IMG/VR virus record: IMGVR_UViG_2534681674_000034
Location: 1 to 27,605 of that record
DNA length: 27,605 nt
Source: a virus
Lineage: Duplodnaviria > Heunggongvirae > Uroviricota > Caudoviricetes
Direction: 5' to 3' (one strand)
The notes beneath the pieces were generated by a model. It ran no database searches. It was not told where the DNA came from and saw only the letters and a program-made list of their open reading frames with translations. This document shows, in pieces, positions 1 to 27,605 of the stretch. Positions within the stretch are counted from its first letter, which is position 1, and each line of letters starts with the position of its first letter. The position numbers and the translations under genes were made by a program.

Positions 1-1236
1 CTACGATAACCGCGCATTCAACATGGCTATCTGTTCGTCGTTCATGTCATCAATCCACATACCGTAAATTTCATACACCATCTGCGCAGTTTCATGCCCC
101 ATTTGGCTGGCTATAAATGCCGGGTTCGCTCCTGCCGTCAACAGCCAGCAGGCAAAAGTATGCCGCGTATGGTACGGATTACGACGGCGAATACCAGCAC
201 GTTTTACTGCTGCATTCCACCTTGCCCCCAAACTGCTTACCGAGTAATAAGGTTTTTGTTTTCCGTTACACACCCTGGGCATGAAAACAAAATGCAGTTT
301 TTGCTTTTCGGTTCTGCCGTACTCCCGATGGTAAAAGGTGATTTCGCTTTTGCGATGATGCCCGGTCAGTTTGTATTGCTCCTTCAGTGCTTCAAGAGCA
401 GGCTGCAGTAGTGTTACTGTCCGGATCCCGGCATTTGTTTTTGGGGGACCGAACATATCAAGTATCGTCAGGTTTCTTCTGACATTCACTATTCCCTTTT
501 CGAGATCCACATCCTCCCACGCCAGAGCTGCCAGTTCCCCGTGACGAAGTCCTGAGTAAACGGCAAATTTCCACAAGTTCTGGCTCTGTCCTTTTTCACT
601 TTCCATTAATGCATTGAATTCTGTTTTAGATAACGGATCAGGCTTTATTCTGTTTCGCTGTAATTTTTTTACTCCTTCAAATGGTTTGGTTGATATAAAT
701 CCCGACTGATACGCAAAACGCAACAGCGAACAGAGCAGGGCGATATAGTTATCAACTGTGCGCACGGTTCTTCCTTTTTTGTTGGATCTTGGATTATCCA
801 GGTAAAGCGTTTCTCCATGCAGCAGTTCATTCCGGTAGTTTAAGATATCGCTATAACGAATATGTGATATCGGGGTACTTTCACAAATTATTATTCTGAG
901 TGTTTTTAATTGTGATTTTGTTTTCTTCATTGTGTTTGTTGTTAACTCTGTCTCTTTAATTTTTGTCCAGATATCACAAAGCTCTCCGAACGTTTTTATG
1001 ACTCTCGTTGTCACCATTTTTGCCCCAGTGCTGGACTGGGGAAAACGTCTTAAATACTCAAATTCACCGGAGTTTATTTCATGAACTATCAGCGCTCTTA
1101 AATTTCCGGCCTTTTTAATATTACTGTTTGTAATCTCCCAGCCTTTTAATGTTTCCCGACATCGTTTTCCTCGAAACATGAACCAGATGCGAATGTATCT
1201 ACCTCTAATCTCGACACCTGTTGGTAATTTAGACAT
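1..1236 (-). CDS. intR: Tyrosine integrase (Rac-prophage type), complete
   Basis: 411-aa ORF with C-terminal tyrosine-recombinase-like region (HTRHTFACWLL ... MVYEIY). First gene of an int-xis-ydaC-ralR-recT-recE-racC-ydaE-kilR block. Symbol assigned by synteny. Confidence 0.85.
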   Translation of the reverse strand: MSKLPTGVEIRGRYIRIWFMFRGKRCRETLKGWEITNSNIKKAGNLRALIVHEINSGEFEYLRRFPQSSTGAKMVTTRVIKTFGELCDIWTKIKETELTTNTMKKTKSQLKTLRIIICESTPISHIRYSDILNYRNELLHGETLYLDNPRSNKKGRTVRTVDNYIALLCSLLRFAYQSGFISTKPFEGVKKLQRNRIKPDPLSKTEFNALMESEKGQSQNLWKFAVYSGLRHGELAALAWEDVDLEKGIVNVRRNLTILDMFGPPKTNAGIRTVTLLQPALEALKEQYKLTGHHRKSEITFYHREYGRTEKQKLHFVFMPRVCNGKQKPYYSVSSLGARWNAAVKRAGIRRRNPYHTRHTFACWLLTAGANPAFIASQMGHETAQMVYEIYGMWIDDMNDEQIAMLNARLS

Positions 1237-1237
1237 A

Positions 1238-1477
1238 TCATGAGTCTTTGATAAACTGATTTATCTTTGGATAGTTGTACCAGATAATCCCTCGTTTGCT
1301 GTCTGGCTTACCTAAAGGAGATACTCGTTTGAAGTGGAAGCCCTCCACCCAACAGTTCTGGCGGTATGCTTCAATTTGTCTGGCCCCCAGACCAGTGCGA
1401 AGCATCAGGCCGTATTCAACCATCCACTCTTCATTAAAGATTACTTGTGCCATCGCATCACCTCTGGCAGGCGCCAA
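1238..1477 (-). CDS. Excisionase-like small protein (XisR/YdaQ-like); alternative start at 1453
   Basis: 79-aa ORF immediately upstream of int on the same strand. Identity by position and size only. Confidence 0.55.
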
Positions 1478-1531
1478 TGTTAGACTGAAATTGACGCCCG
1501 ATGTTGATTATTAATAATCAGCTATGAAGTT

Positions 1532-1741
1532 TTAATTTGAATACAATGCAATTCTCGAGGACTGAAGTTTCTCGCAATTAAAATTTATCAGTTTTACTTT
1601 CTGCTCTCTGGAAACGCCTGCTTCTTTTTTACCTGAGAGCATTTTTTCGCATTCTGATTTCGTTAGTTTAGATTTTGAATATCTTGTCCAGTTAGTAGGA
1701 GTGCCACCTTCCTTTTCAATAGTGGCGGTAATTTTATACAT
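1532..1741 (-). CDS. ydaC: YdaC-like small protein, 69 aa
   Basis: Translation MYKITATIEKEGG... Start chosen at the ATG preceded by GGAGGT (5-6 nt spacing) rather than the longer track ORF. Confidence 0.65.
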   Translation of the reverse strand: MYKITATIEKEGGTPTNWTRYSKSKLTKSECEKMLSGKKEAGVSREQKVKLINFNCEKLQSSRIALYSN

Positions 1742-1928
1742 GAACACCTCCATTATTATTTCCAGTGGTTCGTTTATTCCATCTTTCGAGTGCTTCTTTT
1801 TCACTTCCACCATAACCGGTTCGGGATTCGCATCCGTTACACTTCGCTCGGTAATATCCTGAAATGGCTTTCACCGTTACTGATGGACAACCACAAAATG
1901 GACATGGTTTAACATTGTCATATCTCAT
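1734..1928 (-). CDS. ralR: RalR/Lar restriction-alleviation protein (type I toxin family), 64 aa
   Basis: Translation MRYDNVKPCPFCGCPSVTVKAISGYYRAKCNGCESRTGYGG... recognised as Lar/RalR. Cys-rich zinc-ribbon-like. Confidence 0.8.
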   Translation of the reverse strand: MRYDNVKPCPFCGCPSVTVKAISGYYRAKCNGCESRTGYGGSEKEALERWNKRTTGNNNGGVHV

Positions 1929-1984
1929 AATTTTTCTCATAAAAAATATTTCAAGTTGGCGGTGCATTACACCGCCTGGCTGAA

Positions 1985-2794
1985 TTATTCTTCTGAATTA
2001 TCGATTACACTGTATTCCCCGGTTAATACAGAGGAGTCTGCCGGATCGATTGTCAGTGGTTCCTTTTCATCCATTGATACTGCACGCTGGATTTCAATTG
2101 AGACAGGCAGGTATTTAAACAGGCGACGAATAGCCGTTTTTTTTGCCATTTCTTCCCAGTGAGTTACCCACGGCCCGTTATTACCTGCCTTACTCTGGCT
2201 GCGCACCAGTTCAATCTGTTTGCGCGTCATAACTTCAAACTGAGTCCCTCCGTCTTTCAGTCTTGCGACAGCATAGACGTGGGTCACTGGTGCATCTTCG
2301 TTTTCTCCCGGGCGGTGTATTAACTTTTCATCAAGGCCAAATTCGAAGCTAAACTCGTCACCTTCACGGACAACACGGGCTGACAGGCTGGCGATTTGAC
2401 CAGAACGGCGAGCCAGATCAATCATGCCGCGATAGCCAATGATTAGCTGAACGTTCTTTTTACCGCTCTTTTCGTTTTTATTACCAAAAGGCAGTAAATA
2501 TGCGTGGCCAAGGGCGCTACCTGGCTCAAGGCCGAGCTGTGAACACTGTACGATTGCACTGACAAAACTCATAGTGTCACAGTTTCCTAACGCTGGAACT
2601 TTACGAATTTCTGTGGTGGCGATACGGATCATACGTTCAGCCGTCATATGGCGTGGAAGAGCTGCTGCCAGTTGCTCTTTCATTGATGGCTGGTTAATAA
2701 AACTAATCACGTCGTTATTTTTAACTGCTGCTGGTGCACGGTTTCCCTGAGTTTTTTGCAGATCGGCTTTTGCGATTGGTGGTTGCTTAGTCAT
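1985..2794 (-). CDS. recT: RecT single-strand annealing protein, 269 aa
   Basis: Translation from [41 protein letters not shown]... matches RecT from memory. AAGGAA SD 7-8 nt upstream of ATG at 2794. Start overlaps recE stop. Confidence 0.93.
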
Positions 2795-4253
2795 TTGCAT
2801 ATTCCTTAGCCCAGCGGGGCAGTGATAACGTCTTAATAGCTGGCCATTCATCGGTATTGAGGCAGTCAGCCAGGGTCCTCAGATTGCGGTGATATTCCTG
2901 CTGGCCTGCCAGTTTTGCTTCTTCGCCCATCATGAAAATCTCAATCGGGTAACGTCCGCATTCAACAGTTGTGCTGGCAACCAGAAAAACGAAAGTTGGC
3001 AGCACACCAAACTGTGCTTCATAACCGTCACTGTAGAATGCATCCTGAACGTGATAGCGGTAGTCGTAATAAGCCGTTTTGAATCGTTGAATATCCGCTG
3101 TGGTTTTCACGTCCATGATCCAGTGAAATTCAGGAATAATTTTGTCCGGACGGCACCGACACAAAATTCCTGTTTCCGGATCTTCCCAGTAAATTGATGA
3201 TTCAGCGTGTCCGGCGCTTTCCACAAGCCATTGACCCAGCGGCAAAGCCATAACGCTCTGATACATGAGTTCAATTTTCCGGCCTTCTTCGGCAGTGATA
3301 ACCGTTTTTCCTGTGTTTGCGCATTCCATCAGAAACGCTTTCTCTTCTTCTTTTCCGGCGTTTGTACGGCGGTTAAATTCAGGTGCTACGATAAAGCGGT
3401 TACTGAATTCTTCCGGTTCAAGTACACGGCAGTGGAAAGCGGTTCCTAAATCGAGCGTTTTTGTCTTTGTGGTGTCCACAGGGGCATTTTTACGCCACAA
3501 ATACAGCGCCGGAGTATCAGCAATGTCGTCGAGCTGAGACTTACTGACACCGGGTCCCGCGTGGTAATTCTCATTCGAAATTCCGTAATAAATACCAGGC
3601 TCTATGTCTCCTGCGATTACGGGATCTGCGACTTCGCCAGTTTCATCACTGCAATCGCGATGCAGATCGCTGCCAGCATTCTCATTGTGCGGATGTTCAG
3701 GGCCTTCCATTTCCTCCGGCTCTTTTTCCTGAGATTCATCCAGATTTTCTTCATTAAAGGTTTCCTGATACGTTGCGTCGCCCATCACCGCGCCACAGTC
3801 AGGACAGTTGCCGCCGCCAGCCTGACCGCAGGCGGTGCAAACTTTCTCCGTTTCCTGTTGTTGCACTACTGGCTCAGGCTGTTTCGTTTCTGGCTCGTTT
3901 TGTAACGCATTTTGGCTGTTTTGTTCCGCTTTCTGGTCGTTTTGTTCCGATTCGGGCTGGTTCTGGTTCACAGAATCGCGGGTTTCAATCCCCTTAACCC
4001 ATTTCGGATCATTCGGGTCGCTAATTCCGTCAACGAACTCACCGCGATGGACTGCCAGTATTTTGTCGGCATCAGGCTGGTTGATATTGGCTGCCTGCAT
4101 AATTTTGTTTACTTCGTCAGCGGTAACTTTTACCTGATTAACCGGATTTATCTGTGCCTGAGTATCCAGCGATTGTGTGTCCTGGCGATATTCAGTTGTA
4201 TCCTGTCCCATTGCTTCAGTCGTTGCCTGTTCATCTGCCATTGCGTCAGACGG
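2787..4253 (-). pseudogene. recE: recE 3' portion (exonuclease VIII C-terminal nuclease region), cut off from its 5' portion by an IS
   Basis: Reading frame is open from the IS boundary to the stop at 2787-2789. First in-frame ATG at 4241 (track ORF 484 aa). Translation continues the RecE sequence of the upstream fragment. Confidence 0.85.
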
Positions 4254-4295
4254 TGAACCGCCCCGGGTTTCCTGGAGAGTATTTTATCTGTGAAC

Positions 4296-5186
4296 TCAGG
4301 CTGCCAGATCATTATTTCCGATGGAAGCATAATAAGCTTTTTCTGCTTCTGCCGGAGGAATATGGCCCAGCCTTTCCAGCAATCGTCGATTGTTATACCA
4401 GTCCACCCACGTTAGTGTGGCCAGTTCCACTTCTGTCCGGTTTTTCCAGCTATTACGGTGTATTACCTCCGCTTTGTAAAGACCATTGATGCTCTCAGCC
4501 ATCGCGTTGTCATACGAGTCGCCAGTACTCCCTGTTGATGCCAGTAATCCGGCTTCCTTAAGCCGCTGCGTGTAGGCCAGCGATACATACTGAGAACCTT
4601 TATCACTGTGATGGATTGTGCCGGACGGCCGACGGGCCCACAACGCCTGCTCCAGTGCATCCAGCACGAATGTTGTTTCCATGGATGATGAGACCTGCCA
4701 TCCCACGATGTATCCGGCGAACACATCAATGATGAACGCCACATAAACGAAGCCCTGCCATGTGCTTACCCAGGTAAAATCAGCCACCCACAACTGGTCT
4801 GGACGTTCTGCCACGAACTGACGGTTTACGCGGTCGCATGCGGCAACGGCTTTCCGGCTGACGGTAGTGCGGACCTTTTTACCCCGGAGAACACCGGCAA
4901 GTCCCATAACTGCCATGAGACGTGCCACAGTGCATCTGGCCACTCTGATACCTTCCCGTAACAACTGACGCCAGACTTTACGCACACCGTATACCTGGTG
5001 ATTTTCATCGTATACGCGCTGTATCTCTTTCTTCAGCCAGTCATCGTGCTGCGCACGGGCACTGCGTTTATCCGGATGATGTCGCTGTTGCTGACAATGG
5101 TAATACGTTGACGGGGCAATATGCAGTTCGCTGCATACCGGTCCGACCCCGTACTGCTCACGCAGCTTATCCAGCAGTGGCATCAT
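4296..5186 (-). CDS. IS3-family transposase OrfB (DDE catalytic part), presumably made as OrfAB fusion by -1 frameshift
   Basis: 296-aa [19 protein letters not shown]... recognised as IS629-type OrfB. Overlaps orfA at GGAAAAAATGATG. Confidence 0.9.
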
Positions 5187-5509
5187 TTTTTCCAGAGGCG
5201 GTCGAACTCCGCCTTCGCAAAATAAGCGGAAGCCTGGCGAAGGATATCGTTACTGCGGCGCAGTTCACGATTTTCACGTTCCAGCTCTTTCAGACGCTGA
5301 CGTTCAGCGCTGGTGAGCCCACCATCACCGCCCCCGGTATCCCGCTCATGCTGGCGAACCCAGACACGCAGAGTCTCCGGCGTACAGCCAATCTTTGGGG
5401 CAATGGAACAAATTGCCGCCCACTGTGAGTCATATTCATCCTGACTTTCCAGAACCATACGAATCGCCCGCTGACGGACTTCGGGGGAAAAACGAGTATT
5501 TTTAGTCAT
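5183..5509 (-). CDS. IS3-family transposase OrfA (HTH part)
   Basis: 108-aa [26 protein letters not shown]... recognised as IS629-type OrfA. Ends in an A6 run where orfB begins. Confidence 0.9.
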
Positions 5510-5563
5510 CCTGTTTACCTCTTTCTCAGGGAGTTTAGTCTCCAGGATTTCCGGGGCGGTTCA

Positions 5564-6790
5564 CGGTTGTGATTTTTCCTCATTATTTTTTTCTTCTTCT
5601 GTTTCGCGTTTAGCAGCCAGTTCGCGGTTAACTTCTTCCAGGATATCTTTTTCCGGTGTATGTCGTGCAGCAGCGAGAGTTTCCTCGGTAGGGTTCTCGT
5701 GATCAGTCTCCGTTAAATAGGCGTTGATATACCCCTGAAGGCGTCCCGGGTAATGATAAAACTCAGGGTGTGCGCTCCGGATAAGTGCAAAAATAGCGGC
5801 GCGGGAATAATCCAGGATACCCGGGATTGCGCGAAGTGCTGCGGACCATTCTTTGAACGGACTTTCTTTCTTCCGGACGACTTCTTTTGCGCGACGATAA
5901 ACGCTGCCCGGAATTTCATAAATATTAAAATCCATCGGAAGTGTGGCCGCTGCAATCTCCACATCCAGCGTATCGAAGGTGTGTACTAAATTCGGATTGC
6001 GATCGGTTTTGTTCCCTCCACCGGCATTAGCACCGGAAGCCGTGCGGGTGATGCGTGAAACACGATTTCCTTTCATCCACTCTTTTGTCAGCAGACCGCG
6101 ATCGGTGTAGTCAGCGCCCAGGTATGCTTCGAAAAAAGCAGTCATTAGCCCTAGGCCTGAATTGCCAGGATTAGGGAAAACTTTGTCAGTATCACGCACC
6201 AGTTTGTGGAGATCGCGAATTTCCAGCGGATCGAGCAGGCTGGTTTTGTGGGAAACAGCCAGGGCAGTAACAGCTGGTAGTTCCTCAGCCCGTGCAATGT
6301 GTAATGCCTGGAGTTCGTCGCGTGAAACGTGCGTTACCGGTTTTTCGCTGCCGTGTTGAGCAAGCCAGCGAATGGGCAACTCCTGGCCAGAAATCGGGAG
6401 TAGCATATTCTCCTCAATCTCCGTCATGTCTTCGCCATTAACATTGGTGTTGTCAGTGCTGGCTGGTTTGCCCTGCGCAGAGGGTGAGGGCGCGATAAAT
6501 ACCATTGTGATGCCATCTTCCCCGCCTTTTTCGTAACGGTTGCAGAATTCCGTATCAAATACGCCTTCTGGCGGGAGGTCATCAACAACGGGCAAATTGA
6601 CGCGAACAGGTTTTTTGAAGTCATCTTCATCGTAGCCAGCATCGTCAATCGCAACAGCACCACGGGAGATGGCAATGGATAATTTTTTCGCTTCAGCCCA
6701 GTAAAAACCGCCTTTAATACCGAGACGTTTTCTTACTTTGTCATTTTTTGCTTCGTAATACAGTGGGTAAACTTGTTTATCGGTGCTCAT
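5564..6790 (-). pseudogene. recE: recE 5' portion (N-terminal ~409 codons), terminating at the TGA formed by the IS end
   Basis: Translation ...[45 protein letters not shown]... matches the RecE N-terminal region from memory. Stop codon is the first three bases of the IS inverted repeat. Confidence 0.85.
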
Positions 6791-6890
6791 TGTTTTTTAA
6801 CCTCAACTCAGATTAAAATTCGTTTGTTCAGTGAATAATCTTGCCGGATACACACTGTTCATAGCCTGCGCCATACGCAGGCTATTTCTT

Positions 6891-7166
6891 TCAGATTTCA
6901 CCTTTTAATTTCATTGCAATCAGAGTTGCCAGAAATTCGGCTTTTTTTTCTGCGGGCAGATTCTTTCCGGTATGCACCAGGCACATTTTTTTGACGCCTT
7001 CGTTAAGCGTTTTAACGTTGCCTGATGGACCGTCGATATCAACCACAGTGAAAGGGGTTTCTTTATTTTCTGTTTTAATCACGTAGCCAATACGCTTTCC
7101 TTCCAGGCTGACTTCGTGAACAATGTCATCAGTAGTAACAACAGTGGCTTCATAACTGGTAATCAT
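6891..7166 (-). CDS. racC: RacC-like protein, 91 aa
   Basis: Translation MITSYEATVVTTDDIVHEVSLEGKRIGYVIKTENKETPF... AGGAG SD upstream of ATG at 7166. Confidence 0.8.
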   Translation of the reverse strand: MITSYEATVVTTDDIVHEVSLEGKRIGYVIKTENKETPFTVVDIDGPSGNVKTLNEGVKKMCLVHTGKNLPAEKKAEFLATLIAMKLKGEI

Positions 7167-7240
7167 GTTTTTCTCCTTAATTAAGGTTGAGCGAATCCCT
7201 GCCATTGCTGGCATAAATTCAGTTTCGGATAGTCAGTTAA

Positions 7241-7411
7241 TTAAAGTTCGTGTGCCATCTGGTCTTTTTCGGCACAGATTTCACTACAATATTTTTTCAT
7301 TTCCGTCGTTGGTATAACTCCACGCATGAAATGAAGTGGTCTTGTAATGATTTTGCTTTCTTCAATTTCTTTATTGCAAAGGTGATAAGCACATTTTATT
7401 TTCTTAGTCAT
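7241..7411 (-). CDS. ydaE: YdaE-like small Cys-rich protein, 56 aa (below the 60-aa cutoff of the supplied ORF track)
   Basis: Hand translation [56 protein letters not shown]. Start ATG overlaps the kilR stop (TAATG). Confidence 0.65.
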   Translation of the reverse strand: MTKKIKCAYHLCNKEIEESKIITRPLHFMRGVIPTTEMKKYCSEICAEKDQMAHEL

Positions 7412-7632
7412 TACCATGACTCCGCCTTTACAGGTAAACCATCACGACCGAGGAAGACTTTAATCATGCAGTCAGAAATGCATGTTTTTGTAGTCAGGTT
7501 ACGAATATAAAGTTTTCGCTTTTTAATATTGTTTGCCGAGGCGATATATGTCCGACCTTCATGAAGAACATAATCGCCAGGAGTCACACACTGACGTGGT
7601 ATTTCATCAGTTACGAAGTGATGAGCAATCAT
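7411..7632 (-). CDS. kilR: Kil-type host-killing / cell-division inhibitor protein, 73 aa
   Basis: Translation [49 protein letters not shown]... recognised as KilR. GGAGA SD 6 nt upstream. Confidence 0.85.
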
Positions 7633-8205
7633 AATTATCTCCATTTTTACAAATGAATTTTGTCGATGCGGTGCCTGGTGCCTCCAGGTGACGTTAACCA
7701 GTTAACAATTAACGCCGGATACAGAGAATCCACCCATAACACTGTTTTTGGTTTTAACTGTTCCGCGTGCGCTTAGCCGCATTCACCGCATCACAAAATT
7801 CACTTTAAAAAGGGCGGCAGAGCAGTCACGGAGTAAAACTGATACCGCCAAACGTCACCAGAAAATTGATAACAGAGGGCGTTGCAGCGGGGTTGTCACT
7901 TAAGCGTATGGTCAACCTGACAACCCGGTGTCCTCAACGGGGGAAGGAATAACCCCGCCATACTTACCGCCGCGCCATTTCGCGGATTGCCACAACCGGA
8001 AGCGCACGGTCGACGAAAATTTAACGACAGGCTATCTATGAACCAGCTACCTCGCCGTGCGCTTTCGCGTTATGGTCTGACTTTTCAGGGAAATATCCTT
8101 TCAGTAAACTGTCAGTGCCGGATGCTCACCCGTGTCCGGCGCACGCACTCCACCTCACCCGTGGAGAACTACTTAATTACCAACCTTAGCTTCGTTGGTT
8201 AGCTA

Positions 8206-8424
8206 TTAACGCGGGTATGTAATCATTCTGGCAATGCTTAATGCCGCTGCTTTTTCCAGATTGGTGATATCCTGCTCCAGAGCGGACAGATTTTCAGCCT
8301 GCTTAGCCCTGGCTTCATTAGCCCATTTCAGATCCTGCGCTGCATTAATTTTCTGGCGCATCCACTCATAAAGTTCATCATCGGTATAGTCTGGCGAGAT
8401 GATGACGGGTTCTCGTTTCTGCAT
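8206..8424 (-). CDS. Hypothetical early-left-operon protein, 72 aa
   Basis: ORF with GAGGA SD 7 nt upstream. No family recognised. Confidence 0.5.
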   Translation of the reverse strand: MQKREPVIISPDYTDDELYEWMRQKINAAQDLKWANEARAKQAENLSALEQDITNLEKAAALSIARMITYPR

Positions 8425-8453
8425 ACTGATTCCTCGCGGTGCTGCTTCGCTTA

Positions 8454-8582
8454 TCAGCCGTTAGATTTTGCCGAGCTGGAAAGCGCCTGTTTAAACTCAC
8501 TGAAGCTGAGAGCTTCTTCGCCTTCGGCAAGGCCTTCGAAGTATTCTTCGTAAGCCTTTTCCATGATTGTGTCGAAATCCAT
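8454..8582 (-). CDS. YdaG-like small acidic protein, 42 aa (below ORF-track cutoff)
   Basis: Hand translation MDFDTIMEKAYEEYFEGLAEGEEALSFSEFKQALSSSAKSNG. AGGTGA SD. Directly follows the DUF1391-like gene. Confidence 0.5.
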   Translation of the reverse strand: MDFDTIMEKAYEEYFEGLAEGEEALSFSEFKQALSSSAKSNG

Positions 8583-8583
8583 A

Positions 8584-8739
8584 TCACTCACCTGAGTTTC
8601 TTTCCAGCCAGCGACGGGCACCATTTTCGGTTTTAAACGTTTTGCTTTTGGTATACGTCATCGCGGTGAATGTGCCGTCCTGGTTGGGAAACACGCCGTA
8701 CACCAGAGATTCATTGTTGCCAAGATCGATAGTATCCAT
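8584..8739 (-). CDS. DUF1391-like small protein (YdaF/YdfA-like), 51 aa; in-frame upstream ATG at 8826 would give 80 aa
   Basis: Translation MDTIDLGNNESLVYGVFPNQDGTFTAMTYTKSKTFKTENGARRWLERNSGE. First gene downstream of the predicted PL. Confidence 0.6.
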   Translation of the reverse strand: MDTIDLGNNESLVYGVFPNQDGTFTAMTYTKSKTFKTENGARRWLERNSGE

Positions 8740-8920
8740 GCTGACCTCATTTCCCCTTAACGCCGGGGTAGCGGAACTAAAAAACTGCTGCGCTGTTATA
8801 TAAAGTGTTCCCGCCGTCATGTTCATACGCCTCGGGCTGGCTACTTAACCCCTGACCACTGCCGGGTAACTCGAGGTATTGCCCGACGTTCTGTGGGGCG
8901 AGGTAGGGTGGTATGTAATA

Positions 8921-8963
8921 AATCTAAAAGTATTTAGTTTTTCAGTCAAGATAAATCTAGATT
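8921..8963 (-). promoter_or_regulatory. PL-like leftward promoter with overlapping operator sites
   Basis: On minus strand TTGACT-N17-TAGATT. Operator-like AATCTAAAAGTATTTAG at 8921-8937 and perfect palindrome AATCTAGATT at 8954-8963. Confidence 0.5.
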
Positions 8964-8965
8964 AA

Positions 8966-8993
8966 TTTAAAAAAAAGGTCGGCATTGCCGACC
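8966..8993 (-). terminator. Intrinsic terminator downstream of the repressor gene
   Basis: Inverted repeat GGTCGGCA/TGCCGACC, followed on the minus strand by a run of 8 T. Confidence 0.5.
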
Positions 8994-9014
8994 TCAAGTA
9001 AAGGACGTGGCGGG

Positions 9015-9662
9015 TTATAAGTTGAACTGTACACCTTTTGCTACGGCAACAATTTTACACTCTGGTGTAAGTAAGGATGACTGATAGCGTGGATTGAGAG
9101 GGCTTAAATACACAAGCTTCCCATCAATAACTAATTTCTTTATAGTCATAGATGGTTCATTTTTAAGCGGATCCGGAACTATTACAGCGACGATGCTGCC
9201 ATTTTTATAACTTTCTCCTGGCCTTAGGATCACAGTAGCACCAACTGGGATACTCGGTGATCCTGATGGGTTATGCATTGTGTCATCAGGCATTGAAACG
9301 GCAAAATCACCTTCCTCGACATCAAAGAATGTGGTGATCCTATCGACATTTCCCATTGTTTTCTCTCCTTTTAAGATTAGGAAAGAAATCGCCTCACCCC
9401 ACGAAAGGTAGGGGATCTTGGTGCCTGAGGTACTTTGTACAAAAGATAATTCAGGAGACGATACTCCATATAGGAGATAGGACTCAGTAGTTCCTAATGC
9501 CTGGGCTAACTTACTTAGAGCTTTGCTACCTGGTTCGTTTAGATCTTTCTCCCAGTACCCTATAGTAACCCCAGTCACGCCTGAAAGCTTACCCAGTTCT
9601 ACTTGGGTCAGCCCCTTATCTTTTCTAAGTCTCTTAAGCCTGATGCCAAGGCTTTCCATCAT
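9015..9662 (-). CDS. CI-like prophage repressor (N-terminal HTH-XRE, C-terminal S24 LexA-like autopeptidase)
   Basis: Translation has an HTH region (GLTQVELGKLSGVTGVTIGYWE) and a C-terminal S24-like region. Start set at the first ATG (9662) with AGGAGA upstream; the track ORF starts at a TTG at 9674. Confidence 0.85.
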   Translation of the reverse strand: MMESLGIRLKRLRKDKGLTQVELGKLSGVTGVTIGYWEKDLNEPGSKALSKLAQALGTTESYLLYGVSSPELSFVQSTSGTKIPYLSWGEAISFLILKGEKTMGNVDRITTFFDVEEGDFAVSMPDDTMHNPSGSPSIPVGATVILRPGESYKNGSIVAVIVPDPLKNEPSMTIKKLVIDGKLVYLSPLNPRYQSSLLTPECKIVAVAKGVQFNL

Positions 9663-9689
9663 TTTCTCCTGCAAATTGAATATAAATTA

Positions 9690-9745
9690 TTTTAGATTGC
9701 ATTGACCTAAAAAAAATTATCTTGTAATCTAAAAATACTTAGATT
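9690..9745 (+). promoter_or_regulatory. PR-like rightward promoter and operators (divergent from repressor gene)
   Basis: TTGACC (9702-9707)-N17-TAATCT (9725-9730). Operator-like AATCTAAAAATACTTAGATT at 9726-9745 and half-site TTTTAGATT at 9690-9698. Same half-site family as on the PL side. Confidence 0.5.
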
Positions 9746-9756
9746 TAGGAGGTAAA

Positions 9757-9984
9757 ATGCGAGTTGATGAACTTGTCCAGTTTTTTGGTTCTGTTCAGAG
9801 GGTTGCCGATTTTTATGGGATAACCCGCGAAGCTATTTACATGTGGCGTAAGCGTCCTGGTGAAATAGTTCCGAAGGGGAGGGCTGCGGAAGCTGCTGCA
9901 TACTCCAAGGGGAAATTATCTTTGAACCCAGAACTTTACAAAAAGAAGGATACCACTCAGGGCGAAGGAAAGGGGGATTCATGA
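9757..9984 (+). CDS. Cro-like / YdaS-like small HTH regulator
   Basis: 75-aa ORF, GGAGG SD 5 nt upstream, first gene rightward of the operators. Confidence 0.7.
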   Translation: MRVDELVQFFGSVQRVADFYGITREAIYMWRKRPGEIVPKGRAAEAAAYSKGKLSLNPELYKKKDTTQGEGKGDS

Positions 9985-10406
9985 AAATCAAACATGAGCA
10001 CATCCGCATGGCGATCAATGCCTGGGCCTATCCGGACGGTGAGAAAGTTCCTGCAGCTGAAATAGCCCGGACTTATTTCGAGCTGGGGATGACGTTCCCG
10101 GAACTGTACGACGACAGCCATCCGGAAGCCCTGGCTCGTAATACCCAGAAAATTTTCCGTTGGCTGGATAAAGACACCCCTGATGCTGTTGAAAAAATTC
10201 AGGCTCTGTTACCGGCGATCGAAAAGGCAATGCCGCCTCTGCTGGTGGCCCGTATGCGCAGTCACAGCTCTGAATATTACCGTGAGATCGTCGAACGGAG
10301 GGATCGGCTGGTGAAAGATGTGGATGATTTTGTCGCAGCGGCGATCGCCTGGGGCACCCTGACTAACAGTGGTGGTCAGCCTGGTAATGCTGTTGTCGTG
10401 CATTGA
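9981..10406 (+). CDS. CII-like / YdaT-like regulator
   Basis: 141-aa ORF MKIKHEHI...VVVH, start overlapping the cro-like stop (ATGA). Resembles YdaT N- and C-termini from memory. Confidence 0.65.
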   Translation: MKIKHEHIRMAINAWAYPDGEKVPAAEIARTYFELGMTFPELYDDSHPEALARNTQKIFRWLDKDTPDAVEKIQALLPAIEKAMPPLLVARMRSHSSEYYREIVERRDRLVKDVDDFVAAAIAWGTLTNSGGQPGNAVVVH

Positions 10407-10474
10407 CCAACAATATTCATGCCGGATTTCTTCCGGATGTTCGAGGGTAAAGTTCGGTATCAGATGAGGTGAGT

Positions 10475-11512
10475 ATGGCTAATGCCTGGCTCAGATTGTG
10501 GCATGACATGCCAAATGATCCCAAATGGCGAACCATTGCCAGGGTCTCAGGACAGCCAATCGCAACAGTGATGGCGGTGTATATCCACCTTCTGGTGAGT
10601 GCGTCACGAAATGTCACGACATGTCACGGCGTGTCACTACGTGGTCACATTGATGTCACGACGGAAGATTTAGCAAGTGCGCTTGATGTGACGGAAGACG
10701 TGATTGATTCAATTTTGCATGCAATGCAGGGGCGAGTTCTGGATGGTGATCTTATTTCCGGATGGGAAAAACGCCAGGTGATGAAGGAGGATAACGGTAA
10801 TGTTTCGCAAACCGCAAAATCCCCGGCAGAGCGCAAGAGAGCGCAGCGGGAGCGGGAAAGACTGCGGAAGCAGAACACTGATTGTCACGATGAGTCACGA
10901 CGCGTCACGCATATGTCACGACAAATCACGACAGATACAGATACAGATAAAGAATTAAACCCCACACATAACGCGCGCATGCGCGAGAGTGCTACGACCG
11001 GTGAGTTGAATGACGCGTCGTTGCAGACAGCCGAACCTGAATACCTGGACGGCCTGAGCGAACCGATCGGGAAATTTCCGATGACTGGAGTCTGGCAACC
11101 GTCGCCGGATTTTCGACAGCGGGCAGCAGTGTGGGGTATGGCTCTGCCTGAGCCTGAGTTTACACCTGCTGAGCTTGCCGCATTCCGGGATTACTGGATG
11201 GCGGAGGGGAAGGTTTTCACGCAGGTTCAGTGGGAGCAGAAATTTGCCCGCCACGTGCAGCACGTCAGGGCACAGGTAAAACCAGTCAGCAAGGGGGTAA
11301 GCCATGCAGCATCAGGTGGCACGGCATCACGGGCAGTTCAGGAAATCCGGGCAGCACGCGAACAGTGGGAACGTGACAACGGATTTATCAGCAACGGAAA
11401 CGGCCTGGAAGCTGTGGGAGCTTATGGGGGAGGTGTATTCGAACCGCTGGACACAGAAGAACGGGGCCGCACCTTCGAAGCTCTGGATTGCACAGATTGG
11501 CGCGATGACTGA
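10475..11512 (+). CDS. Replication initiator (lambda O-like functional analogue) with internal origin iterons
   Basis: 345-aa ORF from the ATG with GAGG SD (track gives a GTG at 10469). Contains two iteron arrays within the coding sequence. Followed by a P-like gene. Confidence 0.7.
   Translation: MANAWLRLWHDMPNDPKWRTIARVSGQPIATVMAVYIHLLVSASRNVTTCHGVSLRGHIDVTTEDLASALDVTEDVIDSILHAMQGRVLDGDLISGWEKRQVMKEDNGNVSQTAKSPAERKRAQRERERLRKQNTDCHDESRRVTHMSRQITTDTDTDKELNPTHNARMRESATTGELNDASLQTAEPEYLDGLSEPIGKFPMTGVWQPSPDFRQRAAVWGMALPEPEFTPAELAAFRDYWMAEGKVFTQVQWEQKFARHVQHVRAQVKPVSKGVSHAASGGTASRAVQEIRAAREQWERDNGFISNGNGLEAVGAYGGGVFEPLDTEERGRTFEALDCTDWRDD
10603..10659. repeat. Iteron array 1: six GTCAC(G) repeats at about 10-11 bp spacing
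   Basis: GTCAC at 10603, 10613, 10623, 10633, 10644, 10655. Confidence 0.7.
10884..10948. repeat. Iteron array 2 (four GTCACG plus one ATCACG at ~10 bp spacing) followed by GATACA x3 AT-rich tract
   Basis: GTCAC at 10884, 10894, 10904, 10915; ATCAC at 10925; then ACAGATACAGATACAGATAAAGAATTAAA. Confidence 0.65.
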
Positions 11513-11966
11513 GCAGCAAATCCGGCAGGTCTGCCGCCAGTGCATGGACTGCTGCCGGGCGGGTGAAACATGGCCTCCGGACCTGGCTGAGTTTGTGGCA
11601 CTGATTTCGAAAAGCGGAGCCAATCCATTCGGTCTGACGGTGGATGCTGTGATGGAGGAGTACTGCCGCTGGCGCAATGAGTCCTGGCGATACGACGGAA
11701 GTGATAAGTACCCGTGGTCTCAGCCTGTGCTGTATCACATTTGCCTCGAGATGCGTTCAAAGGGGATTGAGCGCCAGATGACCGAAGGGGAATTAAAACG
11801 GCTTGCAGAACGGCAACTGACGAAATGGGCAAAGCATGTTAGTAACGGCCTGAGCGTTCCGCCAGTCCGGCGACAACTGGCGGCCCCCAAACGCCCGTCG
11901 GGGCCAACGCCAATTGAGTTGCTGAAACAGGAATATGAACGCCGGAAAGCGGCTGGTTTTGTTTGA
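11304..11966 (+). CDS. Lambda P-like replication protein (helicase loader); start uncertain (11304, 11424 or 11505)
   Basis: C-terminal two-thirds resemble lambda P from memory (FVALI...YCRWR...YPWS...). ATG at 11304 has AGGGGG SD but overlaps the O-like ORF by 209 nt. Confidence 0.65.
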   Translation: MQHQVARHHGQFRKSGQHANSGNVTTDLSATETAWKLWELMGEVYSNRWTQKNGAAPSKLWIAQIGAMTEQQIRQVCRQCMDCCRAGETWPPDLAEFVALISKSGANPFGLTVDAVMEEYCRWRNESWRYDGSDKYPWSQPVLYHICLEMRSKGIERQMTEGELKRLAERQLTKWAKHVSNGLSVPPVRRQLAAPKRPSGPTPIELLKQEYERRKAAGFV

Positions 11967-11999
11967 GTTGAGAAGTGATTTTTTACCGGGAGGAAATTT

Positions 12000-12770
12000 A
12001 TGGAGACTGTTTTTGACGCACTGAAAGCGATGGGAAAAGCCACGTCGGTAGAGCTGGCTGCGCGCCTTGATATCAGTCGTGAAGAAGTACTGAACGAGCT
12101 GTGGGAACTCAAAAGAAATGGCGTCGTTGATAAAACTGGTCACACCTGGTTTCTGGCTGGCGAAGGTGAATCCCGGGTAACCGAAGAGCGGCCAGTAAAA
12201 TCTGAAGCACAGGATATGCTGACCGGGGAGGTCGAACAAAAAGTTACCGCAGACATGATGATTGAGTTTATCGGTCAGGATGGGGCTAAAACGTGTGAGG
12301 AACTGGCGGGTAAGTTCGGTGTCAGTACTCGCAAGGTTGCTTCCACGCTGGCGGTGGTAACCGCAACGGGGCGGCTGGCACGCGTTAATCAGAACGGTAA
12401 ATTTCGTTACTGCATGCCGGGCGATAATTTACCAGCAGAGCCGAAAGCCGCGCTGGTAACGGAAAGTGATGGTAAGGCCTTTCCTCAGCCAGCAGGTGCT
12501 GCGTTACCAGTCCGGGAAGCCGCAACACAGGAAGAAATTAAAACAGAAACTGTGGCGGACATTGTGCAGCCGTTGCCATCGTTTACCGAAACGCAAGCAG
12601 ATGAGCTGATTTTTCCGTCCCTTCGCAGGGCAAACCTGGCGCTGCGCAGGGCGAAAAGTGATGTTCAGAAGTGGGAGCGAGTCTGCGCCGCGCTGCGGGA
12701 GCTGAACAAGCACCGGGATATTGTTCGACAGATTACTGATTCTTCCCGCCGTGTTGTATCGGAAAAGTGA
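12000..12770 (+). CDS. Hypothetical protein with two winged-helix-like repeats
   Basis: 256-aa ORF with GGGAGG SD. Two segments resemble HTH/winged-helix modules. Confidence 0.55.
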
Positions 12771-12785
12771 TTGCCGGAGGCGCTT

Positions 12786-13208
12786 ATGGCAAAAGTATTT
12801 ACACAAGAAGAGCGGGAAAAAATTAAAGGGCAGGTTGTTGAACTAGTACGCCGGAGTGGGCGCGAGACGTTACGGCAACTGGAAGCCAAGACAGGTGCGA
12901 CAAGATATCTGATGAGCGTTCTCGCCAGAGAGCTGGTTGCCAGTGGCGATGTATACAACTCTGGTTACGGGTTATTCCCGTCTGAACAGGCTCGTAAGGA
13001 CTGGCAAAATGCCCGCAAAAAACTATCTAGGGCAAAGGTGAAGAAACCATCTGTGGTTGATCCGGATCTTATCTGGTCATTACCAGACGGAGAAATACGC
13101 CGCTACGACAGGCGTCTGAACATAATCTGTAGCGAGTGCCGGAAGAGCGAAGCTATGCAGCGTGTACTGGCTTTCTATCAGGGTAATTTTCAGAAGGTGC
13201 TGTTGTGA
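12786..13208 (+). CDS. Hypothetical protein, 140 aa
   Basis: ATG at 12786 preceded by GGAGG. No family recognised. Confidence 0.5.
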   Translation: MAKVFTQEEREKIKGQVVELVRRSGRETLRQLEAKTGATRYLMSVLARELVASGDVYNSGYGLFPSEQARKDWQNARKKLSRAKVKKPSVVDPDLIWSLPDGEIRRYDRRLNIICSECRKSEAMQRVLAFYQGNFQKVLL

Positions 13209-13313
13209 GCCAAATTAACAATCGGAACTTCGTGAAGAGAAAGCATAATCCAAATCTGAATAATTAAGTTCAGCACTGTAAATAAAATTTAATCCTTAAC
13301 TGGAGGTATATTT

Positions 13314-13526
13314 ATGTTAAATACACAGAAAGCCATTAATGCGGAAAAATATAACGAGTGGGCAAGAAAATTCTCTGAGCAGATTTTTAAAATTACTGGC
13401 GATGAGAATGTGGCAAAAAATGAATTAGAACCGTGGACACCTGAAGGAAACGCACCAAATTATTGCTGGTGGGAGGTTGATCCGGTTGATGCTGCAAATG
13501 AAGCCATGAGTTACCACAACGATTAA
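13314..13526 (+). CDS. Hypothetical small protein, 70 aa
   Basis: GGAGG SD 8 nt upstream. Lies in a stretch that looks AT-rich by eye. Confidence 0.5.
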   Translation: MLNTQKAINAEKYNEWARKFSEQIFKITGDENVAKNELEPWTPEGNAPNYCWWEVDPVDAANEAMSYHND

Positions 13527-13558
13527 TGTCGGGAGGCCGCCCGAAAGGGCGGTAAGAA

Positions 13559-13777
13559 ATGACTACATTATTCAGAAAAGAATATCCGCAAAAAAGTAGG
13601 GCGACAGAATTTTTGTTTCTCATTCTGTTTATCGTATTGATGATACCGATATCCCCTCTAATTTTTGTCTGGGCAATCGGGAAAATAATTGAGCCAGTTA
13701 CTGAATTGTATAACGACGTGGTATGGGCGTCATTCAACACACTGCACAATAAAATTAATCCGTATAAGGAAAACTGA
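13559..13777 (+). CDS. Hypothetical small membrane protein, 72 aa
   Basis: Single hydrophobic segment (FLFLILFIVLMIPISPLIFVWAIG). Preceded by a GCCGCCC-GAAA-GGGCGG hairpin. Confidence 0.4.
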   Translation: MTTLFRKEYPQKSRATEFLFLILFIVLMIPISPLIFVWAIGKIIEPVTELYNDVVWASFNTLHNKINPYKEN

Positions 13778-14042
13778 TATGGCAACTTTGACAAAAAAAG
13801 AACGGGCATGGTTGAACGAATTACAGGAAGTTCTTGATCGCTGTCCATCACCGAAAAAAATTGGCTTTTACACCATTGGCGATAAAAGCATTTACCTGTA
13901 TGACCTACGCCGCATGGATGAAATCATGGAGGCTCTTGATAATCGTTCGTCGATGGATTGGTGTGTTGCTGTTCATGATATGAATGCAGGGTTTGATGAA
14001 AAGATTTTGTTCCCCTCATCAGTTGAAAGCACTGCGGGTTAA
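13778..14042 (+). CDS. Hypothetical protein, 87 aa
   Basis: ATG at 13778 with AAGGAAAA upstream, abutting the previous stop. Confidence 0.5.
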
Positions 14043-14052
14043 GGAGTAACAC

Positions 14053-14940
14053 ATGACCACTATAACCAAAGAGCGACTGCTGACAATCAAGCAGTGGCGC
14101 GAAACATACGGACCGGGTAGCAACGTTGTGCTTCCAGCAGAAGAAGCGGAAGAGCTGGCACGGATTGCGCTGGCATCACTGGCAGCAGAGCCGGTGGCAA
14201 AGATTATAGCTCATTACCCATTAGGAGTTGACGTAGGCAAACAAAAATTCGTACAGGCCATTAGAGAGCTTCCTGACTTTGGCGGATATCTATTTGCCGC
14301 CCCTCCAGCGCCGATAGTGCCGGAAGAAATGTATTGGCAGGATGCGCCAGTTGAAGGCAGCAGCAAAGCGGCTGCATACGCTACAGGCTGGAACGATTGC
14401 CGCGAAGCCATGCTTCAGTCCGGAAACTTTCGGGAAAATAAAGATTCGTCAACCAATAATTTTCGGAAAATCCCGGAAGCGTCAACCAGCTCTCCGGTAA
14501 CTCCGGCTCTTCTGCCTGGTGGTTTCACCATTGAGGAGGCGAAGGAATTACATGAAGACCTGGTACGCAGCCACATAAGCAAGGCCTTAAGTGGCGAAAA
14601 GATGAAAAAGAAAGATCGCGATGCTGATTTGCGCTGGATTCATGGCGTTATAGTTCAGGCAGCGTGGTTTGTAAAAGCATCACTGGAGCAGAATGCACTA
14701 TCGGGCAACTATCCGGTAACTCCGGATAGTTGGATAAGCTGTAGTGAGCGAATGCCGGATACCAAAACAGCCGTTCTTGTTGCCAGGGATTTTGGCAGGA
14801 AAGGTGACTGGCGAATGAAATGGGCGACTTACATCCCGGGGCATCCTGACGCTAATGATGGGTGGATAATACCTGGTGCGTCGTGGATACCATCACACTG
14901 GATGCCTCTACCAGAACCGCCGCAGGAGGTGCGCCAATGA
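14053..14940 (+). CDS. DUF551-domain phage protein
   Basis: 295-aa ORF, AAGGAG SD. C-terminal WISCSERMPD...WMPLPEPP segment resembles the DUF551 family from memory. Confidence 0.65.
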   Translation: MTTITKERLLTIKQWRETYGPGSNVVLPAEEAEELARIALASLAAEPVAKIIAHYPLGVDVGKQKFVQAIRELPDFGGYLFAAPPAPIVPEEMYWQDAPVEGSSKAAAYATGWNDCREAMLQSGNFRENKDSSTNNFRKIPEASTSSPVTPALLPGGFTIEEAKELHEDLVRSHISKALSGEKMKKKDRDADLRWIHGVIVQAAWFVKASLEQNALSGNYPVTPDSWISCSERMPDTKTAVLVARDFGRKGDWRMKWATYIPGHPDANDGWIIPGASWIPSHWMPLPEPPQEVRQ

Positions 14941-15020
14941 ACTGGCCTGAAGCATTTGCAATTACAGGCGTTGCTATGGCTATCGCTTTTTTAGTATATG
15001 TTATTTGTCGGTGGGGGTAA
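14937..15020 (+). CDS. Tiny hydrophobic peptide, 27 aa (below ORF-track cutoff)
   Basis: Hand translation MNWPEAFAITGVAMAIAFLVYVICRWG. ATG overlaps the DUF551 stop (ATGA). Confidence 0.3.
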   Translation: MNWPEAFAITGVAMAIAFLVYVICRWG

Positions 15021-15055
15021 AAACGTTCGCCGGGATTAACACCAAAGGAGGGAAT

Positions 15056-15160
15056 ATGTCGGATGATATATCACTGGCAATGGAAGGTGCGCTGGCTGTT
15101 GTTGCTGTTGTGGGCGTTTACTGCCTGGTTGTGTTTTTGATGGATCGACTAGGGAACTGA
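15056..15160 (+). CDS. Tiny hydrophobic peptide, 34 aa (below ORF-track cutoff)
   Basis: Hand translation MSDDISLAMEGALAVVAVVGVYCLVVFLMDRLGN. Strong AGGAGGG SD. Confidence 0.35.
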   Translation: MSDDISLAMEGALAVVAVVGVYCLVVFLMDRLGN

Positions 15161-15406
15161 ATTCATTACGATATGGGAATTCCCATATCGGGTAAAAACG
15201 GTTTGCGGTAAAGCGAGAGTTAAGTAGAATTGCTGCGGGTGCTTGAGGCTATCTGCCTCAGGCATGAACACCAAAAGGCAGATAGAGAAAAGCCCCAGTT
15301 AACATTACGCGTCCTGCAAGACGCTTAACATTAATCTGAGGCCCAATCTATGTCTCACAAATGTAGGTTAGCCTCTTACGCGCCGAAAGGCAAGGAGAAG
15401 CAGGCT

Positions 15407-15562
15407 ATGAAGCAGCAAAAGGCGATGTTAATCGCCCTGATCGTCATCTGTTTAACCGTCATAGTGACGGCACTGGTAACGAGGAAAGACCTCTGCGAGG
15501 TACGAATCCGAACCGGCCAGACGGAGGTCGCTGTCTTCACAGCTTACGAACCTGAGGAGTAA
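15407..15562 (+). CDS. hok: Hok/Gef-family type I toxin (HokD/RelF-like), 51 aa
   Basis: Translation MKQQKAMLIALIVICLTVIVTALVTRKDLCEVRIRTGQTEVAVFTAYEPEE. AAGGAG SD. ORF extends 19 codons further upstream in frame to an ATG at 15350. Confidence 0.85.
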   Translation: MKQQKAMLIALIVICLTVIVTALVTRKDLCEVRIRTGQTEVAVFTAYEPEE

Positions 15563-15630
15563 GAGACCTGGCGGGGGAGAAATCCCTCGCCACCTCTGAT
15601 GTGTCAGGCATCCTCAACGCACCCGCACTT

Positions 15631-15660
15631 AACCCGCTTCGGCGGGTTTTGTTCTTTTTG
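15631..15660 (+). terminator. Intrinsic terminator after hok (copy 1 of a duplicated terminator)
   Basis: AACCCGCTTCGGCGGGTTTTGTTCTTTTT: GC stem with TTCG loop and T-run. Confidence 0.7.
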
Positions 15661-15806
15661 TGAAAAAAATTCCCTTAAAGGAGATTTTTTTAACTAAAAA
15701 GGTTTACTTTGCTTTCGTATATGGTAAATTTTAGGAATTAGAATTTAAGCGCCCATCAGGCTTGCGTTAGGCAAGTCTGCTAAATCAACAAATTGAGGAT
15801 AAAATC

Positions 15807-16166
15807 ATGGCACTCACTGAATTCGGTAAGGCCGTTAGAAAAGCGAGGATCGATACTGACAGTACTCTTCTGACTATGTCTCAAGAACTGGGCACTACGC
15901 CAGCGTTTCTTAGCGGTTTAGAAACTGGTAGCAAAAAAATACCTCTGAAGTGGGTTAAGAAGATTGATTCTTACTTCAAGGCCAAAGGTGTAGAAATTGA
16001 AGGGTTACAGGAGTTAGCGGCAGTTGCGAATGACTCAGTTCCAGTAAACGGTTTGTCTCAGCAACAGAAAATGCTTGTAGCGGGATTCGCTAAGTCGCAG
16101 TTTACGCCGGAACAGCTAAAGAGTTTTGCAGATTTATTGCAAAAGATTAATAACAATGAGGGGTAA
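15807..16166 (+). CDS. HTH-XRE family transcriptional regulator
   Basis: 119-aa ORF, GAGGA SD. HTH-like segment LLTMSQELGTTPAFLSGLETG. Confidence 0.75.
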   Translation: MALTEFGKAVRKARIDTDSTLLTMSQELGTTPAFLSGLETGSKKIPLKWVKKIDSYFKAKGVEIEGLQELAAVANDSVPVNGLSQQQKMLVAGFAKSQFTPEQLKSFADLLQKINNNEG

Positions 16167-16168
16167 TT

Positions 16169-16645
16169 ATGTATCAAATGAGAGGTAACAGGGTGTCACC
16201 GATGCAAGAAGAAGAAATAGCCTACAGAGCTATAAACTTCTGTAATGCTATTGGTCTTACAGCCTCAAAGCGCAAAAGAAAGCGTTATGATATGTTCTTT
16301 GAAAGCCTGTCAATTTATGGGGTTACTCTTGACGTCAGGACCGACAAAGAGTGGGAGGCTCTGACGTATGATCTAACTATCGGACATTGTGACCCCGCTT
16401 CTCTAACAATTACGGTTCCCAATAAAATATATGTGAATGCTTGCCTTGGGGAAGAGCATGCGCTTGCTGTTATCTTCCACGAGCTAGGTCATTTGCTTCT
16501 TGGACACAAAGCAGTTTTACACTTTTCAGTTAAAGAACCTACTCGTATTGAGGATGCAGAATGGCAGGCAGATACATTTGCGGATATCGTACTGGAAACA
16601 ATTGGCGTGAGAACACAACAGATGTCGTTCGATTTTTATATGTAA
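16169..16645 (+). CDS. ImmA/IrrE-type zinc metallopeptidase (COG2856-like)
   Basis: 158-aa ORF with HELGHLLLGH (HExxHxxxxH). GAGGGG SD. Abuts the XRE gene with a 2-nt gap. Confidence 0.75.
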   Translation: MYQMRGNRVSPMQEEEIAYRAINFCNAIGLTASKRKRKRYDMFFESLSIYGVTLDVRTDKEWEALTYDLTIGHCDPASLTITVPNKIYVNACLGEEHALAVIFHELGHLLLGHKAVLHFSVKEPTRIEDAEWQADTFADIVLETIGVRTQQMSFDFYM

Positions 16646-16809
16646 AAGCCCTGCGCTAACAGGGCTTTTAGGGACGGAAAGTGCGCTAACACATTCCGTA
16701 GTGTATGGAGATAATCCAATCACAACACTTTTTGTAGACAAGCGAAGTGTAGTGGTTCTCCCAACAAAGTGCAACCTGTGTGGATTCACAGGTGAGCAGG
16801 GAAAACGAA

Positions 16810-16962
16810 ATCATGGCAATGGGTACCTGTCGCAAATGTGGCTGTCCATGTGAGATCATTTTTCGCTACTCTGTGTGTGTAGATGGTGTAATGCGCCACG
16901 CGAAAAAAGGGAAGCCTTTCCCGATCCCACTTTGCAGTTGTAGTGGCAAGCACGCAGCTTGA
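16810..16962 (+). CDS. Small Cys-rich (zinc-ribbon-like) protein, about 50 aa
   Basis: MAMGTCRKCGCPCEIIFRYSVCVDGVMRHAKKGKPFPIPLCSCSGKHAA. Start inferred at the internal ATG of the 60-aa track ORF. Confidence 0.4.
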   Translation: MMAMGTCRKCGCPCEIIFRYSVCVDGVMRHAKKGKPFPIPLCSCSGKHAA

Positions 16963-16978
16963 TGTTCAGTACTGACAA

Positions 16979-17008
16979 AACCCGCTTCGGCGGGTTTTGT
17001 TTTTTCCT
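16979..17008 (+). terminator. Intrinsic terminator (copy 2, 23 bp identical to copy 1)
   Basis: AACCCGCTTCGGCGGGTTTTGTTTTTTCC. Confidence 0.7.
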
Positions 17009-17077
17009 GGCATTCTGGTTTACAATTCGCACGTCAGCCTGAACAACTGGCACCTGCTGCGCCAGCAGAGAAAGACG

Positions 17078-17356
17078 ATGGCGCACAATACCAAATCACA
17101 CAATTCTGATAATTCAGCTGTCTTTGCCAGCAGGCACGGGCGGCGTTCCCGCACATTCAAATCTGATTGGTACCAGCATCCCCCATGTACTGAAGAACAA
17201 GCTGAATGGCTAATTCAGTGCTACCGCAGACACGGATACGGGATTAAGAAAGCCCTCAGCCTCGATTATCGTCACTGGATAATCTCCGTCAGGCTTCCTT
17301 ACTCTGAACGCCCACCGCGTCCGTCCCGCACATTCCAGCAACGCATCTGGAGGTAA
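17078..17356 (+). CDS. Hypothetical basic protein, 92 aa
   Basis: Internal ATG of the track ORF 16997..17356 (whose TTG start lies inside the terminator). Weak SD. Confidence 0.35.
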   Translation: MAHNTKSHNSDNSAVFASRHGRRSRTFKSDWYQHPPCTEEQAEWLIQCYRRHGYGIKKALSLDYRHWIISVRLPYSERPPRPSRTFQQRIWR

Positions 17357-17357
17357 C

Positions 17358-27605: not shown

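Follow-up and report, generated by a model that had tools for sequence, protein, structure and literature searches.

An IS629-family insertion splits recE and leaves recT intact in a Rac-site prophage of Escherichia coli

We found that recE is split in two by a complete IS629-type insertion sequence, with an intact recT behind it, in a 27,605-nt stretch of prophage DNA (IMG/VR record IMGVR_UViG_2534681674_000034; this whole stretch is called the window below). Judged from the nucleotide sequence, the recE of the window is a disrupted gene as it stands, and it can no longer yield full-length RecE. RecET, the basis of ET recombineering, is silent in K-12. Expression of recET is normally fully repressed, and sbcA mutations switch it on (PMC3945230, PMC10956419). 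The insertion is best regarded as an ordinary case of gene disruption by an IS, in an E. coli lineage rich in such elements, and not as a gain-of-function allele.

RESULTS

The original prediction had placed a 1310-bp IS3-family element at 4254..5563 inside recE, with transposase genes co-directional with recE. Boundaries, repeats, domains and pseudoknot all agree with this, and the IS genes and recE all lie on the minus strand. The element is intact, and its terminal inverted repeats and nucleotide identity mark it as an IS629/IS1203 isoform. The repeats are imperfect (45 nt, 76% complementary), starting with TGAACCGCCCC and finishing with GGGGCGGTTCA, and the ends TGAACC...GGTTCA fit the TG...CA pattern of the IS3 family. 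The two reading frames of the element overlap: orfA (5183..5509, minus strand; 108 aa) has a good Shine-Dalgarno sequence and encodes an HTH_Tnp_1 domain (Pfam), and orfB (4296..5186, minus strand; 296 aa) encodes HTH_21 and rve DDE domains (Pfam) and scored 312 bits against the NCBIfam IS3 transposase profile transpos_IS3. At the orfA/orfB overlap, an A6 run lies beneath an ALIL pseudoknot, a −1 frameshift signal (5112..5228, minus strand; Rfam RF01497, 121.5 bits where the gathering score is 50 bits, E 1.9e-31). The element therefore has the overlapping orfA (HTH) and orfB (DDE/rve) with programmed −1 frameshifting that characterize the IS3 family.

At the nucleotide level, the IS matched copies in E. 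coli 2013C-4974 perfectly (100% identity) and O26:H11 copies at 99.9%. It also aligned without gaps over 1310 bp, at 96.2% identity, to a copy in the O157:H7 strain 9.1_Anguil, annotated by PGAP as "IS3-like element IS1203 family", the full-length match to IS629/IS1203 being to this PGAP-labelled genome copy rather than to the ISfinder reference. In length (1310 bp), ALIL-type −1 frameshift, TG...CA repeats and 3-bp duplication, the element resembles the IS629/IS1203 of EHEC and other E. coli, but unlike the O157:H7 IS1203-family copy it is the isoform nearest (99.9 to 100%) to O26:H11-type and other non-O157 copies. Two earlier reports attribute many gene inactivations in O157 to IS629 (PMC9943667, PMC3271280), and disruption of prophage genes is typical of this element.

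The element lies directly after Pro409 of the reconstructed RecE, corresponding to P392 of K-12. One copy of the target-site duplication CGG, at 5564..5566, provides the Pro409 with which the N-terminal recE fragment ends, and the other, at 4251..4253, lies on the 'recE side, where the minus strand reads CCG (Pro). Read along the minus strand, the recE'/IS junction at the 5564/5563 boundary is GAAAAATCACAACCG then TGAACCGCCC, and the IS/'recE junction at the 4254/4253 boundary is GGGGCGGTTCA then CCGTCTGACGCAAT. In strain CAU16175, the empty site has a single CGG (GTCAGACGGTTGTGA). When the IS and one CGG were deleted in silico, a 2691-bp ORF encoding an 896-aa RecE was restored, which aligned colinearly and without gaps to the intact recE of strain CAU16175, with 6 nucleotide mismatches and 1 amino acid difference. 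Given the empty site with a single CGG and the gap-free restored ORF, the duplication is real and not a 1-in-64 coincidence, and the full-length IS is flanked by a direct repeat in the 3 to 4-bp range of the IS3 family. The alignment to an uninterrupted recE, which had been proposed as a check, thus confirmed the insertion point and showed that the fragments are contiguous parts of one gene; they map to NF007259 positions 1-402 and 407-877, as expected if one recE was split in two. The reading of the CGG/CGG flanks as a duplicated Pro codon of recE was likewise verified against the CAU16175 empty site.

The N-terminal fragment (5561..6790, minus strand; 409 aa) contains the Exonuc_VIII N-terminal domain (Pfam PF06630; NF007259 positions 1-402 of 877). 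Its coding part, 6790..5564, closes with CCG, and the TGA that follows (5563..5561) is formed by the three outermost bases of the IS on that side, so that the fragment stops on an IS-derived codon, as had been anticipated. The C-terminal fragment ORF (2787..4241, minus strand; 484 aa) comprises residues 414-896 of the reconstructed 896-aa RecE, or approximately 397-866 in K-12. Its start, ATG 4241..4239, is in frame (CCG TCT GAC GCA ATG) and separated from the IS by 12 nt, and its TAA stop (2789..2787) overlaps the recT start, ATG 2794..2792 (ATGACTAA); a C-terminal fragment with an in-frame ATG at 4241 that runs into an overlapping recT is thus what the DNA contains. The two fragments matched NF007259, the NCBIfam exodeoxyribonuclease VIII equivalog, separately with 628 bits (N-terminal) and 947 bits (C-terminal). 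A full-length RecE, i.e., a single uninterrupted ORF reaching the NF007259 cutoff of 1269 bits, was not found, and only the reconstructed sequence forms one ORF.

Residues 223-484 of the C-terminal fragment matched PDB 3H4R over 262 residues (about 97% identity, E 8e-179), and the fragment includes the complete crystallized PD-(D/E)XK nuclease domain. The stretch with D748, D759, and K761 (K-12 numbering), which we take to be the catalytic residues of the RecE nuclease (3H4R), is identical between the fragment and K-12 RecE. The downstream recT (1985..2794, minus strand; 269 aa) is intact, has its own AAGGA Shine-Dalgarno sequence and a Pfam RecT domain, and scored 466.6 bits against the NF007351 equivalog (cutoff 296), identifying its product as a RecT single-strand annealing protein. 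The RecE nuclease domain alone has been reported to be genetically sufficient (PMC11611040), and a RecE fragment of aa 588-866 to be functional together with RecT (PMC3945230), in agreement with the earlier statement that C-terminal RecE fragments retain activity. Like the sbcA alleles and the engineered N-terminal truncations RecE588 and RecE 564-866, the window has a RecE fragment with all known requirements for exonuclease activity and recombination next to recT (PMC11611040, PMC3945230), the difference being that this fragment exceeds the minimal active ones by about 190 residues. However, what defines an sbcA allele is expression, seen as exonuclease VIII activity and recBC suppression, and no expression signal was evident at this locus.

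The chromosomal context, ttcA-intR-xisR-rcbA-like-ralR/RalA-recT-recE-racC-ydaE-kilR, agrees with that of the Rac prophage of K-12. The nuclease domain is 97% identical to that of K-12 over residues 588-866, recT is near-identical, and both prophages have the same ATGACTAA recE stop/recT start with the annotated 8-nt recE/recT overlap. The two nevertheless differ in several respects: the reconstructed RecE of the window has 896 aa compared to 866 aa in K-12, its N-terminal 590 residues are mosaic relative to K-12 (28 to 91% identity by segment), recE is interrupted in the window but not in K-12 Rac, and the window prophage has a CI-type S24 repressor and late genes, whereas K-12 Rac has RacR and a decayed late region. 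A candidate early-left (pL-like) promoter, TTGACT-17-TAGATT (8921..8949, minus strand; a 9/12 consensus match only), is located downstream of the CI-type repressor gene (9015-9674, minus strand; HTH_3 and Peptidase_S24 domains) and a terminator-like hairpin (8995-8975). Gene order and the consensus match suggest that it is probably the native promoter of the recE'-IS-'recE-recT operon.

The allele is rare. A segment of 12,790 nt of the window was identical to contig AEZJ02000032.1 of GCA_000194215.2, and 6 contigs from NCBI and Logan assemblies encode exactly the 409-aa truncated product. Searches of 5,426 complete E. coli genomes with the whole feature and a 200-bp junction probe found the insertion allele in none, and the nearest allele among them was uninterrupted (99.8% identity). 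The top high-coverage match, O121 RM8352, was ruled out as having the same insertion, its IS being located between intR and xisR and not in recE. In Z1323CEC0001, recE has an independent IS629-family insertion at codon ~511 with a 4-bp duplication (CTGT), and in PK8241 and NZRM4169, RecE-family/3'-5' exonuclease genes are likewise split by IS629-family insertions; PGAP annotates the split genes of all three as pseudogene fragments. These cases share with the window the IS family, its orientation to the gene and the split into pseudogene fragments, while insertion sites, alleles and prophages are different. IS629-family elements have thus hit other recE-type genes independently. A co-directional bias of IS629-family copies near recE-type genes was considered as a sign of selection and rejected: the similarity search joins same-strand pieces only and thereby selects co-directional cases, so the shared orientation is uninformative.

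DISCUSSION

The reading that we consider probable is that the IS629-type insertion simply destroys full-length RecE and leaves 'recE-recT under the control of the early-left operon, which CI represses. An IS629-family element would have transposed into codon 409 of recE in a lambdoid prophage at the Rac site (ttcA), generating the usual 3-bp duplication, and 'recE and recT would have stayed in the leftward early operon (DUF1391 gene, DicF, kilR, ydaE, racC, recE, recT, ralR, xis, int), which the CI-type S24-peptidase repressor is expected to hold off. Substantial expression of 'recE-recT would most likely require derepression of the prophage, with transcripts that traverse the IS. Such read-through from the IS into 'recE is possible because no terminator-like site was predicted between orfB and 'recE on the minus strand. 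A weak transposase promoter may contribute slight constitutive transcription of 'recE-recT. ATG 4241 is expected to be a poor start for translation of the fragment, given its weak Shine-Dalgarno sequence: the predicted anti-SD pairing is −2.4 kcal/mol, whereas the native starts of recE, recT, and orfA reach −6.0 to −7.1. A conserved GGAGG-ATG at 3710 (K-12 M561), inside the C-terminal fragment, could allow internal initiation giving a nuclease-domain protein. No unusual RNA structure was predicted around the junction (z = 0.88). An OrfB-'RecE fusion by stop read-through was also considered and rejected; ATG 4241 is in frame with orfB, but an in-frame TAA three codons past the orfB TGA (4298..4296) precludes it.

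Three other explanations were weighed against this disruption with retained operon control. That a draft assembler misplaced an IS copy into recE is barely credible: the sequence comes from a draft assembly, assemblies often break at IS copies and two contigs do end at the IS, but a perfect 3-bp target duplication surrounds a full-length IS with both ends, and the 409-aa product, which needs the IS-derived TGA, recurs in independent NCBI and Logan assemblies. It is also unlikely, though less markedly so, that Rho-dependent or other polarity, caused by the early stop codon and the 1.3-kb insert, knocks out the whole recombination module, with 'recE and recT not meaningfully expressed even on induction and RecET function lost. 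Early termination of recE translation at TGA 5563..5561, the treatment of equivalent alleles as pseudogenes by PGAP, and the poor ribosome-binding site at ATG 4241, which would leave 'recE largely untranslated, all fit such a loss. However, orfA starts 51 nt past the recE' stop with a strong Shine-Dalgarno sequence, and translation of orfA and orfB spans nearly the whole IS, leaving only short untranslated gaps for Rho loading; moreover, recT has its own Shine-Dalgarno sequence and an intrinsic terminator was not predicted.

An sbcA-like activation, in which the co-directional IS would drive an active truncated RecE together with RecT constitutively, by read-through or from an outward or hybrid promoter, seems to us quite improbable. 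The C-terminal fragment has the whole nuclease domain, sufficient for function in the reports cited above, recT is intact, and the lack of a terminator-like site after the IS would permit read-through. IS3-family elements can have an outward −35 in the IRR, IS3 itself has an outward promoter, and neighboring genes can be activated by members of the family (PMC9330008, PMC8860574). On the other hand, the searchable literature yielded no description of an outward promoter for IS629. Consensus scanning of the minus strand between 6790 and 2787, a poor predictor of weak promoters, yielded no sigma-70-like site of at least 9/12 and no convincing outward promoter; the best class found in the IS right end was a weak 8/12 promoter-like site at 4307..4278 (minus strand). 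A hybrid promoter formed by the IS end and the flank (TTCACC, 16 to 17 nt, GATGAA or ATGAAC) was unconvincing, with only 2 to 3 of 6 positions matching in the −10: the flank supplies no −10 that could partner the IS end, and the transcripts of a hybrid promoter would begin downstream of ATG 4241. The near absence of a Shine-Dalgarno sequence at this ATG and the restriction of the allele to a few assemblies, with no sign of spread or selection, also argue against activation. The more specific proposal of a natural sbcA-like allele, in which low constitutive IS transcription and initiation at ATG 4241 or 3710 would yield an active nuclease-domain protein and RecT in uninduced lysogens, we hold to be highly improbable. 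We saw no sequence evidence that the insertion switches on the downstream recombination genes.

Under the disruption that we favor, the locus adds one more IS629-family prophage gene disruption to an IS-rich E. coli lineage and is, as it stands, of little importance. If the fragment and RecT were expressed constitutively, it would gain modest importance as a natural hyper-recombination variant in a wild strain, with a bearing on prophage mosaicism and on IS-mediated operon rewiring; an sbcA-like allele would equip the lineage with a recombineering-type pathway that does not depend on RecA and could accelerate prophage mosaicism. With its duplication intact, the insertion is potentially reversible by excision, and the locus offers a convenient natural substrate for studies of precise IS629 excision.

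Insertion of an IS629-family element into recE

All genes concerned here are carried on the minus strand. A 1310-bp element (4254..5563), assigned to the IS3 family on its ORFs, domains and inverted repeats, was flanked by CGG at 4251-4253 and at 5564-5566. In silico deletion of the element and one CGG gave a 2691-bp ORF, which could be aligned base for base with the PGAP-annotated intact recE of Escherichia coli CAU16175; the two differ at 6 nucleotide positions and in one amino acid. A single CGG was found at the empty site of the CAU16175 gene, as expected for a target duplication. Against the NCBIfam exodeoxyribonuclease VIII equivalog, the N-fragment covered positions 1-402 and the C-fragment 407-877, and the insertion was located directly after Pro409 of the 896-aa RecE (Pro392 in the 866-aa K-12 RecE). 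The alignment thus confirmed the insertion point and showed that the fragments are contiguous parts of one recE.

The N-fragment (6790..5564) ended with the residues EEKSQP, followed by a TGA (5563..5561) made up of the initial three bases of the IS end. Past the element, the recE frame read CCG TCT GAC GCA ATG, the ATG at 4241 being the first in-frame start, separated from the IS by 12 nt. From here, a 484-aa ORF ('recE) extended to the TAA at 2789..2787, which overlaps the recT start at 2794..2792 (ATGACTAA); the annotated recE/recT overlap of 8 nt equals that in K-12 and CAU16175. Every structural statement of the original prediction, including the IS-supplied stop, the in-frame ATG and the recT overlap, was therefore borne out. 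Since recE was not present as one uninterrupted ORF above the cutoff, we class the locus as a disrupted recE in which the nuclease-domain ORF is intact.

Between imperfect terminal inverted repeats (45 nt, 76% complementary, TGAACCGCCCC...GGGGCGGTTCA), the element carries two overlapping minus-strand ORFs, orfA (5509..5183, 108 aa, HTH_Tnp_1 domain) and orfB (5186..4296, 296 aa, HTH_21 and rve domains). The transposase scored 312 bits against the NCBIfam IS3-family model, and an ALIL frameshift pseudoknot (Rfam, 5112-5228, minus strand, 121.5 bits versus a gathering score of 50) was detected, with an A6 run at the orfA/orfB overlap beneath it. Copies 100% identical to the element are present in other E. 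coli genomes, those in O26:H11 strains are 99.9% identical, and an O157:H7 copy labelled "IS3-like element IS1203 family" by PGAP aligned gaplessly at 96.2% identity. In each feature compared, the element agreed with the IS3 family and the IS629/IS1203 isoform. Given these ORFs, domains, the pseudoknot and the identity to known copies, "IS629-like" is an accurate label and the element looks transposition-competent.

The nuclease domain and recT are preserved

In the C-fragment, the segment around D748, D759 and K761 (K-12 numbering), which we take to be the catalytic residues of the RecE nuclease, was identical to K-12. The whole crystallised nuclease domain (PDB 3H4R, E 8e-179, ~97% identity over 262 residues) lies inside this fragment, and recT is intact (equivalog score 466.6 bits versus a cutoff of 296). 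It has been shown that the RecE nuclease domain, residues 564-866, is a genetic substitute for full-length RecE, although full-length RecE outperforms it in linear-linear recombination (PMC11611040), and that a lambda-expressed RecE fragment from aa 588 together with RecT is recombination-proficient (PMC3945230). With a complete nuclease domain, an intact recT and this literature on fragments, the idea that a C-terminal RecE fragment can retain function is sound at the protein level.

We also observed that the reconstructed allele (2787-6790) is strongly mosaic relative to K-12 recE (5787-8387 of the K-12 locus, L011). Identity to K-12 RecE was 28% for aa 1-100, 91% for 101-260, 36% for 261-400, ~65% for 401-587 and 97% for 588-866.

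Operon context and expression of 'recE-recT

The lambdoid prophage that makes up the window occupies the ttcA/Rac site and has the leftward gene order DUF1391 gene, DicF, kilR, ydaE, racC-like, recE'-IS-'recE, recT, ralR, xis and int. While the repressor of K-12 Rac is RacR, this prophage instead encodes a CI-type protein (9015-9674, minus strand) with CI/LexA-like HTH and Peptidase_S24 domains. Downstream of its gene, on the same strand, are a terminator-like hairpin (8995-8975) and a candidate promoter, TTGACT-17-TAGATT (8949-8921, 9/12 consensus match). Because of the CI/LexA-like S24 repressor followed by the hairpin and promoter-like site, the prophage looks SOS-inducible. In K-12, recET stays fully repressed in the absence of sbcA mutations (PMC3945230, PMC10956419), and by analogy we infer that recE here sits in a repressed early-left operon.

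The original prediction proposed that the insertion could activate recE-recT in the manner of sbcA. Alleles are assigned to this class by their expression and phenotype, and a new promoter is its sole sequence proxy. The IS reads in the recE direction, a scan of the minus strand detected nothing resembling a terminator between orfB and 'recE, and an outward -35 in IRR is a known feature of IS3-family elements, IS3 itself having an outward promoter (PMC9330008, PMC8860574). However, a consensus scan of the minus strand from 6790 to 2787 gave no site of at least 9/12; a laxer scan yielded nothing better than 8/12, including one site within the right end of the IS (4307..4278). No acceptable -10 was present in the IS end and flank, and a hybrid promoter at the IS end would start transcription downstream of ATG 4241. 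Moreover, anti-Shine-Dalgarno pairing at this ATG was only -2.4 kcal/mol, compared to -6.6, -6.0 and -7.1 kcal/mol for the native starts of recE, recT and orfA, respectively, and the junction RNA had no unusual structure. Expression of 'recE-recT is the weak link of the activation idea. We consider activation by the IS improbable, and a natural sbcA-like allele, which would be of moderate interest if true, slightly more so.

The best-supported reading, and probably the correct one, is an ordinary disruption in which 'recE-recT depends mainly on early-left derepression. Full-length RecE is lost through the insertion, and derepression would allow transcription across the translated IS into 'recE and recT; 'recE would probably be translated poorly, and recT from its own ribosome-binding site. 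Complete polar loss of the recombination module is unlikely. A possible natural internal translation start is ATG 3710, within a conserved GGAGGAAATG (3701-3712, minus strand) that is identical in K-12. It encodes residue 591, corresponding to K-12 M561, and lies directly upstream of the 564-866 nuclease domain, with a short SD-ATG spacing.

Occurrence of the allele and comparable insertions

The window was identical to contig AEZJ02000032.1 of GCA_000194215.2 over 12,790 nt. Six contigs encode the exact 409-aa N-product, a truncation that requires the IS-derived stop; a second NCBI assembly and Logan SRA assemblies are among their sources. A search of 5,426 complete E. coli genomes did not find this IS/recE junction in any of them. 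On this record, the allele is genuine and confined to a small lineage; an assembly artefact is extremely improbable.

IS629-family disruption of recE-type genes has arisen independently elsewhere. In Z1323CEC0001 (locus L006, 3573-4882), a K-12-type recE is interrupted by such a copy at codon ~511, and the duplication there is 4 bp long (CTGT). Copies in PK8241 (L003, 3001-4310) and NZRM4169 (L013) split RecE-family / 3'-5' exonuclease genes, which are related to recE but lie in other lambdoid prophages. PGAP annotates the split genes of all three strains as pseudogene fragments. IS629-family insertion in a prophage gene is a very familiar kind of event. Separately, the closest intact recE allele (99.8%) belongs to CAU16175; this strain instead carries a related IS3-family copy (L001, 1901-4450; 93.7% identical) in the prophage integrase gene, in opposite orientation.

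Other prophage features

Further prophage content comprised replication genes, a Q-like antiterminator, three tRNAs, a NanS-p-like esterase, lysis genes and a terminase. A DicF sRNA homolog (7812-7863, minus strand; Rfam RF00039, 76.7 bits) is located in the early-left operon upstream of kilR/ydaE/racC/recE; DicF of K-12 belongs to the Qin prophage, not Rac. The late-region layout (18776-23339, plus strand) resembles that of Stx phages: after the antiterminator come tRNA-Met(cat), tRNA-Arg(tcg) and tRNA-Arg(tct) (19558-19809), a TerB-domain ORF (20504-21007) in the place expected for stx genes, STnc100 (21179-21348) and the NanS-p-like sialate esterase (21486-23339). A RalA antitoxin sRNA (1557-1735, plus strand, 225 bits) lies opposite ralR, and a sok-like antitoxin RNA (15237-15412, plus strand, 120 bits) points to a hok/sok-type module within the nin region.

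Follow-up and report, generated by a model that had tools for sequence, protein, structure and literature searches.

The question raised by this locus is whether two clusters of short repeats lying inside a single phage gene belong to the replication origin read by the protein encoded around them, or whether they serve control, another DNA-binding protein or simply the amino acid sequence that they specify. The window (the whole stretch of DNA analysed, 27,605 nucleotides) derives from a lambdoid prophage of E. coli O157:H7, and the gene in question, of 345 codons, occupies positions 10475..11512 on the + strand. As judged from its matches to PHROG "replication initiation protein" families, the 345-aa gene is a phage replication initiator of the O-like kind. 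In the encoded protein, a winged-helix N-terminal domain takes up aa 1-100 and is followed by a basic helix at aa 117-133; a disordered linker, aa 143-193, then leads to a DnaT-like domain at aa 201-267. The N-terminal domain has a fold of the DnaD/replisome-organizer type and superposes structurally on the DnaD-NTD / RepA_N winged-helix fold; many family members are named "phage replisome organizer" at NCBI. The basic helix PAERKRAQRERERLRKQ is encoded at 10823..10873 (+) and is predicted by AF2 as a helix spanning aa 117-133 with moderate confidence (pLDDT about 57-76).

The C-terminal domain gives the sole Pfam match of the 345-aa protein (DnaT, PF17948, E 1.4e-17, aa 201-267), and Foldseek aligns it with 4ou6/6aeq at 51-58% identity and a TM of about 0.9 (to target); it has the C-terminal, ssDNA-binding three-helix domain characteristic of DnaT. 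Assignment of the whole protein to full-length DnaT (NCBIfam PRK02854) was rejected, as it scores 93 bits where the cut-off is 201 and aligns at profile positions 80-156 only. Membership of the lambda O family was likewise rejected, as Pfam gave no Phage_rep_O match and the PHROG matches are to other initiator families.

The first array (10602..10664, +) consists of six units of the form (t)GTCACG(a), whose exact GTCAC cores begin at 10603, 10613, 10623, 10633, 10644 and 10655 and are separated by 10, 10, 10, 11 and 11 bp, just as the initial annotation had described them. The second array (10883..10934, +) contains GTCAC cores at 10884, 10894, 10904 and 10915, spaced by 10, 10 and 11 bp, followed by a degenerate fifth unit, ATCACG at 10925, a position that reads GTCAC in most close relatives. 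The earlier count of four to five units from 10884 therefore stands, the fifth being ATCAC, whereas 229 bp, and not the approximately 225 bp first given, separate the last core of array 1 from that which opens array 2. All array cores lie on the + strand as direct, head-to-tail repeats with mean spacings of 10.4 and 10.25 bp, and both arrays thus have the multiple direct repeats at helical-turn spacing that define the iteron type. The phase between the two arrays varies wholly with the helical repeat that is assumed (10.4, 10.5 or 10.6). Repeat-finding, which had been proposed as a check, returned period-10 arrays at both places: Tandem Repeats Finder placed them at 10603-10648 and 10884-10921, together with a period-6 repeat (ACAGAT, 3.8 copies) at 10931-10953.

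The pentamer itself is not enriched, since GTCAC occurs in the 27.6-kb window at chance level (45 observed versus 44 expected); it is the phasing that stands out. Across the 27.6 kb, these two arrays are the sole cases in which any 5-mer recurs at least four times in a chain spaced by 10-11 bp; in 300 first-order Markov simulations the longest phased chain had 2 copies in 265 runs and 3 in the other 35, as against the observed 6 and 4-5. A lone inverted core (GTGAC on the + strand; 10688..10692, -) lies 33 bp past array 1; at its Val codon all 21 representatives use GTG, whereas Val codons elsewhere are variable, and in a clade of Ralstonia phages the corresponding inverted core reads CGTTGC.

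A phased repeat inside a gene could in principle be a by-product of the protein, that is, of a repeated peptide or of a low-complexity loop and linker with no function in the DNA, and the high conservation of S44, V47, T48, G57, H58, V61 and T62 in the family agrees with such an origin. Against it, the period of 10-11 bp is no multiple of 3, so that the GTCAC core is translated in all three codon phases into different peptides (ASR, VT and CH/GH). Moreover, among 21 representatives at less than 93% nucleotide identity, a single codon is used in 9 of the 12 codon columns with a synonymous site in the core and in 0 of 63 outside; the mean synonymous entropy is 0.13 bit in the cores versus 1.21 bit outside (Mann-Whitney p 6.6e-8), and the spacer codons between cores vary freely. 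In a clade with the core GCAACG, the switch of core changes the encoded residues in both arrays (VT to AT, GH to GN). The frozen synonymous sites and the three-frame translation effectively refute the by-product explanation, whose probability we regard as negligible, and the repeats are under DNA-level selection that is independent of the protein.

Array 1 encodes residues 43-63, a low-confidence loop or hairpin in the N-terminal domain (AF2 pLDDT 62-70 at aa 41-60 versus more than 90 in the flanks), and array 2 encodes residues 137-153, where the disordered linker begins. Array 1 is present in relatives with 4 or 6 copies, the 6-copy form being longer by 21 bp, or 7 codons, and array 2 has 3-9 copies in close relatives. 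Two units, of 10 + 11 bp, make up two helical turns and also seven codons, and the length of the arrays changes in steps of 21 bp; the case illustrates how coding and origin needs can be reconciled, through 21-bp steps and through the placing of arrays in a loop and a disordered linker.

If the repeats are read by a protein, the identity of that protein becomes the next question, and it was approached through about 230 related loci, in which this layout is found again with differing cores. The loci compared include 80 diverse IMG/VR loci, 73 from bacterial genomes and 6 from phage records. Approximately 340-500 nt into the gene, 79 of the 80 viral loci have a phased array of 3-9 units, as do the loci of the genome set and the phage records, with a core that varies by clade (GTCAC, GCAAC, GTGAC, GTAAC, GAAAC, CGAAC and others). 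An upstream array accompanies it in 59 of 110 representatives, always with a core identical to that of the downstream array; the view that two separated arrays are unusual is thereby contradicted as far as this family is concerned.

The core covaries with one residue of the basic helix. Across approximately 90 representative homologues, those with the core GTCAC have K at residue 121 in 46 of 47 cases, those with GCAAC have S in 11 of 11, those with GTGAC have T in 9 of 9, those with CGAAC have A in 8 of 9 and those with G(T/A)AAC have V in 12 of 13. This rule came from the viral set and was then checked on the genome set, which was obtained later, and it held there (for example, K in 23/24). 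In the window, the candidate iteron-reading residues are K121 (10835-10837) and Q124 (10844-10846), both encoded on the + strand. The core classes are scattered with respect to overall domain similarity; for instance, homologues L132 (GTCAC; K,Q) and L140 (GCAAC; S,F) share 77% identity, whereas L132 and the window protein share only 38%. The clades that show this covariation belong to the Alpha-, Beta-, Gamma- and Deltaproteobacteria and to further groups.

Such covariation is the expected outcome if the initiator protein binds the repeats. The competing suggestion that another protein binds them, whether a host factor, the prophage repressor or Cro, or YdaT, draws on the regulator genes that lie immediately upstream, namely a cI/LexA-like repressor gene (9015-9674, -), a Cro-like gene (9757-9984, +) and a YdaT/CII-like gene (9981-10406, +), which make up the immunity and early-control module. 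This suggestion is very improbable, for the core tracks initiator residue 121 across clades while the neighbouring genes and the C-terminal domains of the family loci are mosaic, and the search for host-factor sites returned no IHF consensus and only DnaA boxes with at best one mismatch in unconvincing places.

A specificity code may be read from these pairs, in which K would correspond to TC, S to CA, T to TG, V to (T/A)A and A to CGAACG. The relation is correlative and could partly reflect shared descent. In its fuller form, which we advance tentatively and at somewhat less than an even chance, residue 121 of the basic helix would pick the central dinucleotide of a 10-bp iteron, G-N-N-ACG, with residue +3 assisting; roughly half of the members carry a copy of the array in the DNA that encodes the loop of the binding domain, and any change of specificity would then require the protein and its sites to be altered at once. 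If the code is true, initiator-origin pairs would be predictable from sequence and could be re-programmed, and cross-firing of origins among the prophages co-resident in O157 would likewise be predictable. The near one-to-one relation between residue and iteron also offers a simple test of how an initiator built of a winged helix plus a basic helix reads DNA.

Directly after array 2, here and throughout the family, lies a purine-rich tract, which in the window (10929..10960, +) is composed of 3.8 copies of ACAGAT and then AAGAATTAAA and is the proposed unwinding element. The initial annotation had called this an AT-rich tract following array 2; the adjacency is borne out, but the A+T content is only moderate (22/32, 69%), and the tract is the least stable 30 bp solely within the gene (nearest-neighbour dG -33.6 kcal/mol, z=+2.4 versus the window), many intergenic stretches of the window being less stable. 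Together with array 2, the tract encodes the disordered linker that joins the two folded domains, a placement shared with lambda O and SPP1 gene 38. It is also a mosaic joint between the N-terminal and C-terminal modules, as DNA similarity to Rac-type ydaU starts at 10933-10949, and the C-terminal domains are mosaic across the initiator family. A common variant of the tract, AGAGTAGAGAAG, stands in one reading frame in 27 of 28 copies, and selection on the DNA is for this reason inseparable from selection for a charged linker peptide. Just beyond the tract is a perfect 12-bp palindrome, CGCGCATGCGCG (10974..10985); a near-identical palindrome occurs at the equivalent position in Rac-SA53 ydaU.

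The gene context was also considered. The initiator gene is followed by a lambda-P-like helicase-loader gene (11505..11966, +, its ORF being open from 11304), which matches Pfam Phage_lambda_P (PF06992, E 8.7e-17) and phrog_109 and carries the RefSeq name "replication protein P". The lambdoid layout with an origin inside the initiator gene, as first proposed, is accordingly matched in its parts: both arrays and the tract lie within 10475-11512, and a P-type loader comes next. Rightward early transcription from the upstream module would cross the putative origin. The search for promoters and terminators found none beyond shuffled expectation, and Rfam, at E values up to 1 over 10200-11300, returned no RNA element; the "terminator-like" matches, all on the minus strand, correspond to the GC palindrome together with the tract.

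From phasing, frozen synonymous sites, the family-wide layout, the covariation of core with core and of core with residue 121, gene context and position, it is likely that both GTCACG arrays are iterons of the protein encoded around them and that array 2 together with the purine/AT-rich tract forms the replication origin of the prophage. The principal alternative grants that the initiator binds the arrays and holds that it does so mainly for control, through autorepression, an intragenic roadblock to transcription or handcuffing as in iteron plasmids, with the unwinding site elsewhere. Array 1 would suit such a role, as a mere 128 nt of coding sequence precede it, no tract of low stability adjoins it and it is missing in about half of the family, as expected of an accessory regulator; titration and cross-talk are also plausible in O157 genomes, which hold up to 3-4 copies of the module, and for SPP1 it has been proposed that gp38 bound at a second site, oriR, halts replication forks and brings about a change of replication mode (PMC6316719). 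Array 2, on the other hand, is near-universal, and the purine/AT tract invariably adjoins it, where the linker is encoded and the mosaic joint lies; this is the origin signature of lambda and SPP1, and the 27.6-kb window holds no other phased array. Control is a good fit for array 1 and not for array 2, and as the main function of the arrays it is unlikely.

Under the origin reading, we infer binding, unwinding, capture of single-stranded DNA, loading of DnaB and any role of array 1 as follows. Derepression would start rightward early transcription, by which the initiator would be made, and its N-terminal half (the DnaD-like winged helix together with the basic helix at aa 117-133) would bind the 10-bp units, consecutive units being about one helical turn apart at the mean spacing of 10.4 bp. 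Recognition of the variable dinucleotide in the core G-N-N-A-C-G would fall to residue 121, probably together with 124. The resulting initiator oligomer would stress the low-stability tract at 10929-10960 until it opened, whereupon the DnaT-like C-terminal domain would take the exposed single strand and the P-like protein would bring the host DnaB. Array 1 would provide accessory sites for the same protein, which most probably feed a cooperative or looped assembly or else act as a brake. In the RefSeq copy of the prophage the integrase is disrupted by an IS, and this putative origin may therefore rarely fire.

Of 5426 complete E. coli genomes, 693 contain the module, O157:H7 genomes often carrying it in multiple copies, and its relatives are found in phages and prophages of many Proteobacteria. 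Replication effects between prophages have been documented in O157 Sakai (PMC2669165), and a known origin would make cross-activation or incompatibility of co-resident prophages predictable and would permit designs that block replication or act as origin decoys. A literature search returned no description of the origin of this initiator family.

With respect to known systems, iteron plasmids (P1 incC/incA, F, RK2 and the RepA_N plasmid pSK41) offer one parallel. In these plasmids, phased repeats are bound by a winged-helix initiator, and a second array can exert control by handcuffing or titration. The window shares with them the phased direct repeats and a winged-helix N-terminal domain; by contrast, their units measure about 19-22 bp versus 10 bp here, and both window arrays lie inside the coding sequence. 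The window initiator gave no sequence match to Rep_3 or RepA_N, and within the plasmid collection the module occurred solely in large plasmids, mis-filed chromosomes and phage-sized circles, with no small or minimal replicon among them.

A second parallel is the Rac-SA53 ydaU/ydaV pair, with approximately 89% DNA identity to the window over a stretch that comprises the C-terminal two thirds of the protein, the tract GATACAGATACAGAT...AAAGAATTAAACCCCACACATA, the GC palindrome and the next gene. Rac YdaU, however, has an N-terminal domain of another type, without GTCAC arrays, and the window gene is therefore a hybrid in which a different specificity module has been joined at the AT tract. An active origin, oriJ, has been reported for the Rac prophage (PMC3945230).

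[quoted passage not shown] Gene 38 contains three GACAC units at 11-bp spacing, approximately 360-450 nt into the gene, in the part that encodes the linker between the N- and C-terminal domains. The two systems thus share short direct repeats followed by an AT-rich tract (itself a repeat in SPP1), the inter-domain location, the relative position in the gene and the existence of a second binding locus. The DnaD/replisome-organizer type of fold in the N-terminal domain here is a further resemblance. They differ in that oriR is about 13 kb away and intergenic, whereas array 1 of the window is in the same gene, upstream of array 2, and in that the C-terminal domain is DnaD-like in SPP1 and DnaT-like here. 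Two of seven family members matched PF09681 (Phage_rep_org_N) at a sub-threshold E of 0.014, and hhalign of the family alignment against G38P found no homology (probability 0.8%), the PHROGs also being different. As no sequence homology to G38P is detectable, analogy to SPP1 is claimed, and not membership.

Lambda iterons are about 19 bp long, have internal inverted symmetry, are spaced and are each bound by an O dimer. The window, by contrast, has units of 10-11 bp in direct, head-to-tail order in place of the four O-binding iterons of lambda, in keeping with the earlier remark that the repeat unit differs, and it adds an extra array in the part encoding the N-terminal domain and a DnaT-like C-terminal domain. 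The similarities concern the overall design: an origin in the middle of the initiator gene, repeats followed by an AT-rich tract, a P-type loader downstream, an N-terminal part that determines origin specificity and a C-terminal part that provides the link to the loader, a mosaic joint at the origin, and a copy number that varies (4 in lambda and 6 in Stx phages; 3-9 in the window family). In lambda, the repeats bound by the initiator and the AT-rich tract after them form the ori within gene O (PMC7466680). Judged by its sequence features, the present locus very probably represents this familiar design, an origin inside the initiator gene, carried by an unstudied and widespread protein family.

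Within the 345-aa initiator gene (10475–11512, plus strand), head-to-tail units with the consensus tGTCACGAc form two arrays. A sequence scan places exact plus-strand GTCAC copies at 10603, 10613, 10623, 10633, 10644, and 10655 in the upstream array (array 1) and at 10884, 10894, 10904, and 10915 in the downstream array (array 2), the latter closed by a degenerate fifth unit on the same strand, ATCACG at 10925; a single core lies in the opposite orientation at 10688. On rereading, the repeats and tract described at 10603–10960 in the initial annotation were found in place, and Tandem Repeats Finder called both arrays as period-10 repeats and (ACAGAT) x3.8 at 10931–10953 as a period-6 repeat. 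With 45 GTCAC occurrences in the window against 44 expected, the number of the motif is at chance level; its arrangement is non-random, with chains of at least four copies of any 5-mer at 10–11 bp spacing confined to these arrays in the whole 27.6 kb, and the longest phased chain reaching 2 or 3 copies in 300 first-order Markov simulations. The DNA encoding a basic helix (ERKRAQRERER) contains another phased chain (the third), with GAGCG copies at 10829, 10839, and 10850 (10829–10854), which probably stems from the repetitive E/R/Q peptide.

Since the period is 10–11 bp, the cores occupy every one of the three codon phases and encode A-S-R, V-T, or C/G-H. In a codon alignment of 21 GTCAC-clade representatives, all below 93% nucleotide identity, no codon variation was seen in 9 of the 12 columns whose synonymous site falls in a core (mean synonymous entropy 0.13 bit), as compared with 0 of 63 conserved-residue columns and 1.21 bit outside the cores (Mann–Whitney p = 6.6e-8). 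The inverted core at 10688 is also fixed (Val is GTG in 21/21), and the codons of the spacers vary, even in the encoded amino acid. Judged by this codon usage, the repeats are selected as DNA; a peptide-repeat artefact was rejected, because the core is read in three phases and its synonymous sites are frozen.

Cluster-level homologues of the N-terminal 162 aa number 931, and DNA was read for 6 phage records, 80 close and 80 diverse IMG/VR loci, and 73 bacterial-genome loci covering Alpha-, Beta-, Gamma-, and Deltaproteobacteria and a few other phyla. With one exception, the 80 diverse viral loci carry a phased array of 3–9 units ~340–500 nt into the gene, and this layout repeats in the bacterial-genome set; in the family loci, a purine-rich tract of GATAMA repeats or AGAGAAGAGTAGAGAAGA directly follows the array. 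The general unit is n-G-N-N-A-C-G-C-C-A, in which NN varies by clade (GTCACG, GCAACG, GTGACG, GTAACG, and GAAACG, with CGAACG and GGAACG as further classes). Two separated arrays had initially been regarded as unusual; instead, an upstream array occurs at nt 90–300 in 59 of 110 representatives, its core always identical to that of the downstream array, and the pair is a common, co-evolving feature, its universal component being array 2 with the tract. Unit number varies among close relatives (4 or 6 in array 1, 3–9 in array 2), the lengths changing in steps of 21 bp, that is, two units or seven codons. In the GTGAC clade (L111, L105, and L116; gene nt 140–300), array 1 grows to 8–10 units and adds tens of residues to the protein, so that the N-domain loop evidently tolerates large iteron-driven insertions. 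The array scans found no phased array in a few distant homologues (L007, from Microcystis phage Mwe-JY25, and L156, L219, L225, L235, and L237), in which the unit may have diverged or the origin may lie elsewhere; some of them sit in very GC-rich genomes.

The PHROG hits of the initiator are to families named 'replication initiation protein', and its sole Pfam match is the DnaT DNA-binding domain (aa 201–267), lambda O being absent from the Pfam/PHROG profile matches. AlphaFold models predict a confident N-domain (aa 1–100, pLDDT >90) except for a loop/hairpin at aa 41–60, an isolated basic helix at aa 117–133, a disordered stretch at aa 143–193, and a C-domain that superposes on the DnaT ssDNA-binding domain with 58% identity. 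Array 1 encodes residues 43–63, the low-confidence loop, and array 2 with the ACAGAT tract encodes residues 137–162 at the start of the disordered linker. When proteins were grouped by iteron core and alignment columns ranked by their information about class, K121 came first (normalised mutual information 0.91) and Q124 next (0.72), both on the basic helix and three residues apart. Among 91 representatives, as plain counts without phylogenetic correction, GTCAC goes with K at residue 121 in 46/47, GCAAC with S in 11/11, GTGAC with T in 9/9, CGAAC with A (and W124) in 8/9, and GTAAC or GAAAC with V in 12/13; the rule was set on viral loci, and genome loci fetched later agreed. The protein of locus L132 (GTCAC; K,Q) shares 77% identity with that of L140 (GCAAC; S,F) over the remainder of the domain, against just 38% with the protein of the window (GTCAC; K,Q); the relation is, on this comparison, not simply phylogeny. 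The covariation gives good, if indirect, grounds for taking the initiator itself as the protein that binds the repeats, and suggests that helix aa 117–133 reads the variable dinucleotide of the core.

The AT-rich element expected right after array 2 was borne out, the tract at 10930–10960 being the least stable 30-bp stretch within the gene; on its position and modest instability, it is a candidate unwinding element. It sits at a domain boundary of the initiator, and DNA similarity to Rac-type ydaU/ydaV genes begins at 10933–10949, where sequence comparison indicates a recombination joint. Because of this low stability, domain boundary, and recombination joint, array 2 and the tract are likely the origin proper. 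AGAGAAGAGTAGAGAAGA is near-identical in many clades, read as (E/D)KSREE (L090 nt 449, L103 nt 437, L112 nt 425), and is kept across hosts from Ralstonia to Desulfovibrio with 27/28 copies in one frame; tract conservation may come partly from the charged linker peptide. A perfect 12-bp palindrome, CGCGCATGCGCG, at 10974–10985, lies 14 bp past the AT tract, is conserved in Rac-SA53 ydaU with one change, and, combined with the tract, is scored as a minus-strand terminator-like hairpin. Convincing DnaA or IHF sites were not found in a scan of the origin region; an RNA family was rejected for want of a match at the element, as was a plasmid replicon after a plasmid collection was searched.

By analogy, the initiator would oligomerise on the phased units, the tract beside array 2 would then open, the DnaT-like domain would hold the exposed single strand, and the P-like protein would bring DnaB. 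Array 1 could aid assembly by looping, or act as a brake, whether as a transcriptional roadblock within the gene that contains it, by titration, or by pairing. That the arrays serve mainly for control is improbable when the whole element is considered and more likely for array 1 alone.

The frame of the adjoining lambda-P-like loader gene is open for 67–68 codons upstream of its RefSeq start at 11505 (11304–11512), and this extension, with a conserved Met and an almost invariant segment, TDLSATETAWKLWELMGEVYSNRWTQKNGAAPSKLWIAQIGA, is found in every relative, Rac-SA53 among them. On the long form, the alignment to PHROG 109 ('P-like helicase loader') starts at residue 14 and that to Pfam Phage_lambda_P at residue 55, and phrog_15931 covers both O-like and P-like proteins. 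Given the open, conserved frame and these alignments, the loader may therefore be 220 aa, in which case the two genes would overlap out of frame over the 3'-terminal 209 nt of the initiator gene.

The window represents an E. coli O157:H7 prophage of the lambdoid type, 100% identical to many O157 chromosomes, that adjoins tRNA-Ser, mtfA, and yeeJ; a cI/LexA-like repressor (9015–9674, minus strand), a Cro-like gene (9757–9984), and a YdaT/CII-like gene (9981–10406) precede the initiator and loader genes. Upstream of this early region, the integrase is split by IS1203 and frameshifted (L172 3144–5507, RefSeq context); this copy is therefore probably excision-defective, with initiator, loader, and origin intact, a combination that, upon induction, would favour amplification in situ. 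Of 5426 complete E. coli genomes, 693 carry the N-terminal/origin module, at 1261 places (matches H41–H60), up to 4 per genome and 3 in several O157:H7 strains, and co-resident prophages of the same specificity could activate or titrate one another's origins.

Phage initiator genes with an embedded iteron origin are a well-known kind, and an origin inside the O-like gene of a lambdoid prophage would be no surprise to a specialist. In lambda, gene O carries iterons and an AT-rich tract in its middle portion (PMC7466680), the same modular layout. In SPP1, gp38 binds direct repeats beside an AT-rich unwinding element inside gene 38 (PMC6316719); scanning that gene located three GACAC at 11-bp spacing and then AACAATGA repeats at nt 377–450, the same relative position as that of array 2, and one that falls within the cloned oriL fragment (PMC5615212). 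Rac-SA53 ydaU shares the GATACAGATACAGAT...AAAGAATTAAACCCCACACATA tract, GC palindrome, and C-terminal part with the window gene, whereas its N-domain differs and lacks GTCAC arrays. No description of this initiator family was found in the literature searched. What sets it apart from the known examples is that its head-to-tail units are very short, a matching second array lies in the DNA that encodes the loop of the binding domain, the C-domain is DnaT-like, and specificity appears to follow a single-residue code. The covariation seen across the family offers a neat, directly testable case.

Follow-up and report, generated by a model that had tools for sequence, protein, structure and literature searches.

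Two probable genes for single-pass membrane mini-proteins in an accessory block upstream of hok in a lambda-like E. coli prophage

Do the tiny open reading frames between the replication genes and hok of a lambda-like E. coli prophage encode proteins, and are these proteins toxins? The question is raised by positions 13209-15160 of IMG/VR virus record IMGVR_UViG_2534681674_000034, which was analysed over its positions 1 to 27,605 (27,605 nucleotides, in the following called the window). A sequence-only reading had described the segment as an AT-rich cargo island with frames of 70, 72 and 87 aa, a DUF551 gene and two hydrophobic peptides of 27 and 34 aa. All of these were present where it had placed them, on the + strand, and the accessory nature of the block between replication genes and hok was borne out by the lambdoid gene order with cI, cro, YdaT, O, P, DUF1627 and DUF977 upstream and hok, DUF968, RusA and Q downstream. 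A homologous RefSeq locus carries an annotation matching that of the segment. The AT-richness applied to 13209-14052 with a GC content of 0.393 and did not extend to the remainder of about 0.50 (DUF551 gene 0.515, 34-aa frame 0.486, whole window 0.491). A search with PADLOC for defence or anti-defence genes yielded zero matches for any ORF of the segment. The segment 13209-15160 is an ordinary mosaic accessory-gene block. It is best explained as that part of the early-right operon of a lambdoid STEC-type prophage which holds accessory genes and resembles the nin region. It appears to be built as a chain of small modules on one strand, each of which would be independently exchangeable.

The left mosaic junction is an AT-rich intergenic spacer on the + strand (13209-13313) after the DUF977/Ren-like gene. 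It contains CTGGAGG at 13300-13306, the ribosome-binding site of the 70-aa ORF (13314-13526, +), which matched phrog_4659 with an E-value of 2.7e-51 and is a hypothetical protein in RefSeq. The 72-aa ORF (13559-13777, +) is a DUF4014 protein (phrog_1832) with one predicted transmembrane segment; Pfam DUF4014 (PF13198) covered its full length with 91.3 bits at a cut-off of 23.2 (E 5e-26). The 87-aa ORF (13779-14042, +) matched phrog_1714 with an E-value of 9.5e-51. Thus the earlier view that these three ORFs are without recognisable families had to be given up. In the 295-aa protein encoded next (14053-14940, +), which is of the EaA/Ea22-V2 type, the DUF551 domain (PF04448) was confirmed at the C-terminus, residues 226-291, with 69.4 bits at a cut-off of 22 (E 4.9e-19). 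A PDB sequence search with the 70-, 87- and 295-aa proteins gave no meaningful match.

The start of the DUF4014 gene is preceded by a cassette of ribosome-binding site, hairpin and spacer (13532-13558, +), in which GGAGG at 13532-13536 is followed by the stem-loop GCCGCCC-GAAA-GGGCGG(U), AAGAA and the ATG at 13559. The sequence of this hairpin had been recognised correctly at the mistaken coordinates 13529-13548; it occupies 13536-13552, or 13536-13553 with a closing G-U pair. The stem is GC-rich with 7 bp, and the GAAA loop is of the GNRA type. The gap of 22 nt from GGAGG to ATG would be reduced to effectively about 5 nt if the hairpin forms. A precedent is T4 gene 38, where a hairpin cuts the spacing from 22 nt to 5 nt (PMC3014915). 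Most likely the hairpin at 13536-13553 bridges the distant GGAGG to the DUF4014 start, and the two would make up a split ribosome-binding site. A terminator of the 70-aa ORF was rejected, because the stem is followed by AAGAAAUG instead of a U-tract, the terminator scan did not call it and the cassette occurs without that ORF upstream (L027, L028). From cassette to cassette the stem hardly changes; where it does vary in a few cases, the changes are mismatches, none of them compensatory. The same cassette also precedes at least four gene families in other loci. Furthermore, it coincides with mosaic recombination junctions, at which it is a recurrent marker.

The first of the two peptide genes, pep1 (14937-15020, +; MNWPEAFAITGVAMAIAFLVYVICRWG), encodes a single-pass hydrophobic mini-protein of 27 aa. 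Its ATG overlaps the TGA stop codon of the DUF551 gene (ATGA), as had been noted before, and its ribosome-binding site AGGAGG at 14924-14929 is embedded in the final codons (PQEVRQ) of that gene. Because of this arrangement, any translation of the upstream gene probably yields pep1 as well, by termination-reinitiation coupling. Copies of both peptide families in IMG/VR were gathered with degenerate DNA patterns. The ATGA overlap with the upstream stop was present in 167/167 pep1 copies, whichever gene precedes, and 165 of them were exactly 27 aa long. The upstream genes had C-termini of at least three types, EPPQEV.Q (112 copies), ISVEDVLR-like (about 40) and NIEQEVNR (7). Downstream we found pep2 in 69, hok directly in 40 and other sequences in 49 cases; two loci (L021, L023) have an intrinsic terminator directly after pep1. 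With tblastn, full-length copies of 55-70% identity were detected in 97 phage records including 933W, VT2-Sakai, BP-4795 and Min27; the family as such occurs in about 99. The consensus of the family is MxWPEAF...YSICRWG, and ten diverged copies all agree in length and have retained both WPEAF and ICRWG. The best explanation of pep1 is a 3' appendage of Ea/DUF551-type genes. Homologous proteins were searched for with longer open frames as queries; pep1 is essentially unannotated with 6 called proteins among 5.8 billion. As for pep2, PGAP annotates it in RefSeq genomes as a hypothetical protein, e.g. WP_001278454.1.

The second peptide gene, pep2 (15056-15160, +; MSDDISLAMEGALAVVAVVGVYCLVVFLMDRLGN), encodes a single-pass hydrophobic peptide of 34 aa. 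The strong Shine-Dalgarno sequence ascribed to it was confirmed as AAGGAGGG at 15045-15052, its own ribosome-binding site, from which pep2 would start independently. Of 5426 complete E. coli genomes, 674 carry it (median 3 copies), and near-identical copies occupy 4-8 places per O157:H7 genome of the Sakai type. All 119 of 119 pattern matches in IMG/VR were members of the pep2 family, which comprises subtypes of 29-35 aa around the core A-I-Y-C-L-V-V-x-L-M-[DE]-R-L. A full-text literature search for motifs of the peptides yielded nothing beyond the RIBOseq supplement for O157:H7 Sakai. There XECs145 differs from pep2 only by a single V/I exchange and by an N-terminus that was assumed to be longer. 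In LB, XECs145 had a translatome RPKM of 346, an RCV of 4.35 and a coverage of 0.99; it was predicted to be an inner-membrane protein with one transmembrane helix and classed as "real" (Huecker et al. 2017, PMC5597208). The interval of XECs145 is 162 bp and takes in the 3' end of pep1 and the spacer. Because of this, and because there are several near-identical copies, the footprints are not assignable to pep2 alone or to one prophage. The Sakai RIBOseq tables imply a cut-off of 93 bp, below which pep1 falls.

Several lines of evidence bear on whether these frames are genes. Among ATG-ORFs of 20-45 aa on both strands of the 27.6-kb window, pep1 and pep2 were the only ones with a GGAGG/AGGAG ribosome-binding site and a membrane-grade hydrophobic stretch, while composition-preserving shuffles gave a mean of 0.01 such ORFs. 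The sequence-only reading had named as its refutation a lack of amino-acid conservation across homologous loci; when this was checked, both frames turned out to be conserved as proteins across diverged loci. The summed pN/pS of pep1 was 0.41 and that of other frames 0.83-1.5, except for one antisense frame, in which the third codon positions coincide with those of pep1. Within the 34-aa type of pep2, pN/pS was 0.29, and between its subtypes pS ranged from 0.29 to 0.76 with a pN of 0.08 to 0.25; the pairwise sums are non-independent, as the sampled sequences are mostly closely related STEC prophages. The two peptides showed no homology to each other. An origin of pep2 as a diverged duplicate of pep1, which the GGGTAAAAACG repeats and an in-frame LVV[YF] match had brought up, was rejected at an hhalign probability of 1.4%. 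Fusions of pep1 and pep2 (P0053, P0056, P0057, P0058) are no more than weak "Rosetta-stone" evidence for an interaction; they come from frameshifts at several differing positions (G-run, T-run, others), which have the appearance of sequencing errors or of mutations that arose sporadically.

The structure of the two genes, their conservation, the purifying selection and the linkage patterns, together with the published footprints over pep2, argue that pep1 and pep2 are real protein-coding genes. We consider it probable that they specify single-pass mini-proteins of the inner membrane, with pep1 translated in coupling and pep2 independently, and that both are non-lethal. That the small frames are without function as proteins, i.e. 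chance ORFs or regulatory upstream ORFs where the act of translating matters (e.g. against Rho polarity), is very improbable in our estimation. Such a reading would be in keeping with the shortness of the frames, the almost general lack of pep1 annotation and the occasional disrupted copies, such as that of phage POCJ13, in which codon 3 is TAG, and several frameshift fusions. Yet the purifying selection in pep1 and pep2 is frame-specific, the motifs WPEAF and ICRWG of pep1 and IYCLVV..M[DE]RL of pep2 are kept though synonymous sites are near saturation, pep1 holds its length, both genes persist amid unrelated flanks and the number expected by chance is minute. The proposal that one or both peptides are small membrane-depolarising toxins, similar to type I toxins or holins, was weighed against the same two genes and appears unlikely by a wide measure. 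Like type I toxins both are small hydrophobic peptides with one transmembrane helix, with best 17-aa hydropathy windows of 2.48 for pep1 and 2.94 for pep2 compared to 3.22 for Hok; they are neighbours of a bona fide Hok toxin, and hokW of prophages has a part in the lysis that follows induction (PMC8621323). On the other hand, searches of Pfam, NCBIfam, PHROGs and PADLOC connected neither peptide with HOK_GEF or another toxin family, and pep2 as a truncated Hok paralogue was rejected with an hhalign probability of 1.8% and zero HOK_GEF matches. The peptides have net charges of 0 and -3 and acidic or neutral termini, while those of most type I toxins are basic. No antitoxin RNA of Rfam overlaps pep1 or pep2; a weak antisense sok match at 15164-15296 was sub-threshold. 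Promoter-like sites on the minus strand were at chance level with 7 found and 5.2 expected, among them 15080-15053 and 15021-14993. The strong ribosome-binding sites of both peptides were not compellingly sequestered, the global RNA fold of 14900-15240 being not distinctive (z -1.9). Translation of type I toxins is kept off in normal growth, whereas pep2 has the strong AAGGAGGG and its homologue, in the multi-copy interval shared with the 3' end of pep1, was footprinted in normally growing O157:H7 Sakai lysogens at the RCV given above. Constitutively lethal toxins would hardly have ribosome-binding sites of this strength or be translated in healthy lysogens, and the toxin suggestion of the sequence-only reading was not supported.

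The position of pep2 next to hok raises the question of another role. The hok/sok locus (15203-15562, +) was identified by Rfam sok (RF01794), which matched the hok leader at 15237-15412 with 120 bits, and by the HOK_GEF domain of hok (3e-23). From the sequence we infer a hok promoter with a -35 element TTGCGG at 15203-15208 and a -10 element TAGAAT at 15225-15230; the mRNA leader starts at 15237, mok spans 15350-15562 and hok 15407-15562. The direct repeat GGGTAAAAACG marks two module junctions on the + strand, with the left copy at 15015-15025 overlapping the stop codon of pep1 and the right copy at 15190-15200, where 933W joins pep1 straight to the hok promoter. A perfect 22-bp palindrome, CGATATGGGAATTCCCATATCG at 15169-15190, is located at about -47 to -68 from the inferred start of the hok mRNA, with 0 expected by chance. 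It was rejected as a part of a pep2 cassette, since in L011 it precedes hok though pep2 is missing, and since it is absent upstream of hok in loci with short pep2 subtypes; it belongs to some hok modules and not to pep2. Among pep2-family copies with enough flank, 102 of 108 (94%) had a hok leader within 450 nt downstream, a count inflated by the shared ancestry of the sampled prophages. The short subtypes (L031, phages Tritos and HannyBb) abut the hok promoter as well. These data point to pep2 as a lineage-restricted family with its usual place immediately upstream of the prophage hok/sok promoter. Whether it is also a functional third component of the prophage hok/sok modules, which would tune Hok as antagonist, immunity factor or co-factor or feed into hok/sok expression, is doubtful to us. 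This role would fit the high proportion of copies that precede a hok leader, the abutting of the hok promoter by four diverged subtypes (34, 30, 29, 35 aa), with the stop codon about 9 nt before the -35 element or, in the L082 type, inside the -10 region, the variable upstream neighbours (pep1, an ORF6N gene, others) and a linkage that is tighter to hok (102/108) than to pep1 (94/117). Yet most hok loci are without pep2, which was joined to hok in about 715 genomes while hokD-type DNA was present in 4726, hokW of 933W functions as a toxin-antitoxin system without it, and hok is missing near some pep2 copies (L016-L020, L056-type). Moreover, pep2 has no sequence relationship to Hok, and the linkage may merely mirror the shared descent of one mosaic module. 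That the pep2 family is an unrecognised protein component of hok/sok that modulates Hok is a long shot. In that case pep2 would be a small inner-membrane peptide expressed in the lysogen, and it might serve as an antidote at the membrane level or set the timing of the lysis that Hok assists after induction. A long shot, too, is the separate proposal of pep1 as a universally coupled 27-aa partner subunit of the Ea/DUF551-type early proteins of Stx phages.

We favor the view that both peptides are small membrane proteins, with benign single-pass inner-membrane modulators as our best guess. They would insert into the membrane with an outward-facing acidic N-terminus and with the C-terminal Arg on the inner side, the topology of pep2 being uncertain because of the lack of a positive-inside signal, and may bind or tune a membrane protein of host or phage without being lethal. 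Although few mobile elements have been studied as thoroughly as the Stx-converting prophages and their relatives, the conserved 27-aa gene goes unannotated in nearly all of them, including 933W and Sp5/VT2-Sakai. In addition, a second small predicted membrane peptide with footprints in O157:H7 lysogens adjoins a functional toxin locus. If either peptide modulated Hok, lysis timing, superinfection or a host membrane protein, it would be relevant to the induction and release of Stx phages; if pep2 modulated Hok, such loci would be three-part systems. The exact coordinates, consensus sequences and DNA search patterns allow both families to be annotated, and the recurrent cassette of ribosome-binding site, hairpin and start codon is flagged as a marker of module junctions.

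Comparison with known systems places these elements as follows. The cassette at 13536 shares with the split ribosome-binding sites of T4 genes 38 and 25 (Nivinskas et al. 1999; reviewed in PMC3014915) the distant GGAGG and the stable intervening hairpin, and its spacings of 22 nt and about 5 nt are those of T4 gene 38. It differs in phage group and sequence, and its stem showed no covariation. With Hok/Gef and Sok, as in hokW-sokW of Sp5/933W, pep1 and pep2 have in common that they are small hydrophobic peptides, predicted for the inner membrane, and are encoded in a shared stretch of the prophage; the hok mRNA begins 77 nt downstream of pep2. Unlike Hok/Gef they are without homology to it, without a mok-like leader, a fold-back mRNA or a detected antisense RNA, and with acidic rather than basic termini. 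Single-pass membrane proteins of up to 50 aa have been found in bacteria and phages by Ribo-seq or tagging, for example in the XECs small-protein set (Huecker et al. 2017) with XECs145 as the pep2 homologue, and pep1 has the same architecture. In contrast to that set pep1 is a separate unannotated family below its size range, and the link of pep2 to hok is absent there. Finally, pep1 resembles the overlapping ATGA pairs of phage operons in that it starts on the upstream TGA with its ribosome-binding site inside the upstream coding sequence. Unlike in such pairs, the coupled cistron has just 27 codons and the overlap is constant behind at least three unrelated upstream genes.

The prophage is lambdoid and of the STEC type. 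Upstream of 13209-15160 lie an S24/HTH repressor, P22-Cro-like and YdaT-like genes, an O-like replication gene with a DnaT domain, lambda P, DUF1627 and a DUF977/Ren-like gene, while the mok/hok and sok RNA region, an HTH and M78-peptidase pair, DUF968, RusA and the Q antiterminator follow downstream. This gene order puts the stretch where lambda has its nin region, within the early-right operon. All ORFs described in the sequence-only reading exist, and its observation was largely right, with three statements corrected. The AT-rich island extends over 13209-14052 (GC 0.393, window mean 0.491) and does not include the DUF551 gene (14053-14940, + strand, 295 aa, GC 0.515) or the 34-aa frame pep2 (0.486), both of which agree with that mean. 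The three short ORFs, thought to lack families, all matched one with E-values of 1e-26 or better: phrog_4659 (70 aa), DUF4014/phrog_1832 (72 aa, 13559-13777, + strand) and phrog_1714 (87 aa), each a family with no assigned function. "Cargo" was a correct description of an ordinary block. The stretch is a mosaic; at least 80% of it is present in 182 complete E. coli genomes and parts of it in 2912 of 5426. One RefSeq genome carries the same 1.95 kb at 96.9% identity with identical annotated gene order and a fragmented DUF551 gene. The DUF551 gene of the window contains an imperfect 33-nt tandem duplication (14425-14488, 71% identity), so that a segment of the NFRxxK..S(T/S) type is repeated in the linker that precedes the DUF551 domain.

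The two tiny hydrophobic peptides with strong ribosome-binding sites, pep1 (27 aa, 14937-15020, + strand) and pep2 (15056-15160, + strand), proved to be real features, and we conclude that they are real genes. No other ATG-ORF of 20-45 aa on either strand of the 27.6-kb window combines GGAGG or AGGAG at ribosome-binding distance with a hydropathy of 2.3 or more over 17 residues; shuffled sequences yielded a mean of 0.01.

Full-length pep1 was found by tblastn in 97 phage records at 55-70% identity, among them 933W, VT2-Sakai, Min27, BP-4795, ArgO145 and P1-like phages, mostly unannotated or masked by the feature of an adjacent gene. Of 5.8 billion called proteins, just 6 include it. Ten diverged copies have the motif M-x-W-P-[ED]-A-F ... 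Y-S-I-C-R-W-G in common, and a degenerate DNA pattern of this motif collected 167 copies from IMG/VR loci. The length was exactly 27 codons in 165 of them, and in all 167 the ATG overlaps the TGA stop of the upstream gene; residue 2 is therefore always T, N, S or I, each having a codon that starts with A. The upstream genes have at least three unrelated C-termini: EPPQEV.Q (DUF551; 112 copies), ISVEDVLR-like (about 40) and NIEQEVNR (7). On the 3' side, 69 copies are followed by pep2, 40 immediately by the hok leader and 49 by another neighbour. In E. coli and Shigella species representatives an intrinsic terminator lies directly 3' of pep1. Across GTDB species representatives the strict pattern matched only Escherichia, Shigella and two tiny contigs that look like contamination. 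Summed Nei-Gojobori counts gave a pN/pS of 0.41 for the pep1 frame and 0.83-1.5 for the other frames, save one antisense frame (0.46), which shares the third codon positions of pep1 and is not open. Defective copies are rare. In that of Shigella phage POCJ13 (L002, 1542-1625), across which opposite-strand ORFs are annotated, codon 3 reads TAG in frame instead of TGG while the rest is conserved; the copy has either decayed recently into a pseudogene or contains a sequencing error.

PGAP annotates pep2 as a hypothetical protein (WP_001278454.1 and variants). A 180-bp segment containing pep2 occurs in 674 of 5426 complete E. coli genomes, every copy having at least 90% identity; the median number of copies is 3. 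The cultured-phage collection has no copy of the 34-aa type. Among 1.84 billion representative proteins a profile search found just 15 hits; the strong ones all belong to the same family, and two weak ones (P0090, P0091) pointed to shorter subtypes (29-35 aa), which share the core A-I-Y-C-L-V-V-x-L-M-[DE]-R-L. A DNA pattern of this core hit IMG/VR 119 times, every hit being a family member. The hok mRNA leader lay within 450 nt 3' of pep2 in 102 of the 108 hits with enough flank, and pep1 lay upstream in 94 of 117. Within the 34-aa type pN/pS was 0.29; between subtypes pS was 0.29-0.76 and pN 0.08-0.25. The short subtypes come from an Enterobacteriaceae-type prophage (L031) and from phages Tritos, Evi, HannyBb and mEp460_ev081. 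Their end lies about 9 nt ahead of the hok -35 element, or within the -10 region in the L082 type. They carry a conserved promoter-like TTGAA[GT]-N17-CATATT of their own, about 45 nt 5' of a GTG start (HannyBb L247, ~1400-1500; Tritos L248; L082; L056). Because its hexamers are kept while the spacer varies, the pattern suggests that a separate transcription unit lies immediately 5' of the hok promoter. In the HannyBb annotation opposite-strand ORFs are called at this site instead.

Alignment of the window with 933W showed that this phage joins pep1 straight to the hok promoter at GGGTAAAAACGG, which the window contains both at 15015 and at 15190. The direct repeat GGGTAAAAACG at 15015-15025 and 15190-15200 flanks pep2 and a palindrome and is single-copy in 933W, an arrangement that suggests module exchange at a short junction sequence. 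In another genome a paa adhesin gene abuts the hok module right at the pep2 stop with the palindrome kept, and in some E. coli and metagenome contigs (L016-L020, ~1600-3100) DUF551-pep1-pep2 is followed by a hok promoter remnant up to the -10 element. The place of hok in these contigs is taken by a convergent 214-aa gene and a PAPS-reductase/DUF3440 gene. These junctions assign pep1 to the Ea/DUF551 module, as part of its 3' end, and pep2 to the hok module, on its 5' side; recombination takes place at short junction sequences that the modules share. The Rfam sok model begins at 15237, in agreement with the inferred promoter (-35 15203-15208, -10 15225-15230) and with the R1-like 5' end GGGUGCUUGAGGC, which resembles that of the R1 hok mRNA. 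The perfect 22-bp palindrome CGATATGGGAATTCCCATATCG (15169-15190) has an EcoRI site at its centre and spans about -47 to -68 relative to the start of hok mRNA; the window has no second one, and 0 were expected by chance. It occurs upstream of hok without pep2 in L011, is imperfect in L003 and L012 and is missing from the loci with short subtypes; it may serve to bind a protein or to block read-through.

The pep2 frame stays open upstream into the 3' part of pep1 (15012-15056), and pep1-pep2 fusions of 70-74 aa exist (proteins P0053, P0056, P0057 and P0058; loci L019 and L020). They arise from frameshifts at differing positions (a G5 to G6 run, a T-run) and are probably sporadic mutations or sequencing errors, programmed frameshifting being a less probable source. 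The same fusion would result in the window from slippage by -1 on the G5 run where pep1 stops (TGG-GGG-TAA).

Just 3' of hok, an Rfam match to isrK, a Salmonella Hfq-binding sRNA (15571-15652, 27 bits vs gathering 50, E 0.005), is sub-threshold and overlaps an intrinsic-terminator-like hairpin (15631-15648). Beyond it, genes for an HTH protein (119 aa) and an M78/ImmA-IrrE-like metallopeptidase (158 aa) at 15807-16645 have weak PADLOC similarity to HTH_VI, capH/capP and RmrA-type regulators; the pair could be a second stress-responsive repressor/protease switch.

Neither peptide matched a family in Pfam, NCBIfam, PHROG or PADLOC or received a functional assignment from any tool; they are unrelated to each other and to Hok. 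Huecker et al. (2017, PMC5597208) classed the pep2 homologue of O157:H7 Sakai, XECs145, as real and predicted an inner-membrane location with a single transmembrane helix. The 162-bp interval of XECs145 uses a longer upstream start and thus overlaps the pep1 end. With several near-identical copies per Sakai-type genome behind these figures, transcriptome and translatome RPKM were 79 and 346 in LB (RCV 4.35, coverage 0.99), 121 and 150 in BHI (1.14, 0.84) and 73.3 and 1.1 under BHI stress (0.01, 0.37) (PMC5597208). The suggestion of membrane-depolarising toxins is unsupported: no related toxin family was found in those four databases, and the strong ribosome-binding sites, the non-basic termini, the translation in lysogens during growth and the failure to detect an antisense partner argue against constitutively toxic peptides. 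Because of these same properties we read pep1 and pep2 as putative benign single-pass inner-membrane mini-proteins. On this reading pep1 would be made through coupling to the upstream gene, and pep2 independently and possibly in functional association with hok. Prophage Hok of the hokW-sokW system rises on mitomycin-C induction and helps phage release (PMC8621323); a membrane peptide encoded just upstream of hok is a plausible candidate modulator.

The existence and translation of pep2 are already on record, while the pep1 family, its invariant coupling, the pep2-hok linkage and a recurrent hairpin cassette appear to be undescribed within the limits of the searchable literature. The hairpin GCCGCCC-GAAA-GGGCGG, first placed at 13529-13548, lies seven bases rightward at 13536-13552/3 and has a 7-bp GC stem and a GAAA loop. 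As a terminator it lacks a U-tract, and the terminator scan made no call. The conserved cassette CAGGAG[GA]CCGCCCGAAAGGGCGGTA-N(3-7)-ATG (13532-13559; also L026-L030 and many IMG/VR loci) precedes at least four unrelated gene families: DUF4014, DUF551-type proteins and genes of 60 and 158 aa. Mosaic breakpoints at 13529 and 13560 coincide with it. Because compensatory stem changes were not seen among the copies compared, we only infer a structural role of the hairpin in initiation at the DUF4014 start. GGAGG (13532-13536) lies 22 nt from this ATG, of which 5 nt are left once the hairpin forms. T4 gene 38, with its split ribosome-binding site, shows the same change of spacing, from 22 to 5 nt, and there a structure of this kind increases initiation (PMC3014915).

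Follow-up and report, generated by a model that had tools for sequence, protein, structure and literature searches.

The locus at 15203..15660 of the analysed DNA (the window, a stretch of 27,605 nucleotides from a Caudoviricetes virus) is very probably an intact hok/mok/sok type I toxin-antitoxin module of the hokC/hokD/hokW clade, whose regulation would follow the R1 paradigm as judged from the sequence and the predicted RNA structures. An earlier sequence-only reading had recognised the locus correctly, and all sequence features that it listed were recovered at the given coordinates; the locus is real, but it is an already known, ordinary copy of the hokW/hokD type. By homology, the gene product was assigned as HokD and the locus type as hokW-like. 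For the window copy, the analysis established the sequence anatomy, the predicted folds, the covariation and the homology, and the elements are listed in Table 1.

Setting, toxin gene and transcript of the locus

As the sequence-only reading had proposed, the locus is located in the nin-equivalent (P-to-Q) region, with a lambda-P-like replication gene (11304..11966) on one side and DUF968-RusA-Q (17358..19330) on the other, and relBE is absent at the hok locus of the window, unlike in the relB-relE-hokD arrangement of K-12. A DUF551 gene and small ORFs are the upstream neighbours of the locus, and an XRE/ImmA pair comes after it. Of 5426 complete E. coli genomes, 4020 carry the module, the median number of hok-related matches in a genome being 2, and lambda-like prophages are its host elements in most E. 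coli genomes. In RefSeq and in phage records it is annotated as hokD, MokW, mok or hok; the RefSeq name for a 99% identical copy is hokD.

The 51-aa product had been taken for a Hok/Gef-family (HokD/RelF-like) toxin. It gave a full-length domain match to Pfam HOK_GEF (PF01848) of 82.9 bits against a cut-off of 22, and its sequence was identical to that of K-12 HokD. The internal hok SD AGGAG and the hok ATG were nearly invariant among the aligned loci. The terminator postulated behind the gene was recovered as a hairpin followed by a T tract. The TACG motif of the Tyr47 hairpin was kept in 28 of 29 loci, and the sole exception carries a hard-coded TGT Cys codon; two pairs of the 3-bp stem covary (CG in 19 loci and UA in 9; GC in 16 and AU in 11). 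Cys30 is hard-coded in the window Hok, and the sequence presents, at the position opposite this Cys, a TadA-type TAC within TACG in a small stem-loop, which makes A15546 a candidate TadA editing site. Editing at the equivalent Tyr residue has been reported for K-12 hokD, which has the TACG site in common with the window (PMC5630033).

Table 1. Positions of the elements of the hok/mok/sok locus in the window
Feature	Position	Strand	Basis
hok/mok promoter: -35 TTGCGG, 16-nt spacer, -10 TAGAAT	15203..15208, 15225..15230	+	conservation among homologs
tac (translational activator element), mRNA 5' end, GGGUGCUUGAGG	15237..15248	+	start of RF01794 match, folds, covariation
Conserved leader stem-loop, 10-bp perfect stem	15249..15285	+	both folds; covariation; part of first helix of RF01794
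Sok RNA, ~77 nt, putative ends; 5' single-stranded tail GUGAGAC, long stem-loop, GGGGCUUUUCUCUAU tail	15282..15358	-	projected from annotated K-12 sokC
ucb (upstream complementary box, anti-SD), AAGCCCCAG	15290..15298	+	folds; entropy 0.25 bits
Sok/target stem tip, palindrome GCGTCCTGCAAGACGC	15309..15324	.	apical 6 bp of predicted Sok stem
mok initiation region: SD GAGG and ATG	15338..15341, 15350..15352	+	conservation, folds
mok ORF, 70 codons, in frame with hok, stop codon common to both	15350..15562	+	ORF reading; K-12 mokC/hokC, Sp5 orf74
Sok-target hairpin loop CUCACAA	15354..15360	+	loop of SD/dcb hairpin (trimmed fold); complementary to Sok 5' tail
Sok promoter: -35 TTGCCT, 17-nt spacer, -10 TAACCT	15393..15388, 15370..15365	-	conservation; match to Sp5
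dcb (downstream complementary box), GCCUC	15371..15375	+	pairs with mok SD GAGGC in trimmed fold
hok SD AGGAG; hok CDS (51 aa)	15393..15397; 15407..15562	+	Pfam PF01848; identity to K-12 HokD
Tyr47 TAC hairpin, UACG motif	15540..15554; TAC 15545..15547; TACG 15545..15548	+	candidate TadA A-to-I site A15546 (Tyr to Cys)
3'-UTR stem-loop GGCGGGGGAG-AAAU-CCCUCGCC	15570..15591	+	both folds; 87.5% paired across loci
fbi (fold-back inhibitory element), CCUCAA-C-GCACCC	15612..15624	+	tac pairing in full-length MFE; compensatory changes
Intrinsic terminator of hok mRNA	15631..15660 (stem 15631..15648, then T tract)	+	hairpin; common to K-12 hokD up to 15659

A generic sigma-70 consensus scan of 15100..15800 called no promoter. 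This result was set aside as uninformative, since the thresholds of the scan exclude both TTGCCT/TAACCT and TTGCGG/TAGAAT, and the promoters were placed instead by conservation and by the mutagenesis reported for prophage Sp5. Measured against the consensus, both the hok and the Sok promoters are weak. Among the 22 homologs listed, nearly all have a T-A-n-A-A-T-like hexamer (variants TAGAAT, TATAAT, TACAAT and TATATT) about 6 nt before the conserved GGG(U/C)GC 5' end, and the hok promoter of the window is identical in the functional Sp5 locus. The hok mRNA would thus be expected to start near 15237. Rfam RF01794 matched 15237..15412 with 120.4 bits (gathering score 59). We rejected this plus-strand 'sok' match as the antitoxin gene; in K-12 the model matches the hok-sense strand, opposite the annotated sokC and sokB, and RF01794 is a hok-sense leader model.

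Predicted folds and the Sok antisense RNA

The Sok RNA and the leader elements had been regarded as impossible to place with certainty, but all of them were placed by homology, folding and covariation. The predicted 419-nt mRNA had a folding energy of -174.7 kcal/mol (z = -7.2 versus shuffles), and folding of the locus, which the sequence-only reading had recommended, predicted a closed full-length, an open trimmed and a metastable nascent state. In the full-length MFE structure, a 12-bp pairing of tac with fbi closes the molecule and ucb is paired to the mok SD region CUGAGGC. The pairing changes in the trimmed fold to tac with ucb and mok SD with dcb, and the nascent leader is predicted to form a metastable 5' hairpin. 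As modelled for the window, these tac/fbi, ucb/SD, tac/ucb, SD/dcb and metastable-hairpin states are those described for R1 (PMC9841398). The stem-loop at 15570..15591 is probably the 3' end protector of the trimmed mRNA, by analogy with R1, in which mutations of the last stem-loop in the truncated mRNA abolish toxicity (PMC9841398).

The folds were compared with 29 aligned loci from Escherichia, Kluyvera, Photorhabdus, Pantoea, Citrobacter and Pseudocitrobacter. The full-length structure was paired at 82.6%, versus 39 to 46% when it was slid, with 44 pairs changed on both sides, and the open leader at 82.4% versus 36 to 47%; the tested structures were derived from the MFE of the window itself, so that these percentages are inflated compared with the slid controls, and relatedness among the loci is ignored by the shuffle controls. 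The tac/fbi helix was 90.2% paired with 5 pairs changed on both sides, one of its pairs being U-A in 21 loci versus C-G in 8 and unpaired in none. The 10-bp hairpin at 15249..15285, formerly a candidate element, proved to be a genuine leader stem (CTATCTGCCT at 15249..15258 with AGGCAGATAG at 15276..15285); it was 88.6% paired, with 3 pairs changed on both sides. In the open form, the tac/ucb helix was 96.5% paired, and each of the five SD/dcb pairs was formed in at least 28 of 29 loci. One Kluyvera locus (L034) has a non-homologous leader and adds noise; it was retained in the pair counts and left out of the entropy and antisense-fold statistics. Taken as models, both the closed and the open hok mRNA folds are supported by covariation in 29 loci of six genera.

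Column entropy gave a similar distinction, with 0.2 to 0.3 bits for the regulatory blocks versus 1.1 to 1.5 bits for neighbouring nucleotides. The mean was 0.20 bits for tac and 0.24 to 0.25 bits for the nearly invariant Sok -10 and -35 blocks; the mok SD (0.32 bits) and ATG (0.23 bits) were also nearly invariant, and the spacer between them was variable. Since the regulatory blocks are conserved and the pairs are kept by compensatory change across genera, purifying selection on the regulation is indicated. The block of the Sok-target loop was one of the leader blocks with the highest variability (1.14 bits). CUCA in this loop fits the YUNR U-turn motif, a putative U-turn by analogy with R1 hok/sok.

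The predicted fold of the Sok RNA had an energy of -32.2 kcal/mol (z = -6.25), and the antisense strand was more stable than the sense strand in 28 of 28 homologs, by a mean of 10.7 kcal/mol. The palindrome at 15309..15324, also formerly a candidate, is a real element, namely the tip of the Sok stem; this tip is an insertion of about 18 nt compared to K-12 hokC and is present in 14 of the 29 aligned loci, including Sp5 hokW. Judged from the sequence, Sok would start at 15358. The minus-strand TTGCCT-N17-TAACCT had been described as weak and promoter-like. It is indeed weak by consensus, but it is not a mere promoter-like candidate, since its hexamers are those of the sokW promoter validated by mutagenesis in Sp5 (PMC8621323); one spacer difference was found from probe YO-597. 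In the 'pro-less' construct of Sp5, primers YO-421/422 turn TAGGTTAG into CCGGCTCG at the -10, and the antitoxin activity was lost; the sokW RNA of Sp5 was detected by Northern blot and exhibited antitoxin activity (PMC8621323). At the level of sequence, the window has a putative cis-encoded Sok gene that has a promoter of its own and is complementary to the region where mok translation starts.

Relatives of the locus and the frame of mok

The hokW-mokW-sokW locus of Sp5/VT2-Sakai (and of 933W-type phages) is 93.2% identical to the window over 15193..15634. Like the window, it has the promoters, tac, ucb, an in-frame 70-codon mok, a 77-nt Sok with the extended tip, dcb and fbi, and it resides in a lambdoid prophage. 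It differs in the C-terminus of the toxin (...FTAYEPEE in the window, ...FVDYESEK in HokW), in the sequence after fbi including the terminator, and in the neighbouring genes. Furthermore, about 7 of 21 positions of the Sok 5' tail and target loop differ between the two, so that the kinetics may differ. [quoted passage not shown] Silencing of sokW renders it toxic, and it influences both the timing of lysis and the phage yield; its toxicity and its RNase III and Hfq dependence have been shown, and HokW made from its own ATG alone is toxic (PMC8621323).

Alignment with chromosomal hok loci, also recommended by the sequence-only reading, related the window to two K-12 loci. K-12 hokD (relF) of the Qin cryptic prophage encodes the same 51-aa peptide and is 98.1% identical from 15393 to 15659, which spans the hok SD, the CDS, the 3' UTR, fbi and the terminator. 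However, it lies behind relBE and lacks everything upstream of 15393, that is, the hok promoter, tac, ucb, the mok start, the Sok target and the Sok promoter. Both loci are located in lambdoid prophages with a DUF968-family gene downstream (ydfU in K-12, 17358..18407 in the window). E. coli hokC (gef)-mokC-sokC is 75% identical between the -10 region and a point just beyond the stop codon, with the same order of elements. It lacks the ~18-nt Sok stem tip, giving a SokC of 59 nt, its Sok -35 is TTGACC rather than TTGCCT, and in K-12 an IS186 element interrupts the copy about 20 nt past the stop codon, so that fbi is lost. The hok/mok/sok locus (parB) of plasmid R1 has the same set of elements, three-state mRNA logic, 3' trimming and Sok acting through mok (PMC9841398), while HokW and R1 Hok are about 44% identical as peptides (PMC8621323). 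On its plasmid, the R1 locus serves post-segregational killing, whereas the prophage ortholog has been shown to help in lysis.

The mok frame is open from the ATG at 15350, with GAGG 8 nt upstream, through 15407 to the end of hok, as had been noted. The in-frame extension had been contrasted with plasmid hok/sok, but it is not a departure from the family; the same arrangement was found in K-12, where mokC and hokC are annotated with a common stop codon and starts 57 nt apart, and in Sp5/VT2-Sakai, where 'orf74, gef homolog' is annotated as the same single 213-nt ORF. Among 51 related loci scanned from several genera, an SD-preceded upstream ATG was found at -56 to -58 in 40: 30 have it at -57, in frame, 8 at -58, out of frame, and the other 2 at -56. 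The two -56 loci have a 19-codon upstream ORF, and fusion is not possible at either -56 or -58. The hok copy of an IncFII plasmid, matched by RF01794 with 87 bits, also exhibited the in-frame 57-nt spacing, contrary to the expected out-of-frame mok; we take this copy to be R1-type, its Hok matching the R1 Hok peptide used as tblastn query. The mok of R1 starts 58 nt upstream of hok, out of frame (PMC9841398), compared with 57 nt and in frame in the window. By sequence, the in-frame mok is the majority state in the clade, and a 1-nt indel separates it from the out-of-frame state of R1. Where residues of the N-terminal extension are conserved, they coincide with dcb, the Sok -10, the Sok -35 and the hok SD, and are thus RNA or DNA constraints.

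Alternative readings and the proposed control of the module

A decayed remnant could be expected from K-12, where four of five hok loci have been reported inactive (PMC5630033, citing Pedersen and Gerdes 1999); of the two K-12 loci checked here, hokD is without its leader and hokC is interrupted by IS186, and the RefSeq name in the present case is hokD. Nevertheless, the window has everything upstream of 15393, where the K-12 hokD homology begins. The sequence-only reading had held that inactivating features of decayed chromosomal copies would speak against the locus; the window locus was searched for an IS insertion (the case of K-12 hokC), a leader deletion (K-12 hokD) and tac mutations (L012, a decayed copy visibly different in tac), and it has none of them. 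It likewise contains no frameshift or stop codon, and tac/fbi is intact. Decay is already refuted at the sequence level, and its probability is close to nil. The locus may instead be structurally intact but functionally quiescent like chromosomal hokA, hokB and hokC, that is, transcribed, never activated, and carried as selfish or hitch-hiking prophage DNA. Intact anatomy does not guarantee R1-like killing; intact chromosomal hok/sok loci gave neither post-segregational killing nor a rifampicin response (10.1101/2025.08.07.668861), and the weak promoters and the near-ubiquity of the module in E. coli would fit quiescence as well. The low entropy of the regulatory blocks with compensatory changes across genera, and the toxicity and lysis effects of the 93% identical Sp5 locus (PMC8621323), argue against it, and we consider it unlikely.

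The 70-aa ORF could also be the real, single toxin gene, with no separate Mok and the 51-aa Hok a convention of annotation. The frame is continuous, its SD is good, VT2-Sakai has it as one CDS, and the in-frame state prevails in the clade. However, in close relatives whose Hok is the same or nearly so, the upstream ATG lies at -58 (8 loci) or -56 (2 loci), and the start position and SD are still conserved; the internal hok SD and ATG are nearly invariant, and conservation of the extension is explained by dcb, the Sok promoter and the hok SD. In R1, mok stop codons downstream of the hok start leave toxicity intact and only upstream ones affect it (PMC9841398), and HokW from its own ATG is toxic (PMC8621323). 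This single-toxin reading is thus very improbable. Since mok is in frame, a 70-aa N-terminally extended Hok should nevertheless also arise from starts at 15350. Two nested products from two starts, a 70-aa Mok-Hok with a basic N-terminal extension and the 51-aa Hok, could then exist, and the long form might modulate the short one, as in the dual-start holin/antiholin pair S107/S105 of phage lambda; we give this only slight credence. If it is true, the recurring 1-nt indel would switch the long-form modulation on or off.

For the intact module, transcription of both RNAs, 3' trimming, RNase III cleavage, toxicity and the biological role would be as in its relatives. The weak hok promoter would produce a stable mRNA of about 420 nt, from ~15237 to the terminator near 15655. 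The nascent transcript would be silenced by the metastable 5' hairpin, and the finished one by tac/fbi pairing of its two ends, the mok SD being covered by ucb. Once slow 3' trimming had removed fbi, tac would pair with ucb and the mok SD would enter the dcb hairpin, which would expose the mok start and the Sok-target loop. The unstable, minus-strand Sok of ~77 nt would pair with this loop first through its 5' tail, and the full duplex over the mok start would block mok translation and lead to RNase III cleavage. Since hok translation depends on ribosomes reading mok through the hok SD, Sok would silence hok too. When the supply of Sok stops, the trimmed mRNA would be translated, and the membrane peptide Hok would depolarise the cell. 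The Sp5 ortholog is activated on prophage induction (PMC8621323); other triggers may be the loss of the element or an infecting phage that shuts off transcription.

The discovery value is small, since the module is annotated, is present in roughly three of every four complete E. coli genomes, and has an experimentally characterised ortholog in Sp5. The analysis adds a nucleotide-level map of all regulatory elements for the window copy, which represents the complete form, the K-12 reference hokD being the truncated one. For the family, the frame relation of mok and hok is a free variable toggled by 1-nt indels, which fits the view that the translation of mok matters, and not its product.

Identity, distribution and surroundings of the hok locus

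The 51-aa peptide scored 82.9 bits against the Pfam Hok/Gef family (cut-off 22) and all of its residues were the same as those of E. coli K-12 HokD, which bore out the HokD-like toxin of the sequence-only reading. The other features listed there (the ORF, the GAGG, a 10-bp stem, a palindrome, minus-strand hexamers and the terminator) were likewise all recovered in place. In RefSeq, a copy 99% identical to the window gene carries the name hokD; its prophage and the window are collinear over a region that starts upstream of hok and includes RusA (93.6% identity).

The module is already known and is very widespread. At a coverage of at least 80%, the full module (15225..15660) was present in 4020 of the 5426 complete E. 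coli genomes, mostly with 95 to 99% identity. It was also found in 77 phage records, where it is annotated as MokW, mok/hok, gef 'phage maintenance protein' or host killer; of 766 matching plasmid records, 448 covered at least 80% of the query. A recent survey puts the enrichment of hok in prophages at about four-fold (10.1101/2025.08.07.668861). A 99.5% identical copy was observed in the record named Actinobacillus phage vB_Apl-pPE4 (PP818812.1), and assemblies of Acinetobacter idrijaensis and Xanthomonas pisi include contigs of 275 to 431 nt with Hok sequences of 96 to 100% identity. Contamination with E. coli DNA, or a wrongly assigned host, probably explains these copies.

Features of the hok locus and of its neighbourhood (window coordinates)
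Feature	Position	Strand	Remarks
CI-like repressor	9015..9674	-	Pfam
YdaT, then protein with DnaT domain	between CI-like repressor and lambda-P-like gene		Pfam
Lambda-P-like protein	11304..11966		Pfam
DUF1627, DUF977	between lambda-P-like gene and DUF551		Pfam; in the order given
DUF551	14053..14940		Pfam
hok promoter	-35 15203..15208; -10 15225..15230	+	TTGCGG, 16-nt spacer, TAGAAT
tac	15237..15248	+	GGGUGCUUGAGG; 5' end of hok mRNA
mok SD (Shine-Dalgarno)	15338..15341	+	GAGG; sequence inspection
mok/hok ORF	15350..15562	+	70 aa; in-frame ATG 15407 gives 51-aa product
Sok promoter	-35 15393..15388; -10 15370..15365	-	TTGCCT, 17-nt spacer, TAACCT
fbi	15612..15624	+	CCUCAA-C-GCACCC; just 5' of terminator
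Terminator hairpin of hok mRNA	15631..15648	+	T tract directly 3'
XRE-like gene and ImmA/IrrE peptidase	15807..16645	+	directly 3' of hok terminator
DUF968, then RusA	between ImmA/IrrE gene and Q		Pfam
Q antiterminator	18776..19330		Pfam; late-gene activator

By Pfam assignments, the locus sits between the replication genes and the late-gene activator, and this gene order confirmed its placement in a nin-equivalent region without relBE. Two short plus-strand ORFs just 5' of the hok promoter (14862..15020 and 15056..15160) encode hydrophobic peptides of 52 and 34 aa; the homologous RefSeq prophage has an annotated hypothetical protein that the second matches in size and position. On the 3' side, the XRE-like product (119 aa) had no Pfam match here and is called helix-turn-helix in a homologous RefSeq record, and the ImmA/IrrE-type product is an M78 metallopeptidase of 158 aa. 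Such pairs are often tied to the regulation or defence of mobile elements. Three tRNA genes (19558..19806, plus strand) lie directly downstream of Q; a close relative has two (Thr, Gly) at the equivalent position and a different Q gene.

Further RNA elements were observed elsewhere in the window. A full-length RalA match (225 bits, 1557..1735, plus strand), RalA being the antitoxin of the ralR/ralA type I toxin-antitoxin system of rac-like prophages, makes a second RNA-antitoxin system in the window. DicF antisense sRNA (76.7 bits, 7812..7863, minus strand) and STnc100 sRNA (102 bits, 21179..21348, plus strand) are typical of Qin/Rac-like lambdoid prophages. An ALIL pseudoknot, a frameshift signal of the IS3 family, was matched with 121 bits at 5112..5228 (minus strand) between the overlapping minus-strand ORFs 4296..5186 and 5183..5509, which points to insertion of an IS3-family element into the early-left portion of the prophage.

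Folding and covariation of the hok mRNA

A hexamer similar to the hok -10 lies about 6 nt ahead of the conserved GGG(U/C)GC at the 5' end in nearly all of the 22 listed homologs. The predicted full-length mRNA (15237..15655; -174.7 kcal/mol, z = -7.2) pairs tac with fbi, and the ucb element GCCCCAG masks the mok SD region CUGAGGC. When the RNA was folded without its 3' end (15237..15608), the minimum free energy structure was rearranged: tac paired with AAGCCCC (15290..15296), and the mok SD GAGGC (15338..15342) paired with dcb GCCUC (15371..15375); in the resulting hairpin the mok AUG lies within the stem and CUCACAA (15354..15360) within the loop. The first 176 nt folded alone gave a hairpin of tac with the sequence immediately 3' of it. 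In this order, the three predicted folds are the states known as closed, open and metastable in the hok mRNA of plasmid R1 (PMC9841398).

A scan of species-representative genomes gave 53 loci, and 29 full-length loci drawn from these, the locus of the Stx2 prophage Sp5 and two plasmid loci were aligned (Escherichia, Kluyvera, Photorhabdus, Pantoea, Citrobacter, Pseudocitrobacter and further Enterobacteriaceae). Across the 29 loci, the closed structure was 82.6% paired, against 39 to 46% with the partners slid, and 44 pairs had changed on both sides, the tested structures being taken from the window itself. The tac/fbi helix was 90.2% paired with 5 of its 12 pairs changed on both sides, as in one pair that is U-A in 21 loci, C-G in 8 and unpaired in none. 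Pairing of the open leader was 82.4% (36 to 47% with slid partners) and that of tac/ucb 96.5%, and the five SD/dcb pairs were present in at least 28 loci. The slid controls and compensatory pairs are stronger evidence than the shuffle control, which ignores relatedness.

Column entropy was 0.20 to 0.32 bits in the tac, ucb, mok SD, mok ATG, Sok -10/dcb and Sok -35/hok SD blocks. The most variable leader part (1.1 to 1.5 bits) was the SD-ATG spacer with mok codons 2 to 5 (15344..15364), which encodes the Sok 5' tail and its target loop. This variability may reflect selection to keep co-resident copies specific; among E. coli genomes that had a match, the number of hok-related matches had a median of 2 and a maximum of 10.

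Rfam RF01794 ("sok antitoxin"; gathering score 59) matched 15237..15412 with 120.4 bits. It matches the hok-sense strand, here and in two comparison loci (L002, 602..754; L005, 1067..1218), opposite to the annotated sokC and sokB of K-12. What RF01794 models is the open fold of the hok mRNA leader rather than the antisense RNA.

Sok and the reading frame of mok

The sequence-only reading held that neither the leader elements nor Sok could be placed with certainty, and this was overturned by homology, folds and covariation. The perfect stem of 15249..15258 with 15276..15285 is the conserved leader stem. The palindrome (15309..15324) caps the Sok stem, as an insert of about 18 nt that hokC lacks and that 14 of the 29 aligned loci have. 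When the annotated K-12 sokC (16952..17010) was projected through the alignment, Sok started at 15358 on the minus strand, 7 nt past TAACCT, and ended near 15282. The predicted 77-nt RNA (-32.2 kcal/mol, z = -6.25) begins with a 7-nt 5' tail, continues as a long stem and ends in a GGGGCUUUUCUCUAU tail. In Sp5, the sokW/hokW complementarity is 71 nt (PMC8621323), and the Sp5 probe YO-597 differs from the window minus strand at one spacer position. The minus-strand hexamers, which the sequence-only reading described as weak, are the Sok promoter; in Sp5, antitoxin activity is lost in the promoter-less construct, where primers YO-421/422 replace TAGGTTAG (the -10) (PMC8621323). The Sok strand folded better than the sense strand in all 28 loci (mean gap 10.7 kcal/mol), since a G-U pair on one strand becomes a C-A mismatch on its complement, and this predicted asymmetry lends independent support to a real antisense RNA.

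The continuous frame from mok into hok was confirmed; however, it is not unusual for the family but the majority state of the clade, since an SD-preceded mok ATG stands at -57 in 30 of 51 related loci, at -58 in eight and at -56 (a 19-codon ORF) in two. K-12 mokC and hokC share a stop codon with starts 57 nt apart, and orf74 of Sp5 is the same 213-nt ORF. On the IncFII plasmid pMTY1886 (locus L007, 444..659), the mok ATG is 57 nt 5' of hok, in frame, and the Hok encoded there matches the R1 Hok sequence. In R1 itself, the mok ATG (nt 116 to 118) and the hok ATG (nt 174 to 176) are 58 nt apart and mok is therefore out of frame, so that the plasmid premise of the earlier reading was right for R1 (PMC9841398). 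By these coordinates, the frame relation appears to flip even between very close plasmid copies. A 1-nt indel in AAAGG(T)CAAGG makes the switch; the site falls within the Sok -35, which reads TTGCCT in the window and TTGACC where the additional base is present. What is conserved is the mok start position and passage through the hok SD, not the frame, in agreement with R1, where mok must be translated as far as the hok start but its product is dispensable (PMC9841398).

The Tyr47 codon TAC (15545..15547) lies within an invariant TACG in the hairpin 15540..15554, and two pairs of the flanking 3-bp stem covary (CG 19/UA 9; GC 16/AU 11). In the sole locus without TACG, on a Pantoea plasmid, Cys is hard-coded at this position. 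In K-12 hokD mRNA, TadA edits this residue (A-to-I) from Tyr to Cys (PMC5630033), and the introduction of the survey states that the equivalent Cys pair is required for HokB toxicity (10.1101/2025.08.07.668861). The window copy probably shares the TadA editing layer of control.

Relatives, alternatives and role

The nearest complete studied relative is hokW-sokW of Sp5 (VT2-Sakai; 93.2% identity over 15193..15634). K-12 hokD, behind relBE in the Qin prophage, matches only 15393..15659 (98.1%), which means that the leader retained in the window has been lost entirely from the K-12 reference copy. The K-12 hokC/mokC/sokC locus aligns with 75% identity; the match begins in the -10 region and ends shortly after the stop codon, at the point where IS186 splits the K-12 copy. 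A co-resident copy in E. coli ECMA0423 (locus L012, 326..760) has a mutated 5' end (…ATGACTGCATGTGGC versus GCGGGTGCTTGAGGC), a damaged ucb and an out-of-frame mok; in contrast to the window, its sequence marks it as a decaying locus.

Anatomy, predicted folds, covariation and homology are shown for the window copy, which is very probably an intact, regulated hok/mok/sok module working as in R1 and Sp5. The main rival, an unlikely one, is an intact locus that never becomes active, as the survey reports for chromosomal hokA, hokB and hokC (10.1101/2025.08.07.668861); against it stands the strong purifying pattern seen in the regulatory blocks. That the ORF is a single 70-aa toxin gene is highly improbable: relatives with mok out of frame contradict it, as does the conservation of the internal SD and ATG. 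Decay of the copy, which the window sequence contradicts, hardly deserves credence.

For the intact and regulated module, transcription, trimming, RNase III cleavage, toxicity and role would follow those of the studied systems. In Sp5, Sok RNA vanishes upon prophage induction, and deletion of the locus delays lysis and halves phage release (PMC8621323). By this analogy, the most likely role would be an early membrane hit that advances lysis upon induction; maintaining the prophage or excluding superinfecting phage would be alternative roles compatible with it. With mok in frame, the window copy should also make a 70-aa extended Hok.

Follow-up and report, generated by a model that had tools for sequence, protein, structure and literature searches.

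Comparison with related phages indicates that a 1348-bp segment of the window (the whole stretch of DNA analysed here, 27,605 nucleotides) is an autonomous prophage cargo cassette, or 'moron', which entered or was exchanged at the hok terminator. It carries an XRE repressor and a minimal ImmA-like M78 peptidase, which together are the familiar Xre-COG2856 module, followed by a structured RNA and a gene for a small Cys-rich protein. The repressor-protease pair is of a known kind; the three-part unit with RNA leader and small protein is undescribed. We found no paper describing an XRE-M78-small-protein triad, and the protein accessions are cited in none. We tentatively propose that the cassette is a self-contained, signal-gated switch with the small protein as its output, our confidence in this falling a little short of even.

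Few uncharacterised two-gene modules of prophages are as common as the Xre-COG2856 pairs, and the target that these pairs control is usually obscure. Here a conserved output is visible, a 49-aa protein behind a covarying, pseudoknotted RNA, and the system is a compact one of 1.35 kb from E. coli that can be tested directly. The questions that could be addressed with it are the signal for a sensor-less ImmA-like protease, the trigger of the RNA motif and the job of the small-protein family.

Table 1. Features of the cassette and its surroundings, in window coordinates.
Feature	Position	Strand	Remarks
CI-like repressor	9015..9674	-	HTH_3 + Peptidase_S24; separate from the cassette
sok region	15237-15412		left of cassette; Rfam sok, 120 bits
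mok/hokD type I toxin	15350..15562	+	left neighbour, outside cassette; Pfam HOK_GEF 3e-23; PGAP annotation of an identical locus has hokD at 15407..15562
Left hok-mRNA terminator copy	15631..15653	+	AACCCGCTTCGGCGGGTTTTGTT; 23-nt direct repeat; left edge of insertion
Operator-like palindrome	15690..15706	.	TTAACTAAAAAGGTTTA; overlaps -35 element; family consensus AACCAAAATGGTT
Cassette promoter	15703..15730	+	-35 TTTACT, 16-nt spacer, extended -10 TGgTAAATT
XRE 5' UTR hairpin	15758..15780	+	CAGGCTTGC-GTTAG-GCAAGTCTG; compensatory arm changes between loci
XRE-type HTH repressor, 119 aa	15807..16166	+	N-terminal HTH + conserved C-terminal segment QQxMLVAGFAKS
Minimal ImmA-like M78 zinc metallopeptidase, 158 aa	16169..16645	+	HELGHLLLGH; H104-E105-xx-H108, E128/E131-WQAD-x-FA
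Structured leader RNA	16643..16812	+	hp1, hp2, P3, P4, P5, pseudoknot; spacer between peptidase and small gene
hp1	16644-16669	+	weak terminator, 4 U only; overlaps peptidase stop codon
hp2	16675-16698	+	loop CGCUAA, identical to hp1 loop
P3	16707-16711 with 16757-16761	+	GGAGA/UCUCC
P4	16719-16730 with 16745-16756	+	
Pseudoknot	16713-16718 with 16781-16786	+	AAUCCA with UGGAUU in the P5 loop
P5	16775-16792	+	
Small basic Cys-rich protein, 49 aa	16813..16962	+	C6, C9, C13, C41, C43
Right terminator copy	16975..17001	+	strong; perfect palindrome ACAAAACCCGC-TTCG-GCGGGTTTTGT + T-run; right edge of insertion
Right neighbours	17078..18407	+	outside cassette; the two genes below
rem-like small protein	17078..17356	+	phrog_1212 3e-34
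DUF968/YdfU-like protein	17358..18407	+	DUF968 1.6e-77

Boundaries, promoter and carriage of the cassette

The sequence-only reading had pointed to identical 23-bp terminators at 15631 and 16979, and these are indeed an exact direct repeat, whose extended copies agree at 26 of 27 nucleotides and both score terminator-like in a scan of the window. In phage vB_EcoS-640R1 we found an empty site, where hok is followed by a single terminator copy and then by the same downstream flank (TTCCTGGCATTCTGGTTTACAAT) that lies 3' of our right-hand terminator. It follows that the 1348 bp were inserted and that the repeat marks both ends of the insertion. Together with strain STEC005, which has an allele of 68% identity at this hok/DUF968 junction, the empty site bears out the earlier suggestion that the cassette is exchanged as a unit at the terminator. 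The segment had also been judged AT-rich by eye, and its GC content is 0.40-0.45 against 0.50-0.58 in the flanks. We rejected transposition as the source of the repeat, there being no transposase and no terminal inverted repeats; moreover, the repeated sequence is that of the hok terminator already resident there, the junction is also occupied by a diverged allele, and a similar stem-loop lies 3' of the related copy in a Klebsiella phage.

A moron in the sense of Juhala/Hendrix 2000 is a promoter-gene-terminator insertion between conserved phage genes. The cassette likewise has its own promoter and terminator, a GC content below that of its flanks and a position between genes adjacent in related phages. 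The term covers the mode of carriage and says nothing of function.

The promoter proposed earlier, TTTACT-N16-TAAATT, lies where it had been put, and is in addition preceded by TGn, which makes an extended -10 element. With 8 of 12 matching positions it scores under the cut-off of the scan tool, whose sigma-70 scan is passed by homologous promoters (TTTACA-16-TAAATT with TG in locus L043, TTTACT-16-TATATT in locus L004), and its position is kept in about 40 diverged loci. The operator-like palindrome, too, keeps its place in about 40 diverged loci. The Neisseria loci, whose XRE is diverged, have a different palindrome, TTCAAGTAAAATACTTGAA, so that the palindrome changes together with XRE. The arms of the 5' UTR hairpin vary in a compensatory manner (ACAGGTT/AACCTGT, CAGAC/GTCTG), as seen by eye in the family alignment.

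Of 5426 complete E. coli genomes, 49-50 (about 1%) carry the cassette at an identity of at least 98.5%; no P0044-type variant was matched among the complete E. coli genomes. The order XRE, M78, small ORF is kept from Enterobacterales to Neisseria and Alteromonas. The hosts are lambdoid, P2-like and Mu-like prophages as well as small integrative elements, with differing immunity systems, and the slots that are occupied include the lambdoid nin region, a prophage end beside DinI, SRAP and UmuDC, a Mu-like tail region, a P2-like prophage end beside the integrase, and an interval between a replication gene and the portal gene. The last of these matches the P2 gpA-gpQ antiviral hotspot (Rousset 2022, PMC9122126), in whose table a 'Peptidase_M78 + hypothetical' arrangement (WP_052929074/WP_052929073) recurs with about 50 text matches.

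The three proteins

The sequence-only reading had placed the XRE gene and the HExxH peptidase gene exactly where Table 1 has them, and both assignments stand up to profile searches. For XRE, Pfam HTH_31 stays sub-threshold (15.9 bits against 27), yet a PADLOC profile, HTH_VI, matches at 1e-6, and the family profile searched against the PDB finds the HTH of ClgR (E 3.4e-6) as well as SinR and HipB over residues 6-76; the protein has a lambda-repressor-like HTH. Residues M89, L90, A92, G93, F94 and A95 of its C-terminal segment are invariant. The peptidase passes PF06114 (24.6 bits, gathering score 22, E 2.4e-5) and matches the metallo-protease family phrog_87 at 7e-17. A direct sequence search of the PDB with the peptidase gave no match; its fold resembles solved COG2856 domains. 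H104-E105-L-G-H108 and E128-D-A-E131-W-Q-A-D-x-F-A are invariant among 23 homologues, and they align with the CapP segment ERDIEAQADLFA. As there is no GAF or sensor domain, the peptidase is not a CapP/IrrE-type enzyme; an HTH domain and a cysteine-switch loop are absent as well. Its start codon lies 2 nt past the XRE stop codon; in annotation it is placed too late. The prophage does possess the CI-like repressor with an S24 autopeptidase that had been noticed before, and the XRE-peptidase pair is independent of it.

The third ORF, which had been predicted to start at 16810, is a real gene but starts with the ATG at 16813, a second ATG being present at 16819. It sits about 165-185 nt 3' of the peptidase gene in nearly all loci. 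Compared with the 75%-identical copy of the Klebsiella phage, dN is 0.087 for XRE, 0.10 for the peptidase and 0.19 for the small ORF, synonymous sites being saturated in all three, and dN/dS of the small ORF is about 0.09 in its own frame but 1.2-1.4 in the two alternative ones. By these substitution patterns, purifying selection acts on each of the three ORFs, and they are real genes. The small gene is unannotated in most records, PGAP missing it in most genomes, and the Klebsiella phage record annotates a different ORF in its place.

The 67 homologues of the small protein are all unnamed. The protein has the core F-R-x-S...G-K...K-x-G-K-x-F-x-I-P, and the gene is conserved across Enterobacterales, Alteromonas and Vibrio, with a Cys-less form in Neisseria. 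As to the zinc ribbon suspected earlier, Pfam gives only weak zinc-finger hints, and there are weak ribosomal-protein hints too; the cysteines are not universal in the family, being missing in Neisseria and in Firmicutes-like relatives. An AF2 model is all-beta (pLDDT 83), for which no structural relative was found.

The leader RNA and a proposed switch

The 165 nt between the peptidase and the small gene, which the sequence-only reading had passed over as 'intergenic', make up a conserved pseudoknotted RNA, a leader of roughly 150 nt. Its structure is supported by RNAalifold, by a manual structure on a MAFFT alignment and by a covariance-model alignment. The manual structure is 89.9% paired and 20 of its 40 pairs show compensatory changes, a result matched by none of 500 shuffles; the covariance-model alignment, with 37 distinct sequences, gives 90.8% and 27 of 40. 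The pseudoknot is paired at 90.1%, with 4 of its 6 pairs compensatory, on an alignment that was not fitted to it. The fold z-score of the leader is -4.4, and in P3 and P5 the G.U counts speak for the plus strand. At minimum energy the window leader folds into the form in which the Shine-Dalgarno sequence (SD) is sequestered, and the anti-SD:SD pairing is comparable in energy to P3, at -8.6 kcal/mol versus -7.6, shuffled sequences giving -5.6.

Searched against Rfam 15, the leader matched no family and gave no plus-strand hit. The best hits, all sub-threshold and on the minus strand, are sX12 (21 bits, threshold 106), STnc370 (21, threshold 54) and sar (19.7, threshold 43), and they fall on hp2/hp1. 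With the covariance model the motif went undetected in Neisseria, in Vibrio and in the most diverged loci, and a genome-wide scan of species representatives for the RNA pattern returned four true loci and one chance match. Pseudoknotted autoregulatory leaders are known, for instance those of ribosomal proteins S15 and L20. Our leader resembles such translational riboregulators in that a pseudoknotted 5' leader stands just 5' of a gene for a small basic protein and contains an anti-SD strand able to pair with the ribosome-binding site; it differs from them in having no Rfam match. For twin hairpins with identical loops we know of no counterpart. We looked for a complement of the twin loop elsewhere in each locus, in the logic of P4 CI RNA or P1 c4, and found no consistent one; nor does the loop sequence covary with a cassette protein, as L043 and locus L044 have near-identical proteins and different loops.

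One stretch of the leader, 16776-16791, reads as a LexA-like CTGT-N8-ACAG, which occurs nowhere else in the window and recurs in 31 of 37 loci. LexA operators consist of CTGT-N8-ACAG within a promoter, with conserved half-sites and a variable AT-rich centre. Here the centre, UGGRUU, is conserved and covaries with 16713-16718 as the pseudoknot, the half-sites are compensatory in loci L047 and L059, and the lone overlapping promoter match ends at the start codon. We therefore set the LexA box aside as the main reading, and the stretch is most likely an RNA stem. The promoter match in question (TTCACA-18-AATCAT, 16785-16814, 9/12) has a -10 element that abuts the start codon of the small gene and so leaves no room for a ribosome-binding site. 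In L043 and L004 the sigma-70 scan found no plus-strand promoter within the spacer.

The RNA and the small ORF are not confined to the XRE-M78 pair. They also lie 3' of HicA-HicB-orf146 in E. coli SC476, Kosakonia and Kluyvera, and are tandemly duplicated as a unit in Providencia. From this distribution, which the sequence-only reading had also overlooked, the RNA and small gene behave as a separable, portable payload.

By analogy with ImmR/ImmA, DdrO/IrrE and CapH/CapP, the switch that we tentatively propose would work as follows. XRE dimers would bind the palindrome and repress the operon. Upon a signal, the peptidase would cut XRE within, or close to, the invariant MLVAGFA of its C-terminal part, and derepressed transcription would pass through hp1. 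The circumstantial evidence for cleavage consists of the adjacent stop and start codons of XRE and peptidase and of the invariance of this C-terminal segment. The structure of the RNA further suggests that translation of the small gene could depend on the leader. In the fold with P3 and the pseudoknot, GGAGA would hold the anti-SD strand UUCUCC and the ribosome-binding site would be free, while in the alternative fold UUCUCC would pair with the ribosome-binding site and block translation. The small protein would be the effector, most likely with a growth-inhibiting or phage-interfering role, which is favoured by the tight two-layer control and by the cargo-slot locations. That the payload is also found behind HicAB suggests a general design in which TA-like modules trigger a downstream effector. 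A bolder version of this idea, to which we give a low probability, is that the leader represents a new class of cis-regulatory RNA, either a riboswitch or a riboregulator that responds to a protein or an RNA, gating a new family of small zinc-ribbon-like effectors. With interchangeable sensors (XRE + M78 or HicAB-orf146), it would form a two-layer trigger, an abortive-infection or inter-phage conflict device in prophage cargo hotspots.

Alternative functions and known systems

The cassette could instead be a toxin-antitoxin (TA) or addiction module of the Xre-COG2856 type, in which the peptidase or the small protein would be the toxin and XRE the antitoxin and autorepressor, serving prophage stabilisation or a stress response and not phage sensing. 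We regard this as unlikely. The XRE-peptidase pair is a two-gene operon on mobile elements with a patchy distribution, as type II TA modules of this kind are, and Xre-COG2856 has been listed among predicted TA-like mobile two-gene modules, three-component versions being proposed (Makarova 2009, PMC2701414). A Zn-metalloproteinase/HTH-Xre pair of Brucella was reported as a type II TA (PMC10538038), and in one database source the Providencia homologue goes by the name 'toxin'. The occurrence of the payload 3' of a bona fide TA pair, HicAB, its tandem duplication, as seen with small toxin genes, and the vicinity of hok/sok, another addiction module, point in the same direction. However, the peptidase is nearer to repressor-cleaving enzymes such as CapP and IrrE than to known toxins, and type I toxins are hydrophobic, while the small protein is basic and looks soluble. 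A TA function and a signal-gated switch can coexist.

A second alternative, which we also hold to be improbable, is that RNA and small ORF are an independent unit (for example a small protein of type I TA-like kind or under antisense regulation, or a mini-protein that binds RNA and regulates itself), the XRE-M78 pair being unrelated and regulating itself or distant targets. The finding of the payload behind HicAB in three genera means that it may be an independent gene merely adjacent to XRE-M78, and its duplication in Providencia, where it was duplicated alone, and the position of hp1 between it and the peptidase gene agree with this. Invariant leader positions also fit a minus-strand promoter, TTGCAC-17-TACACT (16774 to 16746), which together with the sub-threshold sar, STnc370 and sX12 hits on that strand suggests antisense control instead of, or besides, the switch. 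Binding of the protein to its own pseudoknotted leader would fit its basic character and the weak hints of a ribosomal protein and a zinc finger. On the other hand, of about 90 loci spanning Enterobacterales to Neisseria, nearly all have the small ORF together with XRE-M78 and at an almost fixed distance from it; the spacer has no conserved plus-strand promoter-like site, the 9/12 match of the window being the one that abuts the start codon; hp1, with just four U and overlapping the upstream stop codon, suggests leaky termination; and the G.U statistics of P3 and P5 back the plus strand.

Very improbable, finally, is an auxiliary immunity or induction switch of the host prophage, comparable to ICEBs1 ImmR/ImmA or Listeria MpaR, in which lytic or excision genes would be switched on once XRE or the prophage repressor is cleaved: size and gene order agree with immR-immA, and ImmA-type proteases control the mobilisation of prophages and ICEs (PMC13228613), but the cassette is absent from otherwise similar phages, its presence in several prophage types with differing immunity systems argues against a role in the immunity of its own prophage, hok and a terminator lie upstream in place of a divergent promoter, the prophage already has its CI repressor with an S24 autopeptidase domain, and the operator-like palindrome occurs a single time in the whole window, so that the cassette is not a second immunity switch for its own prophage.

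The signal-gated switch that we favour may be compared with several known systems. Like ICEBs1 ImmR/ImmA of Bacillus subtilis, the cassette has, in one operon on a mobile element, a repressor gene, for a protein with an N-terminal HTH and a C-terminal domain, followed by a gene for a single-domain protease of about 160-170 aa. Sequence similarity is however marginal (ImmR PDB hit, E 0.87), and the cassette has a conserved RNA leader and a small protein downstream, and lacks a divergent target promoter as well as any link to the excision, transfer or lytic promoters that ImmR/ImmA controls. In CapP and IrrE, the groove that binds ssDNA lies where the peptidase domain meets a GAF domain at the C-terminal end (PMC13228613). 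The 158-aa peptidase of the cassette differs from the enzymes of CapH/CapP and of DdrO/IrrE (Deinococcus) by lacking GAF and HTH domains, and from CapP by lacking the cysteine-switch loop. Whereas CapH/CapP is CBASS-associated, the cassette adjoins no immune operon or DNA-repair regulon; its neighbours are hok and rem/DUF968, and the sole downstream gene inside it is the 49-aa ORF.

The superinfection sensor, anti-repressor-like switch or abortive-infection module of the sequence-only reading are conjectural roles. The defence models of PADLOC-DB 2.0 gave no significant match to the three cassette proteins, and the small protein had no hit at all. The best hits are weak and at the level of motifs, capH (0.0097) corresponding to the HTH region of XRE, capP (0.0035) and RmrA (0.0011) covering only the HExxH region of the peptidase (residues 101-142). 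PD-lambda-2, an anti-phage system of E. coli with three components (Vassallo et al. 2022, PMC9519451), also combines an Xre HTH with an ImmA/IrrE-type peptidase domain, but it consists of a HigB toxin, an Xre-peptidase fusion and a P4 antitoxin-related protein, with neither a small Zn-ribbon-like protein nor an RNA leader. The parallel can be drawn further with the mobile Xre-COG2856 modules described by Makarova, Wolf and Koonin in 2009 (PMC2701414), operons of an Xre HTH and a HExxH protease of about 160 aa that are common in prophages and are predicted to control a third component. In those modules the third component is a RelE or PIN toxin and the Xre and peptidase are often fused; the cassette has two unfused genes, and a new small protein rich in cysteine, preceded by a structured RNA, takes the place of the toxin.

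Insertion of the cassette at a shared terminator

The window, a lambdoid prophage of E. coli, has integrase, Cro, YdaT-like, O/P-like, RusA and Q-like genes, and the cassette lies in its nin-like region between mok/hokD on one side and a rem-like gene followed by DUF968 on the other. The cassette is 100% identical to O55:H7 and other E. coli chromosomes. The sequence-only reading had proposed here an XRE regulator (15807..16166), a HExxH peptidase (16169..16645) and a small Cys-rich protein. Its gene coordinates proved correct save for the small ORF, a real gene that starts not at 16810 but at ATG 16813, or at a second ATG, 16819. The 23-nt repeat reported at 15631 and 16979 is exact, both copies look like intrinsic terminators in a terminator scan, and the segment judged AT-rich by eye has a GC content of 40-45% inside against 50-58% in the flanks. 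We also noted a sub-threshold Rfam match (27 bits, threshold 50) to isrK, an Hfq-binding RNA of Salmonella Gifsy-1, covering the 3' portion of the hok transcript as far as the left copy of the terminator (15571-15652).

Three phages, vB_EcoS-640R1, vB_EcoS-813R8 and Evi, match the query at its two ends alone, and in each phage these matches stand at most about 150 bp apart. In vB_EcoS-640R1, the hok 3' region is followed by a single terminator copy, AACCCGCTTCGGCGGGTTTTGTT, and then by the same flank as downstream of the cassette. The 1348 bp between the repeat copies are thus extra DNA, and the junction with this related phage falls at the repeated terminator. Among 5426 complete E. coli genomes, 49-50 contain the cassette at an identity of at least 98.5% and 7 contain a 68%-identical version. 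In E. coli STEC005 (locus L107, 4820-4870 and 6160-6200), a 68%-identical allele of the entire cassette occupies the identical hok|DUF968 junction, with the right terminator copy intact and the left one degenerate (AACCCTCTTTGGCG). In the Klebsiella phage ST13-OXA48phi12.4, the cassette recurs at 75% identity in another context, adjoining DinI, and a very similar stem-loop, AAAACCCGCTTCGGCGGGTTTT, follows it some 150 bp further downstream. Given the empty site, the STEC005 allele at the same junction and the Klebsiella stem-loop, the repeat is best read as recombination at shared terminator sequence combined with allelic exchange via the conserved flanks; a transposition footprint was rejected on the same grounds. 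The earlier suggestion that the cassette is exchanged as a unit at the terminator is borne out by the empty site and the diverged STEC005 allele.

The three proteins and the cassette promoter

The assignment of the peptidase to the ImmA/IrrE type was upheld by profile search, in which it passed the Pfam Peptidase_M78 threshold (24.6 bits, threshold 22) and matched phrog_87 (7e-17). All 68 homologues, with identities down to 37%, carry the motifs HELGHLxLxHK and E-[DN]-x-EWQAD-x-F without variation, and CapP is the sole meaningful PDB match of the family profile. With 158 aa the protein is the catalytic domain alone and lacks the GAF domain that defines CapP and IrrE and forms their ssDNA groove (PMC13228613). 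Since an N-terminus MYQMRGxRV is conserved, the PGAP start, located 11 codons later (16169-16201 omitted), makes the protein too short.

Although the XRE protein remains below Pfam thresholds, the expected HTH domain was found with a profile of 15 family members, which matches the ClgR HTH (3e-6) and also SinR and HipB. Its C-terminal third contains an invariant segment, M-L-x-A-G-F-A-x-S, which by analogy only could be a dimerisation, docking or cleavage region. For about 45 loci, we aligned the 170 nt that precede the XRE gene. A conserved block, AACCAAAATGGTT, overlaps the -35 (GTTTAC) and is accompanied by an extended -10, TGGTAAATT; their position coincides exactly with that of the promoter in the sequence-only reading, and the homologous sites in two diverged loci (L043, L004) pass the promoter scan. 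The Neisseria loci, with the most diverged XRE, display a different palindrome, TTCAAGTAAAATACTTGAA, at the same position. The operator-like palindrome occurs only once in the window, which argues that within this prophage the XRE repressor would regulate its own operon only. A hairpin in the 5' UTR of the XRE gene (15758-15780) shows compensatory arm changes between loci and is possibly an mRNA stabiliser or a regulatory element.

Of about 90 loci taken from IMG/VR, from NCBI and from metagenomes, nearly all have an ORF of 44-51 aa that lies 165-185 nt 3' of the stop codon of the peptidase gene. The consensus of this small ORF reads M-x-x-G-x-C-x-K-C-G-x-x-C-E-[IV]-x-F...G-K...K-x-G-K-x-F-x-I-P-x-C-x-C, and comparison with the Klebsiella phage copy gives a dN/dS of about 0.09 in frame versus 1.2-1.4 in the other frames. 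Judged by these comparisons, the small ORF is real and widely conserved. PGAP leaves 16813-16962 without annotation in most genomes, and the Klebsiella phage record (L002 4836-5024) annotates an overlapping, non-conserved ORF instead; like the PGAP peptidase start, these are annotation errors in public records. The cysteines are missing in the Neisseria version and in 36-39-aa relatives from unassigned metagenomic contigs, forms that retain the core YIFRxYITKNGKxIYPKxGKVFKIPV. The 36-39-aa relatives (YIFRRYITKNGKRIYPKNGKVFKIPV, loci L093-L098) always lie just upstream of a DUF2188 gene, and downstream of an AAA_15/21 ATPase gene wherever upstream sequence is available; a HEPN gene stands alongside in one locus, and a Tn916-type excisionase near one relative. 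By gene content, these AAA_15/21 and HEPN surroundings are a defence-like neighbourhood.

The leader RNA

Both the length and the sequence of the 165 nt between the peptidase gene and the small ORF are conserved, with abundant compensatory changes. On this comparative evidence, window 16643-16812 is a structured RNA of about 150 nt, with five helices and a covarying pseudoknot. In a plain MAFFT alignment, 89.9% of the cells of the five-helix structure are paired and 20 of the 40 pairs show changes on both sides, values reached by none of 500 shuffles, whereas sliding the partner by 1-3 columns gives 34-49% paired and 5-8 such pairs. A covariance-model alignment of 37 distinct sequences gives 90.8% and 27 of the 40 pairs (0/500 shuffles). 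The pseudoknot, which was outside the model used for that alignment, is 90% paired with compensatory changes in four of its six pairs, reached by no shuffle (variants AACCCA:UGGGUU, AAUCUA:UAGAUU, ACCCCA:UGGGG, CACCCA:UGGGUG, AAUUCA:UGAAUU). P3 and P5 each contain 17 G.U pairs against 0 A.C pairs, which makes the plus strand, that of the mRNA, the folded one. The leader matched no family in Rfam 15, and the covariance model did not detect it in Neisseria, in Vibrio or in the loci that are most diverged.

Features of the leader RNA and genes around the cassette in the window
Feature	Position	Strand	Remarks
hp1	16644-16669	plus	
hp2	16675-16698	plus	
P3	16707-16711 with 16757-16761	plus	
P4	16719-16730 with 16745-16756	plus	
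P5	16775-16792	plus	
Pseudoknot	16713-16718 with 16781-16786	plus	AAUCCA with P5 loop UGGAUU
CI-like repressor	9015..9674	minus	HTH_3 + Peptidase_S24
mok/hokD, left neighbour			Pfam HOK_GEF 3e-23; sok RNA 120 bits
Right neighbours			rem-like gene (phrog_1212), then DUF968

The stems of hp1 and hp2 are unrelated, and their loops (16654-16659, 16684-16689) are identical within each locus. Between loci the loop varies (CGCUAA, UUGACG, CGUCAA, CUAGGA, CUGCAAA, CUUCGAA, CUGAGAA), covarying with no cassette protein. The complementarity between the two loops is 63 versus 46.8 +/- 3.2 in shuffled loops, with only 4-6 bp involved, and the self-complementary cores of most loops suggest that hp1 and hp2 could form kissing loops. 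The segment 16776-16791, CTGTGTGGATTCACAG, fits the LexA-box pattern CTGT-N8-ACAG; the window has no second site of this kind, and 31 of 37 related loci share it. Since the centre of the segment is the pseudoknot loop and its arms covary, it is more probably an RNA stem than a LexA (SOS) operator.

As an alternative, the invariant 3' strand of P3, UUCUCC, could pair with the ribosome-binding region of the small ORF. This duplex has a mean energy of -8.6 kcal/mol versus -5.6 when shuffled, the mean for P3 being -7.6, and the minimum-energy fold of the window sequence is the sequestered form (z = -4.4). Such an alternative is a possible switch, with the layout of a translational riboregulator. 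As for expression, hp1, with only four U and an overlap with the stop codon of the peptidase gene, was not picked up by the terminator scan. In L043 and L004, the spacer gave no promoter-like site on the plus strand. The window spacer gives one 9/12 match, TTCACA-18-AATCAT (16785-16814), whose -10 ends at the start codon and thus leaves no room for a ribosome-binding site. Given the weak, uncalled hp1 and a spacer without a usable plus-strand promoter, we infer that the small ORF would be expressed by read-through from the cassette promoter. On the minus strand, invariant positions fit a possible promoter, TTGCAC-17-TACACT (16774 to 16746), from which an antisense transcript of some 95 nt, with its end at hp1, would arise; sub-threshold Rfam matches occur on this strand at 16638-16706 (sar, 19.7 bits; STnc370, 21 bits; sX12, 21 bits).

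A portable payload, its possible role and known systems

In E. coli SC476 (L108 2853-4315), Kosakonia quasisacchari (L121) and Kluyvera (L117), the leader RNA, scoring 118-146 bits, and the small ORF stand not behind XRE-M78 but behind HicA-HicB and an acidic ORF of 146 aa that matches no family. In Providencia (L103 4483-5140), the unit is in tandem duplicate, last peptidase codons included. In Vibrio loci the spacer is longer and precedes a single small ORF or a pair of them; in L112 (3292-3644) two tandem ORFs follow a spacer of about 400 nt that the covariance model does not recognise. Such arrangements indicate that RNA and small ORF are a portable payload. A HicA-HicB locus with RNA and small ORF adjoins a prophage integrase.

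The triad itself is found in the nin region of the window's lambdoid prophage and at a prophage end beside DinI, SRAP and UmuDC (L004-L008 3385-7533). A Mu-like prophage of Neisseria has it flanked by tail genes, and a P2-like prophage of Yersinia, which contains an RT-trypsin gene as well, has it next to the integrase. In Providencia it lies with a replication gene on one side and the genes for portal and terminase on the other, and in Alteromonas it is part of a small integrative element. By their neighbours, these are cargo positions, not immunity regions. The Providencia position corresponds to gpA-gpQ, an antiviral hotspot of P2-like phages (Rousset 2022, PMC9122126). In the P2-hotspot table of that study, 'Peptidase_M78 + hypothetical' (WP_052929074 + WP_052929073) recurs among the E. 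coli arrangements, the file holding about 50 'Peptidase_M78' text matches; this pair may be a cassette relative whose XRE escapes Pfam. SOS-type genes stand beside the cassette in two unrelated contexts (DinI, SRAP/YedK-like and UmuDC in L004-L008; DinI in the Klebsiella phage, L002 5445-5678), which may reflect a link with DNA damage or merely shared cargo regions.

On the precedents of ImmR/ImmA, DdrO/IrrE and CapH/CapP, we propose that XRE would repress its own promoter via the palindrome, that the activated peptidase would cleave XRE and that this cleavage would derepress the operon. Read-through of hp1 would deliver the leader, whose fold would set translation of the small protein, the presumed output of the switch. 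The weakest step concerns the nature of this output. Its double lock, its occurrence with TA-type modules and its position in cargo slots hint at an effector harmful if mistimed, for example through growth arrest or interference with a competing phage. One could also regard the whole cassette as a TA or addiction module. Another hypothesis makes the RNA and the small ORF a small-gene unit in its own right, with antisense control or autoregulation. A third, in which the cassette would be an auxiliary switch for prophage induction, is opposed by the context data.

A parallel can be drawn between the proposed repressor-protease switch and several known systems. Its pair is a member of the Xre-COG2856 kind (Makarova 2009, PMC2701414), and is closest to ImmR/ImmA in size and gene order. 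On the other hand, its composition does not match that of the E. coli anti-phage system PD-lambda-2, which consists of HigB, an Xre-peptidase fusion and a P4-antitoxin-like protein (PMC9519451), and it matches none of the PADLOC models. In our literature search, we found neither the triad nor the small-protein family nor the leader RNA described; we thus rate the Xre-COG2856 repressor-protease pair as known, and the RNA leader and the small protein as new.
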